A stretch of DNA of 64,000 nt from Fistulifera solaris (Eukaryota): NCBI GenBank assembly GCA_030295235.1, contig AP026135.1:1116001-1180000 (forward strand). The letters are read 5' to 3'. The translations under genes were made by a program, and so were the position numbers. This document shows positions 1 through 64,000 of the stretch, piece by piece (the first letter of the stretch is position 1; the number at the start of each line of letters is the position of its first letter). The notes below the pieces were generated by a model. The model was given only the letters and a program-made list of their open reading frames with translations. It did no database searches and was not told the origin of the DNA.

Positions 1-366
1 GACCGTCTTCGTGACTCCTGTTCTATCGTCACTACGTGTGCAGGCGACGGAGCGTCCGGACTTAGTCTCGGTCGATGATTTGGTCAAAGATTTGGGAAAA
101 CTTTTGATCAGTAACGGAGATCACAAGAAAAGCAAGGACAACAAGAAGAGCAAAGACTCTGATGATGAAAAAGCCTCTCTTTCCAAGGATAAAAGCGGCC
201 ATGTCATTTAATCGAAAACAGCCAGCCCGCATGTCATTCGTTTACTAAATGAAACACCTGAAGCGTTCAACGAAGAACCGGTCGATGTGTCCAGTCAATG
301 ATTGATGACAAGACGTTCAAAGTGACTCGAGTGACACGAAGCTTGCGTCTCAAAGCATGAATCTGA
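1..366 (+). pseudogene. Degraded, inverted duplicate of the uncharacterised gene at 10615-10981 (5' part lies outside the window)
   Basis: Near-identical to the reverse complement of 10615-10981. The intact copy reads GHVTQSK; here it reads GHVI-TAA (stop at 209-211), and a 1-nt deletion follows near 277. Confidence 0.8.
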
Positions 367-1156
367 CAGCTCGCAAAACTAACGGAGAGGCTGCATCTCC
401 AAATACGAGGTTGTTCTCGCAGTGCTGTGTTTCTACATTTAAGATCATGAGTGTTTTTAAATGTGTTAAACTCGATTTCATACTGTTGCGGGTTTGCTGC
501 GATGACTATAGCACCTTTTTCGTGTTCCCGCGTTTCCTTTTTAGAAAATCTTACAAAGCAAGAACTACGAAGCACAGTAAGCCTTGGACGGAACTAGCAA
601 GTTTCACTTTGGCTTTCGACAACAGCAGCAAACTTCATGAAGTTGTACATATGTCGAGGATCCAAACACCTGATGGTGTTCATAGTATTTCTGAGGGGCA
701 TCATCATGACTATATTATCTTTTCCTTAAAATTTTAAAAATCCCCTTAACTTTTTTGGTGTACAGGGGAGGGGTACCGGTATAAGGTCTTGCCTTCGCCA
801 CCAAGCAAGTACCAGTAACTCCCAACTGCAAACTGCATTATTTGAGCATTGAGCATTGAGCGCTGAGCGCTTAGCGCTAGCTAGAAGTCTTTTTGATCGG
901 GGTGAAAAGTGACAAGCCGGAAATCTCTATTATCTGAACTTGATGTTCTCTACTTATTTAAACGAAAATGACCCGAACTCCGAACTACGACCACTCTTCA
1001 CTGTTCCGTCATCGGGGTCGTTCTAGCTCGTAGATCTCGGAGGGCGACGAACGACGTCCGGGATACGGGACAGTAGATTCTGGATGAATCACTGGCGTAG
1101 GGGTTCGGCAACTGTTCGAGATTCTGTACGATAGTATTCTCTACTTCAGGTAAGGA

Positions 1157-1219
1157 CGTTAAAATTCTGCCTCCAGTACAAGATCTACGTAGCCTCCACG
1201 ACGAGGCAGAATTTTAACG
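1157..1219. repeat. Perfect 17-bp inverted repeat with 29-nt loop
   Basis: CGTTAAAATTCTGCCTC (1157-1173) and GAGGCAGAATTTTAACG (1203-1219) are exact reverse complements. Confidence 0.85.
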
Positions 1220-1666
1220 CCGTTTCTTTCCAGAGTCCAGCCAAAGTCGATGCCCATGACATGATATTTGTAATTTGTCTTGGTATCTGAATGAATGAAC
1301 GAATAACACTTGATAACGTAGTATACTTGCAATGGGGAAAGTGGAAACTCAACACTCAACAACGACTCTCAAAGGGCGCGATCGATCGTATTGGTACGAA
1401 TAAACCTGTGAACATTTTAGACAAGAAGACATCAATTGATTCAAGCTTCGAGCTTCGTGTACTTATTAGGACCTTGTGTTCCATACTGTACTGCTGTAGT
1501 GATGAGCTGATGAGTGTTCGCTGTTCGCGATCTCTTCGTCAAGATCGGGATCAAGTAGGGGCAGTTGTATCCTTTGGAAATCAATCATCAAGTGCCCCCT
1601 CCATCGTCACAAATCGCAGTCACTTCCCAACCCGAAAATTAAAGCCTTCCATCAAACGCGCCAACC

Positions 1667-2184
1667 ATGAAGTTCGCTTTTGCACTCGCAGCTACGGTGT
1701 TCACGATCGGCAATGTCAGCGCCCAAACCACTCTTGAAGCTCCCGAAGTTGTGGTTTTTTACCTCAATACGAACGCGGCCTCGGATGCATGTAGCCCAGT
1801 TGAATATACCTATGTCGACAACAAGATCACTCCCGATTTGAACATGGCAATGTTCGACCACAACATTGAGGAAATCCAATGGACCACTTCCGATGGCGCT
1901 CCTAGTCGAAAGTTGCGTGCCGGGGAAGAGCGTGAGTTGAACCCGACGTGCGATTGGTGCCGCCCAATTTATGGCCGAGCCCTGTGCAACGTTCTGTATA
2001 ACTGTGGCTTCCGCCGCCGTCTTCAAGGAGGATCTACTCTCACTGAAGTGCAAAGGCGGAACTTGCAGCCTCTTTGAAAGCGTCTTGCGAGGAAAACTTG
2101 GCGTTCGCCGCCTCGCGCCCGACGATCAGCGCGGCTTGTGCAGCCGGACTCGCCGGAGCGGAGTGCTTCGTGCAGTACGTCTAA
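1667..2184 (+). CDS. Secreted Cys-rich precursor with RxL sites, paralog 1 (1-nt frameshift at ~2052)
   Basis: Signal peptide MKFAFALAATVFTIGNVSA. Collinear with 9884-10399 and 62762-63313. One added A in CAAAG (2051-2055) restores QKAELAASLKASCEENLA...AECFVQYV-TAA (stop 2182-2184), matching the paralog 2 C-terminus. Confidence 0.85.
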
Positions 2185-2364
2185 GGAAGAGAGATAATAT
2201 TGGAACATGCAACGGAACTTTCTCATAGTGCAACTCATAATCAGTTAACAAATCAAAGTATAGAAAACTGTCTCGTGTCATGTTTTTCGAAGTATAATGT
2301 AGGTCTTTGACGAGGGACCGTGTCTCATTCGCTGACGACCATATGTTCCTCTTGCTCTTTCTTT

Positions 2365-4378
2365 TCAATCGGAAGTTCCTAAATGACGTAGTAATAGATC
2401 CACCTGTTGTTGACTTTTCGATACAGAGACTGTCGGAATGATGCGTTGTGGTCTCCAGCATGCAATGCACTCTACCAATTCTGGAAAGCTCGAGTGCTCA
2501 CTGTACGGAACACTATGCACTGTCAGATTAGACCGAGCTGCAGTAGAGATGATTGTACCTTTTGCGAGCGACCACCCCGTTGGACGAAAACCAACTACTT
2601 TGTCGAAAGCCAACTCTTTCTTCCCTATTTTGACCTTGCAATACATATGAAGTTTCTTCATATTCACATGCCCCAATGGGACAACCCAAAGCATAGTTTG
2701 TTCTGGATTGGTTGTGATCCATTTTAAGTCGTCGTCGCCTAGGACAGCTTGCAGAATACGGAAACGCCGCTTGTCGACGTAGACTTTCTTGTTCAGTCGC
2801 TTCGCCACGGATAAGTAAATGCGCTCCTTCCCAATAGTGTACGCACCAAACACTAATAAGAGGCGCATCTTCTCATATTTGTGAACTTCCCTCACCGCAG
2901 TTTCCACTGCAGCCTGTATGGCCTCGGTCTGGGTCGGTAAGACGTACTTGGGATCACAATACGTCGTATCCAAAAAGAGATCGTCAATTTGATACCGTGT
3001 CCCTAAAACTGTCATTTCTTCTCGATGCCAACGAAAATCTCCGACGTGCATAATAATTCGCTTACCGACTTGAAAAGAAGCATGACGGCACCAGGACAAT
3101 GATTGGCATCGTGCAGTGTGACCGACACGGCCTTGTTGTTTGTAGTTACAATCGGAACAGCGACACCGACCGGCAGCGGGTGCAAGTATTGACGATCCAC
3201 TCCCAATTGCTGATTCACAAGGTTGGCGGTTGCTTCCGAGCAATAAATAGTTCCGCAATTCCATTGACGAGAAATGCCTCCGTAATGATCCGAATGAAAG
3301 TGCGTTAAGAAGTAATTGACAGTCAATGATGGAGTTGCGTACTGAAACCCGTCCACCACTAGCAAGTCGTGTGAGAGAGAGAGAGAGAGATGCGAAAGAC
3401 AGTTTTCTTGGACCAATGACACGTACCAAAATCAGTCCCTGGTATCATTTTGTAGAAAGGACATGCGCGACTGGAATATTTGGGCCCGCTCGACCATTGT
3501 CGTTTCTTGGCATTGTTGTTGTTCGTAGTTGTTGTAATCTTAGTTCGTGATTCTTTGCCTTCTTTCGGTTGTTTCGCTTCCTGTGCAACACGACGTGCCC
3601 CATTCATCAACATTAGTAGGGCATTCTGCGGAGCGGATGGTTTCTTTCGTTCGCTAGGCAATATAGTTAGCAAAGTAGTTTGTTGCATTTCTTTGGATGA
3701 TTTTTTCAAATTGTTGTTACACCATGCGGTCTCTTGGATACTCGCCTCTACAATAAATTCTTCATCCGGCTGTTCGATAACATCTTTCGCTTGCACTCCG
3801 TGCTTTTTTGAGCATCGCTTAATGTGATCCATCCGACCTTTCCATCCCGAGTGAATTGTTTCCAACAAATTAGCTCCGCATACAAAGCAGGTAGTAAGCT
3901 GTTCTGATGATTGATGTTTCAGTTCTTTTAGCGGCTCGAGTGAAATTGAAATGTGTAGTCGTTGCTCTTCTTTCGGCTTTGTTGAAGTGGGCTTGGCTGG
4001 ACTGTACGGATTGTGGATAATGCGTTGCTGAGGCTGTTGCTGCGTGGGTCGAATGAGACTTGTCAAGGGTTCATCTTCTTCACCCTCGTCGTCTTCTTCT
4101 GCCTCGTCATCTTCTTCTGCCTCGTCATCATCATCATCACCATCATCCGACGACAATATTTCTACAATTTGTGTACAATGAAAATCGTCTTCTGCTTCGC
4201 TGCTGATTCCGGCATCAAAGTCTTGAATGTCATCTTCGATGGTTGTTTCGATGTGCGGATCGTCATTTTCTTGCTTTTCCTCTGTCGATTGACACTTTGT
4301 GCATGTCAAATCGAGCACAAAGTCCTTGGCAATGAATTTTAGGGCGCAAACACGACAATTACGGACGATTCGTGGCAT
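2365..4378 (-). CDS. SNM1: DNA cross-link repair nuclease of the SNM1A/PSO2 family (UBZ finger + metallo-beta-lactamase + beta-CASP)
   Basis: Motifs THFHSDHYGG, DANHCPGA, HVGDFR, LDTTYC and VPYSEHSS; UBZ-like CFVC...HIKRC. Intron 3359-3426; 1-nt frameshift in a T run at ~3075. Confidence 0.92.
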
Positions 4379-4984
4379 TTTGAACCGTTCATTGCATCCT
4401 AATGATCATTGTCCAAGACAGGACGGCGTGATTATTATTTTTATCTCTGTGTGAATGACACCGTGCGAGCAAGGACGAGGGAGACGAGAAAGGTGCGAAC
4501 GTGCGGCATATAGAGTTGAGGTTATTTCACCGTTTCGTTTCGTCATTGGGTCTTGTGTCTCTCACGACTTACAAAGCGCGCCCCGCGTTAGCGTCACACT
4601 CCTACTTTCGAAAAGGGAGTCAATGCAAGTGCGGCATACTTGTTGCACCATACAAGTAACGCGAAACACGACACGCGGCAACCACACTTTTTCCCGGGAA
4701 GGAAAAAAAAAAAACGACACCGCCAATGAACCAACGAGCGACAAAGGGTTAGTTGTTCATGTCGAATCTCGAATCATTTCACGTTAAAGAGCATTTTTCC
4801 CAGTTCAAATTGTCAACGAATTCATTTGCTAGTCCCTCTATGCTGGTGTTTCATGAAATTACATTGCAACGCGCGCTAACAGATAGCTGCTTGCCATTCT
4901 TCTTATCAACTTGAACAAAAAAACACAATCCGTTCCTTTCTCTGCTATTCATTCCATCGTATTCTTCGCTTTTTAAGCTAAAAC

Positions 4985-7307
4985 ATGACAAATCATCATG
5001 AAGATGCCCCCGATGCGGTAGATCAGCTCGACTTTCCTTCGAAAGAGACGCAACAGAAAGAGGAAGCGCAAAACGACTTTGACGACTTTACTCACTCGGC
5101 GTCCGTTGTTGCGATCCATAAAGAAACGAAACAGGGGAATATGGTAGAGACGACAGGGACGATTGCAAAGCACGCGAACCAGGATTCTACAGAAGCTTTC
5201 GAACCTTCTGTTGTAGTGGTGGTGGACTCGGGAGGGACAAATACCGAAAATGTTGCAGATATTATTTCTCTCGATCAGAAAATGGCCGATCTGAAGATAC
5301 AAGAAACAGAAACAGCAGCTTCCAAAGATGCACGACGATTTGTGACAGCCAAAGACTTTGATCTATTAAAGGTCATCGGTATGGGCGCTTTTGGCAAAGT
5401 TTTACAAGTGCGACACAAACACACGTCCCGCATTCTCGCTATGAAAGTGATTTCGAAACGATTGTTGCTCCGAAAATCGGGTTACGTGGAGAATATTCAA
5501 GCCGAACGACAAATATTGACGCGAGTTCGCAGTCCCTTTGTGGTGACGATGCATTGTTCTTTTCAAACACGAGAGAAGCTTTTCATTATCATGGACTTCT
5601 TGGCCGGCGGGGAGTTGTTTTTGCGACTGGGACGAGAAGGAATCTTTCTCGAAAAGACGGCGGCTTTTTATTTGGGTGAGATCATTCTTGCTATTGACCA
5701 CTTGCATTCGCTGGGTATTTTGCATCGCGACTTGAAACCGTACGTAGAGTCTCGTATGGTGCTATGGTCGTACCCTTCCATACGTAATGCTGACGTTTCA
5801 TTTTCCATTGCAGCGAGAATATCTTATTGGGCGCAGACGGCCATGTTTGTGTGACGGATTTCGGACTGGCGAAAGATTTCTCGACTGTGGGCGGTTTCGA
5901 TGACGAAGAGAATCGGGCCCTGACCATTTGTGGCACGCAAGGTACGTTCGAGTACGCCAAATCCTCGTTTTCGAAAATTTGCATGAAGATCTGACAAGTC
6001 TTCGTATAGAGTATATGGCGCCCGAAATGCTTTCGGGACAAGGATATGGCCGATCGGCGGATTATTGGAGTTTAGGCTGTATCGCATACGAAATGCTTGC
6101 GGGCTTGCCACCATTCAAATCAAAAGACGGCCGAAAAGAGCTATTCCGTAAAATCATGTCCGAGAAAGTTAAGATGCCTTCTGGTAGCACAGCAGAGGCG
6201 TGTAGACTTCTGAAAGGATTACTGAACCGTAACGTACAAAAACGATTGGGTGCGGCGAAAAGCACAATGTTCGAAGTTGGGGGTGTGGCTGCGCTAAAGA
6301 ATGAACCGTTCTTCAAGCACCTAAACTGGGAGTATCTAACCAACAAGCAAATTGAGCCTCCGCAAGTTTTTTCCGTACAAGACGACCAGGATTTGAAGCA
6401 CTTTCACCAAGAGTTCACGGATATGGCCTTACCGCGATCTGTTGTTTTGATGAGCAAGGATGAATTTACGGCGCATCACGTCGAGTCGCAAAAATTTCGC
6501 GGATTTTCGTTCATTCACGATTCCTTTGACTTGCCAGAACGGCCGGAGTCGGAGTTAGAATCGTATTGGAAATCTATCGAAGAAGACGCGGTATCTGTAT
6601 CTGAATGCGCTAGCAGTAAGATGGATCACGAAGAAAGCGAGCAGCCGTCCACAGAATCTCCAACCAAGAAGCGACCTCCCCGCAAACGAAAGAAAAATAA
6701 AAATGATGCTTCTTGTGGATCTCCAGCAGCGTTTACCTGTACTTCACCTGCCCCATCCGATGTAAGAGTACCCGCGCCTTCGAAGCTAGAAGAAGATATT
6801 GCTGTAAAGCAGGACGATTGCAGTGCCAAGAAGCATACTTCAGAACCACCCACACAGCAAGAGCAGGAGAAGTTTATTGTTCCGACGATTCCCGGATCAA
6901 ACCACCAGAGGAAGCCGATCTTATTGTCAGTGGATACTTCCAGGAAGGCGTTCATGAGTACCGACGAGTGGCAGCACGTGGGAGAAACGTCTGCAAAAGT
7001 TTCACGCCAACGCTCTCTGGCAAAGACTGAAACTGCTAACAGCTGTCAATTTAAAACGCCAGGTGCAAAGGAAGTTACCAAGACTTTGTGGCAGCCATCA
7101 AACCAGCCTCAAAGCAGTACCCCCTTACCTTTGAATCGTTTGAAACAACCAGGAACTGCTGCATGGGGTGCACGTTCGGAGACGACCCCTCAAGCTCTGA
7201 AGGTCGCATCTCCTCCACCATCGTCTCGGCCACTTCCTTCTACGGATTGGCGATATCATCCTATGCCTTCACGAAAACCGATTTCTGTGGAGGGCAGAAA
7301 CCGTTAA
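4985..7307 (+). CDS. AGC-family Ser/Thr protein kinase (S6K/PKB-like)
   Basis: GMGAFGKV, AMK, HRDLKPEN (across intron 5740-5813), DFG, TICGTQEYMAPE (across intron 5942-6009) and hydrophobic motif FRGFSF. The true C-terminus may extend to 7435 via a frameshift. Confidence 0.92.
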
Positions 7308-7520
7308 AGCCGTCGTCGCAGCCAATTTGGCCGTCACTGGGTGGTGCGCGAGATAATTCGGCTTCCATTAGTAAAAATCTACCACCGACGAAACCGGCCC
7401 TGCAAGGAGCTTGGGCGTCAAAGGCTTTGAGGTGAAATTCCGTAACATATAACTAACTGTAGACTATAAGTTCTAGCAGCCTTGATAATTTAGTCGTTAA
7501 TTATGAAATATGATATTGCT

Positions 7521-8882
7521 CTACTTGGGTAGGCGCGACGAAATCAATTCATCATTCGAGTATTGAGCGGCTTGCTCAATCTCATATACGAGGCTGACTG
7601 CTTCGGCCACGCTTATTCGTTGACGCTCTAAAGGAGCTGCTCCATTTTGGCGTATGGTGCCGTCATGGCGCGGAGTCAATCGCCAGGCTTGCGTTCGCTT
7701 GTCATTGAAGCGTACACCTTGTCCGACACGTTCATCGTTAATGTACTGAAAGATATCGATGTAACCGGACTCGTTTTGAGTCTTTCCTTTTCCATTTCTT
7801 TTGTTGTAAAGAAATGTTCCTTCAAAGCGGACACCAGAAGAGAAGTAGTACAAACCGGAACCGTGCATTTGATTGTTTTCCCATTCACCAAAGTACAAGT
7901 CCCCATTTGCAAAGTAGAATCTACCTTCGCCTTCTCGTTTCCCGTTCGCATACTTTCCGACGTAGACGTCGCCGTTGGGATATCTCCGTGTTCCACTTCC
8001 GTGCATGTTATCGTTCGCCCAGTCTCCTACGTACTCGCCGTTATCGTGCTGGGTATCGGAAGCAAATGTAAGAACTCCGTGACCTGATCGTCGATCATTT
8101 ACAAATTGTCCCTTGTAGACGTCGCCATTACTCCAAGTCATAGTGCCTTCGCCATGTTTCTCTCCCTTACTATTATAAGGACCACTGTAAGTAGCTGTAT
8201 TTCGTTCCGTTTGCGAAACGCTCGTGCGTCTTGGTGAAAGAAACGGGACTCCTAGCGCTAATAGATCCGGTTTCTTTATTTGATTTTGACCTCCTTTTGA
8301 TTTCACAAAGCTAAGCGGGGGCGATCGTATCTTGTCTTCCGCATGAAGCGATGGTTTCGGTGAGAACTCGGAAAGGTCTTCAGTTTGTTGCTCCATGTTC
8401 GGAGACACTCTGCCATGAGTACTATTCACATCTGCGGAGTCGCAACTCTCGGAGGATCGGGATGTTCTGTGTGCATCGCATCTTAAACACTGTCCTCTCT
8501 CGACTAGTTGAGGAATGGTCAAAGGGACTTTGCGGTAAGGGTCTTCGCACGCTTTGCAATTCGGGAAGATGCTGAAGAGTCCGCATCTCTTCTCAAAGCC
8601 GTAAAGTTGTTGCCCGCAAGATTGACACTGACCGAGGGCTAGCCTTTTTGTTGTTGCGATTGCTCGTGTTCTACTTGTTGTATATCTAAAGATATTGTCA
8701 TGGTCATTCAGTGATTCAAAGAAAGGGTGAGAAACTAATGAAACACTTGCGAAGTGATGGATGCTTCGGTACCGTACCGTACCCTCTTGCAGTATTTTAT
8801 TACGTGTAGCTGTAGCGTCTGTATAAGGGCAGAGCGTGGTGTATTCCTCGTTGCTCGCCTTTCGCCACTTGCGTTGCTCCAA
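7521..8882 (-). CDS. MORN-repeat protein with N-terminal Cys-rich module
   Basis: Several YxGxW/Fxxx(H/E)GxG repeats (e.g. YVGDWANDNMHGSG, YFGEWENNQMHGSG). Probable intron near 8687-8780; start codon uncertain. Confidence 0.85.
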   Translation of the reverse strand: MEQRKWRKASNEEYTTLCPYTDATATRNKILQEGTVRYRSIHHFASVSLVSHPFFESLNDHDNIFRYTTSRTRAIATTKRLALGQCQSCGQQLYGFEKRCGLFSIFPNCKACEDPYRKVPLTIPQLVERGQCLRCDAHRTSRSSESCDSADVNSTHGRVSPNMEQQTEDLSEFSPKPSLHAEDKIRSPPLSFVKSKGGQNQIKKPDLLALGVPFLSPRRTSVSQTERNTATYSGPYNSKGEKHGEGTMTWSNGDVYKGQFVNDRRSGHGVLTFASDTQHDNGEYVGDWANDNMHGSGTRRYPNGDVYVGKYANGKREGEGRFYFANGDLYFGEWENNQMHGSGLYYFSSGVRFEGTFLYNKRNGKGKTQNESGYIDIFQYINDERVGQGVRFNDKRTQAWRLTPRHDGTIRQNGAAPLERQRISVAEAVSLVYEIEQAAQYSNDELISSRLPK

Positions 8883-9509
8883 AAATTTCAGTCGAACATC
8901 AAGCCGTGCCCAGCTGCCGCCTACTTAATACTATCGAAGAGGTAATCGGAGCTCAGTCTTGCTTCGACATAAATGACTGGATTTCTTATTACTAAAAGTA
9001 GACTTGAAGTGGGTGTCAAAGTCACAACTCGAACAGTGTGAACCGGTGTTTGTTCATTCATTGTTCATTTCGAGCCCAAAAACGGGTAACCCTAAGAGAA
9101 ATCAAGGTTGAGGGTACTCTTCAAACCATATAGCGCGGAGGAACAAACAAGCCAAAACTTAAAGAGGTTACGATTTGTTATCGTCGTTGATCACTGGTTG
9201 TGGGAATGAGAAGTACGCTTTCGTTCTACTCGAAAAATGTAACTGGAAAGATTATTCCGGCTTCTGATTTCTTATTAGGGATTTTCATTTTCAGTCCGTC
9301 GTCCGTCTTATTCGTGATTATGATCATTCTCTCTGATACTCTGATGCGACATGCGACACGCGGTGATGTGGACTGTGGATCTATAGATGGCCAATGCGAT
9401 GGTCAATGACTGCACTAAGAGCCACGTCTTCCGTGACTAGCAGGTACGAGTAAAGCACATAATACTATAAGAACAATATGGTGTGTGCCAAAACGTGAAA
9501 ACGGATATC

Positions 9510-9571
9510 AGTAGTTGAGTGTCTTGTGCTGTGCACATAGTAGTTGAGTGTCTTGTGCTGTGCACATAGTA
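9510..9571. repeat. 29-bp perfect tandem duplication
   Basis: GTAGTTGAGTGTCTTGTGCTGTGCACATA occurs at 9511-9539 and 9540-9568. Confidence 0.9.
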
Positions 9572-9883
9572 TCTTATCATTGGGTTCTTCCCTTCGGATA
9601 GCCCGTTCTAATTCTCTTAAGCCTTCGGTTGACCTCTTTAACCAGTGAAACAAATCCGATCGGTAGTACACTTTGTAATATACTTTACTCGTGAAGAAAG
9701 AAGATGACGGTGATCGAGTTTTCTTTCGGGGCATAGCATGCATCCGTATGTTTCTACAGAACACGACCAAAGGCCGAGGGGCAATTTTTGGACCCTTCAC
9801 GTAGCGCCCAGAATCCCATAATGCTAAGCCTTTGACAACGATTATCACTTTTACATCGCTCTCACACCTCCACATCCATCACC

Positions 9884-10399
9884 ATGAAAATTACATCTAC
9901 AGGATTTCTTCTGACGCTTGGTGTTGTCTCCGCTCAAAAGAAGTTAAGGAAAGCTCCAGAAATCATCGTTTACTATGTGAATGAACTTGCGCCGGCAGAC
10001 GTGTGCACTACCAAAGAGCTGAAGTATGTTGACAACAAAATTACTCCTGACTTGGACATGATTTTGCACCAGAAGAACTTTGCTGAAACCGAATGGACAA
10101 CTTCTGCTGATGCGGAAACTCGAATGTTGCGTAGCAGCGAAGATCGTGAGTTAAACGCTACATGCGATTGGTGCCGACGTAGGTATCCAAAGAGTCTCTG
10201 CAATTCGATGTACAACTGCGGTTTCCGCCGTCAGCTACAAACAGGAACTCAACTTACGGACTCGCAGAAAGCGGACCTTGCCGCTGCGTTAAAGACGGCG
10301 TGCGATGAAAACCTTGCTAGTGCGGCCTCTCGCCAAGTGCTCCGCAATACATGCGGAGCTGCAATCGCCGGCGCAAAGTGCTTTGTTGAGTTCAACTGA
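9884..10399 (+). CDS. Secreted Cys-rich precursor with RxL sites, paralog 2 (intact, 171 aa)
   Basis: Signal peptide MKITSTGFLLTLGVVSA; RML, REL and RQL sites; core NATCDWCRRRYPKSLCNSMYNCGF. Confidence 0.88.
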   Translation: MKITSTGFLLTLGVVSAQKKLRKAPEIIVYYVNELAPADVCTTKELKYVDNKITPDLDMILHQKNFAETEWTTSADAETRMLRSSEDRELNATCDWCRRRYPKSLCNSMYNCGFRRQLQTGTQLTDSQKADLAAALKTACDENLASAASRQVLRNTCGAAIAGAKCFVEFN

Positions 10400-10620
10400 T
10401 GGCCTTGCGCGTCTCGACCTGCATCAAGAACTCTACTGCCCTCATAATAAAATTCATAATCCATAGTACTGAATAACAAATTTGTCTATGGGGTATAAGA
10501 GATAAGAGAGATTACCAAATATAATATTCGCGGGGATGTAAAAACATTTCATTTTGTTCCTTCGAATAGAGAGTGACGATTCACATATAAACCCACACAA
10601 ATTGCTGTGATTTCTCAGAT

Positions 10621-11119
10621 TCATGCTTTGAGACGCAAGCTTCGTGTCACTCGAGTCACTTTGAACGTCTTGTCATCAATCATTGACTGGACACATCGAC
10701 CGAGATCTTCCTTGAACGCTTCAGGTGTTTCATTTAGTAAACGAATGACATGCGGGCTGGCTGTTTTCGATTGAGTGACATGGCCGCTTTTATCCTTGGA
10801 AAGAGAGGCTTTTTCATCATCAGAGTCTTTGCTCTTCTTGTTGTCCTTGCTTTTCTTGTGATCTCCGTTACTGATCAAAAGTTTTCCCAAATCTTTGACC
10901 AAATCGTCGACCGAGACTAAGTCCGGACGCTCCGTCGCCTGCACACGTAGTGACGATAAAACAGGAGTCACGAAGACGGTCGGTTCCATGAACTCGCAAC
11001 GACCCAAGCCAGAGTTTGAAAGATGTTTGTCAGGGGATGTGTTTGTTCTCGTGAACGAGGATGCTGACAGGAGATGTAATACCCTTAAGCAGTTTATCCT
11101 GGTGACTGTTGAATTTCAT
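10621..11119 (-). CDS. Uncharacterised Lys/Asp-rich protein (source copy of the duplicate at 1-366)
   Basis: Open frame 10621-~11115. The nearest upstream ATG (11119) is out of frame, consistent with another indel. No recognisable domain. Confidence 0.5.
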
Positions 11120-11951
11120 GGTGTAGTTGAGGAGAGGGTGAGAATTGCGAAGCTGAGTTGCTCTTACGAATTTCGGTGCGCTATGCAGCGGACAAGGTTT
11201 TGATTTGTGAGACAAGTGAAGTGAAAGGAATGGAGGGAGATTTGTTGACTACTTCTCTTTCTTGTTTCGTTTTTCAGTTAGTTTCAATCGTGTTTTTGTA
11301 GGAGACAACATCTTCGCCTTTGTAGTATTGAGCGACCGGTTTGAATATGATGCAACGTTACATGAGAAACGCCTTTAGTTGCATAAAAGGTTTTCGCGGA
11401 GAGAGTTCCGTTTTTTTTATGTCTTGCGTGCGTTTTTGTTTTGTTTTTACTACGTACCTGTACCTGGTATTCGGTTGGCGGAAAAGAATGCTCTGCGTTC
11501 TCTGTTATCGAGGTCGAATACCGCATTTTTTCTTTATGTGGTATAGTTCGATTTTGCGCGTTCGATCAATACAAGGAATAAGGATGAGAATTAAAAATAG
11601 GTCACGTTAGTTGTGGATCCTTTACAAACATAGTTTCGTTGTTTTCTTCCCGCAAACTATATTGCCTCTTTTCGCATCGATCTCAAACCTTCTCAACATT
11701 ACCCTGATGGCGAAGGCCAAATGCAACAGCCATTTTATATTACATGTTACGATAGTCCAACTCTGCTTAGTCCAGCAATAAACGCACTTGAACTAGAGAA
11801 TGAGGAATTTATGAGTAATGAATAGTTCGCTATTCAAAACGACGCAAGGTTGCTACTAATAAGAAAGAAGAGCGTCTAAGCTTCTCGAAAAAAGCTGAGG
11901 CCATCGTCATCATACAATTTGTCTGCGATATTGACAAGTCCTGTTACCATG

Positions 11952-13971
11952 CTATTGTTTGATACGTCGAGCGATTGTCTTGTTTTTCACCCTGTCGCTT
12001 TCCAAAATTTCCTCTAGCGTCTGAATAGAAATTGGTTTCGGACGGAAGTCATCCATGCCTGCTTCGAAACCTTGATGACTTGCCTCGGAACTTACATGGG
12101 CCGACATTCCAACAACATACTGTCGAACCGAAGGTCGCTCTTTTGATTCCCACTCGCGATATTGTTTCATGCAATCCAGCCCGTCCATTACAGGCATAAG
12201 GAAATCGCACAGCACAACATCATAAACGCTATCCTTCAGGCATTTAAGACCTTCCAATCCGTCCTTCGCTTCTTTTGTGGCATATCCTAGTGATTTCAGA
12301 GCCCTTATAATCGTCTTTCGCACTACCAAAGAATCTTCAATAACTAAAGCACATCTTTCACTTGCAGGATTGGTTGTGAAACAATCTTTTGGAGGGCCTT
12401 CTGATGGCGCAGGAAATCTCATACATGTTGTACCGTCACTCACGGGGCCAGCCTTACTGTCTTCATTGATGTCTTCATTAGCCACTTGGAACAATGGAAC
12501 AGCCGAGAAAACGAGTACATTGCGCTCTCCGGTTGGTGCGCATCCGTAGTGTCCGCACAGGACGCTCGTCCAGTACACTAACGATTGCAAGCCCAAATGA
12601 TCATTAAATATTTCATCCGCCGAAACATGTACTTCATCGGATAGACGATACTGACATTCAAAAACAAGCTCATCGTGCAGCTTATGAGCAGTATCTTGGG
12701 CGACCCTTTTCAACAAACGAAGTTCGATTGAGTTGCCTGCGGAAGTGTTTAATCCATGATCGATAAGATTAAGAGCGATCTGCAGTAAAGAAATTTCATT
12801 GGAGACAATAGACTCAGGGATGTTCTTGTCGACGGAGAAATCGACGAGAGCTTGGCGATTGAGAAGAGTCGCTATCAGGCTAATTTGGTCTCTCAGTGTG
12901 TATGTCGATGAGACACTCAGACGGCGATGGCGTGGACTATTGCGCAACATGTCGATGGAATGCTCACATAGTTGAGCTACAAGGTCCGAAGTTCGTTTCG
13001 CATTGACAAGGACTCCGTGCTGCTTTGCGTTCAACTGCTCGTGCAATATGTTGTCTTCCGTTAGTAGTGTCAGGGCTAGCTCGAGTGCCCCAAGAGGGGT
13101 GCGTAGTTCGTGAGACGTACTAATAATCAAACTTTCGGGGATCATCGCTCTCTTGGCGTCCCGATAACGAACCATCTCCCGAGTGGCTAGCGCGGCCAAA
13201 TCCAACAAAGTCGCTTCTTCTGAAGCAGAGAGTCCGTGCGGACGGGGCAATGGATCGAAAACACAGAAAGAACCAATCTGCCCGGAACCATTTGAGTATC
13301 AGCGTCCGTTTCGTTAGTCGGTGAGTGCTTGAACATGAAATAATGAAATCTACGGTATCCTTCTGGTCTATGGACACTCACCTGATATCCTTCCGGCGAA
13401 ATCAACGGTGCCCCTGCATAGAAGCGCACCGCACCTGCCTGAACAAATGGATTTTCACAAAATCGAAAATCCTCTGTGGCGTCTTTAATGACGAGACTTC
13501 GAATGTTCTTTTGAGTTGGACCGTATGCGAACACATGGTGATATTTCGCGCATATTCACGCTGATCTGTTCCTTCACACGCAACTACCCACTGCCTCGAA
13601 AAGTCCATCAATGAGACGTTACAATAGGGAACACGCAAGGCGCGTTTCCCCAAACGAGCCAGTCGATCGAATACTTCTTCTCGATCCGCGTCCAACAGAC
13701 AGTACGATTTGAGACACATGAGTCGTTCGAGTTCTTCCTCGACAGTTTGTGCTTCTGTAGTTACCGGATCCGCTTTCGATAGAGCCCATTCGAAGTCTTC
13801 AGGGTCTGTTTGGGGTGTGGCGAAAGAAGGTACATCGTTGGTAACACCACATTGCAAAGCTTCTCGCAGGGCTTCTTCAGTGGGAAAGTCGAGCACCGAG
13901 CGGTACCTTACAACGCTAGCTGAGCTTATGGGTTGATTGAGAAGGTCGGTGGCTGTTTCTACTTCCGTCAT
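11952..13971 (-). CDS. Hybrid sensor histidine kinase: GAF + HisKA + degenerate HATPase + receiver
   Basis: GAF motifs EEVFDRL, CSHTV and DFRFCENPFV...RFYAGAPLISPEGY|IGSFCVFD (intron 13278-13381); H-box SHELRTPL; receiver LVIEDS, CDFLMPVMDG and KP. Frameshift near 13500. Confidence 0.88.
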
Positions 13972-15273
13972 CTTTGTTGTTGTTGTTGTTGTATGTTTGC
14001 TTGTATGTTTGCTTGTTTGTTTGTGGTGAAGACGAGAGAGGTTGGTGTTGTTAAAATGGTTTGGGTCGATCGACGATGTTGCATGGTTCAGGATGGTGCA
14101 TGTTCAACGGCGAAGAAAGTCTGAAAAGTCACCGTCGCACGCTTCTCGTCCAATTTTGAATGCTTCGCGTTGCGAGTTTACAGTTTACAAAGTACAGCGT
14201 ACAAAGTACAGAAGAGCACGGGAAAATGATGCAACGAAACACGCAAGTAGAAACAGGTGAAACAGAGTGGAATGACGAATGACGACTGACGACGCTTGTG
14301 GACACTGGATGTCGTAGTAAAATAGCAGTGTCCTCACCAAAAAGACATATGACCTTATATTCGGGTCACTTTCAACTTCTTGCTATGATGAATGATGAAT
14401 ACTACTACGTACTTTGTACTGACTGGTAATGAAGAAGTGATGACGGATGAACGGCATTCATAAAAATAAAAAAAAGACTAATAAAAGCTTCCATTATTTG
14501 TTCATTACGTAGTATTTCTTTTCTACCAGACTCTGTAAGCCGTAACTAGAGAGAACTTGATTAAATTTGCAACGCACATGACGCTTATAAACGTGACAAT
14601 CGTCTCAAAACACGTGCCTAGACCACCGGTTGATAGTTAGATTTTACCGATGCTTAACTTGTGCCATTTGTGGGCTTGAAAACATAGACTGCAGCAAAAA
14701 TGATTCTTATAGGATCATTCGATTATTCACATCGAACAATCTCTCGTGCGCAGCACGGTACTACCAGAATCTAAGCTACGCTTCCCCGCGACTTGTTTCC
14801 AGTCATGAATCGAAACGTCCTTGGTGACATCCAGTTTATTCCAAGTTTATAGACTCCATGTGTTAGCAACTATAATGACTCGCTTACTTTGTATACTACC
14901 AGCTACCAGGTATCATTATGTTCCTTTTGGTAATTGGTCGTGTAATAATAAGTCTCGACAATTCACGTCGAAATTCTTCTTCTCATAAGCTTTACTATGA
15001 TACCGATCTGTAAGCGACCTTTCTCCACGACTGACTTCCAGTCATGAAGGTGTTTTTTACGGAGTATCGTTTTTGCTCTTTTGTCACTTCTGCCATTGCC
15101 GTCGATCGAACATCGAACCCTCTCGACTTTTTTGTTACCATGCGAACCATTCTCCTTTCTCGAATAATCTTTTGACATCAATCGTGTGCTTTCCTTGCAT
15201 GAATTGCTTCAGTCTCTCTTGTTCTCCGTTATCGACAAAAAAATCTGCAAAGCAATCTCTTATTTCCAGAAGA

Positions 15274-16743
15274 ATGAGCACACTCACAATAGAATCATCC
15301 ATGAATCCTGCTACTGAGCGCAAACTACCCGTCATTCCTTGGTCTACTTTTGTCGCCGTGACTGCTGTGGCACTACCGATATGGTCGGTGGTGGTTCTGC
15401 CCTTCGCGATCGTCTATCAGTTGGGTCGAAAACTCTTTACAAGAAAACCTCCCGAAATCTCTATCGACTCGGGTTATCAAGTTGATCAAGTCGTCGATCG
15501 ATCGGAACGTCCTTACGATATTGTCGTGCTAGGAGCGACCGGGTTTGTTGGAAAGCTGGCCGCTCGACACTTGGCGGAAGCCTACAAGCATGGATCTTTA
15601 AAATGGGCAATTGCGGGTCGGAGTGAATCGAAACTACAAAGTGTTTTGAAGGAACTCGCGGATGAGTTGAATCAGCCAGAATTGATCCGTATTCCCATTA
15701 TTGTCGTGGATACATCGATCCCCGCTACCATGCCCAAGTTGGTCTCGTGTACCAAGACAGTGGTGACGACTACGGGTCCTTATGCGCTGCTGGGGAACTC
15801 CGTGGTCGAATTCTGCGCCAAGTTTGGCACTAACTATGTCGATATCACGGGAGAAATCTCGTGGATCAAGGCTATGATGGATCGGTGGCAATCGACTGCG
15901 GAACAAACCGGTGCTATACTCGTGCCTCTGTGTGGTCATGACTCGGTACCGTGGGATCTGTTGGTTCAGCAGATGCAACAGGAATTGATGAAACAGGGCG
16001 AAGAGTTGGCACAAGTCGAATGTTGGGATTTTACGGTAGGAGGTGTACCTGGTGGTACTCTGGCAACCATGTTTGCCATGTTAGAAGGACTCGTTACTAT
16101 ACCGGAGCCAAAATCGAATCCTTTTTATCGGTTGAAGGATGGATACGTCAGTGACAGTAAAACGACCGCTGACCTACCGCTCACTCTTACCAAACGCCAT
16201 TCTCCTGTGGGATCCATCTGGTCGATGCCATTTGTCATGGCGCCAGTGAACGCGGCTGTTGTCGAATGGAGTCAAGCCCAGAGACGACACAAGTCGCCTT
16301 TAGTATACCGTGAAACGTCTGCGTGTGCTGATTGGAAGTCGGCTGTTACCATGTATTTTGGAATGATCATGTTTGGAGGAATGCTGTTGAATCCAATCAC
16401 TTCATATTTGCTAAAGAATTATGTTCTACCTAAATCAGGTGGTGGTCCATCTTCAAAAGACATGCTCAAAAAGCATTTCCTTAACGTCCACGCGAAAGGT
16501 GTCGGTTCAAAAGGCACCGTCTTGCACGCCCAATGGTACTGGTCTCAGGATGCAGGATGTTGGGAAACGGCCAAATCTTTGGTAGAGAGTGGGCTGTGCC
16601 TTGCGTTAGACCAAACTGCCGTGACAAAGGGAGGTTTTTATCCGCCATCGCTCGCTCTGGGAGATCATTTACTTCATCGCTTGCGAAAACAAGGTACTTT
16701 TTTCTCCTGCAATGTGGTTGATCCCCTTATTGAACAAAAGTAA
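15274..16743 (+). CDS. Saccharopine dehydrogenase-like oxidoreductase (SCCPDH family)
   Basis: YDIVVLGATGFVG, WAIAGRS, GPYALLG, YVDITGE, CGHDSVPWD and GGTLATM; N-terminal hydrophobic segment. Confidence 0.88.
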   Translation: MSTLTIESSMNPATERKLPVIPWSTFVAVTAVALPIWSVVVLPFAIVYQLGRKLFTRKPPEISIDSGYQVDQVVDRSERPYDIVVLGATGFVGKLAARHLAEAYKHGSLKWAIAGRSESKLQSVLKELADELNQPELIRIPIIVVDTSIPATMPKLVSCTKTVVTTTGPYALLGNSVVEFCAKFGTNYVDITGEISWIKAMMDRWQSTAEQTGAILVPLCGHDSVPWDLLVQQMQQELMKQGEELAQVECWDFTVGGVPGGTLATMFAMLEGLVTIPEPKSNPFYRLKDGYVSDSKTTADLPLTLTKRHSPVGSIWSMPFVMAPVNAAVVEWSQAQRRHKSPLVYRETSACADWKSAVTMYFGMIMFGGMLLNPITSYLLKNYVLPKSGGGPSSKDMLKKHFLNVHAKGVGSKGTVLHAQWYWSQDAGCWETAKSLVESGLCLALDQTAVTKGGFYPPSLALGDHLLHRLRKQGTFFSCNVVDPLIEQK

Positions 16744-16911
16744 GAATGCTTCGCCGCTTTTCTTTCTCATTTATATATACATAAGGCATGGCTCAGTACG
16801 GATTTTGCTACAGATGATTTATATTTTCTCTGAGCGATCAACTAGCTTGCAATGACCACGTAGACAGGCCGTGTGAACGAAATCTATGATGTGTTTATGG
16901 TCAAGTTGTGT

Positions 16912-18361
16912 CTAATGCTGGTCTTGCTTTGCCAGCCATTCCCTTTCCAACTTTAAAATATGCTTCTTTCGTAACGGTATGTGTATGGAAGTGGTCACTA
17001 ATTTCCCGCCATCCTCTATCCGTTCCGGTAGGTCGCGCATGAACGCCAAGATCTCTTCAAAGGAGAGTTGCAAAAGCCGACTTTGGAATTCTTGTAATAT
17101 TGCCAGCATAACGCGGTAGGTAATTTTCCAGCCTTCTTGCAAGAAGCAATCCCACACCCGCAAGACCAAGTCGAAGCCAAAGGAGCTGGTGTATTGTGTC
17201 AATAACCATTGCGTGGCATACATGGTGACGTGGATGTTTTCCTTGTCAAAGTGCTTTGCCAAGCGCGGCAAAAATTGGTGAACGAGGTGCTCTGCCACAT
17301 ACAAGACTTTGTGCGTTTCTCGCATTCCTTCCCCAAATAGTCCCCTCATATAACACGGTTGATCGGACATAATTGCTGCGACCGAATGATGTTAGAAACA
17401 AGAACACTTGATATGACACTTTAAAGCAAATATGCACCTACCAACTAGCATCCAAAACGCTTCTTCTTCTGTTACAATTGTCAAAAACATGCCCGCAATA
17501 AAATTCATTCCTTGACAGTAACCGACATCCGGATCATGCAAACTATAAGCCTTAAGTACCCTTTTCAACGAAGCTTGCCCTTCTACAATCCCCCGTTCCG
17601 TTTCTTCGTCATTATATCGATCTGGCGAGTCCAAGAGCGATCCTCCAAACGGAGAATTGACCATTTCGGCCTCACTATCGTTCCCATCGTCATAGAACAG
17701 CGAATGCCGGGGAAACGTTCTATGGATGTCCTTTTCGATCGTTTCCTGAACTGTCAGAAAGGCTTTATTGGGACTTTCTTTGCTGTTCACGTAGCTCTCG
17801 TAAAGACCAGGATTTTTTTGTTGCTGTTCTTTTACATGACAAAGCGTCAGCCACACTTTTCCTCTTTGCTCATGTGGAATACCTTTTCGCAGTCGTTTTA
17901 AAACCAATTTCGGCCGTCGTTTCATAACATTTGACCAGGAATTTAACATAATATTCCACTTTGTCGTCCGACGTTGTTCAACTGAAGTAGTTGAAGCGTT
18001 CTTGCCGTTTTGTGTCGTCGCTTTTTTTTTGACTGTCGGTTGTAGGAACAACAACACCGTCCTTGTCCATGTTACTAATAAACCCGTATTGATCTAATTT
18101 CAGCAGCGGCTTGGCTCCTTCCGACTGACTTTTTCGAATAATATCTTCCTCGTCGCTATTCGACATGACGGTCTCTACTCCTCCTCGTTCGGGCATACTG
18201 CTAACGCGACGCAAATCAATTTCCATGCTACTATTCGACGTTACCGTGCTGATCGTCAAATTGTCAATGGCAGGGCTACGGCGCTGCGGGGCCATTTTCG
18301 GCGAAGAAGAAGAAGAAGAAGAAGAAGGAGCCGTATACGTGACAGATGTCGTCGATGTCAT
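16912..18361 (-). CDS. TBC-domain Rab GTPase-activating protein
   Basis: RKGIPHEQRGKVW, IEKDIHRTFP (Arg finger), YCQGMNFIAG (Gln finger) and EEEAFW. Intron 17376-17441; frameshift in the homopolymer at 18022-18030. Confidence 0.92.
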
Positions 18362-19052
18362 ACGAGAGTTTGCTTTGGAATTGTGACAAGAGAAGCGCAA
18401 AACTACCACAAGGAAAGAAAAGAGCGGTACGTTTCTGCAGTGCCGCAACGCCGGTGACTTTAAATAACGTTTGTTAGTCGTTTCCGCGTGTCAAGCCGGT
18501 TTTTCTGGACACTCCAGCCTCTTCTTTCCTCTCTGTTGCAATGTTACGGGACAGAGGAAAGAGAAAGGCTGCTATGAAGTATTATTATGGTCTCCGTCCT
18601 GCTTTTATTGCCGCCGATAGAGAGAGGTGCAGAGTGCGATCGCCTCGTCGTCTCCTGTTTTGAGAGACATCATCCGCTTCCGTTGGCGTTGAAGTTCGGT
18701 TGTGAGGACGTTTTATAAGTAACAGAATCTTTACTGCTGCATTATCGCAACTATCAACGAAAGCGTTTCTACTGGATTCAAATATCCAAAAGAGGTTTAC
18801 ACTACGTTTCATACAAAGTGAGTACCGGTTGCAAATTGCAGCTAAATGCAACAAAAAAAACTGATTTGCTTCGCGAATAAGTTAGCTATGTTTTAATCCG
18901 TATTTTGATCATAACAACAGTAATATAATGCAGGAATAGGACATATTCTTACAGCTATTGATAATTATTCATAATTGAATCTAGGCTTCATCTTCAACAA
19001 TAGTTGTGCCGTAAATCGTTTTATTTCAAGGGGCAATCATGTGGTCCGTCGA

Positions 19053-22000
19053 TCATCGTTGCTGAGATATATTCCTGGCCTCCTGTTCAATTGTCTCCAA
19101 GAAATCGACACAGACCTTGCGAGTATCCTCGTCGCCAGGGTGCATTTCGGTCAAAGCAAGTTGTAGAGAAAGCGATGAAGTATGCAGAAAGCGGAAGGCT
19201 CGATCTCGACCATCTTTGCCTTTGTTTTTGTCGACCGACAGAATCGACATCCACCAGAGACACAGTGCGCGCATAATATGATGATTGACACGAGGGCGAC
19301 CCGCAATCTGTCCTTGTTTCGTTGTATGTAGAGCATGTGCTACGTAGCAAGGCGAACGTGATGGATTCAGGTCCGAGTCAACAGAGTCCAATGCAGCAGG
19401 CGTAACATTTTCTAAGCCGGCCACTATCATTGAAAGAAGTTCAAGAGCTTTGTCTGTCTCTCCTAATTCACGAAGACAACGCACCATTCCAAAAACGGTC
19501 CCTGACACATCTGAGTTCTCTATTCCAGCAACAGCTGAGAAGCCTTCGAACGCTTTCTCAAAATGTGAAAGGGCACAACTCCAATAATACCGGATTGTTT
19601 CCGTGTGTGATTGCTTGGTCGAGCTTGTGGGCAAATGAAGCCAGGTGGCTTGTTCGCAATTTGCAAGTACGGCAAAAGAGTCTCCTAGTACGCGATGGTA
19701 GAACGAACAGATCCAAGGGTCACGAAATCTCTGCAAATCTACGTGTCCTTGCTGAAAGACGATAACGAACTGACGGAGGATCTCAAAGGAGTCCCTACCA
19801 TCGTCCAGATAAAACATAGGAGCATCGCTTGTGGTATCTCGTGATGCATTTCGTAAATACTCCATGTAAGACGCTTCTGTCCCTACCAGCAGCATCGATA
19901 CGCGTTCCGTCGTTTGCGTTAACAGTTGTGCGGCGTGCGAATGATTTCCAGCCCGTCTTGACATTGAAGCGAGATCAAGCATAGCCGTGATGAGAATGGG
20001 GTTCACCTTCGTGTACCTCTCCTCGCACAGAAGGATGAGTGTCGTAAGAACAGAAGCAGCATCGTTCCATCTTCCTTCCTCGGCGTAAGTCAATGCCAGC
20101 AAATTGAGTAAGCCTGGAGCACTTTTACCAAACTTGATTTCGTCGTCGATTTCCTGCTCTTCTAAGCGTACATCCAAACAAACTGACAGGCTTTTGACAA
20201 GGTAGGAGCGCGCCAATCCGAGAAACCCCGCAGGTTCGTCAAAGTTATCACCAAGTTTAAATTTCTCATTCGTCGGAAATAGTCGAACGCAGTATAGAAC
20301 AACTAAGCAAAGACAAAAGGAGCAAGCTGGATCTTCCACTTTCCCAGATGCGCAAGCAAAGGCACACTCCAAAAGCGCCAAGGGAAATTCTTCATCACAA
20401 AGGGTCATCGTATCTTTTCTGAGGATATCCAGCATGTCATCCTTTGACGTATCTGATAGCATTCCACCCAAATCCATGTCCTTCCAACTCATTGTAGCAC
20501 TTCGTGGAGCTTCTGTTCCATCGGCAATAAGTAGTAGATCGGTGCCGATCTTTTCTGTCTCCATGCTCGCAGAAACTTCAGCCTTTAATGCATCCCCTGC
20601 ATCCGGATTTTTCGATACATCGCACGGTGGTGTGATGCCAGTTGCGCACGTAATCAAGGTGCACATGTCGAAAGACGTTAACTTACGGTTTCTAGAACTT
20701 AGGGTCGCATGTAAATTACACAAGTCTTTGTGCAAAGAGGACCCTTGTCACCTAGGACATCATATAGAGCTGAAAGATTGAATTGAATCTCTAACGAAAC
20801 ATAACACACATTTAGTGATGCAACATTGATGTAAAGGAAAAATGAAAGTACACTTACCTGCAATGAAGTCGTCGTTCATTTCAACATTTACCAGTATGTG
20901 GCGATATCCAGTAGGCAAACTTGATCTGACCAAACCCCCGACAGGTGAAGAACCGTAAAACAAATTCTTGATGCGAACGACACGGACCTTTGTTTGATGG
21001 TTTTCATTATTGGAGCTTTGACCACGTGCATCTTCAACTTGGCTTAACCGGGCCAAACCACAAATGAGTGCACCTTCGTTCGGAAAAATTATTCTAGCCC
21101 GCAAAACATCTTTTACTTGCAAGATGTCACCATCGTATTTAAAAGACGCCTTTGATTGAATGGCGTGCGCTGTCTTTACAGCAATGAGGTGACGAATACC
21201 TGAGTCAGCTTTTTCAAAATTCAGTGTTGCATCATCGGTCACTGTTGAGTGACCGCAAATACTTCGGACAATCTCGGTGAATGTGCTTAGTCTTGACGAT
21301 GCTGTAGTAAGCAATGACTGTGTTTCTCTTCCTTTCTCTAGAAAAATCTTTTGTTTCAATAAAGACCGCTCCGGGGTTTGATCCATAGAAAGGAAAGAGC
21401 TTAAGCGCAGTAAATCGTTTACACATGCTGCTGAGTCGGAAGTGCCACCACACTTATGTGAACTAAAGAGCTGTAAATCGTGCAGCTTCGAGTTAACTGT
21501 CATGCAACGGGAGGTGACGACGCTATTGAAATAGCTAGGTTCGTCTAACTTCGAAATCTTGGCGTCTATTGTCGATTTTCGATTCACAAACGATGATCGG
21601 CAAGCCTCACTATGAAGCCACAGAGCTTGGAGTTGCTTCCAATGTAAAGATACTATGTATCTTATGCACCCGTTGCGACAAGCATCTAAGGAAACCAGCT
21701 TTTCGAAAGATGGAATGAGTTCCTCGCGCATTCTCCTGGAGCTCTTCGAAACCGCATTAAGTGTTTGGACCATACGGATATTACTCTTTTCTTCTTCATC
21801 ACCAGAAAACAGTGAATCGTTGCCGAGTTGCAGTTCCTCTTCGTCGTTATCATCCGAAGTCGATAAACAATGTAAAGCACACGGTTTCGATTTTAGTGAC
21901 TGTAAGTTCGAAAGGCTTACCGTCCTGCGCAATTCCGACGTTTGTCTGACGCGATTATTCGTATCCGGAAATCCTTTTTTTCGGCATTCGTCGATAACAG

Positions 22001-25000
22001 AAGAATGCGCTTGCTGCTATAAAAATACGGCGAACTGGGGCAGCTTGAGCTTGTAGAGGTAACCATCGCTCGCTGTACACTAGGAACCAATTCAGATGCT
22101 GATAAGATAGTAACCCTATCACATGTATCAGTCGCGGAGCTAGTTCGTTCGTAAGGAGCAGATGGTGATGTCTTTTTGTCCTCGTTGAACGAAAGATCAA
22201 GAGCGCATGCCCCTGTCCAATCGATATTGTTATGGCGAAGATCTCGCACGAAAGGTTCCGAGTTATCAGCCAAATCTCTGGTTAGAATAAGCTCGGGGTG
22301 ATTCTTAATCAACGTGTAACAAGACGGAACCAGATCCCAATGCGATATCTCTGGATGCACCATAGAACATAATGCTGTTAGGGGAGGGAACTGAGCAACT
22401 TCCATCAGAAGAAAATGTGTCGTCCTCTATGAAGAAAGACGGACTTATGGGAGATCCAGGTGGAGAGATCTCCAAGTTGCCGTACGTATCTCTCTCCATC
22501 CCCGCGAAAACACTGAGATTCGGATCAAACAACGTGTCCGCACTATTTGCCATCACAACGGAATCTACGCCTCTTTGAGCAGGTTTCTGTGACTTAAGCT
22601 TGCTCGAAAGCAAACAAAGGAGTTTGTCTGGGTCTTCATGTAAATCGACCCTGTGATTAGGGAAACAAAGGAGGTCTCGTAATGTGATCTAAATGTTCAA
22701 TCGGGACGGTATGTCTGCCAGTCGAACTAATTGTTTCCAGGATAACATTATGTGAATCTCGATTGGACCCTAGCAAATCATCTCCGTTGATTTCCAAAGA
22801 CTCGCTCGGTGTTATCCTACCGAGGCCTTTTTTTGGTGATCTATGCAACTCGTCCTCACTACGACTGGGTTTTGTGTCGATGATTGATGCAGCTACTGTC
22901 TCTGTTTTGCCACTGTCGTAGATGACGCTAGCAGAGGATGATTCGGCGACATTGATTTCGTTGACAGTCACACAATGCGTATCCATGTCGTCTTCATGGG
23001 CATCAGCAGATTTGTCAATCAGGACCTCGTTTTTATCCAAGCCTTCTGGTATAAAGCGCGAGAACCCGTTCTCTTCATCACAACACCTATTCGCTACCAC
23101 AACCTCGCACGACAATGCTAGCGGTAAGGTGGAGTCTGCTTCCCTTTGTAAATTGTTAATACTTCCCTCTGTGAAGTCTGGTTGTGGCGCATTCGATCCG
23201 TCCTCTCGGTTTCCCTGTTCCGAGTCGCAAGGGGCGCCTCCAACATCAGTATCTAAGTGAACTCCAGAAGTAGAAGTATCTGTATCGAAAAAATCAGACT
23301 CTCTTTCCGCTACGTAGGCGAGCACGTCAACATCTGAGTCTTCGTTACCTCCTCGTGATGTATTTATGCAACAACAAAACGCCTTTGCAATGAAATCAGG
23401 CTCATCGTTCTCTATCTGTGGTACATTTTGTTCGATGTCAAAACTATCCAGTTCCGTGTAGCAAGTTACGGCGTCCACGTTTGAACCCTCTTTGGCAGTT
23501 TGTAATGGTGCTTCACAAACGCCATTCCTTTTCGCTATAAATTTCAACGTTTTGTCCTCGTACTCTATCGGATGTGCACCTTGTCTGTCTTCAAAACTGC
23601 TGGATGCCAACTCTTGCAAGGCGAGACCGATGAGCGAATTCTCGTTTGCTATTCGTAGCTGATCATCACAGTCTTTAGCCGCTCCGGCATCATCGTCATC
23701 AGCAGCAGTAGTAGCATCATCATCATGCGACTTGTTTGCTTGCGACTCGCTTGATCCTTCTTCTCCGTTCCCCCGTGTCGCACTTTGCGCTGCGAGACCG
23801 TTATGCCATTCATTGTTATCAATTCGTAGCTGCTCATCACAATCTTCAGACGCTTCGACAACGTCGTCTAACATTTCGTTCTCCGTGGTTGTTGCATCTA
23901 GTCCATCTCCCAAACCATGCCGTGTCTCATCGCACACTGCGGGGCCGATATCCAGAACTTCGTTTACTAAGGGTAGCTGACTACAACAATCTTTAGCCGC
24001 TTCTACAACGTCGGCGACTGCTTCATGCTTTGACTGCAAATCGTGTGGTCCTTCTTCGCGATTCCTCCACGTTGTGTCTTGCGCGGCTAGACAAATACCA
24101 GATTCATCTCGTTCTATTCGTAGCTGATCATCACATTGTTCAGAAGCTTCAACAACGTCATTGAGCACTTCGTTCGTTGTGGGCGTTGCGTCTAGTCCTG
24201 CTTTTAAACGGGGCCGTGTCTCATCGCATACCTGAACAAAATCCAGAGCTTCTTTCGCTATTTGTAGATTATCATCACAATGCTCAGACACTTCAACATG
24301 CACTTTTTTCACTGATAGCGCGGCGTCTAGTCCTTCGTTAACACCACCCGTTGCCTCATCGCAAGCTGCAAGCGGGTTAAGATTTGGAGATTCCTCCGCT
24401 ATTCGTAGCGGAACAACACAAAGTTCAGACACTTCGACAAAGTCTTCGAGAACTGCGTTCCTTGTTGACGTTGCGTCTAGTCCATCGTCGAAACTACACC
24501 GTGTCTCATCGCTGGCGGAGGCAGTATTGAGCGGTTCTTCCACTATTCCTAACAAATCATCACAATAATCAGACGCTTCAACAGAATTGTCATGCACTTC
24601 GCTCTCTGATTGTTCTGCGTCTAGTCCTTCGTCAACACTACCCTGTGTCCGCTCGCACGCTGCATGGTCAAGATACGAAGCTTCGTGCGCTATTTGTAGC
24701 TGCCCATCACAATGTTCAGACGCCTCGACAATGTTGTCTAACATTTCGTTCTCGATGGGCTTTGCGTCTAGTCCATCGTCAAAGCTACGCCGTGTGGCAT
24801 CGCACTTTGCGTGTCCAGCATTGTTCTCTAATGTTTGTTTGTACAGTCCTTCGCCGCATCTTTCACATGCAGCGTCATACTCTGAGGGGCCAATATCCAG
24901 ATTGTGACCGGTTCGTATTATGTTTTCACAATCGATTGCTGATTGTGCGACTTCTTCGGACAGCTGTTGACGTATCTGCCGTAGATTGTGTCGATCCTTT

Positions 25001-26292
25001 TGGTCCGTCTCCGACAATAACCACCCCGTGTTTTCCGTAAGACAATCGGCATCTCGCCGAGGAGAAATATGGTCACTTTCGTCGCTTTCAGTCATCTCCA
25101 AAGAATCTTTTCGGTTTAGATTGTACCTAGAACCCTCGTCTTTGCAACAGTTGGGTGGATCAACCGATGATTGAGACAAACTATTTGCATCCCATTTCTT
25201 CTCTTCGTCGTATCCAACAGAATGCAAAGCAGAATGAAATAATGGATCTGATTCGCTTGTTCTGTATTTGTAGAACATATCGACATCTCCGTAAGACGGA
25301 TTCTCCTGCACGCTGGTCATACCGTGCAACTGCGAAGCCTTTCCCTCTAAAATTTCAAGTTCATCTACCCCGATCGTTTCCACTTCGTTCTGAATTGCCG
25401 AGCTTGAATTTTCTGAGAGAAGAATTGTCGAACTAGTAGATGACACCGACTTTTCAGCGTCTGAGCAATTCGTGACAGTGCTAGCATTAGTAAGGGCCGT
25501 GCCATCTGCGTGTATTGGGCTAAGCGCTGTTTTCTCTCCATCCAACGCTGTGCCCGTTTCCTTTCCTGTCTCGACCGACTCTTCTTCGATTACATTCCCC
25601 AACTGGGGACCATGGTCAAGTTCGTCTTGAGGAATTATCATTCCAGGTTCTGATGTATCGGGGCTATTCTTTTCATCAATAAGCGTCAATTGCTGAACAA
25701 ACGCAGGAGCGCTCTTAATACAAAGTGCCGCTGGCTCGCTCGCTTCATCAGATACCAAAAGTAAAGACGAGTCAACAATCTGATTTCCATCAGTTTGTAA
25801 TATTGAAGCATTCCTCTCAGCTGTCTCGGACAATTTGTTTGCAAGGTTTATATCCTCTTCGAAGCCTTCGTTCTCGTTCGAGTTCGCAGCGTGGTCGCTA
25901 GCTTCGCCAAGCTTCACCACGGAACCTCCCAACAAGGCCATCAGTTCACCTTCTGCTTCTGCCAGAATGCAATCGAGATCAGAAGCAGTCTCGTTCTCTG
26001 GATTAAAGAAAGGCTCTTGTGTGTTATTGCTTTCTTTTTCTATCGATTCGAACGAACTGGAAAGAGCATGCTGATGATCCCCATTTTGAAGATAATGACG
26101 AAAATCCGTAGAATCTCCTGTTTTAACTTTTTTTACATCTTCTAGCGCGTCATCTGGGAGAGAACGGAAGCTACTTAAACTCACTTCAATTTCATGATCT
26201 CGGCTGCCGGTGGATATCACCTGGCTATATAGATCTCTGTCATCATTTGTCATACTCTGCCGGCAAGAAGGACCGTCGCTTGCTTCCACCAC
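19053..26292 (-). CDS. Very large protein: acidic tandem repeats + RelA/SpoT-synthetase-like nucleotidyltransferase domain + helical/TPR-like C-terminus (probably one gene broken by indels)
   Basis: Five abutting or overlapping minus-strand ORFs with no intergenic gaps. VKT...KASFKYDGDILQVKDVLRARI, PTGYRHILVNV, and EIQ formed across intron 20791-20857. TPR-like LLNLLALTYAEEGRWNDA. Confidence 0.62.
23350..24900 (-). repeat. Degenerate in-frame tandem repeat of ~43 aa (~130 bp) inside the giant ORF
   Basis: Recurring VEASExCDxxLxIAxE...ACDETR...GLDA units, about 10 copies. Boundaries approximate. Confidence 0.8.
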
Positions 26293-27023
26293 GCTTTGAC
26301 TTCACGCACTTCAATCCCTTTTCATCGGACTCAAAGAAGTGGATTCTATTAGTGCTCGTTTTCTCGTCACTGAGGGCGTTCCTTATGGCTTATTGCCACT
26401 CGGCCTCGCAGCTTGAGCGACAGTTGAAAAACCAACACGAAACACGAACGGTAATGCGGCGTGCGGAGTGTTCGTTTTGATGACGCAGTCTACATTTCAA
26501 TCGATACGGAATCTTGGATGTACGATGAAGTGTTCTTGTTAGGGTACTTGTTGCTCTCAGGTGATGTCCGTTGATGGATGAACGGAACGGTCTCCATTCA
26601 CGCGCCGAGAACCGAGACGCACAAAAATCTAGAGAAAGTGGACTGTAAATAATGAGGATAGGGTTTAAAAAAAAGTGCAAACAAGACTCCAATGGGTCTG
26701 TACCGGTACTTGTACGTGGTACCAGGTACGAAAGTAACTCGCTCGAGCCTGAGTCGAAAATAGACTCTAGAGACTAGATAGCAAAAAACTTCGTCGAAAG
26801 GACCGTGAGAATATACGAACTGACATTAAAATACAATTTTAACTTTAGCTGGTCGGAAAACTGAGTTTCGGTTTCCAAGCAAGGGTAAATAATGATGGAC
26901 CGCAGGTTCGCTTCTTTGACGACATCGGTGAAGGGAATAGAAAAGCTTGTTTTCCTGGAGAGCATTATCAGGCGTGATCCATGTCGCTCTGCATTCTTCA
27001 TTTAACTTTGATCTGACAAGCTA

Positions 27024-28317
27024 TCAATGATCCAAGCTAGAATTCGTGGGTGTGACTTTATCTTGAATGGATGGGCGTGGGCAATTGAGATACGTGACCT
27101 GCTTGTTATATTCTTTGGGTGGACCCTCGCAAGAACGACCTAGAGCTGTCTCTACCGACACGGCTATGTCATTCAAATCACCGATTGCCTTTGTCACAGA
27201 AGGCAACACACTTCTATCGCAGTCGTTTAACCATACGCTTTCGTCTACTCTGGCTCGCAAGAAACACATAGTTGGGTGTTCCACAATAGCTTTGTCGTTT
27301 TGTAGTGCCTCTCGAATCGCAGGAAATATGGTTCGATTCAACAGCCTCTCGTCGTGGATTCCGTATCCTTCCTCATTAGTACGTACATGCTCGTCGACGC
27401 GCGAGAACCGCTCTGCCGCCCAAATCTTAACACCCTCATAAGGACCATAAATCATCCGATCATTGACAGGGAATTTTGCAAAGCCTGGTACAACGACCGT
27501 GTCTGAAGTAGCAAACTCCTTCAGCCGCACAGGCGTTAGAAAGAATACGTCTGATCGCAACACGGCTATAGTCTCGTAGCGGATTCCCTCTTTTGAGCAT
27601 GCTCTTCCGCTAAATTCCATACCGACTCAATTGAATGCCACATTTTGATTATATTTGTTGCAGAGTCTTTACCGAACGATTTTTCCTTCCACGGCATGTA
27701 GAGAAGATTACCGTTGTCGTCGGTAGTTGTGCGAATTTTACGCAACATATCGCCCCGTTTCTTTAAAAATTGAGCCTCGGATTCTTCCAGAAAGTGAACC
27801 TTTTCCACATATTGCTTCAGCTGATAAATTTCGTCCGAATGAATGTCACCACCACGCCCTGAACGACCCGCTGCCTCGCGTTCCTTCTGATAGAAATGCA
27901 CGTAAATATGACAGTCTTTGTTATACGGCAATACATTTTTCCGTAGAGAAGGCAGTGTCAGTGACTCGAACGCTCGTGGTAACCCGAAAAGAGCAAGGCA
28001 CAATGTTTCTGCTCATTGTTGGAACTGCTTTCGGTGACGCTTTCGTTCGCTGGTAATGCATCTGCGACGACGCTTTCCTTTATAGGTAAATTGTCAATGA
28101 CGACACTTTCATTCGCAGGCATTAATTCCGTGACATTACTTTCATTCCCATATATTTCATCAGCTACAACATCTGCGGGAAAACTGCTTCCCGTCACCAT
28201 GTCGATAGATATCCAAAGTGAATTGCTTAACACCAATGACGTGACGGCAATAGAAAGGAGGAGAAGAAGCGTCACGGCAAGCCGCCTTCGAGGCTTCAAT
28301 TCCGCATTTGCCATCAT
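27024..28317 (-). CDS. Uncharacterised type II membrane protein, possibly glycosyltransferase-like (two frameshifts)
   Basis: N-terminal basic stretch plus TM helix, NES-repeat stem, then HCALLF/FGLPRAF, IYVHF, IIKMWHSI and LRSDVFF. Three overlapping ORFs join at ~27990 and ~27600. Confidence 0.6.
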
Positions 28318-28520
28318 TGTTGTATCTTAGAAAGAGGGCTGTTCACATGAGAATGAACACACAGAGTTAGTTCATTAATTCTTATTGGTTGCGAAGGCTT
28401 TGCAATTGTCACGCAAATGTTCGATCACTCGATCCCATAAAAAAATCTCATACATACCTGGTAGTACTCTGTACTCCGTACCAGGTATCTCCTATCTCTA
28501 TCTCGCCTCGTATTGAACCC

Positions 28521-28753
28521 TGACTGAGATGCAGTCGTGGCGAAAAACAGACAACACTTTAGGTCTATACCAGATAGCGCGCATATCGACGAGACCGGTG
28601 TGGCAACATTATCGCCGAAATCCATTGACTCGATCATTTGCAATGATGTTAACTAGCTACGTTTAAATGGATTCAGTGATTACACATTCGTATTTGGCTT
28701 GAAAAAATAGGGACTCATGACTGAGATGCAGTCGTGGGGAAAAACGGACAACA
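28521..28753. repeat. ~36-bp direct repeat pair
   Basis: TGACTGAGATGCAGTCGTGG(c/g)GAAAAAC(a/g)GACAACA at 28521 and 28718. Confidence 0.8.
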
Positions 28754-29079
28754 ATTCTCAGTTTTTTCATTTTCTTATGTTTATATTGTATTTTTGATGA
28801 TCATCATAGACGATCAGAAGTAAATTAAACATTATCAGCAAGGATTCGCATTGCAATCAAGTTTAAATTTGGTAGCCAATACATTATTCGCATCAAAGAT
28901 GTTCACTTGTGTTGCTTCGAGTCGAAACTACGTTTTTAACTTTCGAAGGGGTAAAGTATCGATGGCTTCGGTTACCGGCACACCTAGCACTGGACTCCCG
29001 TACAAAGATTGAACCGTCTTTGACCAACTACAACTCAAATCTTAAGCTGATTAATAGTCTAACAGCAAAACACTCATTT

Positions 29080-29117
29080 CCATTACTATACAGCCCTGCC
29101 ATTACTATACAGCCCTG
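29080..29117. repeat. 19-bp tandem duplication just past the TPR gene stop
   Basis: CCATTACTATACAGCCCTG x2. Confidence 0.85.
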
Positions 29118-29123
29118 ATTCTT

Positions 29124-31391
29124 TTAACATTCAGCTGAGCCCTTCTTTGTTTTGCGCATAGCAACAGCTGCACTAATGTCGGCAGCATCTCGTTTGGCGT
29201 CAACGATCCATTCATGATCATCCTTCAGCTCGTTATGGCGATATATTAAAAGTGCTTTGGAGATACAAATATCTGCCAAAGGATATTCTTTTCCCAAAAT
29301 ACTTAGCTTGCCAATTTTATGAAAGAGTCGCGCGACTTGCTGTGCATATCGTCCCTGTAGCGTCAATTGAATTCGTAAAGCTTCTTCGTAGCAGTCCGAT
29401 GCCGTCCTATATTGCTTCATCTGCTCGTACAAATCTCCCATACAGGCACAGGTTACCGCAATAGCAGGATTGTCTTTACCTCCTAATTGTGTTTGCAGGA
29501 CTCTGACTTGCTGATACAGTAGCAAAGCAGGTTCTTGATTGCCCCGTGCTGCTTCAATCGTAGCAATGTTGTGCAGCGTCACGACAACATCCGGATGACT
29601 GAGCCCTAGACGACGGGATTCCATTTTTAGAACTTGTTGGTATGTATTAAAAGCTGCATCAAAGTCTCCCATTTCTTTTTGCAAGTTCCCCCAGTTCCCC
29701 ATAATAGCTGCAACGTTGGGATGAGTTTTTCCCAGACAATATTTCATACCTCGGACCGCAACTCTGTGAGAAAGAAAGTGAGTATCATGCTTTGCATGAC
29801 GAAAAATCGACTGGCGGTTTCTAGACAAAACTTACTCAAAGGCGCTGGCCGCCAAAACGTATTGGTGCTGCATTCGATACCATTGAGCGATCCTATGCAA
29901 GGTCGAAGCCGCTTCGATGTGCGCCGCTTGAATTTCCGACGGCTCTTCGACAAAGAAGGCATCGTACATATTTGTTGCCATTTTCGTGACTTGAGATGAT
30001 TTGTGCGGTTGCTGCTGCTGGGAAGCATCACACGAAACTTCCAAGGCGTGCTCACCATTCACCGTAAGCGCATCGTTCGTTTTTAAACGAGACTGCTGCT
30101 GCTGTTCTTTCCGCAACCGCCATAAATCCTTTGGTGAATTCTGAGACATTTGTTGTTGCGGTACATTTTTCGTTGACTCCTCGGGAAGTGTCCACTGTAT
30201 GTCAAGACAGGTCGCCAAACATTGCAAACTCCCATGATACATATCAAGTGCAGCCTCTTGCTGCTGATATTCGTACACACGCCCCATTTCTCGGTACGTG
30301 ACGGCTCTTGTGACAGCATCGGCCGATTGCTGCAACGCTAATTCCAAAATGGGTAACGCTTCGGCATATTCATGTCTTTGAATTTGGACAGTCCCCAACA
30401 AATTCAACAAGAACGGTAAAGATGGATGCTGTGGCGATAACTGATCATGTCGAATGCGATACGCCACTGTATATAGTTTAAGCGCCTTGATGTACTGTCC
30501 GACATCTTCCGCTTTGATCCCCATCCGAACGATATTCGCACTGTTGGCGTAGGCTGTCGCCATGGCGTGCGCTTGCTCCAATTCTTTCCGAGTAGCTTGC
30601 GTGAGTTCGTCGTGTTTTCTCTGCGCCGCTGTCCCCTGTTTGAGCTGTGCTGCCGTCCCTTCTAGTAAGTTTAGTGCGTTTGTGAGACACTTCAGAGCGT
30701 ATTTGTAGCGATGATGAATTTGAATGGCCCGTGCGGCCTTGTTCCGCAATTTGAGGACTTGTTGAACGACTTCAGTCGGTGACAGTGACAGTGACAATGA
30801 TTCGTCGTTGGGTACGGTACGACAAGAAGGTGTGATAACACGAGAAGGACCACCGGCTTGTGCGAGTGCCTGATCAATTTCATCTTGTACTTTTCGATTG
30901 CTGTTACTGTTGTTGTTGTTGTTCATCGGAAAGAGCGCACCTTGTACAAACTGTTTAAGAGATTTGCGAGCTTCGGCTGGTTCATTGGCTGCGGCAGTCG
31001 GTCGACCTGGTGAAGCAGCTTCTTGCGTCGCAAAGCGCACACGCGTTTGACGGGCTGTAAAATACGATAATACTGGATCTTCTTCCTCATCATCGGCTTC
31101 ATCCGAGCGATTGCTACTTTTCCTCCGATACCGCCGACTCGCAGCACGCGCCGGCGAAGCCACTTCTTCTTCCATTGAAGCTGTGACAGCTTCACCTTCA
31201 TCTCGACTGGATGTTGTCACCTCTTCCGACATGCGCCGTAAGGGCGGGGGAGACGCACTGCGCATCATGGACGTGGATGGTTGTTTCGACCAACAGAGTA
31301 ATGATGATTGATGCTCGTCACTCTTGCTGTCATCATGGTCGATGTAATCGTCATCGATCGATTGAAAGTAGAGCTTATTCATGGGTGGCAT
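29124..31391 (-). CDS. TPR-repeat protein (kinesin-light-chain-like repeats)
   Basis: LGKTHPNVAAIMGNWG, LGLSHPDVVVTLHNIA, YEEALRI. Intron 29764-29835 joins the two ORFs in frame. Confidence 0.88.
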
Positions 31392-32000
31392 ACTTTGTAA
31401 ACTACTGTGCCTTCCTTTGGCTTGTAATAATACTGTAAGAGGTTGATTTAGGAGTTACTAGAGAGGTTGAAGACCTTGAAGAAAAGGCGAGCGATAAAAA
31501 GGAAAAAGTTTCTGAACGTACTGGTAATTCAAACAGCTGGAAGCTGGAACCAAAAAAAGTCCACATGGCGCGCGTTTTTGTAATCTCAACAGACGGAGTC
31601 TCATGGGCGCACTCGTGCCAATGAATACTTCTACAAGAATAATCATCACATAGACAACAGTACCAGGTAGGAGTATGAAGTTGGACGTGCAACGTATTTT
31701 CGGAGTGTCTACGTCCCTACGGATACATAGAAAGCCGAGTATCGTACCGGCATGTCGCTTCACATAAGTACTCGGGAGGCTCTCTGTTTGCGGATTGAGG
31801 ATGAGATGATGAGTGGCTCTCGATTCTCGATCCTTTGCAAATCGTTATTGCTCGACGAATCCTTTTGATTGCTTTTCTTTAAAAATCTTAAATTGCTTTT
31901 GCCTGTTGCAGAAAACAACAATCCATCCTTTCATTGCAACCTCAAACGTATTGTTGTATCTCTGTCATCATCTTCAAGAAGAGAAGAGAAGAAGTGAAAC

Positions 32001-33021
32001 ATGAGATCTACTATCATGCTACGAACATCACGATTGTCGCGATCACTACGATTGCGTCCCTTTTCCAATGCAAACGACAAGAATCCCTCACAACAACACG
32101 CCATGTTCCGAGAACAAATGGAAGAACTGAAACAAGAACGAGAAGCTCTGTATGGATTTACGGATCAGGAACAGAAAGCATGGGGAAATGCCAAGAACAG
32201 CCATCGTCATTCGGATGATTTTCTGCAGCAAATCGAACAAGCTCGAATGGAAGCACAGATGGTCGTGATGCCGTCCTGGAGTCATTCCGAAGATCACGGT
32301 CATACCAACCATAGTCACGGTCACAACCATCATCATCGTCATCATCATCATCATGGCCATCATGGCCATCAAGATCATCACAATAACAATCAACAACAAT
32401 CTTCAGAGGACGATGCCAATCTACAGGGCTACCGATTGATGCCTCCCGTCGAACAGCCAATCCCCGAAGAATTGAACAACGACACTTTGCCTCCACTATT
32501 TACACACTTATCACCCGACGGATCGACCGTGCAAATGGTGCATGTGGGCGACAAAGCTGTGACGGCACGTCGCGCCGTCGCACAAACGACGATTGTCTTT
32601 CCACCAGAAATTGTGCAACACGGATTCACGTCGAAAAAGGTCCCATTTTCGAAACAGCGATTCTGGCGGGAATTATGGCGGCCAAGTAAGTTCTGAACAA
32701 GTGAATTGCTGTGACTGTTCGAAGGAGTGTGACTTACTTCCATTTATCAACAGAAAGACCAGTGACTTGATTCCTCTCTGTCATCCGCTACCACTCGAAC
32801 AAGTGAATGTCGGCATTCAAATGCCTGACGCCAATACGGCAGTCGTGACGTGCGAATGCCACGTGACACACAAGACGGGAGTGGAAATGGAAGCCATGGT
32901 GGGCGCCAGTGTTGCCGCGTTGACCGTGTACGACATGGTCAAGGCCATTTCGCACAATGTGGTGGTAAAGGAAACGAAATTGTTGCACAAGTCGGGTGGT
33001 AAGCGGCATGTGGATGAATGA
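32001..33021 (+). CDS. moaC: Molybdenum cofactor biosynthesis protein C (cPMP synthase accessory subunit) with organellar presequence and His-rich linker
   Basis: FTHL...MVHVGDK, AGIMAAK|KTSDLIPLCHPL (intron 32685-32753) and KTGVEMEA...LTVYDMVKA...KSGGK. 1-nt frameshift near 32639; Arg/Ser-rich N-terminus. Confidence 0.92.
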
Positions 33022-33381
33022 ATAAATAGTAAAGAGTGGAAGTTAAGCGATCAATATAGTTTAGATGAACAAACTCTCTAGAGACTTGGTTGACTATACT
33101 TGTACTAGGGCGCAAACATTGAGATCTTTCAAACCGCGCGGACGAGTGTGACAGGCGTGTCAATGTACAGTTTCTTTCTATATATATAGTCTATATATAG
33201 CGCCGGCACGCAACCCAGCCGGCGCAAAGGAGGGAGTTTTTCGAGGGCTCGTTTCTCATTTGATTTCATTCGTTTTCAAAATGATCGGATGTGCACTCGA
33301 TCATTGCATCCTTTACTGTCGTTGATTCATCCTCGTTGCCATCCTTTTTCCTCTTCAATTCTTCCGTCTCATTATAATAGA

Positions 33382-34600
33382 ATGACGCATACGATATCGC
33401 CGTTATCGATTCGTCAATGGCATGATAATGAGAAACATAATGAAGCCGAAAGTCTGCAATCGACAACGAAGAATGACAATCAGAGCTTGCCGCATCCGAG
33501 TAGTCAAACTCACGACAATAATGACGAAAGTGCTATAAAGCTTGAGCAGGCTTTTGATGTTGCTGCCGCACAGACGTTATTGCTACAACAAGTACTTCCT
33601 CTTTATGCGGAAATTGCGCAGACGTTCTCTTCCTCACACTCGACCTTACAAGCCAATCAGCTATCGAGGTTGTTGCAACAACTGCAACTTGTCGCCGATT
33701 CCTTGCAAATTCATTTAGCGCAAGCAATACGCAACAAAATACGATTGAATGGACGAAAATATCCCGTGGAACAAGCAAAAGTAAGTGCATCTAATAAACT
33801 TGTGCTTTTTGTTGGATTGAGACTACGTCGCATCACTCACTCGCTTTCAGGGCAAAATGTCAAAATACACCGAATACTCTCACATGACGGGTATTACAAA
33901 ACACGACGGTCAATCCACGACCGAGTTTCCCAATGTGTATACGGCACAAACGACAACACTCGTCGAATTGCAACAATTGCAATCCGAGATTCGAGACTTT
34001 GCCGCACAACGGGACTGGGATCCCTTTCACACGCCCCGTAACTTGTGTTTGGCGTTGGGCGGTGAATTGGGGGAGTTGGTGGAGCAACTGTTCTTCTTCG
34101 ATACCTTACAAGCGGATAAATTGTATCAAGAAGTCGCCGATGTCACCATTTATTTGCTCCGTTTGGCCGATGTGTGTCAGCTTTCGTTGTTGGCTGATAC
34201 AAGTAGTTCTGACAACGACCCTGATGTTAAGCTGGTTTTCAGGTTCTCCACCGAACTGCTGCCTGCTTCATCCACCAAGGATCATATCTTCCCCGTGGGC
34301 TTGATTCGCAACCACATTTTGCAATTGTGGATGCATTGGACTCGACGCGACAAGAAGAGCTTTTCTGAGACGCTCCAAACCATTTCCACTCACTTGGGAT
34401 ACTGTTGGAACACCACACTACCAACAACAAGCTGCGCCAACTCAGCGACAGCATGGCTGTCCCTGTTGTGTCTTTTGGGGGAGTTGTCGGATCAATTTCA
34501 ATTTTTGGGAGATGCCGAACAGCACCTGCACAAACGCGAAGTCATTTGCAGTTATATCCAGCAAATGGTGCTCAAATTGAATGATAAAGACGAAGAATAA
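33382..34600 (+). CDS. MazG-like dCTP pyrophosphatase (DCTPP1 family) with repeated domains
   Basis: FAAQRDWDPFHTPRNLCLALGGELGEL...EVADVTIYLLRLADVC, plus KIRLNGRKYPVEQAK|GKMSKY across intron 33781-33850. Confidence 0.82.
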
Positions 34601-34660
34601 AGAGTGTAAACAATAAATATTCTCCACGACGACTAATAGCTGACTAATAATATGTATGTA

Positions 34661-36515
34661 CTAGTTTGACGATAACTCATCGATAGCCCAATTCAAATAT
34701 GCTCTCAAATATCGTGCCGAGGCCAGTGGAAGATCGCGCGGTACACCTATCCGATCACGCAAGTATGCGAGACTGGAAATGACACCCTCCGTCTGTTGTG
34801 TAGGAATAGCCTTCTGCAATAAAATCTTCCAATGTGATGCTGGAATCTCTTCGTCGACGGCCGCCAGCACTTGGCAGACGACACGAAGAGCGACATCGAC
34901 GTAAGACACAATGCTATCATCCGAAGCCGCGTACGGATCCGCCAAAGGTGCTCCGAATGTCTTGCGTGGGTTTTTGGCGCCTTTCGGTCCTCCTCTTGCG
35001 GCGAAGACTGCCACTTTGCCGCCATTACCAGCCAATTTCCAAGCTGCCATCATTCGACAAGCCTTTCTCATCAACGCTGGATCGGCAGATTCGAAAGACC
35101 CGTCTGATCCAGCTTCAATCCCCATGGATTGCAACACACAAAGAGGCAAAGGTTGGCCCTTGTACAGCGGCTGCAGACTGTCATCATGCGGTAATGGCAA
35201 TCGTCCACTCGGCCCGCGACCCAAAATGTCTCGTGAAAATTGTTTTCGATCGTCTTCGAATCCACCATCATATCCAGGACCGTACTGTGGCGGAATATCC
35301 ATGACATGAGTGTAATAGTCACTCTTGAAGGCTAGATAATGTTCGCGCTTCTCAAACGCATCGATCCAAGCATTCAAACCATCGAGTCCCCACTTGGGAT
35401 CCCGTAGATTGAGTCCCTTCCAGTAAGCACAACTGGCTAGCATGCGTTCCACGTGCGAAACAAAGACAAAATCAATCATGGTAGGATAGTCGTGCTCATC
35501 AAAAACCACGGCCCTTTTGTTGAACACAATTCTTGGTCGACAATCCGTAAACAATCCATAAAGCCCTGCATCGAACTGGACATGCCATTCTGATTGCTAT
35601 TCTTTGCTCCACCCAACAAACCCGCGAACGGATTGCTTCCACCACTGAGCGCCGGACTCTCCGGTCGAAACACCAAGGTACACCACCAACTGAACAAATC
35701 TCGTTCCAATCGAGCAAGCATTTTGTATCGCGCCATTCCCTGTTCGGTGCTCGGCATCATGGCACGATATCCTTCTTCGGGTGGGAACCACTTATCGAGC
35801 AATTCCATAATCACTTGCGATTCGGTAATGATTTTTCCGTTGACTTCCATGGCGGGCAAAAGTCCTCCCGGAACTTTTTGCAAAAACGATGTCGGCTTGT
35901 CACCGTAACTGCGCATATTCACCAACGAGATTTGCACCGGGACTTGCTTTTCCTCGACCAGTAACATGAGTTTTTGACTGTTAATCAAGTGAATGAAGAG
36001 AAAATCACGACGTGAATCTGTCTGTATGTAGCTGGAGAAAGAAAATAGAATTCTCAAAAAAAGAACTCACCAGTAGGGACACCTTTGTGGAACACACAAA
36101 AGAGAAAATCATAAGAGCATTGAAAATCGACGCACAGAGGGTTAGTACTTTATTCACTCACCAACCCGCATGATCGCGATACAGAATGATTTGAGGATCT
36201 TCGTCGGAATCAAACGTTCGCAGCGTATTGTGCACGTGAGGAGACCCTTTCCCCTTCTTTCGTACCTCCAATTCGTTCGTCAATGCTTTCCCGACTGGAG
36301 TTGCATCCATTTGTCGCACTAAATCATCCCAAGAAGGCGAAGAAGAAGAAGAAGTAGTAGAAGTAGGAGTCATGATGGGCGTATCCGAGGCGGCAATGTG
36401 TGTCGACTTGTGAGAAAAAAGACGGTGACGTTACGGAAAGAAAACTGAATGCAGGTGTCGCGAGAAAACCGATGATGAGGCTCGATCTGGCTGCCTTGGC
36501 AACTTGTTTCATCAT
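34661..36515 (-). CDS. Cys-type glutathione S-transferase (WCPYC active site), predicted plastid-targeted
   Basis: YRDHAGW|CPYC|QK built from introns 36083-36161 and 35978-36070; GLLPAM, ITES, SDYYTH...PPQYG, RIGVPRDL. Signal peptide ending AFS-F. Indels near 36378 and 35503. Confidence 0.9.
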
Positions 36516-36665
36516 CGTTCGTCTCGTTTGAAATATTCAAGATTTAATACGTAGTAATTGAGGTTCGCAAATCTCCTTGTGTTCCCTGTTATTAGGAGTG
36601 CGTGAGAACGCGAGGACGACGATGGGAAATCAACACCAGAACCCGGATATTGTTTACTTACTATC

Positions 36666-37116
36666 TGTCACGGAAATGCGGATAGCGGGCAGACTACTAG
36701 GGACTCAGCCAATATGGCCGCACGACCTAATGCGAATTCCGATCCCCAAATCGGAAGCATCCGGAGTGTAACCTCTTGGGCGAGGCCCAAGGGTCTTTGC
36801 ACGATTTGGGTTGATCGTGAAGGCGTGAAAGGTTTGCAAGCAACGCGATACAAGAATGTTAGAGCCACATACGTGAGCTCAGAATTTCAAGATAAAACAA
36901 GACCTAGTCCGATGGCAGTGACATTCTCGGCGGAACCATCACCCAGTGAGATTCCACCTTGTTCATTTGTCGGATTTGTAAAGGCTTCATAATATTGTTG
37001 TTTGGAAAACTTTGACTGTTTATCGTCTTAGCCTACCAGATACTTCCTCTTCTGTTGTTGCGAAACGTAGCGACTTGGTTGACAGAATTTCTGTTTCTGT
37101 CCGTCGATACGTGAGA
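36666..37116 (+). repeat. 5' LTR (451 bp)
   Basis: TGTCAC...GTGAGA. Matches the 3' LTR except for one indel that I could see. Confidence 0.96.
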
Positions 37117-37130
37117 GGTTATGAGCCCAG
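37117..37130 (+). promoter_or_regulatory. Primer binding site, half-tRNA(iMet) type
   Basis: GGTTATGAGCCCAG directly after the LTR. It contains the complement of a CAU anticodon loop, as in copia/Ty5. Confidence 0.85.
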
Positions 37131-37215
37131 ATTTACACTATCTGGTACAGTCTTTGCAGTTGTTTGATACACGTGCCCTACTTACTCCCTTTTGTCGTCT
37201 TTCGTTATTCGCGAT

Positions 37216-38680
37216 ATGTCTTCCGATAGCGAAACTGATGACAGGAAACCTCCTCCGGTGACCGCCGGTACTCGACTCGCAGTTTCACCGAGCGCAAAAG
37301 TCGAAAAGGATGTTCAGGCCACTTTTTCCGAGCCCGTTCTCGCGCCAAAGTTCGGCCTTGTTCAAGGTTCTATCCCAGCTATTGGTGGTCCTCCGGATGC
37401 AAACTTTACTCGCGAGTGTTAACCTTGTGCCTGCGACGCCCTACTGCTTCCGAGATCCGAATCCTTATCGCGCTGAGAAAAGTTTTAAGGATCGCATCGC
37501 CGGTCTCGACCCCAAGTTCAGTCCTAATGCGAATGACTACCGCCTTGTTGAGCTCGCGGATGAAGCGTTCAACCATTGTATTACGCATGGTCTCGATACG
37601 CCGTTCTACATGAATGATCCTGCTGATCTCAGTCGTGTCATCGATCTCTTCGTGTACCATGGCAAGTTCACTTTCGACGAAGTCGCGAAGCATCTCGAAG
37701 ACATGATCAAGTCCGGTGTCTTTGATCAGTACATGATCAACTCGCTAAGCGATTCGGCTGCTTTTCTGCTCAACTCGTTGGAGCGCTCCTTCCAGCGCAC
37801 GATTCGTACTTCCTTGAGTTCCGGCCATGCGCGCTTTGGCCCTTTGGTTTGGATGAAAATCACCGAAGAAGTTCTTCCCAACGCATTTCGCCGTGTCTCA
37901 GAGCTCGGAGAGGAGTTCACGAAGCGCACGTTGGTTGAAACTCCCGGTGAGAATGTTGCTGCTTGGGCGAATGCGCAGATGGAGACTTTGCAGGAGTTGG
38001 AAGCTAATGACCAGCTCCCTCGCGACCACTTGATTATTTTGCAGCAGCAGCTGTGCAAATGTTCGGTCGGCGTTCGTGTTCACTGGCACACGAAGTTGGC
38101 ATCTCTCTCCGACTTTGTGCGTCTCTCTGCCGGAAAGTCGAAGGAAGTTGCTGAAAGGATGAGCGGTTATACAAACTATCGCCGCATTCTCCATGAAGCT
38201 AAAGATTTCTACAGCACCCTGAAGGACGATTGGGGACCGGCTAAAGGAGTTGCTACTGATGTTAGTGCTAATACTGCGGCTATCAAGAGTCTCAAAGCCG
38301 AGTTCAAGACCCTCAAGTCGAAATTCGAGTCGAACGGCACTAAAACTGCCTCCTCGAAGACCAAAGACAAGAAGGCGAACAAAGACAAGGCTGCTCCGAA
38401 GGCTAGCGGTGGTGATGGCGAAAAGAAAAGCGGTGGTTCGACCGAAACTCGTTGGACTCGCATCGCGCCGAAGGACGGCGAGCCCACCACCATGACCAAG
38501 TAACGGCAAGACTTTCTATTATTGCGCCAAGTGCAAGCGTTGGAACCAGACTCATGGAACCGACGAGCACAAGAGCAAAGAAGAGAAGCCCGCTGATGCC
38601 AAGCCCGCCGCTCCTGCCGCTAATGTTGCTCAAGCTTGGACGGCACCCTTGCAGTTCTGTTGGGGTTCCGACAGCGATTC
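37216..38680 (+). CDS. gag: Retrotransposon Gag (frameshifted at ~37410 and ~38500)
   Basis: GPLVWMKI region and zinc-knuckle-like YYCAKCKRWNQTHGTDEH at ~38517-38570. 3' end uncertain. Confidence 0.75.
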
Positions 38681-41600
38681 GAATAGGAAATCGGCAGGGA
38701 AGGTGAACCTTCGATCGAGGTCCCTTCCTGAGCCTTTTGTCCATATTTATCGGTCGTTTATTGTTGGAGCTTTCGCCGAAGCATTTTATTCTTTGCTGGT
38801 TGATTGTGGAGTGCTTTTCTTGGTGGCGTCATTTCCGTGTTGCTGCGACCATCTCGAAGTGGTTGCGTGCCCAAAGTGCAGCTCATCGTCGCTCTCTTGG
38901 TCTTCGACGCGATTCACGCCTTTGCCCGAGCGTCTCATCTCTCTCCCGTGTCGTTTCATGGTGCTTTCTTCGATCATGACGAGCATGTGGCGAGTGACGC
39001 TTACGCTCGGCGCCCCCGGTGTTGTTTATGGAGTCAACTTGGTGCCCGCCTGGCATGGCTGCTACCAGTTTCATCCAAGTGATCGCAGCCGACGTTTGCG
39101 CCGACCTCCTGATCCTTCTTCATCTTCAAAAGATTCGTCTTGTCAGCATGGTGAGGATGGTGTTTTTCGGCGTCGCAAGCAAAATCGTTTTGTCGAAACT
39201 GCGAGAGGAGCAAACGTCGTCGAAGACTTCGAAGCGATTCCTCGTTGGGCCTTGGAGCTTCCGGATATGATTGACAGCAATGGCCATTTGTGTACCGAGT
39301 CTTTAGATTTATCGTGTCCGCCGAACGGGCATCCTAAGCCTTGGAACCTACTGGACGACTCTCTTCTGTTTTGCTATCCCACTGGGCATTTCTTTCCAGA
39401 GGGAGCTGCTAGTGAAAGTGAGACGATGTTGCTTCGGGAGGGAGATAATAGTGTAGACAACTCTAAAGCCTACTTTGCACCGTACGCGAAGCTGCCCCCG
39501 TCTATTTATGCCCTCCCTGCTTTGCATCAAGTGCATGTCGCTGGAAAGCCTACCATGGCGGATCTGTTTCCGGTTATTTGGGATACTGGAGCCACAGTTG
39601 CTGTTACTTTCGACCGTGCTGACTTCACGTCCTACACTCCGACTACTGGCGATAAAGTTTTGTCTGGCTTTGCTGCAGGTTCTTCGATTGCCGGCACGGG
39701 CACTCTTGAGTGGACTGTTACTCTGTCCAACGGCAAGGGCTTTACTTTTCGGGTCCCTGGATTACATGTGCCCGATGCCAATGTCCGACTCTTCAGCCCA
39801 CAGTCCTACTGTCAATTGGTGAAGGCGCAACGAAACGACGAACCGCGTTTTTCAGGCGACTCGAGCCTCATTCATGTCGATCTGTTGGACGGCCACTTTC
39901 TTGATATTGTTTACTCTCCGGAAAACAACTTGCCTACTCTGGAGATGTTCCGAAAACAATCTGTTGCTCTCAATGCTGCAAAGATTCGAAACTGTGTGAC
40001 CGCGGCTGAGAATCAAAACTTGAGTGAAGCACAGAAATTTCTTCTTCGCTTACATTTCCGATTTGTTCACCGAAGCATGAAAAATATTCAAGCCTTGCTC
40101 AAAACCGGCGCTCTCGGAAATTCTGCTGAAGTCAAAGCGGCGGCGCGTTGTGATATTCCCAAGTGCGCTGCTTGTATGTATGGAAAAGGAAAGCGCAAGT
40201 CGACTGGAGCGAAATTGACCGTCGATCGCCAATCCAAAGTTCTCTCGAAGGATATTTTAATTCCGGGCCAGAAGGTTTCAATGGATCACTTCTCTGTTTC
40301 AACGAGAGGTCGTCTCTACTCTGGTTTCGGTGGTACCAAGGATGATGAGAAGTTCAAAGGCGGTGTTATTTTTGTCGATCATGCAAGTGGCTTCGTGTAT
40401 GTCGTTCACGTTTTGAATTTTACTGCTGGCGAGGCTTTGCGCGCCAAGTTGGAGTTCGAAAGTGCAATGGCTAATCACGGCATCACGGTGGTCCAATATC
40501 ATACCGACAATGGCACGTTTACGGCGCAGGAGTTCGCAAAGCAAATTGATACGAACTACCAGTCGATGACTCTCAGTGGACCTGGTGCTCACCACCAAAA
40601 TGCTGTTGCTGAGCGCGCGATCGGAAGTATTATATCTCTCGCACGCACCACGATGCTACATGCTAAACTGCGTTGGCCGAAAGCGATTTCTTCGGATTTG
40701 TGGCCTCAGGGCGATCGATTATGTCGTTCAAAATTTCAACTACGGACCCGGGCGAAAATAATTCATCTCCGGCTGATATGATCTTCAGAACAACGACCGA
40801 TCGGAAAGTGTTTGCTGATATGCATGTATGGGGATCACCCGCTTATATTTTGAACCCTCAGTTGCAAGATGGGCACAAGATTCCGAAATTTGAACCTCGC
40901 TCGAGACGCGGCGTTTTCTTGGGTTTGTCAAAGCGGCATGCATCGAATGTTCCTGTCGTTCTGAACCTAGAAACAAACCGGATTTCCGCGCAGTTCCATG
41001 TTGTTGTTGATGATTGGTTTGCCACTGTTTCGAATGTTGTTAATGAGGATGATTCTGTCGATCCGGAGACTTGGGCCGACATCTTCGCATCATCTCGCTT
41101 TCAGGTATTTTTCGATGAGGATGATCCGATCGACTTGGATGATGAATGGTTGAGTCAAGATGAGTTGCATGTTCGAATTCAAGAGCGATCTCGCAAAATT
41201 CGAAGCGTCCAAGACACTGCTAGCCCTCCAGTTGATTTCGACAAAGTGCACCAGCGATTACGAACCGATGCCGAGCCTACAACTGAAAAGAGTTCAAACG
41301 AGCCTACATTGCAGAGGGAGCCAGAACAAAAGACAGTTACTACTCCTGTTAAATTATCTGAGCCTATTTCAAAGCCGGTTGAGCCGATTCCTGCTCCAAA
41401 GGTTGCTGTGGATGCCAAGCCTCCATCAAGTTCGCCGCGGAAGAAGACACCAGCGGTTCCTGCCGAACCTCGCCGATCCACTCGCGAGACGTGCTCCAAA
41501 GAGATTCAACGAATTTATTACAAACGTTGCTTCGGTTGTTCTTGCGCCGATTCCTCGCGAAACTTTCTCCTTTATTGCGTCGATTCATTCCGGCCTTGTT

Positions 41601-43639
41601 GCTTGTTGGGATTCGGAGATCGGCGAGTTTGATTTGCGCGACCCTGTTGCTTTCGCCGCTATGCAGCGTGCAAAGAAGCCAAAGAAAGGTTCCGATCCCG
41701 ACTATCCAATGTATCATCAAGCAATGTCGTCTGCCGAATATCGAGAATGGCAAGAGGCGATGGTGAAAGAAATTCGAATGTTGGAGATGATGGGGACGTG
41801 GAAGAAAATTCCGCGAGCTTCAGTACCTGCGAATAAGCGCGTGATAAAATCCACTTGGGCGTTTCGGCTTAAACGTTCACCGGATGGGACACCCACGAAG
41901 TACAAGGCGAGATTTTGCGTTCGTGGCGACATGGAGATAAAAGGAGTAGACTACTTCGAGTCCTACTCTCCTGTCGTACAGTGGTCCACAGTTCGGTTGC
42001 TGTTAATTATGTCCATCGTCCACGGAATGCATACCCGCCAAGTTGATTATGTCAATGCGTTCGCTCAAGCTCCTTTGCCACCTACTGAAGAGTGCTACAT
42101 CGAGATGCCTCAAGGATTTCACGACGATGGCGAAGATACTGTTTTGATGCTCCAAAAGACGCTTTACGGCAAGTCCGACAGTCCTCTCCGATTCTTCAAC
42201 TTATTGAAGGACACTTTGGAGAAGCATGGTTTCAAACAGTTGGTCGACATCGATGCTTGCCTGTTCGTGCACGAAAATTATTTGTTTGACTTATGTCGAT
42301 GATTGCCTTTGGTTCAGTCTCGATGAAAAGTGCATGGATGACATGATTGACACTATTGACAAGGTTTTAACTTTAACTGTGGAGTCGAAAGATGTTTCCG
42401 CGTTCTTGGGAATTCAGTTTACCCGTCGTGGAGATACTATCGAGTTGACCCAGAAAGGTCTCATTAAACGCTGTCATCGAAGCCACCGACATGGCTGATT
42501 GTAATTCTGCGACACGCCTGCTGAAAACAAGCCATTGGGAAAAGATTTGGCTGGTGCTGCGTTTGCCGAGTCTTGGAATTATGCTTCGGTTGTCGGAATG
42601 TTGCTCTACTTGTCGTCAAACTCTCGACCGGATATTGCATTTGCCGTCCATCAGTGCGCTCGTTTCACTCATTCGCCAAGACAAAGTCATGCTAAAGCGA
42701 TCAAGAGAATCGTCCGCTATTTAAAAGGAACGGCAGATCGTGGTTTGGTGATGCGTCCGACGAAAGAGTTGAAAATTGATTGTTTTGTTGATGCCGACTT
42801 TGCCGGATTGTGGGGTGCTGAAGATCCTGAAGATCCGATAAGTGTGAAGTCGCGTACTGGTTATATTTTGACGCTCGGCAATTGCCCCCTACTTTGGGTA
42901 TCGAAGCTACAGTCTGAAATCTCTCTAAGTACAATGGAGAGTGAATATGTCGCATTGAGTACCGCCATGCGCGATGTTTTGCCGATGCGAAGACTTGTTA
43001 CTGCTGTTGCTAAGGCTATTACTGGAGAAGACCAAGTCGAGAGCATTGCCCATTCGGATGTATTTGAAGACAATAATGGAGCTCACTCTTGCTACGATTC
43101 CGCGGATGACCCCTCGCTCGAAGCACTACGGCACGAAGTATCATTTCTTCCGACAACATGTTCAAAGTGGTGAATTGAAAATCAACAAGATTGACACTAA
43201 AGAACAGCTTGCAGATATCATGACGAAAGGAATGCCTAGGGAAACATTTACCTATCTTCGAGACAAGTTAATGGGTTGGGTTGAAAGTGGTCCCTCTTCG
43301 TCTGAGAGGGAGTGTCACGGAAATGCGGATAGCGGGCAGACTACTAGGGACTCAGCCAATATGGCCGCACGACCTAATGCGAATTCCGATCCCCAAATCG
43401 GAAGCATCCGGAGTGTAACCTCTTGGGCGAGGCCCAAGGGTCTTTGCACGATTTGGGTTGATCGTGAAGGCGTGAAAGGTTTGCAAGCAACGCGATACAA
43501 GAATGTTAGAGCCACATACGTGAGCTCAGAATTTCAAGATAAAACAAGACCTAGTCCGATGGCAGTGACATTCTCGGCGGAACCATCACCCAGTGAGATT
43601 CCACCTTGTTCATTTGTCGGATTTGTAAAGGCTTCATAA
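38649..43639 (+). CDS. pol: Retrotransposon Pol: protease, integrase, reverse transcriptase, RNase H (several 1-nt frameshifts)
   Basis: PR IWDTGA; IN HFRFVH...CAAC, SMDH, HTDNG, AERAI; RT KARFCVRG, QVDYVNAF, YVDD; RH FVDADFAG, ESEYVA, QLADIMTK. Confidence 0.95.
43304..43312 (+). promoter_or_regulatory. Polypurine tract
   Basis: GAGAGGGAG immediately before the 3' LTR. Confidence 0.85.
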
Positions 43640-43764
43640 TATTGTTGTTTGGAAAACTTTGACTGTTTATCGTCTTAGCTCTACCAGATACTTCCTCTTC
43701 TGTTGTTGCGAAACGTAGCGACTTGGTTGACAGAATTTCTGTTTCTGTCCGTCGATACGTGAGA
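43313..43764 (+). repeat. 3' LTR (452 bp)
   Basis: Copy of 36666-37116, followed by TSD CTATC. Confidence 0.96.
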
Positions 43765-44418
43765 CTATCCTGTAAAAACTAGCCTCAACTTTTGTCCGAT
43801 TCAAATTGTCTTCAGTCCCGGAATGCTAAGCCGTGTTTCTTCCTTTTTACTCTACAAGTTTTGTCTTTTGTCTAAGCTTTGAATGTGCTGCCATTTGCCT
43901 TACCAGGAAGAGTCCTGATCTTTTTTAACTCTCCGTTTGTACCAGGTAAGGATATTATTATTTGGAGTGACGAGTGACGCACATCGCAGGAATGAATGAA
44001 TAATCATCATCGTCAAGTCCTTACAAAGAATGAAGTCCCTTTCTTTTTTCTTTTCCTAACTACGTAGTACAAAGTACAAGTAGTACTATAGACTACACTG
44101 GCAATCAATTTCACCGCAACATGTTGAATTACTACGGTTTTTGTATCGAAATTCCAAATAATGAAACTATGAAAATCGTGACTGAAGAGTACAGAAAAGG
44201 AACTACCACTGGAAATCAAGTACATTCTGCTTTATAGACGGAGAATCCTATAATTGGAGGGAGATGCAATTTTTGTCTTGCAAGCTTTCCTGGAAAGTCC
44301 TAACACTACCTGGTACCTGCTAACCCTCATAACGAAAATAATGAGCGATCATCTTGCGAAAACTCGTGCTCTCATTTGTGTTGTTGCTACCTGTAATTTA
44401 TATTTTTAATGAACAACA

Positions 44419-47196
<2,778 letters not shown>

Positions 47197-47270
47197 CAAT
47201 GCACAATAAGCTACCACAAATTGGATCGCATAAGTACAAGGAAAACAAGATGGACCATTCTTTATATACG

Positions 47271-48396
47271 TTACAATATTTGCGCTCCCACTTTGGCAAT
47301 ACCTTCTGCTTTCATAAATTCTTCGCGTAATGTGTAAATATATTGCATCATTTTGATTTCAATCGGTGTCATCGTGATAGTATTGAAAAAGTCGACGTGG
47401 AGAACGACGCGTTCTTGTGTTTTGTGCGCATTGAATGTTTCGTGTCGATAGGTAGTATCGTACAACAAGCACTTCCCTTTCTCATAATACCGCTTCTGAT
47501 CCGCTACTTGAATCCATGCGGATTCCGGTTCCAATTCAATGCCCATTTGTGCGGTCAGCCACATGTTGTTGCCATCGGTGTGATTCGGAATGCCCGAATT
47601 GGGTTGCTGTCGATTGAAACCCGCAATGCGTCCAGCCAAGGGTACCGTTTCGAGCAATCGTGTGGTAGTGGGACACAAATGATAAGGAAAGTTGGGTATG
47701 CGATGGCCGTTGTAAAACAAGACCAGTGTTTTCCATCCGCTTTCGTAATTCATACTCGTAACGGATTGGAAACGATCGACACTGTCTTCCATGAGAGCGT
47801 GATATTCTTGCACAATCGTATCGTAATGTTTCGTCAATTGTTGACACAACGCCACTTGCGAAGGCTCATAAAAGGGCTGACCGGGTCCTAATCCAGGCAT
47901 GTAGGCATGTAATTCATCGACTGGTCGAAAGGGATCCAAAGGTTCCTCCAGTTTGGGCAAATCAGGGTTGACCGCGTGTCGCAAGAAGCCAGCGATTCTG
48001 ATTAACTCCTTGTCATTCACAGAGAACTTGGATTTTAATAAAGAAGGAATGAGTTGCCAGAACGGATCGTCCGTTCCTTGTACTGCTTGTCCTAAAACCG
48101 ATTGACTGGCTTGTTCTTGCAACTCTGCTAACCAGGCATCGGTTTCCGATTTCACGTATGGTTTGTTAGTAGAAGGTGCTTTCTTCTTTTGCCCTTTTCA
48201 TTTGTTTGTTTTTCTTTTTTGGGTGTTTGATTTGCTTTCGGTGCACCAAATCCTTTCCCCGAAGATGCTTTGAGCAAAGAAACGATTCGTTGTCTCGAAT
48301 GATGATTATTCGACGACGACGTCACAGAAAAAGGCTCCTGTGTTGCTGTTACAAAGCAGTAGCAACGCACAAAAAAGCTGTCACGAACGATAACAT
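47271..48396 (-). CDS. Aspartyl/asparaginyl beta-hydroxylase-like 2OG-Fe(II) dioxygenase, probably plastid-targeted
   Basis: CPTTTRLL, IPNHTDG (HxD), YDTTYRHETFN and RVVLHVDF. N-terminus reconstructed through two indels as MLSFVTAFLCVATA-FV. Confidence 0.82.
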
Positions 48397-49045
48397 GAAA
48401 AAGAATTATTTGTATAAAGAAAAGAAAGACTGAAAGTTACAAGACATGTAACCTTATCGTCACAAACATCATCATTGTCACATTTCATAATAAAACATCA
48501 ACAATATAAACCGACATCGTCCGATCCACGCGTTTGTTCGGATGCAAGACAGACCATAAACCGAAACCCCATTGTAAACTGCACTATCTAGTAAAGTGTA
48601 AGCGACCTTTTTCTGTGACTCAAGTAAACTGCAGTCCCGAAACCGGTGGTCCACATGATCACGAATGAAGAATGAATGCAAAGCAACGACCACGTGACAT
48701 TAACCTGCCTATAACCGACAAGATTATAGAATGAATTCTATAAAGAAGCTATATTTTGATTCCTCTTATTCGCACTGCAAAAACGTCGGAGTTAACATCC
48801 CTTTTTCCGCCTCACACGCGTTTGCCAGCATGTCTATTGGTTTCGTTGTTGTTTGCCATCCTCTTTTCTTGTCAGCGAATGAATCCCGAAACATATTCAT
48901 GTATCACAAATTATCACTGATTTTTTAGTAGGCTACAGAATAAGCATGTCAAGTACTGCGAATAGTTGCTAGTTATAGCACTCACTTGACTCGTCGCCAT
49001 TCAGACGTCAATATTTGCCTTGGTTCCATCGACTCAATAAAAAGG

Positions 49046-49877
49046 TCACGCATACGCATTTGGATTATCGGGAATATCCGGCATATCTTGCAGCTGATAC
49101 AGCAATCGAATCGCCGGACTATCCCGTTGGAGACTCGCTACTTCAAACTGCGTTTGGAGACCTAACCATTCCAAGGGCCGCAACACTTGTGTGGCACAAA
49201 ACTCATCCAAATCTTCCAAGGAAACGTGCGGTACAAGAATCAAGGAACCCGTGTGTACCGCATTCTGTGTTTTCAGCTCATAAATTTCACTCCAACAAGT
49301 GGCAAACAAATCCGTTGACGGCGAGGCAACGTGGAACCGTTGAATGGCCATTAATCGTCGACCTTCTTCCATGAAATGCAAATCATTGTCGTCGTCTTTT
49401 CCACCTGGACTGTTAGTAATGGGAATATCCAGCAACGATTGATGCATGCTGTCCAAAAAGGCACTCAAGAAGGACATATCCTTTTCTTCGGACGGTTTGT
49501 CGGGTAGGGCGATATGTTGATGTTGTTCGATAATGTCGCCGCGATTTCTCAATACATCTACTGCCAGACACGGTGCCATGGATAATTCACGAAACATGGG
49601 GATCCAGCGGCTCTTATCATCAAAAAAAGTCTATCATGGTCACGTCACTGATATCGGGGAGTGGTGAATTGCTAATGCGGTTAATATCCTTTCCATACGT
49701 TTTTGCCGGAGCGGGACGTGGAGAAGGTTCCTGTTTTCCGAATCCTTTTCCGCTCGCAAAAAGGCATGTTTGTTGTCGCTTATGATGGAAGAGCGATGAA
49801 AAGACAAAGGCAATGGTAGGCAGAGCATTGATCAACACAAACAAAGGAAAAACTTGATGAGAATAATGATATCGCAT
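49046..49877 (-). CDS. Uncharacterised, probably plastid-targeted protein (frameshift in homopolymer 49622-49628)
   Basis: Signal peptide ending TIA-FV, then ASGKGFG. The two ORFs join as IDFF-DDKSRWIPMFREL. Confidence 0.68.
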
Positions 49878-50037
49878 CTGGACGAAGAATAAAAGCAATG
49901 AATCAAAGGATGAAGACTAGTGAGCAGAAGAGATTGTAACAGTAATAAAGGATAGATGACTCTTTTGTACAAAGGATAAAAAAAATCTTTGTTGTTGTGC
50001 AATAGAGCTCGGCGAAAGCGAGGAAATCGTCACCTCT

Positions 50038-50627
50038 CCAGCAAATCTGGGGAGTTTTCCCAGAAAATCTGGGAGGCTGTGTTTTTACATTCCCAGATAA
50101 TCTGGAGGTGCTGTTTTTACGTTTCCAGATAATCTGGGACTGCTGTGTTTTCCCGTTCCCAGATAATCTCGGAATGCTGTTTTTTACGTTCCCAGAAAAT
50201 CTGGGAGAGCTGTGTTTTCCCGATCCCAGAAAATCTGGGAGTGCTGTGTTTTTACGTTCCCAGAAAATCTGGGAGAGCTGTGTTTTACGTTCCCAGATAA
50301 TCTGGGAATGCTGTTTCCCGCTCCCAGAAAATCTGGGAGTGCTGTTTTACGTTCCCAGAAAATCTGGGAGTGCTGTGTTTTTACGTTCCCAGAAAATCTG
50401 GGGATGCTGTTTTTACGTTCCCAAATAATCTTGGAGTGCTGTTTTTACGTTTCCAGAAAATCTTCGCATTTTGTGTTCCTTGTACACAGAAAATCTGTTA
50501 GTTTTGCAATTTCACGGGCACATAAGATCTGTGTATGTTGTTTATTTACATTCAGAGATAATCTGTGCCATCGGTGTTTCAGGTAAGGCATGGTGTGTGA
50601 TGTCTTCACCTCCACAGAAAATCTGGA
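50038..50627. repeat. Minisatellite of 31-34 bp units with palindromic core CCCAGA(A/T)AATCTGGG
   Basis: About 13 clear copies (50059, 50092, 50125, 50158, 50191, 50225, 50259, 50292, 50323, 50354, 50388, 50420, 50453) plus decayed copies up to ~50627. Confidence 0.93.
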
Positions 50628-50948
50628 GTGGCGGCGAATAAAGCAGCCTAACTCATGACTAAAAATCCAGTCGTACTTCTTACATCTTGTCGTTATTATT
50701 GCTTCACCTGTCCCTTCCTAACTTCGCGGTGAAATTTATTCAACTATGGGTTTTTAAGTTGGATACGATATTAGTGATCTCCCCACAGATCTTTTGTCGG
50801 TAACGAATGTGAAGTGGGGTCTTGCGATTACTCAAGAGTACGTTCCCTGCATTTTGTCATGTTAGCCCATCCACAAACCATCCCAAAACAGAATGACTCT
50901 CAAGTACCACTGTTTGTGTGGTCATTCTCTATTGCTATTTTAATTTTT

Positions 50949-52463
50949 TTATGCGGTAGGAGATGCAGCTTCTTCGTTAGCGGCTTCCGTGACGCGGAAT
51001 GCGACCATTTTACCCCATCCCATCTCTCCCAAAGAGCGAGTTTTATGCTCTTCCTCCCACTTAAATGTTTGCTTTCCATTCAATGTGGTCAAAACTACTT
51101 TCTCTCGTTCTTGTTCGGCCACGACATCGACCCAGTTGAATACCATCTCTAAAGTAGCTGTTTCCGGATCAAATTGACGTTGATGACTTGTGCCATCCGC
51201 AAAACGCACAGCAAGTGTCATGAAACCAATGGCCGGATCCGGAAGAGTGGCATTAAACTCCGCACGCCGTTGCTGTATAGCTTCAGCATGTGCCGCAGCG
51301 GCTTGAGCGCGGGCCTCCTCTTCCTCTTTTAGTGCTTGCTCATCGATTTGTCGTTGCCGTTCTTGCACAATACTCGTCCGATACCCTTCCAGCCGTTCTT
51401 GAGCGATTTGTAGTTCCTTTTGAGCGTACTGCATCCTTTGATATAGTTTCTTGTGTCGTTTTCGAATCGTATTGAGCCACGACGCCATGGTGGTCGCATT
51501 TGGAGGGGGGATTGCAATGATGTTGTGAGAGTACCTGACAGGACGCGGTCGCGGAGGCTCTCTTCGAAGTGGCAACTAACAGAACAGGGCGCTTCGAATT
51601 GGGCTCTAGATTCAAGCGTTTGGCGGCGACGACGGCTTCAGGCGATTTGGCCTTGGCGCTCCACAACAAAAACGACGGCGTTGGAATGCTTTTATGAGCT
51701 GATTTTTCCGCCATTTTGGCCACTTCCACCGATAAGAATGATTCGATTGCAATCTTGTCAGCTGCAGTCTGATGATCAGGACGGTTGGAAGGTATTAATA
51801 CAAGTAATAGCCGTGATTGCGATCGTGCTAGTTGTAAGGCATCTTGAATCGAACCCCCACTATCGCTGGGTATCTTTTCTCTTCGGATGCGGTTTCGTAA
51901 TCGTTTCGAGTCGCTTTGACTTTGTATGCAGCGGCCAAATAGTTTGCGAAATCCCGGTGATCATTGCTATTTGCGTTCGAAACGTCACTATCCTCACCAT
52001 CTTCTTCTACGGATGACGATGATAGCAACGAGATCCAAAATTGCGACAAACGCTTAGTGATCTTTTCTACAATTGTGACGCCTTCATCGCCGCTCCCTGG
52101 AGAGAATGCCACAGAAAAGGCCCTTATTGCCGCTTTGAAAACTCCCAACGTTGTCTTTCCAGTCGCTTTAACAGCCATTGAAACGAAAGTAGTATCCTCC
52201 GCATCCTCCCTTTCGTCGTCATTTTCACTAGCAGCTTCCGACACTTCCTCGTCCTCCTCCTGACCTATTTCGTCCTCTTCTTCTTCCTCCTCATCATCTT
52301 CGTTCAAAGTTGCACCACCGCGTTGAATATCGTCCCATCGGCGTGTATTTCTGGTGTTGACTGGAGAAGCAAGAGAGAGTGAAGACTGTTGAATTGTACG
52401 AGATAGCGGATGCACAAAAGAGCATTGCAGCAAGAGAACGATGATTGCTGCGAGTCGATGCAT
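50949..52463 (-). CDS. UBX-domain protein (FAF2-like: UAS/thioredoxin-like region, coiled coil, UBX) with signal peptide; frameshifted
   Basis: C-terminal LAVRFADGTSHQRQFDP...VFNWV...SLGEMG, coiled coil, N-terminal signal peptide and RGG. Indels near 51850 and 51580. Confidence 0.78.
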
Positions 52464-52766
52464 TGTACAGTACTTTTTGTCTCCAATCAATGATTGTGAA
52501 CTCTAACTAGATAAAATTCTGGTAATGAAATAATCAAAGAGAAGTGAGAATGCAAATGAGCGCATCCGTAACTTCCAAATGGAAGCAGACGACGATAAGC
52601 GATAGGGTTCAATAACTGTACGACGTACAGTCGTACTACAGCTGGTACTGCAACATGGCTAGAGGGACAAATAAAACAAAACTACTCTCGCAACGAGAAA
52701 GAAACGACAGATTAAGAGTTATACGATGTGATTGTGTTCCAAGGACCAAGCGCGAGTCCCTAGACT

Positions 52767-53945
52767 TTAAGCGGCGGCAGCGGTCGCCTTTTCACTCTTC
52801 TTGGCAATGGCGGCCTTCTTCTCGTAGAGGGATCGGATGGCGAACGCGGCCAAGGTTTGCATCAAACCAGTACCGTTGTTGGATCCGGGAGCATCGGCCA
52901 AGGCCAACATGGCTTGCGTCAATTCTCCGTAAAACTTGGTGTTGGTGTTGGAAAGGGCCGATTCGACATAGACCAATTCTTGAATGTTATCAAAGTTTCC
53001 GTCCATCTCCAAGACTTGCACATCCGAGCCAAAGTAGTCATCGGGGTAGGAAGCAAGCTTGATTCCGGGAGCCGGAGAAGAGAGCTTTCCGGGAGCCGGA
53101 GTCCATTCAATCTTGGAGCCTTCATCAAAGAGGTAGCAGGGCGCAAAGTTCTCGACGCCGAGCTTTTGAATGCATCGGACGCGAAGAGTCTTCTTGTCTT
53201 CCTTGTCCAATTCGGTAGGGAGGACTTCGACAATCAAGTCGGCATCCTTCTTTTGGGGGTCAATGTAAGCATCAAAATCGGGTTTGCGTGCTTCAATGGA
53301 GGCAAGGATGGACTCCAACGAGTGACCACGCTCTTCCATGTCACGTTGGATCTTCCAGTTGAGCTTGACATCGGGAGAAATGTCAAGGTAAAGGGTAAAG
53401 TCGAGCAAGTCTCGCACACGTTCGTCGTGCATAGGGTGAAGACCTTCAAAGATGATGATCGGAGTCGGTTCGACGGTTTCCGGTGTGTCGAGGGTTCCGT
53501 TGACGTGGTTGTAGATGGGCTTGGAAATAGTCTTTCCTTCCTTGAGTGCCTTGACTTGTTCGTACATGAGATCAAAGTTGTTCTCCAAGGGGTCCAAAGC
53601 TGTGCGCTTGGTGACTTTACGTCCTTCACGGTCGTTCAAGTGATAATCATCGAGGCAGATAACGGTAGTCAAGTCAGACACCAAAGTGTTGGTTTCCCAG
53701 CCTCCTTCTTTGCCGAAACCACCTCCCAAAGGACCAACAACATCTCCTCCAAAGATACTGGTCAAACGACGCATGAAAGTAGACTTTCCGCAACCCGAAT
53801 CGGCGGCAACACCGATGACAATGGGCGTTTGACCGGGTTTGAGGGCATCCAACTGACTGTCCCCACGAAGATGAGCCGGTCGGAAAGCGACGGGAGAGAA
53901 AGCAGCAGCCGAAGCGACTAAAGAGGAAACAACAAAGAATTTCAT
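52767..53945 (-). CDS. PRK: Phosphoribulokinase, plastid precursor
   Basis: MKFFVVSSLVASAAA-FSP bipartite presequence; AADSGCGKSTFMRR, ICLDDYH, EGLHP, QRDMEERGH and NGTGLMQT. Confidence 0.98.
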   Translation of the reverse strand: MKFFVVSSLVASAAAFSPVAFRPAHLRGDSQLDALKPGQTPIVIGVAADSGCGKSTFMRRLTSIFGGDVVGPLGGGFGKEGGWETNTLVSDLTTVICLDDYHLNDREGRKVTKRTALDPLENNFDLMYEQVKALKEGKTISKPIYNHVNGTLDTPETVEPTPIIIFEGLHPMHDERVRDLLDFTLYLDISPDVKLNWKIQRDMEERGHSLESILASIEARKPDFDAYIDPQKKDADLIVEVLPTELDKEDKKTLRVRCIQKLGVENFAPCYLFDEGSKIEWTPAPGKLSSPAPGIKLASYPDDYFGSDVQVLEMDGNFDNIQELVYVESALSNTNTKFYGELTQAMLALADAPGSNNGTGLMQTLAAFAIRSLYEKKAAIAKKSEKATAAAA

Positions 53946-54419
53946 GGTAACAAAAAGACTAACAGTAGTATTATGAGAAAGATGTTTGTGTTTGTCGTTG
54001 TTGTCGTCTTTCATTCTCCCAAAAAGAGAGAGAGGGAGAGAAAACCAGGCGACGTGAGCATCCTGGTGAGGGGCAAGTACGTACCCCCAAGACCACTCTT
54101 TATTTCAGTCTCCATCCAGCCAATTACTGACGTTGGTAGGTAAACTCCCACATCAACAGAGATACTGGTCATCGGAGCGGTACTCAAGGGGTCAGTGTCT
54201 CCAAAAACCTTTTCGCCACGTAGTCTCTTTCTCCGTGGCTTTTGTGGCCACGAAGATTTTGGCGCGCTCAAGAGCCAGATGGTTCGAGTCTGGTGCCAGC
54301 TGTACAAGGAGGCACACGTTTCGTACGCGCGTCCCAACACAGACAAGCAACTACTTCTCATTCACGAACTAGGACGAGAAGTCCAACTATTGTAGTGGCT
54401 TCCCACATTGAACTCTCCT

Positions 54420-55564
54420 TCACTCCACTGACAGATCGAATACAATTTTACTGCGAATAGGACCCGTTTGTGCTTTCTCCCATCGTAGAGCTTCGGCCCA
54501 ATCGCGTAACGGAAAGACTTGCACCGGAGGTAGTTGAATTCCGGCCGAAGAGGAGTCGTAATAATCACGAACCAGTTGCTGCACAAATGCAACACGTGAT
54601 TCATAGGATTGCTGCCACATCCATTGACTGTGCCAATATCCTTTCAATTGCACGTTGCGAAAAATCAAATCACTAGTGGATACGGAAACCGGTTGTTGTG
54701 ACATGCCCCCGTACGTCACATGCCAACCATTTGGTTGCAACAATTGCAGTAGCAGTTGCGACGATAGTCCACCGACAGCATTGAAAGCTGTCTGAAAGTT
54801 CCATTCCTCACGGAGGGCACGTATTTTGTTGCGGTCATGAATATACTCGTCTTCGATCAGAATCTTGGTATGACTGGTTGACGTGACATAATCGTGTAGT
54901 AAATCCATTTCGAGTAGATTACTTCGACGTCGCACAAACGATACGATGGGTGTTCGAGTCATTTGTGCGAGTATCGTCGCGACCGCCGAATTGCCGGCAT
55001 TCTGCACAATGGCTCCATTCTCGTTCCCTTGTTGCAATAGATTGTAAGCGGTTCCCACCAATTGAAAGAAAATGGCGTCATGTGGGCAGAAAGGATGTTG
55101 TGTTGATGTTGATTGCTGCTGCTTGGAAAAACGGGAAGAACGTATTCGAATGGTAATGAAACATGGGAACGAAACGTTCCGATTCCTCCAACGGTAATGA
55201 CCGTGTCTCCTACTTTTAGTGGTTTGTTGCTGCTGTCAGCATTCTCTAGCTCCGACACATGAATAACTACTCCTATTCCCTCTGCTCCGGCTACATTGCG
55301 TTGCGTCACGGACGATTGTCGCCACGAAGGAGACGCCAACGAAGGATATTTGCCTTGCACTTGATTGACATCGGCCGGATTCCATGCCGCGTATTTCATT
55401 TCCACAGTCACATGATTGCTGTTTTGTTGTTGACTTGGTTGCAGCTCATGATATTGCAGGACTTGCAGAGGATCACCATGTTGCGCAAAGCTCAATTCAT
55501 GATAAAGACGTCGTTTTACAACGATCGAGGTCGAAAAGAAGAGACTGTTGCTTTTCCTTAGCAT
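54420..55564 (-). CDS. MECR: Mitochondrial trans-2-enoyl-CoA/ACP reductase
   Basis: WNPADVNQVQGKYP, AGAEGIG, VQNAGNSAV, NAVGG, VTYGGMS and LIFRNVQLKGYW. Frameshift near 55070. Confidence 0.88.
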
Positions 55565-56156
55565 GATGCGCTTTTGATTCTAGTCTACCTGCAACAATGT
55601 CTTTGTTATCAAGCTACAACAGTTTGTCAAACGAGAACGTCGATCGTCGATCGACGATCGTCTTCTTCTTCAATTCTTTACATACACTCTCATTCTTTCG
55701 TCCGCCATCGTTTCGAAAAATGCCATCAAATACGTAATAGTAATGCTTATTGTCGCACCGTCGGACCCCTTCATCTGCCATGTAGTTTTTCACATTTCAG
55801 TCTACTTGGGCAATGGATACTTTGCGCATCGGTACCCAGCCTTTAAGTAAAATTAGTCGTTACATAGTCACACCCGTTCACACAACTTTGTATTGTGACG
55901 TTCCAGTACGGTACCGGTACCGGTACCATACCGGTCAGGCAATACCGTGCGTCCCCCTTCCGCCGCGCGAAACAACACAAGCAAAATGAACGCGACCACG
56001 ACTTCAACAGAAAAAGGAAATGCTGCATTTTTGCAGATAAACCTTACTTGTACAAGTAATCAGAACTTCTAGGATGTATTTGTGACTTGTGACACACATC
56101 ATTACACCAGATATTGCTATACCTTCATCTCATCTCTCTTCTTATCATTCTATCGA

Positions 56157-58335
56157 ATGAGCTACAACAACAACAACAACAACAACAACAAGCGCAACAA
56201 TTCGCACGATAATAGCAAACGCCGTTGCATCGGAGGCATTCGTTCGTCTCCTCGCTATCCAGCGGCGACCGCGCACTTGACCGCAACTGCGGAAGGGATC
56301 CACAAACTGGTCGAGCATGATTTTCCTCTACTAGTATGGTTGTTGTCATCTTCTACAACGTCTTTGCAAGATCGCATTTACGATGGAAAAGAAACACTAT
56401 GCGTAGAATTACTTCCATCCGTACAACGACAAATACAACAATCTCTCGAACGATCCGACGATATTCCTCTCATTCGTATTCACGGCATTCTCGAACGACC
56501 CCATCAAGCACCGAATATTGTATTAGCATCTGCTGAATACGTACGATTTGCTCATGATCACGAAGTCAATCCCATTCGATCACATAGCGCAACTTGTACG
56601 TCGCGATCCTTTACGCCCGATCCGAAGGTGGGAGGATTTACGCCCGTCTTTTTACAACAATGGGCGCCTTTCTTGTCGAATGAGGAACTAGCGGGAATCG
56701 CTACAACTACTTCGAATTGTAAATTGGAGACGCAACAACCTATTTTGAACTTCTTTCAACAACATGCGGCACGGCAAACATTGCAACGACAACAGCAACA
56801 GACGCATAGTATCCTTCATTCCGTGAATCACGACGATGACCAAAACAACAACGACTCTGACCACAGCACCGCAACAGCTTCGTCACAGCAACAAGTCTAT
56901 TGGAAGGCACTAAAGGACTTTCAGCAAACGCAAATGGACAAACAATCGGCCAGTCTCACTTCCAATGTGGGACGAGAAACGGCGGCGGTGGCAGAAAAGG
57001 TCGTGGCACAACATCGCAAAGCACTCGAGCAAGCGTTACTAGACGAAACAACAGCACTGACACCGCAGCTGTTGATGCAGTGGCATGCCATCCTGTTGCA
57101 AGGACTACATGCACAAGCGGGGCAGTACCGAACCAAGACCGTCAAAGTCGGCTTGACGCAATTTCAAAGTCCCACCAATGTCATGCACGACATGGAAACC
57201 GCTTGTCACATACTGGAAACAGTACTGCGTCCCCGCTTACTTCATCAACCCCAGACGGCCGTGACCTTTGCGGCCGCCGTCTTCATGGCCATTGTGGATG
57301 TCCATCCCTTTGCGGATGGCAATGGTCGTTTGGCACGCATTGCGTTGAATTGGGCCGCTCGTGTTGCCGGTTTCCCCATTTCGATTCATTGGTGTGCAAC
57401 GCCGCAGCAGCGGCACGAGTATTCGCAGGCGATTATGAATACCCGCCGTAATTTACATTTTCAAGCGTATGGTGATGTCCACAAAGAGCAACTATTGGAG
57501 GCCTATCAGACCTTTGGAGCATTCCGGCCGCTGGTGCAATGGATTGTACAACGCTGGAATAAAACGATAGCGGAATGGGAGAATGTGATGCGCGAGAAGT
57601 CAGCGCACGCGCAAGAACAAGACGAAGCGCGTGCGGCGCGTCGGGTCCGGGAGGCGTGCGGCGGCGGGATCGTGTTTGATTTGTTTGGACGATTCTCCCA
57701 ATATTTCGACGTTGTGTTGTGGGAAAGCCGTACATTTGAATTGTATGGCGGAATGGTTGGCCCAACAGAATACGTGTCCGCAATGCCGGAATGAACTGCC
57801 GGCCTTGTCGCGGCCGCCCAATACCAATAACGGCAATGCTCGAGCGATCAATGATACGGAATCCGTGGCAAATGACGACGGTGATACGAATAGTATCGAG
57901 GAAGAACCGGGATTTTGGCAACAGATAGTAATTGACCAAATTGCCCAACACATTCAAAACAGCAATAACAACAACGTCAACAACGGTAACAATAACAACA
58001 ACCAGAATGACACAGAAAGCACAAACTCAACCGAAGACACCCAAGAGGCAGACGATAATGATACATCGGTGGCGAGCGGCAACGGCATAATACCGGAAGG
58101 AAGTGAGACGATGGAGTATTTCCGATCGATCTACGGACCGGACTTCAATCCGAACGACACAGACGACACGAACGACACAACCGAGAGTGGCCATCGTCCA
58201 CCCACGCCGCCTCCGTTTTGTTCATACAACCAGTGCAACAATCGCTCCGCTCGGGATTGCGCGAATGACGCGTGCGGTAAATGTTGTGTCACCTGGGGAC
58301 AATATGGTTGTCAGCGACACAATACGTCGTACTAG
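56157..58335 (+). CDS. Fic-domain protein fused to a RING finger and a C-terminal Cys/His zinc finger (frameshift ~57655)
   Basis: HPFADGNGRLAR; CLICLD...LCCGKAVHLNCMAEW...CPQCR; CSYNQCNNRSARDCANDACGKCC...CQRH. Confidence 0.85.
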
Positions 58336-59178
58336 AAATCAGATATTTTGATCAAATAAAGGGATTTCACTTCTTGCTTTTTTTTATAAGAATCGAGTTA
58401 TGTTCCTTTTTGTTTTAGCCAACAGTCTCGAGACCGAACTGTAGCTAGCACCTACTGCGAAAAAGGATGGTTTGGCTTCTGAACAGACTTTCGAGATGGC
58501 TCTAAACAGTATCAAGGGAAATGATCTTTCAAGTTTTGGGCTGAGATTGGAACATTACATGTACCGTATTGTTCGCAAATCCAAAGGGGACCGATGCACA
58601 TGTTTCGAAGTTTTAGAACGATTGATTTTAGAAAGGAAGAATATCTACACGAAAATGCGCCTATCTGCTAGTAAAATGCACCACTCCGAACGATCATCCG
58701 GGGTTATGCTTTTCAACGTTGCTCTTGAGCCATAGTTGATACTGGCATGTAGCTCTGATTGGATTTCAGTCATGAACCGCAAGGATTGCTACTCCGTTTT
58801 TCACTTGTTTATGACCAAAATACTGTTCTCCACATACCGGTTTACAATGTACCGGTACTCGGGCGTCACTCTAGAGAGTCACAAGCAACAACTCAAAAAT
58901 GTTTTTTCGTTTGAGACACGGCAAACGGATCGAACATCGATCGCAAACATCCATTCGCATTGCCCTGTCATTAAGTTCGATTGTACATCACGAAAGCATT
59001 ATACTCCGTATAGCAATTTTATTATTCCTTCTCATTTTCTCTTTATCCTTTGTTACCTCGCATATCTCTCTCGTCGAAGAGACAGTCGTCTTTTCGTCGT
59101 CTTCTCCTCATTGACAGTTGCAATTCTTTGAAGCATTCTTATTGTTCGATTTCCTGTCGTTACGAATCATCATTATCC

Positions 59179-60397
59179 ATGTTGGAAGGATTGAAAGATA
59201 AAGCTGAAGGAGAGCAAGTCCTTCTTAACAAGCGCGCTTCGCTACAAAGTACATTTGTTGATTCTGATTCTGCCGACGAAGATGATGATGCTCAAGAAGA
59301 AGGAGAACGTACTGAAGAAGTGATAGAACGGGTTACACAGGACGATGACATTCCGCTTCTTCAGCGAGTCGAAGCATTGTATCAGGAAGAGAAACTACTT
59401 GAAGCGGCTCGTCTGCTGCGAACCTTTCTTCAAGAGGAAAGCAAGTCTTTTCATCATTTGAATGCACGATACCGAGACATTCTCACCGAGGCCCACGAGA
59501 TGGAAAACGCACTTGCGGATATTGTGGGTCCACCCAGTGATCAGTGGGACCGTCAAAGTAGTTCGTCATCGAGCGGTGGCAAATACCGTCGTCCAACCGT
59601 CATTTACACAAAGTTCGATCCAGATTGGAAGTTAACATGCCGGATTGAAACGCCGATTGAAGCGAGTTTGTTGGTACCACTCTTGTCCGTCTTGAATGAG
59701 ACGGACTTGTACGATACCTGGATCCCTTCGTGGCGTTTTCCAAAAGTTGGGGTCTCACAGTCTCAGAAACTGCACCACAGTGGGAAAGCAAATCAGTTGG
59801 TCCAAATCGTGTGTGACGTACCTTGGCCCTTGCGGACAAGGGAAGTGATAGTACAAGCCACGGCGGTAGATGAAATTGATGAACGCGGGTATATTGTCAT
59901 TCGATTGAATACACTTAACGAGCAACAGCAACAGCAACATCCGGCGGTGCACGAAAAAGATCCAGAGCTGGTGCGAGTGGACTTTGATGGAGCTATACTT
60001 TTTCGCGGGTGCCCCCTGGATCACGAATTGCGAAAGAATTTAGACCCAAACGACCCGTTATCACAAGACCCACTTGTTCTGGTTTCGTTTAAAATGTATG
60101 TATGCTTGGTAAGCTTTAGTGTCACTTTGAATCTCATTCCTCTCATAATATGCGTTCGGTCTTGCTTCCTCCTCTTACTCTACTAGGTTCTTGGATTCCA
60201 AGTTTACCGCCGTCCCCACCAGTTTGGTCAATTTTTGCACCAAGACCGTCATTGGATCTATGTGGAACATGTTTTTAAAAGTGGCGGAGGATGTACGTGA
60301 TGGCACGCGACCAGAACATGCCAAAATCATTGCCGACAAAGCAACTCTATACAAGTGGATTGAACAACGAAGTCAAATCATGTTGGAACAGCTTTAA
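59179..60397 (+). CDS. START/SRPBCC-like lipid-binding domain protein
   Basis: LLSVLNETDLYDTWIP and VPWPLRTREV. Intron 60096-60186 joins the two ORFs in frame. Confidence 0.78.
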
Positions 60398-60567
60398 GGG
60401 GATGTTTTTGCCGGATTTTTATGATCGGTAACGGCGACTTAAACCAAGAGGGTGAGAGGTGTACCATGAAACCGTAAAGGGTCGTGCCGGGCCATCTCTT
60501 CTGTGCAGCCGGTTTACCACAAAAACAAGGCATGCTGCATGGTCTTTTACCCATTTATCCATAATGC

Positions 60568-61573
60568 TTAAAATGAAATAAAACCATCCTCGCCTTCTAT
60601 CTCTTCTGTTTCCTTTGACTCTTCAATTGTATTTATGGTTGCCGTTTCAGCGTTGAGTTTCACTCCTTGCTTGGATACCTTTTTTCGCAACAGCGCGAGA
60701 CGGATCGGATCCTCTCTGCGCAATGTCAAAAGGTGTTCTACCCCCTCGGCGTCGATGTGCATGTCGAATGGCTGCATCAGCAGCTCCTTGAAACCAAGCA
60801 TCTTTCAACCCTGTCACGGTCGTAATCATGTGGAGGACGTCGGTATACGAATGCAAGGCCAATTCTCCGTCGATTGGGTCGCTGTCTGAATTTGTAGTAG
60901 TACTAGCAGTAGGTCCAGAACTGAACAAAAGATAAGGTCGCGACACACCGAGACACGCCAACTCCAATTCTCTACACGCTTGCACAAAATGCGGTCGCAA
61001 TGATTGCTGTAGAATAGCAGCAGCATAGGGAATTTCCAAGACAGCTCCGCGTGCGAACAAGGCCCGCAGATCGTTGGATCCTATGGAATACGGCAATCCA
61101 CCACGCACAGATGCATAATCCAAGGTCACAATATCAGTATGTGAGGACAAACACGCCTGTCGAAACGTGGCGGCGTTGCGTGGTGCCACAGATAGAAGAT
61201 CATACTCTTGTATCCACGAGGAATTTGTTGAAGAAGAAAACAAGAAGGCCACTTCTGAAACACTTTCGACAACAACGTGAAGTCGTCGTTGACACTTAGT
61301 CAACGTTGTGCGTGAATTGCTGTCGTTACATGGAAACCAGGAATCGGGAATTACCTGACCAGCCTCATGTTTTTGAGAAGCGCCGAAGACAGTATGCGTA
61401 AGAGCCATGGAATGATATCCAACGGATTGCAAGCGGTCGGAAATGGAACGGATTTGCAAGGCAATGGGCGGTTTCGAAGGCAATGGAACGAATAAATCAT
61501 GTCTTGCAGAGGACGTAGCCGAGGTAACAAAATAGTGTTTGCGCTTGCGATTTGGTCCTTTCTTCCTGTTCAT
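60568..61573 (-). CDS. RPP30: RNase P/MRP protein subunit p30
   Basis: GYHSMALTHTV, YDLLSVAPRN...FRQAC, DIVTLD, GAVLEIPYA and LLFSSG. C-terminus affected by a frameshift. Confidence 0.85.
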
Positions 61574-62761
61574 ATTGTTGCTTGGATATGGTAATGAATA
61601 TAAATCGATTGTAACTTATCCTATTGTTAGAAACTACACCGGGAGAAATTATGACAATCGCGCAGCCAAATTATTACGGAGTGTTAAAACTGTTGGAAGT
61701 TGCTGGCGACGACAGACGGACAAACTCGAAACGGGAAGGGATGCTGGTTTCATCGTTAACGATGCTCGCATTACTCATATATATATATAAAATTCATGAA
61801 TTTCTTGATGTTCCCTACTCAAACCGTAACCTCATAAGTCGTAGAAGCAGGAATCTTAATCGACCAAGCGATTAGGAGTCGTTATCACTACCAGTACTTG
61901 GTCGTCGTTTTTCAAGTTGGTAGTTGGTGCATCACTACTTTGTATGGTAATCTCACACAAAGCTGTATTGCTACGAAAACAAGCTTGACGTGAACACTTT
62001 GCAAAGCTGCAGCTCATGCACTACATCACGATGAAGCTCCACGCTCCACCTCTTTAATCCCTGCTTCGTCTTCCATGTTGGAACTTCCAAGTGCAATAAG
62101 AGTAATCTTGATTTTTAATCTTTTTAGACTCTCTCGCTCTTGTACAGTAGAGCTTTTGAGAGACCCGCTTTGTCGTTGCTTTTGGTACCGGTACCGTACC
62201 CATTAGTTCAAAGTTCAATGCTCAATGCTCGATGCGCAGCAACAGTCCCGGTGTAGAAGTAGTTTCAAGTTGGACGCTGTGATTTTGATCGCTGCTTGAT
62301 GATTTCTGATTATTTCTGATCACTGATCACCGACTGCCGACTCTAGTGAGAACCAAGATGTCCATGATCCAGGATCGCGCCAGACTTAAGTACTTTATTC
62401 GTGAGTGACTTTGTATTTCTTCGTTTTTGATTCTCATTTCTCCCATTTACTGTAATGTCAATTGTACTCATCGAATAAGAAATGTCTTTCCCCGAAGTTT
62501 GCTATAGCCGTTATGAAGTAAAGACGAAGTCGCAGCCTACAGCAATAATTGAAGCGTTCGAGTTCTCTACTGTTCCTTAAGTTCATCAATCTTGCATCTT
62601 GCATTCGTGATCATGACCATCATACTTTTCGCTGGTCGAAAAGCGCAAACTACTTTTTCTGTCCTTGATGTAATTAACCAGTGTCAGAAGTCAGAAATGA
62701 TTTTGACTACCTTTTCACAAATCGTTTGATCCGCTTACACGAAGTAATATCAAACGGCAAC

Positions 62762-63313
62762 ATGAAGCTCTTGCTAATCAGTTTGCTATCCGTTCTCTCT
62801 TTCGCCCACGGCCAACTGGATGGAGAATTGTTTGCACCGGCGGAGCCGCCCGAGATGGTCGTCTACTATGTAAATTGGCAAGCTCCATCCACTGTCTGCA
62901 ATGAAACCGAACTTGCGTACATTGACAACAAGATGCTCCCCGACCTGGACATGACTTTAGTGCAAAACAACTTTGAGACGCCGGCGTGGGAAGTTCCCTC
63001 CACCTTGACGCGACGTGAACTTCAAAATGGCAATGCGAATCCCAACAACAATGGCAAAGCAAACAACTGCGACTTTTGCCGACGTTATTACCCTCGCAGT
63101 CTTTGCAATGTAATGTACAACTGCAGAAATCGTCGTGAGCTTCGTGGGGCTGCAGAAGAAAAGCGTGAACTGCAAACTCATGAAGAACTTCAAGCCGAAC
63201 TTCTTAGTGCTTGCAGGAACAGCATCATGGAGCTCTTATACAGCCGACAAATCAGCCGTAATTGCAAGCGAGCCATTCGATGGGCGCGATGCTATGTCCA
63301 AATTATGGAGTAA
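62762..63313 (+). CDS. Secreted Cys-rich precursor with RxL sites, paralog 3
   Basis: Signal MKLLLISLLSVLSFAHG; PPEMVVYYVN, YIDNKMLPDLDM, three REL sites, CDFCRRYYPRSLCNVMYNC and C-terminal ARCYVQ. Confidence 0.88.
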   Translation: MKLLLISLLSVLSFAHGQLDGELFAPAEPPEMVVYYVNWQAPSTVCNETELAYIDNKMLPDLDMTLVQNNFETPAWEVPSTLTRRELQNGNANPNNNGKANNCDFCRRYYPRSLCNVMYNCRNRRELRGAAEEKRELQTHEELQAELLSACRNSIMELLYSRQISRNCKRAIRWARCYVQIME

Positions 63314-64000
63314 TGATTGGGTCCAACAAATCGAATGGACCGAAACGTCTCTCTCTTTCCTCTTGCAAAACGCCTCATTACTGACGAGGGGCACCGTTAA
63401 TAACTATGTATATGAATGACTTAGATCTCCATATTAATCATTGTCGGCTTAAGGGATTCTACGCGATGAGTTGTTGACCTTTCTGTTCAATCATGAAAAT
63501 ATATTTCGTCGGCGACTTTTGCCTCTGTAATGTCTCGTGCGCGCTTATTGACATAGTGCTCGCTCCTCATTGCATTGATCACGCTTTTCCCGTCTCTTCT
63601 ACAGTGGCGCATCCCAAGGCATTGTTGTCTCCCTATTGTCGATCATCTCGCATCGCATGTCCACCACCTTAGGATGCAATAAAGAATTAGTAGGGATCAG
63701 GGATTCCAGTGTCGTTTTTAGTCACGATAAGACATGATCTTACAGTAGTGCAGCAAGTACTTTCGAAAACTCCATTCAACCGCACGAAAAGCGAAAAGCC
63801 ACTTCTTCGTGTTCGGGCTTTTGCACTTCACAACCTAAACACGACAATACCTGGTATGCTTTTTATTATTCATTCATGACAATTAGATTAGAAGTCGAAT
63901 GCCGAAACGATTGAATCGAAGACGCAACATCGGCAATCCACAAGCAACAGGCTATCGTCTTCAAAGAGCCTGTCACACATGTTCGGGATGCCGACGACCG

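Follow-up and report, generated by a model that had tools for sequence, protein, structure and literature searches.

The window, a stretch of 64,000 nucleotides of Fistulifera solaris DNA, contains three loci of one layout on its forward strand, at positions 1667-2184 (copy 1), 9884-10399 (copy 2) and 62762-63313 (copy 3). In all three, a predicted signal peptide is followed by an N-part with one cysteine, one or more RxL sites, a core with four cysteines, an RRxL motif and a C-part with three cysteines. Alignments support the common layout that a sequence-only reading had assigned to these loci, with the qualification that copy 1 is frameshifted. A fourth copy was not found in the window by tblastn. 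The surrounding genes are ordinary nuclear genes with no evident functional link to the family; they include genes for a DNA-repair metallo-beta-lactamase, a protein kinase, a MORN-repeat protein, a response-regulator domain, TPR proteins, a copia-type retroelement, an Asp/Asn beta-hydroxylase, a phosphoribulokinase, a Fic protein and RNase P p30.

Copy 2 is a single, intron-free open reading frame of 171 amino acids plus stop (9884-10399, forward strand). Its predicted signal peptide (residues 1-17, 9884-9934) ends in VSA and is followed by Q18. The N-part (residues 18-79, 9935-10120) reads PEIIVYYVN...C41...YVDNKITPDLDM...W and contains a single cysteine. Linker 1 (residues 80-90, 10121-10153) has the sequence RMLRSSEDREL and thus harbors two RxL sites, RML at residues 80-82, with an arginine directly behind it, and REL at residues 88-90 (10145-10153). 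The four-cysteine core, NATCDWCRRRYPKSLCNSMYNCGF, occupies residues 91-114 (10154-10225) and shows the pattern C94-x2-C97-x8-C106-x5-C112, which is preceded by the sequon NAT. It is followed by RRQL (residues 115-118, 10226-10237), by a variable spacer 2 (residues 119-131) and by the C-part (residues 132-171), the latter two together covering 10238-10396. The C-part contains C140, C157 and C166 and ends in CFVEFN; the C-terminal ends of the three window copies are CFVEFN, CYVQIME and CFVQYV. The core of copy 2 had been placed at 10154-10225 between REL and RRQL, and these positions are exactly correct. A Fistulifera solaris protein named as hypothetical shares 87% identity with it. A 452-nt contig from sequencing run X4 is colinear with 9884-10335 and shows 0 differences; a contig from run X3 over 9983-10246 shows 24 differences.

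Copy 3 has an intact frame of 183 amino acids that starts with the ATG at 62762 (62762-63313, forward strand). An RREL motif at 63011-63022 precedes an Asn-rich spacer and the core (63023-63130), and a further RREL follows at 63131-63142. Its close relative P0010, found by the profile search, is also 183 amino acids long. Copy 1 (1667-2184, forward strand) has the same layout, with the core NPTC...NCGF at 1940-2011 and RRRL at 2012-2023, but a frameshift interrupts it in the window near 2051-2065. Compared with the 171-aa protein, copy 3 has 37% identical residues and the two pieces of copy 1 have 53-55%. The interval 1667-2184 had been given as one gene; it is not one open frame, as its 518 bases are not divisible by three and a one-base frameshift is crossed. 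The frame that opens at 1667 ends at a stop at 2075-2077 after 136 amino acids, the C-part lies in another frame at 2062-2181, and the tblastn alignment of the intact 172-aa relative P0008 breaks at 2053-2065. A second intact relative of the same length is P0009.

The frameshift was examined by comparing four public sequencing runs (X1-X4) over 1500-10600. In run X1, the sole contig at this place, with a depth of 17.5 of 17.5, contains one more A behind position 2051, within an A run, and one contig of run X3, of low depth (4.3 of 4.3), carries it as well. With this additional base both pieces of copy 1 would fall in one frame. The same runs also contain a second, roughly 91%-alike copy, and it could not be told whether the contigs with the extra A represent the same locus or that copy. 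We consider it more likely that the frameshift reflects a homopolymer error of the assembly than that copy 1 is a pseudogene. The neighbouring gene shows a similar difference, an additional A behind 3072. The contigs of X2-X4 give no cover over 8796-9707, which was not counted as evidence.

The family extends well beyond the window. A profile of seven sequences was searched against 1.84 billion representatives and retrieved 32 clusters at E<=1e-3, whose proteins are 60-357 amino acids long and of which 15 score <=1e-10 and 7 score <=1e-30; the earlier description as a three-member family is thus superseded by at least 32 clusters at this threshold. A word-based search returned five close relatives with 87, 83, 70, 59 and 58% identity, two of which are named as hypothetical proteins of Fistulifera solaris, the only named organism. 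These two share one longest contig, which hints that the linkage of copy 1 and copy 2 is conserved. Across the family, identity ranges from 87% down to about 25%. A query of the same type with P0028, a distant member, retrieved no sequence but itself, and a metagenome scan with the family pattern matched 157 stretches, among which tblastn recognized 0 relatives. The three window proteins have no Pfam match at E<=10 save one sub-threshold phage family, and the 32 members match four unrelated Pfam families, each by a single member. A sequence profile search of the PDB yielded only eL43 zinc-ribbon chains, aligned to profile positions 99-136 with E 0.048-0.068, which is not significant. The best match in the ESM Atlas (0.75) is below the lead threshold, and a literature search that included the Fistulifera locus tags found no paper on the family. 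The proteins, small in size (about 170 aa) and assigned to the secretory pathway, form an unnamed family that is new to the databases searched.

Conservation within the family is concentrated on the cysteines and on the segment around the core. The 32 aligned sequences show no exception at C94, C97, C106, C112 and C157, and C41, L118, C140 and C166 are almost without exception. Averaged by segment over 29 sequences, the frequency of the most common residue is highest in RRxL (0.72), followed by the core (0.47), linker 1 (0.41), the C-part (0.39), the N-part (0.35) and spacer 2 (0.27). This agrees with the earlier observation that the spacers vary and the cores are conserved; the RRxL motif and the core are the best-kept parts. 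In single pairs of close relatives the picture differs. Between copy 3 and P0010, conservation is lowest in the core (18/24 identical residues, versus 60/64 in the N-part), and the cores of copy 2 and P0005 are identical (24/24).

The positions of the RxL sites were evaluated in a set of 39 sequences, namely copies 2 and 3 of the window and 37 database sequences, from which five close orthologues (P0005, P0006, P0007, P0009 and P0010) were left out before counting. Expected values were obtained from 2000 shuffles per sequence in which the cysteines were kept in place. An RxL ending at most 20 residues before the equivalent of C94 was located in 30 of 33 evaluable sequences (4.0 expected), and an RxL starting at most 8 residues after the equivalent of C112 likewise in 30 of 33 (1.7 expected). 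Both flanks of the core carry the motif in 27 of 32 representatives, compared to 0.2 expected from the shuffles, a control that overstates independence as the family sequences are related. Homologues thus retain RxL at the core flanks; the loss of these sites, which had been named beforehand as counting against the processing idea, did not occur. The upstream site is absent from P0014, P0023 and P0026, and the downstream site from P0018, which has RRKV, as well as from P0021 and P0026. The middle residue of the motif is variable (Q, R, E, H, N, I, K or S) at fixed R and L, which makes it look like a recognition site. Motifs of this form are also found within the core itself (RSL, RAL, RYL or RPL) in 6 of the 39 sequences, namely P0002, P0007, P0008, P0009, P0010 and P0013, and in copy 1; of the three window copies, copy 3 (RSL) and copy 1 (RAL) show such a motif. 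This indicates that RxL alone is insufficient to define cut sites; either the context decides, or none of the sites is cut. A sequon (NAT, NRT or NGT) directly before or in the core occurs in 9 of the 39 sequences.

The proteins were also analyzed for their route and their cysteine content. The N-terminal hydropathy maximum of copy 2 (Kyte-Doolittle, window 15) is 1.63 at residue 3 and covers residues 3-17, and small residues are found at positions -3 and -1 of the predicted signal peptide as read from the sequence. A second hydrophobic segment or membrane anchor was not found in the four proteins analyzed, in which the window-15 maximum beyond residue 25 is 0.74-1.29. Diatom plastid presequences are expected to have an aromatic residue after the cleavage site. 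The residue at this position in copy 2 is Q and not aromatic, which was counted in favor of the secretory route rather than the plastid.

When 34 full-length sequences were split at the linkers, the cysteine counts of the N-part, the middle piece and the C-part were 1-4-3 in 17 and 1-6-3 in nine of them, 1-4-1 in three, 2-4-3 in two, and 2-4-2, 1-7-3 and 1-5-4 in one each. The middle piece thus has four or six cysteines in 32 of the 34 sequences by the script that made the split, the odd counts being those of P0037 (seven) and P0021 (five). On our reading, P0021 changes from 1-5-4 to 1-6-3 if the cysteines that replace its RR are counted with the core. Due to this change in steps of two, which is independent of the rest of the protein, the core disulfides are probably internal and the core a self-contained module. 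C140 and C166 are jointly absent from three sequences (P0033, P0036 and P0041). Their joint loss suggests that they pair with each other, and by elimination C41 would pair with C157. The cysteine counts therefore point to internal disulfides in the core, a C140-C166 bond within the C-part and a C41-C157 bond that may tie the N-part to the C-part. This fits the two-chain topology that had been proposed from the 1+3 cysteines outside the core. The core had further been described as cationic. This is correct for the window copies, with a net charge of +3 in copies 2 and 3 and, by a hand count, +1 in copy 1, but it is not a family trait, as core net charges between -2 and +7 occur among the members. 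Aromatic residues in the core are more constant than its charge.

An AlphaFold2 model of copy 2 computed with 32 sequences reached a mean pLDDT of 75.4 and a pTM of 0.60, whereas the pLDDT was 60.0 with seven sequences. The N-part is modelled as a strand (residues 27-32) and a helix (43-63), with block pLDDT values of 77-91 over residues 21-70. The core forms short helices (87-100 and 103-110) with block values of 72-76. Two helices (126-148 and 155-162) and a strand (165-170) make up the C-part, with block values of 91-94 over residues 131-170. Besides residues 1-3, the pLDDT falls below 50 only at residues 78-90 and 116-120, and these segments are the two RxL stretches. With Foldseek, 0 PDB matches were obtained at E<=0.001 (best E 1.5), and a comparison with 48,161 chains by VIA-align found 0 at Z>=8; the best Z was 6.4, and the rows returned were mixed alpha+beta (ferredoxin-like) domains inside the noise range of the tool. 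A likeness to thionins was listed by Foldseek, but was discounted at E 2.9-6.3, a probability of 0.13-0.25 and about 40 aligned columns. A match to a characterised fold or family was thus found neither in Pfam or the PDB sequences nor by Foldseek or the second structure aligner, in line with the earlier view of the family as undescribed. As far as these models allow, no characterised single-domain fold accounts for it. A complex prediction of the N-part and C-part with the core as partner gave a score of 0.00 in two runs, in which the alignment was not used, and speaks neither for nor against docking.

The precursors of silaffins, silacidins, cingulins and frustulins are among the closest known systems. 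Like the family, they are diatom proteins with an ER signal peptide and with RxL or RRxL at the ends of their units. Passages of PMC4557024 state that mature silaffins lack the RRIL or RRNL that ends each repeat unit, and propose RXL as a general recognition motif of a diatom endopeptidase. RXL domains are also described in Sin1 and the SAPs (passages of PMC5525289 and PMC5647440), and the role of RXL in precursor processing is there said to be one that "remains to be proven" (PMC5647440). Of the traits of biosilica precursors, the family shows the predicted N-terminal signal peptide and, in 27 of 32 representatives, RxL on both sides of the core. The Ser/Lys-rich, Tyr/Trp-rich or acidic low-complexity units of such precursors are absent from the three translations. 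That the Ser/Lys or acidic composition of known silica peptides is lacking had already been noted, and this stands; copy 3 has a short Asn-rich spacer only. The units of the family differ from those of the silaffin type, as they are Cys-rich modules modelled as helices and strands and form no repeat array or polyamine-bearing unit; the family is also not known to be linked to silica. Sequence similarity to silaffin-type precursors was not detected with Pfam. SiMat7-like proteins (silicanins), which passages of PMC5501833 and PMC5525289 describe as conserved in diatoms, share with the family a signal peptide, RXL and eight conserved cysteines, a comparison of number and not of pattern. By their description they are set apart by a C-terminal transmembrane domain, which the family of about 170 aa does not have, and the 341-aa Asn/Gln-rich luminal domain of Sin1 is likewise unlike the family.

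A further resemblance concerns the RXLR-EER effectors of oomycetes, which are also secreted stramenopile proteins. In Phytophthora infestans, according to PMC11754927, both motifs are processed before secretion, RXLR by a cut between its L and the R that follows and EER by a cut behind its R. The form R-x-L-R is found in 31 of 39 family sequences, and in nine of the 39 it is followed within 12 residues by [ED][ED][KR]; copy 1 shows this arrangement as well (RKLRAGEER). In copy 2, RMLR at residue 80 is followed by EDR, in a stretch with pLDDT below 50, and lies 62 residues past the signal peptide. In oomycetes, RXLR is part of a disordered leader that directly follows the signal peptide, whereas the motif of the family is located behind a confidently modelled, conserved N-part of about 60 residues. 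In addition, a WY or LWY domain was not found in the 32 members by Pfam, and Fistulifera solaris is a free-living alga without a host for translocation, unlike the setting of the oomycete effectors. A paper that combines RXLR with silaffins was not found in the literature search. The RXLR/EER resemblance is therefore treated as a lead by analogy.

The insulin-like logic suggested by the sequence-only reading is an analogy at the level of precursor and disulfides. Insulin and relaxin, as well as plant 2S albumins, derive from one precursor that is cut at basic sites in loops and yields chains held together by disulfides, as is proposed here. Beyond this analogy the comparison fails. The cysteine patterns of these proteins are different, they match the family neither in sequence nor in fold, and an insulin-family domain with its six-Cys pattern was not detected by Pfam or structure comparison. 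The excised middle piece of insulin is Cys-free and poorly conserved. The middle piece of the family is the opposite, being Cys-rich and the best conserved part.

Taken with these comparisons, the favored explanation, which is put tentatively and somewhat short of an even chance, is that the family is an orphan diatom secretory precursor that is cut at RxL in two linkers into a linked N/C pair and a peptide. The signal peptide would be removed first, and both linkers would then be cut in the ER, the Golgi or a post-Golgi compartment, presumably by the diatom RXL endoprotease to which the maturation of silaffins and silacidins is attributed. Cleavage would yield a two-chain N/C protein linked by a disulfide, together with a two-disulfide peptide of 24-28 residues, either free or docked. 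The role may lie in signalling, defence, the wall or silica. The step from conserved RxL to cleavage is drawn by analogy from the silaffin precedent. In favor of a precursor, both RxL stretches are low-confidence linkers in the model and would thus be accessible. Against it, the arginine and leucine of the linkers could instead support folding or binding, and the N- and C-parts are conserved and are modelled confidently with the core as one chain. The main rival explanation, doubtful on balance but plausible, is a single folded domain with eight cysteines, secreted or bound to the wall, that stays uncut or is nicked in its loops and releases no free peptide. The conserved R and L would then serve folding, salt bridges or ligand contact. 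In the model residues 21-171 appear as one alpha+beta unit in which the strands 27-32 and 165-170 flank the helices, the core is modelled at pLDDT 72-76, and all three modules are conserved rather than the core alone. The RxL motifs within the core of several members also agree with a single domain, since they show that RxL is not sufficient for cutting. Three observations are less easily accommodated by an uncut domain: model confidence is low in both RxL stretches; a variable x between fixed R and L, together with tandem upstream sites, resembles recognition motifs; and the cysteine count of the middle piece shifts by two independently, as in a self-contained module.

The proteins might also be components of the silica wall or the silica deposition vesicle that act in the organic matrix and not as soluble peptides. 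RxL would then be a mark of biosilica association, shared with silaffins, cingulins, frustulins and SiMat7-like proteins (silicanins). RXL sites have previously been found only in biosilica-associated proteins, as stated in passages of PMC5647440, and the combination of signal peptide, RXL and eight conserved cysteines described for SiMat7-like proteins (passages of PMC5501833) would fit. A role in silica is nonetheless unlikely. The family lacks the C-terminal transmembrane segment of SiMat7-like proteins, copies 1 and 2 have no Ser/Lys-rich, acidic or Asn/Gln-rich low-complexity regions, and nothing longer than 357 aa occurs among the profile search matches. Alternatively, the invariant C-x2-C and two further cysteines may bind zinc, copper or iron rather than be joined in disulfides, possibly with the conserved Met and Asn near the cysteines. 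The only matches of the profile to solved structures, the non-significant ones to zinc-ribbon eL43, would agree with metal binding, but their E-values are at chance level, the second pair is C-x5-C and not C-x2-C, and a signal peptide together with an even number of cysteines is typical of oxidised secretory proteins. Metal binding is therefore very unlikely. That the layout arose by chance or by faulty annotation and the genes are not real might be considered in view of the frameshift of copy 1 in the window and of the sequencing runs listed, none of which is recorded as RNA. The probability of such an artefact is practically negligible, given three paralogues with conserved cysteines, 32 database clusters down to about 25% identity, Fistulifera solaris gene models for relatives and the exact match of the X4 contig, and this reading is refuted in practice. 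Finally, the oomycete lead can be extended to a joint processing system, comprising oomycete RXLR/EER and silaffin RXL cleavage, that would read the sites of the family and make it a signalling or defence pro-peptide. We regard this as improbable. Such a system would be an ancient one of the stramenopile secretory pathway, and the released peptide of 24-28 residues, aromatic-rich and with two disulfides, would act outside the cell, e.g. in cell-cell recognition, with the N/C heterodimer as its chaperone or carrier.

The consequences depend on whether the middle module is released. If the favored precursor explanation is correct in this respect, the family, on which a literature search found no paper, would be the first known gene-encoded family of disulfide-rich secreted peptides in diatoms; if the protein remains uncut, it is one more orphan Cys-rich secreted domain. 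Should the pro-peptide reading be true, diatoms would possess a peptide-hormone-like system, and the family would offer a compact model substrate for the RXL protease. We know of no protease that has been identified as the reader of RXL in diatoms since the silaffins were described. A small, folded family distinct from the silaffins, which has kept RxL in both loops despite deep divergence, would be a clean test substrate. It could be used to test whether diatoms employ RXL generally for maturation in their secretory pathway, what protease recognizes the motif, and whether the diatom RXL system is akin to the RXLR/EER processing of oomycetes. Elsewhere in the stretch, contigs of runs X3 and X4 show poly-T loose ends and a joint that skips GT..AG; these runs thus probably contain cDNA, which is a weak hint of transcription.

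In copies 2 and 3 of the eight-cysteine family, the core and the N-part, the one-cysteine module preceding the core, diverge unequally. In copy 3 (62762-63313, +), the core (63059-63130) differs at six of 24 positions from that of P0010 (183 aa), its closest relative, whereas four of 64 positions differ in the N-part. The pattern is reversed in copy 2 (9884-10399, +). Exposed residues of the core could change faster in one paralogue, as judged from a single pair of sequences.

The window was also compared with contigs from public sequencing runs (X1 to X4). One additional A is present behind position 2051 in the contigs of X1 and X3, and another behind position 3072 in those of X1 and X2. Some homopolymers may have an incorrect length in the window assembly and thereby disrupt reading frames, and the affected regions may include family copy 1 (1667-2184, +) as well as the neighboring DNA-repair metallo-beta-lactamase gene region (2365-4378, -). 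The same runs harbor a second version of positions 9983-10246 and 2104-2527, which is approximately 91% alike. For 9983-10246, one X3 contig shows 24 differences in 264 bases, and for 2104-2527 one X1 contig shows 21 differences together with a replacement of segment 2229-2342. Fistulifera solaris is allodiploid and homeologous subgenomes have been described for this species. The second version fits either a divergent allele or a homeologous subgenome.

At 4985-7307 (+), a protein kinase domain is split over two ORFs, each containing one half. A GT..AG joint in the X3 and X4 contigs connects both ORFs and skips 68 bases (5939 to 6008). This region is a single kinase gene interrupted by a short intron. 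Genes located between copies 2 and 3 include those for a protein with an Asp/Asn beta-hydroxylase domain (47271-47900, -) and for one with a Fic domain (56157-57794, +); neither shows an evident connection to the eight-cysteine family. A Ty1/copia-like retroelement, whose reading frames appear to be broken, occupies 38958-43639 (+). Its overlapping ORFs encode a copia-type reverse transcriptase (RVT_2) and an SH3-like domain of the retroviral type.

Follow-up and report, generated by a model that had tools for sequence, protein, structure and literature searches.

The locus raises the question of whether an RSH (RelA/SpoT-type) synthetase domain lies inside a giant protein encoded in the window (the whole stretch of DNA that was analysed, 64 kb), whether such a domain would still be an enzyme and where it would act. 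A preliminary description of the DNA had quoted several RSH-like motifs, and these were indeed located on the minus strand: the ORF 20760..22016(-) contains AVKTAHAIQSKASFKYDGDILQVKDVLRARII, VRIKNLF and PTGYRHILVNV. In the phmmer family (see below), the quoted motifs are the invariant columns, and on the strength of this alignment their match exceeds chance.

Read as it stands, the window has 36 stops in 26253..19053(-). We compared it with the contigs of four public runs of one study (X1–X4). The contigs differed from the window by single bases at 20733 (+A), 21974 (+T), 22381 (-1) and 22660 (-1). All four sites are homopolymers, and each difference was present in every spanning contig, with the exception of X3 at 20733. 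After the four single-base edits and removal of the intron 20791-20857, the region forms one open frame that encodes 2377 aa and has no stop before the terminal one. This model is collinear with the relatives P0002 (aa 1-1798, 64% identity) and P0003 (aa 653-2376, 66%). What separates the four large minus-strand ORFs, and shifts the frame after EIQ, is neither an intron nor a gene boundary. The preliminary description would have been undermined if the ORFs were separate genes and this one had a plastid presequence; separate genes were not found, as the four contig-backed edits join the ORFs. The gene-breaking single-base homopolymer differences in the window are probably assembly errors, hence an ORF break in it should not be taken for an intron. 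At 20733, the additional base restores ...GDKGPLLHKDLCNL..., which is the family motif LG..G..LH.D. To explain the frame change after EIQ, we considered another intron, from a donor near 20720 (GTGTAA or GTAATT) to CAG at 20597. It was rejected because the relatives read ...GP[IL]LHKDL... there and because of the extra base in the contigs.

The gene consists of one long exon, a 67-nt intron through a Glu codon and a second exon (see the table below). Exon 1, which includes the conserved W-x-Q-L-x-A-x-W-K-H motif region, ends at G20858, and exon 2 starts with AG ATT CAA TTC, so that FIA is joined to EIQF. That EIQ is formed by splicing had been proposed before. The predicted splice is backed by the GT..AG ends and by the intron-free relatives (n=16), which read ...A-E-[ILFV]-Q... 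where the intron sits in the window. The intron position is conserved across the RSH-like family, and most genomic ORF calls in the family end inside the intron, as ...AGK.... The read contigs of the four runs cover the intron unspliced and without joints, which has no bearing on splicing or expression. The start codon was predicted from the ORF and from P0002, with ~770 bp upstream to the next gene that could hold a further exon.

Features of the RSH-like gene (positions in the window; strand given as - or, for differences between contigs and window, as a dot)
Feature	Position	Strand	Remarks
Whole coding region	19053..26253	-	ATG 26251-26253, stop 19053-19055
Exon 1	20858..26253	-	Acidic N-terminal region, W-x-Q-L-x-A-x-W-K-H region, most of the RSH-like domain to ...DDFIA + G
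Intron, phase 1, 67 nt, GTAAGT...TTAG	20791..20857	-	Cuts the Glu codon at the putative catalytic position into G and AG
Exon 2	19053..20790	-	EIQ, last helix of the domain, linker, C-terminal TPR-like domain, stop
Six acidic repeats, ~48 aa each (...GLDA...VEASE.CDDQLRI...)	23764..24816	-	Protein level
RSH/small-alarmone-synthetase-like core (predicted)	20700..21320	-	~aa 1640-1830 of the 2377-aa model; intron inside; AF2, Foldseek, VIA-align
VKTAHAIQSK, putative ATP-triphosphate binders	21150..21176	-	Lys at the R-x-K position 21174-21176, helix Lys 21150-21152
DVLR, putative Mg2+ ligand	21099..21110	-	Asp 21108-21110; D 143/143, R 143/144
RIKN on beta3, at the place of RXKD/EXDD of Rel/RelA	20964..20975	-	R110 143/146, K112 145/146, N113 145/145
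GYRH, beta3-beta4 'G-loop', Tyr expected on the acceptor base, and His	20898..20909	-	Y132 145/145, H134 144/145
(G)AG ATT CAA, Glu-Ile-Gln on beta5, putative catalytic and adenine-reading pair	20783..20790	-	
C-terminal helical (TPR-like) domain, conserved	19056..20462	-	Pfam TPR_12 at 19905-20111, E 9e-12
Extra A in contigs (T on the coding strand)	20733	.	X1, X2; X3 contig ends 2 nt past the site, without the difference; X4 no cover
Extra T in contigs (T run)	21974	.	X1, X4; joins ORF 21917..22426 to ORF 20760..22016
One base fewer in contigs (G run)	22381	.	X1, X2; joins ORF 22305..22688 to ORF 21917..22426
One base fewer in contigs (G run)	22660	.	All four runs; joins ORF 22657..26301 to ORF 22305..22688

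A phmmer search with ORF 20760..22016 against 1.84 billion representatives found 139 proteins at E≤1e-3 and 130 at E≤1e-10. The family comprises at least 139 clusters at 50% identity; judging by the organisms in the closest ESM Atlas clusters, we call it diatom-type. Its N-terminal regions are acidic and highly variable. When features of a protein language model were compared, 11 of the 30 best named clusters fell in the RelA_SpoT set (score 0.92).

Bacterial and archaeal genomes were scanned with the family alignment. This gave eight pattern matches and two loci, and neither locus belongs to a bacterial relative. L004 carries a copy of the diatom type together with its intron, and lies at the beginning of a contig that is listed as part of an Acidobacteriota MAG. 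L005 encodes an ECF sigma factor in which LPTGYRHVL occurs by coincidence. A tblastn search with a complete domain against 50,697 phage records returned three records, none of them meaningful (best E 5). No description of the family was found in a literature search restricted in coverage and terms.

The structure models answered the question of the fold. For a complete family member, the AF2 model reached a pLDDT of 87.8 and a pTM of 0.81, and all 26 of the 26 Foldseek matches listed were RSH synthetases (E 9e-6 to 5e-4). For the truncated domain of the window itself, the model had a pLDDT of 77.3; its best Foldseek match was RelSeq 1vj7 (E 0.026), and the first 13 among the matches listed were all RSH. 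In VIA-align, the first 20 rows were all RSH synthetases, ~4 Z units above the rest, and 1-171/179 of the model was covered. The models show the domain to be folded like RelA/SpoT synthetases (small alarmone synthetases), with the order alpha-alpha-beta1-alpha-beta2-alpha-beta3-beta4-beta5-alpha, i.e. N-terminal helices and a core superposable on solved RSH synthetases. The domain could instead have a generic nucleotidyltransferase fold (pol-beta-like or RsfS-like) from another family and carry the RSH motifs by chance. The VIA-align ranking is against this, as are the five RSH motifs, which follow one another in the correct order on the correct secondary-structure elements, and we regard it as very improbable.

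Of the two kinds of match that the preliminary description had proposed as a test, the structural one was obtained, while the profiles remained below significance. The window ORF matched no Pfam family at E≤10, and none of 20 full-length relatives matched PF04607 at E≤0.01. Among 34 members, PF04607 was matched by two at E≤10 (best E 0.004) and was the sole Pfam family matching more than one. The one PF04607 match with a printed score had 13.3 bits, and the domain did not reach the gathering cut-off of 27 bits. As a control, the same model scored E. coli RelA and SpoT at 148 bits. With hhalign, the probability was 0.3% for the family alignment against E. coli RelA alone and 0.2% against a 20-sequence RelA/SpoT profile, which is narrow (gammaproteobacterial RelA fragments and SpoT); profile-profile similarity to RelA/SpoT was not found in these comparisons. 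A search intended to add diverse small alarmone synthetases yielded close RelA fragments only. No sequence-profile method gave a significant RSH match for the domain. When the family profile was compared with the PDB, Tas1 was the second of four rows (E 0.45, not significant, 34 residues), and this weak alignment spans exactly the K...K..Y.GD...KD..R stretch.

We checked the conservation of the RSH residues in 149 aligned sequences, which are otherwise 30-45% identical (~145 sequences). Equivalences were set by the order of secondary-structure elements and motifs, not by residue-level superposition, and the roles of FaRel2 K66, K74, D90, Y128, E145 and Q147 were taken from passages of PMC11782079. 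The lysines were highly conserved (K48 142/142, K56 143/143, K60 139/143). The first Arg of R-x-K, by contrast with FaRel2 R64 at the equivalent position 46, had been described as substituted in the window, where it is Ala. The same holds for the family, with Arg in 0/142 (G 67, D 35, S 13, N 11). In the cradle R-x-K-x3-S-x3-K (FaRel2 R64, K66, S70, K74, R77), the Ser position was A in 80 or S in 49 sequences. The R77 position was R in 96/143 (Phe in the window), and the next residue was K in 139/143.

The putative Mg2+-binding Asp (D70) stands at the start of beta2, in the fold position of FaRel2 D90. The D-x-x-G-x-R motif was not kept: Arg occupies the Gly position in 143/144, and the Arg position was Q in 84, R in 23/145 and S in 15 sequences (window: DVLRAR). 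The corresponding FaRel2 residues G93 and R95 contact the donor adenine. By its position, RIKN would be equivalent to the RXKD/EXDD motif, the role of which is given in PMC2666561; RelA has EFDDY upstream of GY. The G-loop Tyr (FaRel2 Y128; GY of RelA), which stacks on the acceptor base according to the same passages of PMC11782079, was present, with Gly before it in 140/145. The preliminary description had seen the His after GY as substituted. The site is altered, and the detail is different: His is kept, two residues after the Tyr instead of the four in canonical RSH. Glu-x-Gln on beta5 corresponds to FaRel2 E145/Q147 (RelA has EIQIRT). E148 was Glu in 26/27 spliced forms, while 35 more rows show G due to intron read-through, and Gln was found in 29/41 aligned rows, with intron read-through in the remaining rows. 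Since R-x-K has lost its Arg and D-x-x-R stands where D-x-x-G-x-R is expected, the donor site may be built in a Tas1-like rather than a RelA/Rel-like way.

The same replacements could mean that the domain is a pseudo-enzyme, the fold being kept for nucleotide or alarmone binding or for scaffolding, without catalysis. The canonical donor-site residues are gone (Arg of R-x-K; Gly and Arg of D-x-x-G-x-R), every sequence profile was below threshold and the domain is embedded in a very long, mostly low-complexity protein. However, Asp, Glu, Gln, Tyr and Lys, the residues closest to the chemistry, are near-invariant in the ~145 sequences, which would be unusual for a dead enzyme. This argues against a pseudo-enzyme but falls short of proof. 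Moreover, Tas1 in its weak alignment has the same substitutions (no Arg in R-x-K; D-x-x-R) and is described in passages of PMC11782079 as an active (p)ppApp synthetase. We consider the loss of catalysis unlikely. Given the kept Asp, Glu-x-Gln, Tyr and lysines and the basic R-x-K-N, ATP-Mg binding and pyrophosphate transfer are most likely retained.

The domain was claimed to sit inside one giant protein between acidic repeats and helical repeats, and this arrangement was borne out by the 2377-aa ORF with its six repeats and its TPR_12 match. Asp and Glu make up 21.6% of the N-terminal 1200 aa. Tandem Repeats Finder found no DNA-level tandem repeat in 22600-26300, so that the acidic repeats are visible in the protein only. 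TPR families were detected at E≤0.01 in 16 of 20 relatives, and the consensus was conserved over the whole C-terminal domain; the family alignment showed the predicted RSH-like domain to be invariably paired with the C-terminal TPR-like domain. In the ORFs of the gene, the only Pfam families at E≤0.001 were TPR families.

The lack of an HD domain and of a presequence had also been stated correctly. Pfam gave no HD, TGS or ACT domain in the 2377 aa or in the 20 relatives. No signal or transit peptide was seen at the predicted N-terminus (MTNDDRD...), which is acidic (net charge -7 in the first 40 aa); the first 80 aa have a maximum hydropathy of 0.72 (over 11 residues) and no hydrophobic stretch. 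The combination expected of a long plastid RSH, namely HD and/or TGS, ACT or EF-hand regions together with a plastid presequence (in diatoms, a signal peptide followed by a transit peptide), was not found. From the missing presequence alone, we infer a cytosolic or nuclear location.

Diatoms do have plastid enzymes of this superfamily, and it could be argued that the gene encodes a plastid RSH of the usual kind, its presequence and HD domain having escaped notice. PtRSH1, PtRSH4a and PtRSH4b (Avilan et al. 2019, PMC6881373) come from the same organism group and share the fold superfamily with the diatom-type protein. According to passages of that paper, they were found by BLAST with RSH queries, and their synthetase motifs are canonical; PtRSH1 additionally contains a hydrolase domain and, at its C-terminus, regions of the TGS/ACT type, and a bipartite plastid signal is predicted for it. 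None of these traits was found in the diatom-type protein, and PF04607 remained unmatched although RelA and SpoT score far above its cut-off. An overlooked plastid RSH is improbable in the extreme.

Among known synthetases, the small alarmone synthetases RelQ/SAS1 and RelP/SAS2 (PDB 5ded, 5dec, 6fgk, 6ex0, 6ewz) are 14-18% identical to the domain. There was no significant profile match to them, and the domain differs in the replaced Arg of R-x-K, the replaced Gly and Arg of D-x-x-G-x-R and the His shifted by two. RelQ and RelP are free-standing proteins of ~200 aa, whereas the domain is built into a eukaryotic protein of 2377 aa, next to a TPR-like partner domain. Tas1/Apk1 (PDB 6ox6), the type VI secretion (p)ppApp synthetase toxin of Pseudomonas aeruginosa, was matched at the non-significant level given above. 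Bacteria secrete it as a toxin and have an immunity protein for it, a context that does not exist for the diatom-type protein. In a 2025 survey of Apk1/Tas1 homologues, the string 'eukaryot' is absent from the main text (PMC12691689). The toxSAS tRNA pyrophosphokinases CapRel and FaRel2 (PDB 7ztb, 9erv) have a pseudo-Zn-finger antitoxin domain, which the diatom-type protein lacks; its C-terminal partner is instead the helical TPR-like domain of ~450 aa.

By analogy with these toxins, the protein might be an immune or death effector, i.e. a toxSAS-like enzyme held off by the TPR-like domain until a trigger such as viral infection. It would then act as a tRNA 3'-end pyrophosphokinase like CapRel/FaRel2 or as an ATP-draining (pp)pApp synthetase like Tas1/FaRel, and would resemble fused CapRel and the fungal NLRs with RelA_SpoT effector domains. 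The sole sequence-level hint in the PDB is Tas1, and the family is large, with highly variable acidic N-terminal regions. The layout is also similar. The fungal NLRs with an N-terminal RelA_SpoT effector, as portions of Dyrka et al. 2014 (PMC4986451) describe them, are non-plastid eukaryotic proteins that combine an enzymatic RSH-synthetase-type head with superstructure-forming repeats (TPR, ANK or WD), as the diatom-type protein does. In those NLRs, however, the head is recognised by PF04607 and is followed by NACHT or NB-ARC. Here, PF04607 was below threshold, Pfam gave no NACHT/NB-ARC match in the window ORFs or the 20 relatives, and Walker A (G-x4-G-K-[ST]), and with it an NTPase, was absent from the 2377-aa model. 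The 64-kb window holds one copy of the gene. In addition, the conserved basic R-x-K-N and the R-H next to the Tyr would suit a 5'-phosphate nucleotide acceptor more than the end of a tRNA; according to passages of PMC11782079, the positive patch at that site is larger in alarmone synthetases than in FaRel2. We hold the immune effector to be doubtful.

With slightly better than even confidence, we read the domain, which lies in a nuclear-encoded protein, as a very divergent synthetase core of the RSH superfamily, similar to small alarmone synthetases and most likely an active pyrophosphokinase outside the plastid. It is predicted that the domain most likely binds ATP-Mg and moves the beta,gamma-pyrophosphate to an acceptor 3'-OH. 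The acceptor would most likely be a purine nucleotide, and the product would be of the (pp)pGpp or (pp)pApp type. The reaction is predicted to take place outside the plastid, and the TPR-like domain would be a regulatory or partner-binding module. As the core catalytic residues are kept, a plastid-import signal is missing and a helical-repeat partner is present, the protein may be a non-plastid nucleotide-pyrophosphorylating enzyme undescribed in algae.

In the relevant parts of PMC6881373 and PMC10107265, RSH enzymes and (p)ppGpp of photosynthetic eukaryotes are treated as a matter of the plastid. Outside the plastid, passages of PMC3153485 and PMC4986451 report only hydrolases of the Mesh1 type, the heads of fungal NLRs and a few 'divRel' entries that were left unplaced. 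The label 'divRel[S]' was given to unplaced divergent synthetase-only RSHs, one of them in Phaeodactylum tricornutum (JGI Phatr2 49781; Atkinson et al. 2011, PMC3153485). This entry is a divergent synthetase-only diatom RSH, and its id is not among the three PtRSH (11099, 7629, 3397). If it belongs to the family, a single member was on record as early as 2011, but its architecture and motifs and the size of the family were not described.

The family sets itself apart by its at least 139 clusters, the synthetase fold, the intact core residues and the fixed helical-repeat partner. It is an RSH-like family that standard domain models miss, and gene callers routinely shorten its members at the conserved intron through the catalytic Glu codon. 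If active, it would make signalling outside the plastid, by alarmones or by pyrophosphorylation of RNA ends, or else defence, accessible to tests in major primary producers of the ocean. Its divergent sequences would also serve to build profiles with which such enzymes could be detected in other eukaryotes. A more far-reaching scenario, drawn by analogy and in our view rather unlikely, is that diatoms have a large, Pfam-invisible family of non-plastid pyrophosphokinases, each with a Tas1/toxSAS-like head held by a TPR-like sensor. A trigger (virus, nutrient collapse) would then lead to a flood of cytosolic (pp)pApp or (p)ppGpp or to pyrophosphorylation of tRNA ends. If this toxSAS-like reading were true, the family would be a eukaryotic counterpart of bacterial toxSAS/CapRel abortive infection and the first alarmone chemistry outside organelles in algae.

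The large minus-strand ORFs around the RelA/SpoT-synthetase (RSH)-like domain belong to one gene. Contigs of four public sequencing runs from one study (X1–X4) were compared with the window across 19000–26400. They run through the intron without joints and so behave like DNA. They differed from the window by single bases at 20733 (+A), 21974 (+T), 22381 (-1) and 22660 (-1), and all four sites are homopolymers. Each difference was present in every contig spanning its site; at 20733, the X3 contig stops two bases beyond the site and has no difference there, and X4 gives no cover.

After applying the four edits and removing the intron, 26253..19053 (-) was a single ORF of 2377 aa with a terminal stop only. 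Splicing with no edits left 36 stops, and editing with no splicing gave a first stop at aa 1830, within the intron. The product was collinear with two database relatives, P0002 (aa 1–1798, 64% identity) and P0003 (aa 653–2376, 66% identity). The 20733 edit turned ...GDKGPLCTKT... into ...GDKGPLLHKDLCNL..., the family motif LG..G..LH.D. The one giant protein proposed in the preliminary description was thus recovered; introns as the cause of the breaks between its ORFs were ruled out by the single-base homopolymer differences.

Each of the four differences breaks the reading frame of the giant gene, and further ORF breaks in the assembly may likewise be base errors rather than introns. A RabGAP-TBC domain (Pfam E 6e-26 and 6e-28) is split over the adjoining same-frame ORFs 16912..17391 and 17392..18093 (-), and the single in-frame stop between them may reflect either an intron or a base error. 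A second TPR_12-rich gene (29124–31454, -; E 2e-23 and 8e-11) stands ~3 kb further upstream, also on the minus strand, and consists of two same-frame ORFs with one stop between; a family HMM scan of the window found no RSH-like domain in it, and the window has one copy in all. A further ORF (11952–13298, -) carries HisKA and response-regulator receiver domains of the hybrid histidine-kinase type. In the TPR-domain exon (20091–20174), one X3 contig had 15 substitutions in 84 bases and the other three runs matched the window, pointing to allelic or strain variation or to a paralogue.

Positions of the giant-gene ORFs and of the predicted splice in the window
Feature	Position	Strand	Basis
Giant-gene ORF pieces	22657..26301, 22305..22688, 21917..22426, 20760..22016, 19053..20747	-	ORF calls
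Exon end	G20858	-	sequence reading
Intron GTAAGT...TTAG, 67 nt	20857..20791	-	GT..AG ends and relatives

The fourth ORF piece contains ...IRHLIAVKTAHAIQSKASFKYDGDILQVKDVLRARIIFPNEG...KVRVVRIKNLFYGSSPVGGLVRSSLPTGYRHILVNVEMNDDFIA. The intron interrupts a Glu codon (G|AG); the downstream exon opens AG ATT CAA TTC, giving the spliced reading FIA-E-I-Q-F. The motifs quoted earlier, including spliced FIAEIQF, were correct as written, with the predicted splice resting on its GT..AG ends and the relatives. Most family entries are ORF calls that stop a few residues past ...LAGK. Such ends correspond to read-through of G|GTAAG, which points to an intron at the same position in most of the family. The 16 intron-free members read ...A-E-[ILFV]-Q-x-[NQH]-L......LG..GY.LH..I. 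Because most database entries are truncated in the conserved intron (...AGK...), most predicted family proteins lack the catalytic-position Glu-x-Gln and the C-terminal domain.

For a complete member (P0108, residues 2150–2328, 34-sequence alignment), the AF2 model had a pLDDT of 87.8, a pTM of 0.81 and the element order H-H-E-H-E-H-E-E-E-H. Among the 26 PDB matches listed by Foldseek, only RSH synthetases were found: RelQ (5ded, E 9e-6), then RelP, RelA, Rel, Tas1 and CapRel. In a further structural comparison, scored in Z units, the folds ranked after RSH were RsfS-type (9.1–9.0), TdT and pol lambda (7.6) and cGAS (7.4). A generic nucleotidyltransferase resemblance is very improbable. The window's own domain, modelled to ...FIA only and hence without beta5 and the last helix (pLDDT 77.3), again placed RSH first, more weakly (RelSeq E 0.026; no rows at E≤0.001). 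Ranked by language-model features of a complete domain, 11 of the top 30 named clusters belonged to a RelA_SpoT-bearing set (0.92).

Sequence models did not place the family within RSH. The window ORF had no Pfam match at E≤10, and the 20 scanned relatives had no PF04607 match at E≤0.01. When 34 domain sequences were scanned, no Pfam family other than PF04607 recurred (2/34, best E 0.004). One family-domain match to PF04607 scored 13.3 bits, below the cut-off of 27; as a control, E. coli RelA and SpoT scored 148 bits with this model. With hhalign, no similarity of the family alignment was found to RelA or to a narrow RelA/SpoT profile. Four rows came from a comparison of the family profile with all PDB sequences, and none reached significance; Tas1 ranked second (E 0.45), aligned over G-V-K-x3-A-I-x2-K-A-x-R-K-Y-x-G-D-x3-V-K-D-x-L-R-x-x-I. 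The feature is real. The RelA/SpoT fold assignment of the preliminary description holds for the predicted structure and not for the sequence profiles.

According to PMC11782079, FaRel2 binds the triphosphate through R64, K66, S70, K74 and R77, holds Mg2+ with D90 and contacts adenine through G93, R95 and Q147; E145 is tied to adenosine specificity, and the G-loop Y128 stacks on the acceptor. We counted residues in 149 family sequences (local hmmalign), with equivalences taken from motif order and secondary structure in the AF2 model, not from residue-level superposition. The Lys of R-x-K (142/142), the following helix Lys (143/143; a further Lys in 139/143), the Asp at the D90 position (143/143) and the G-loop Tyr (145/145) were kept. 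The Glu of Glu-x-Gln occurred in 26 of 27 spliced forms and the Gln in 29 of 41 rows, the other rows being intron read-through. The first Arg of R-x-K is substituted, as already described: it is never Arg in the family and is Ala in the window. In D-x-x-G-x-R, the Gly was replaced by Arg in 143/144, and the last Arg was retained in 23/145 only. The core catalytic residues are kept across the family. A pseudo-enzyme, for which the altered positions might speak, is unlikely.

In beta3, R-x-K-N was nearly invariant (R 143/146, K 145/146, N 145/145). At the corresponding place, directly upstream of ...NGYQSIH, E. coli RelA reads EFDD, which puts the family motif at the EXDD/RXKD position linked to GDP/GTP preference (PMC2666561). 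This basic form would suit a phosphorylated nucleotide acceptor.

A missed plastid RSH is the least probable reading. In Phaeodactylum, BLAST identified three RSH genes (JGI 11099, 7629, 3397); RSH1, and possibly RSH4a, had a predicted plastid signal (Avilan et al. 2019, PMC6881373). Pfam found no HD, TGS, ACT or EF-hand domain in the giant-gene ORFs, and no signal or transit peptide was found at the N-terminus of the 2377-aa model, which is acidic (net charge -7 over the first 40 aa; maximum hydropathy 0.72). The reported lack of an HD domain and of a presequence was borne out. The upstream minus-strand ORF ends at 27024, ~770 bp before the giant gene; an extra 5' exon could lie in that interval, but P0002 begins at the same Met.

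Searching 1.84 billion cluster representatives with the 418-aa ORF (phmmer) yielded 139 proteins at E≤1e-3, of which 130 reached E≤1e-10 and 6 reached E≤1e-30. In their sources the relatives carry only the name 'hypothetical protein'. The nearest ESM Atlas clusters were Eukaryota, most often Bacillariophyta, and the label 'diatom' is based on these taxa only. Full-length members span 750–3500 aa. TPR families lay near the C-terminus in 16 of 20 scanned members (E≤0.01), and no other recurrent domain was found in these 20. A well-conserved C-terminal domain of ~450 aa (...LVLRCE..LPLYHP..L..MLDLA...GD..AVLANC...ARCLRELG...) stood behind every RSH-like domain in an alignment of 19 members. Many members also carry W-[RK]-Q-L-x-A-x-W-K-H-x-E ~150 residues upstream of the core (~21640–21670, -; aa ~1538), in a region of low model confidence where modelled.

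Queries with the peptide most conserved in the family gave no bacterial relatives, and a phage search gave none either. The contig start of L004 (1–3432), a record labelled as an Acidobacteriota MAG, holds a diatom-type member with the conserved intron, Ala-rich repeat region and TPR-like domain; apparently, eukaryotic sequence was joined to or binned with bacterial sequence. Divergent small alarmone synthetases are mentioned for fungi, Dictyostelium and two diatoms by Atkinson et al. (2011, PMC3153485), whose supplementary table has one unplaced synthetase-only 'divRel' of Phaeodactylum (Phatr2 49781); this entry may already be a family member. Literature searches found no paper describing giant TPR-linked RSH-like diatom proteins, and the word 'eukaryot' is absent from the main text of a 2025 survey of Tas1/Apk1 homologues (PMC12691689).

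Pyrophosphokinase chemistry could serve a triggered immune or death effector that modifies tRNA ends or drains ATP. Tas1 has a very high turnover. PF04607 domains form heads of fungal NLRs (Dyrka et al. 2014, PMC4986451); no NACHT or NB-ARC domain was found in the window ORFs or 20 relatives, and no Walker A motif in the 2377-aa model. We regard such a role as unlikely. The most likely mechanism, which we favour with moderate confidence, has the RSH-like domain working as an active pyrophosphokinase outside the plastid. Its donor site would be constructed as in Tas1 and use ATP-Mg, pyrophosphate would go to the 3'-OH of a purine nucleotide, and regulation or partner binding would fall to the TPR-like domain.
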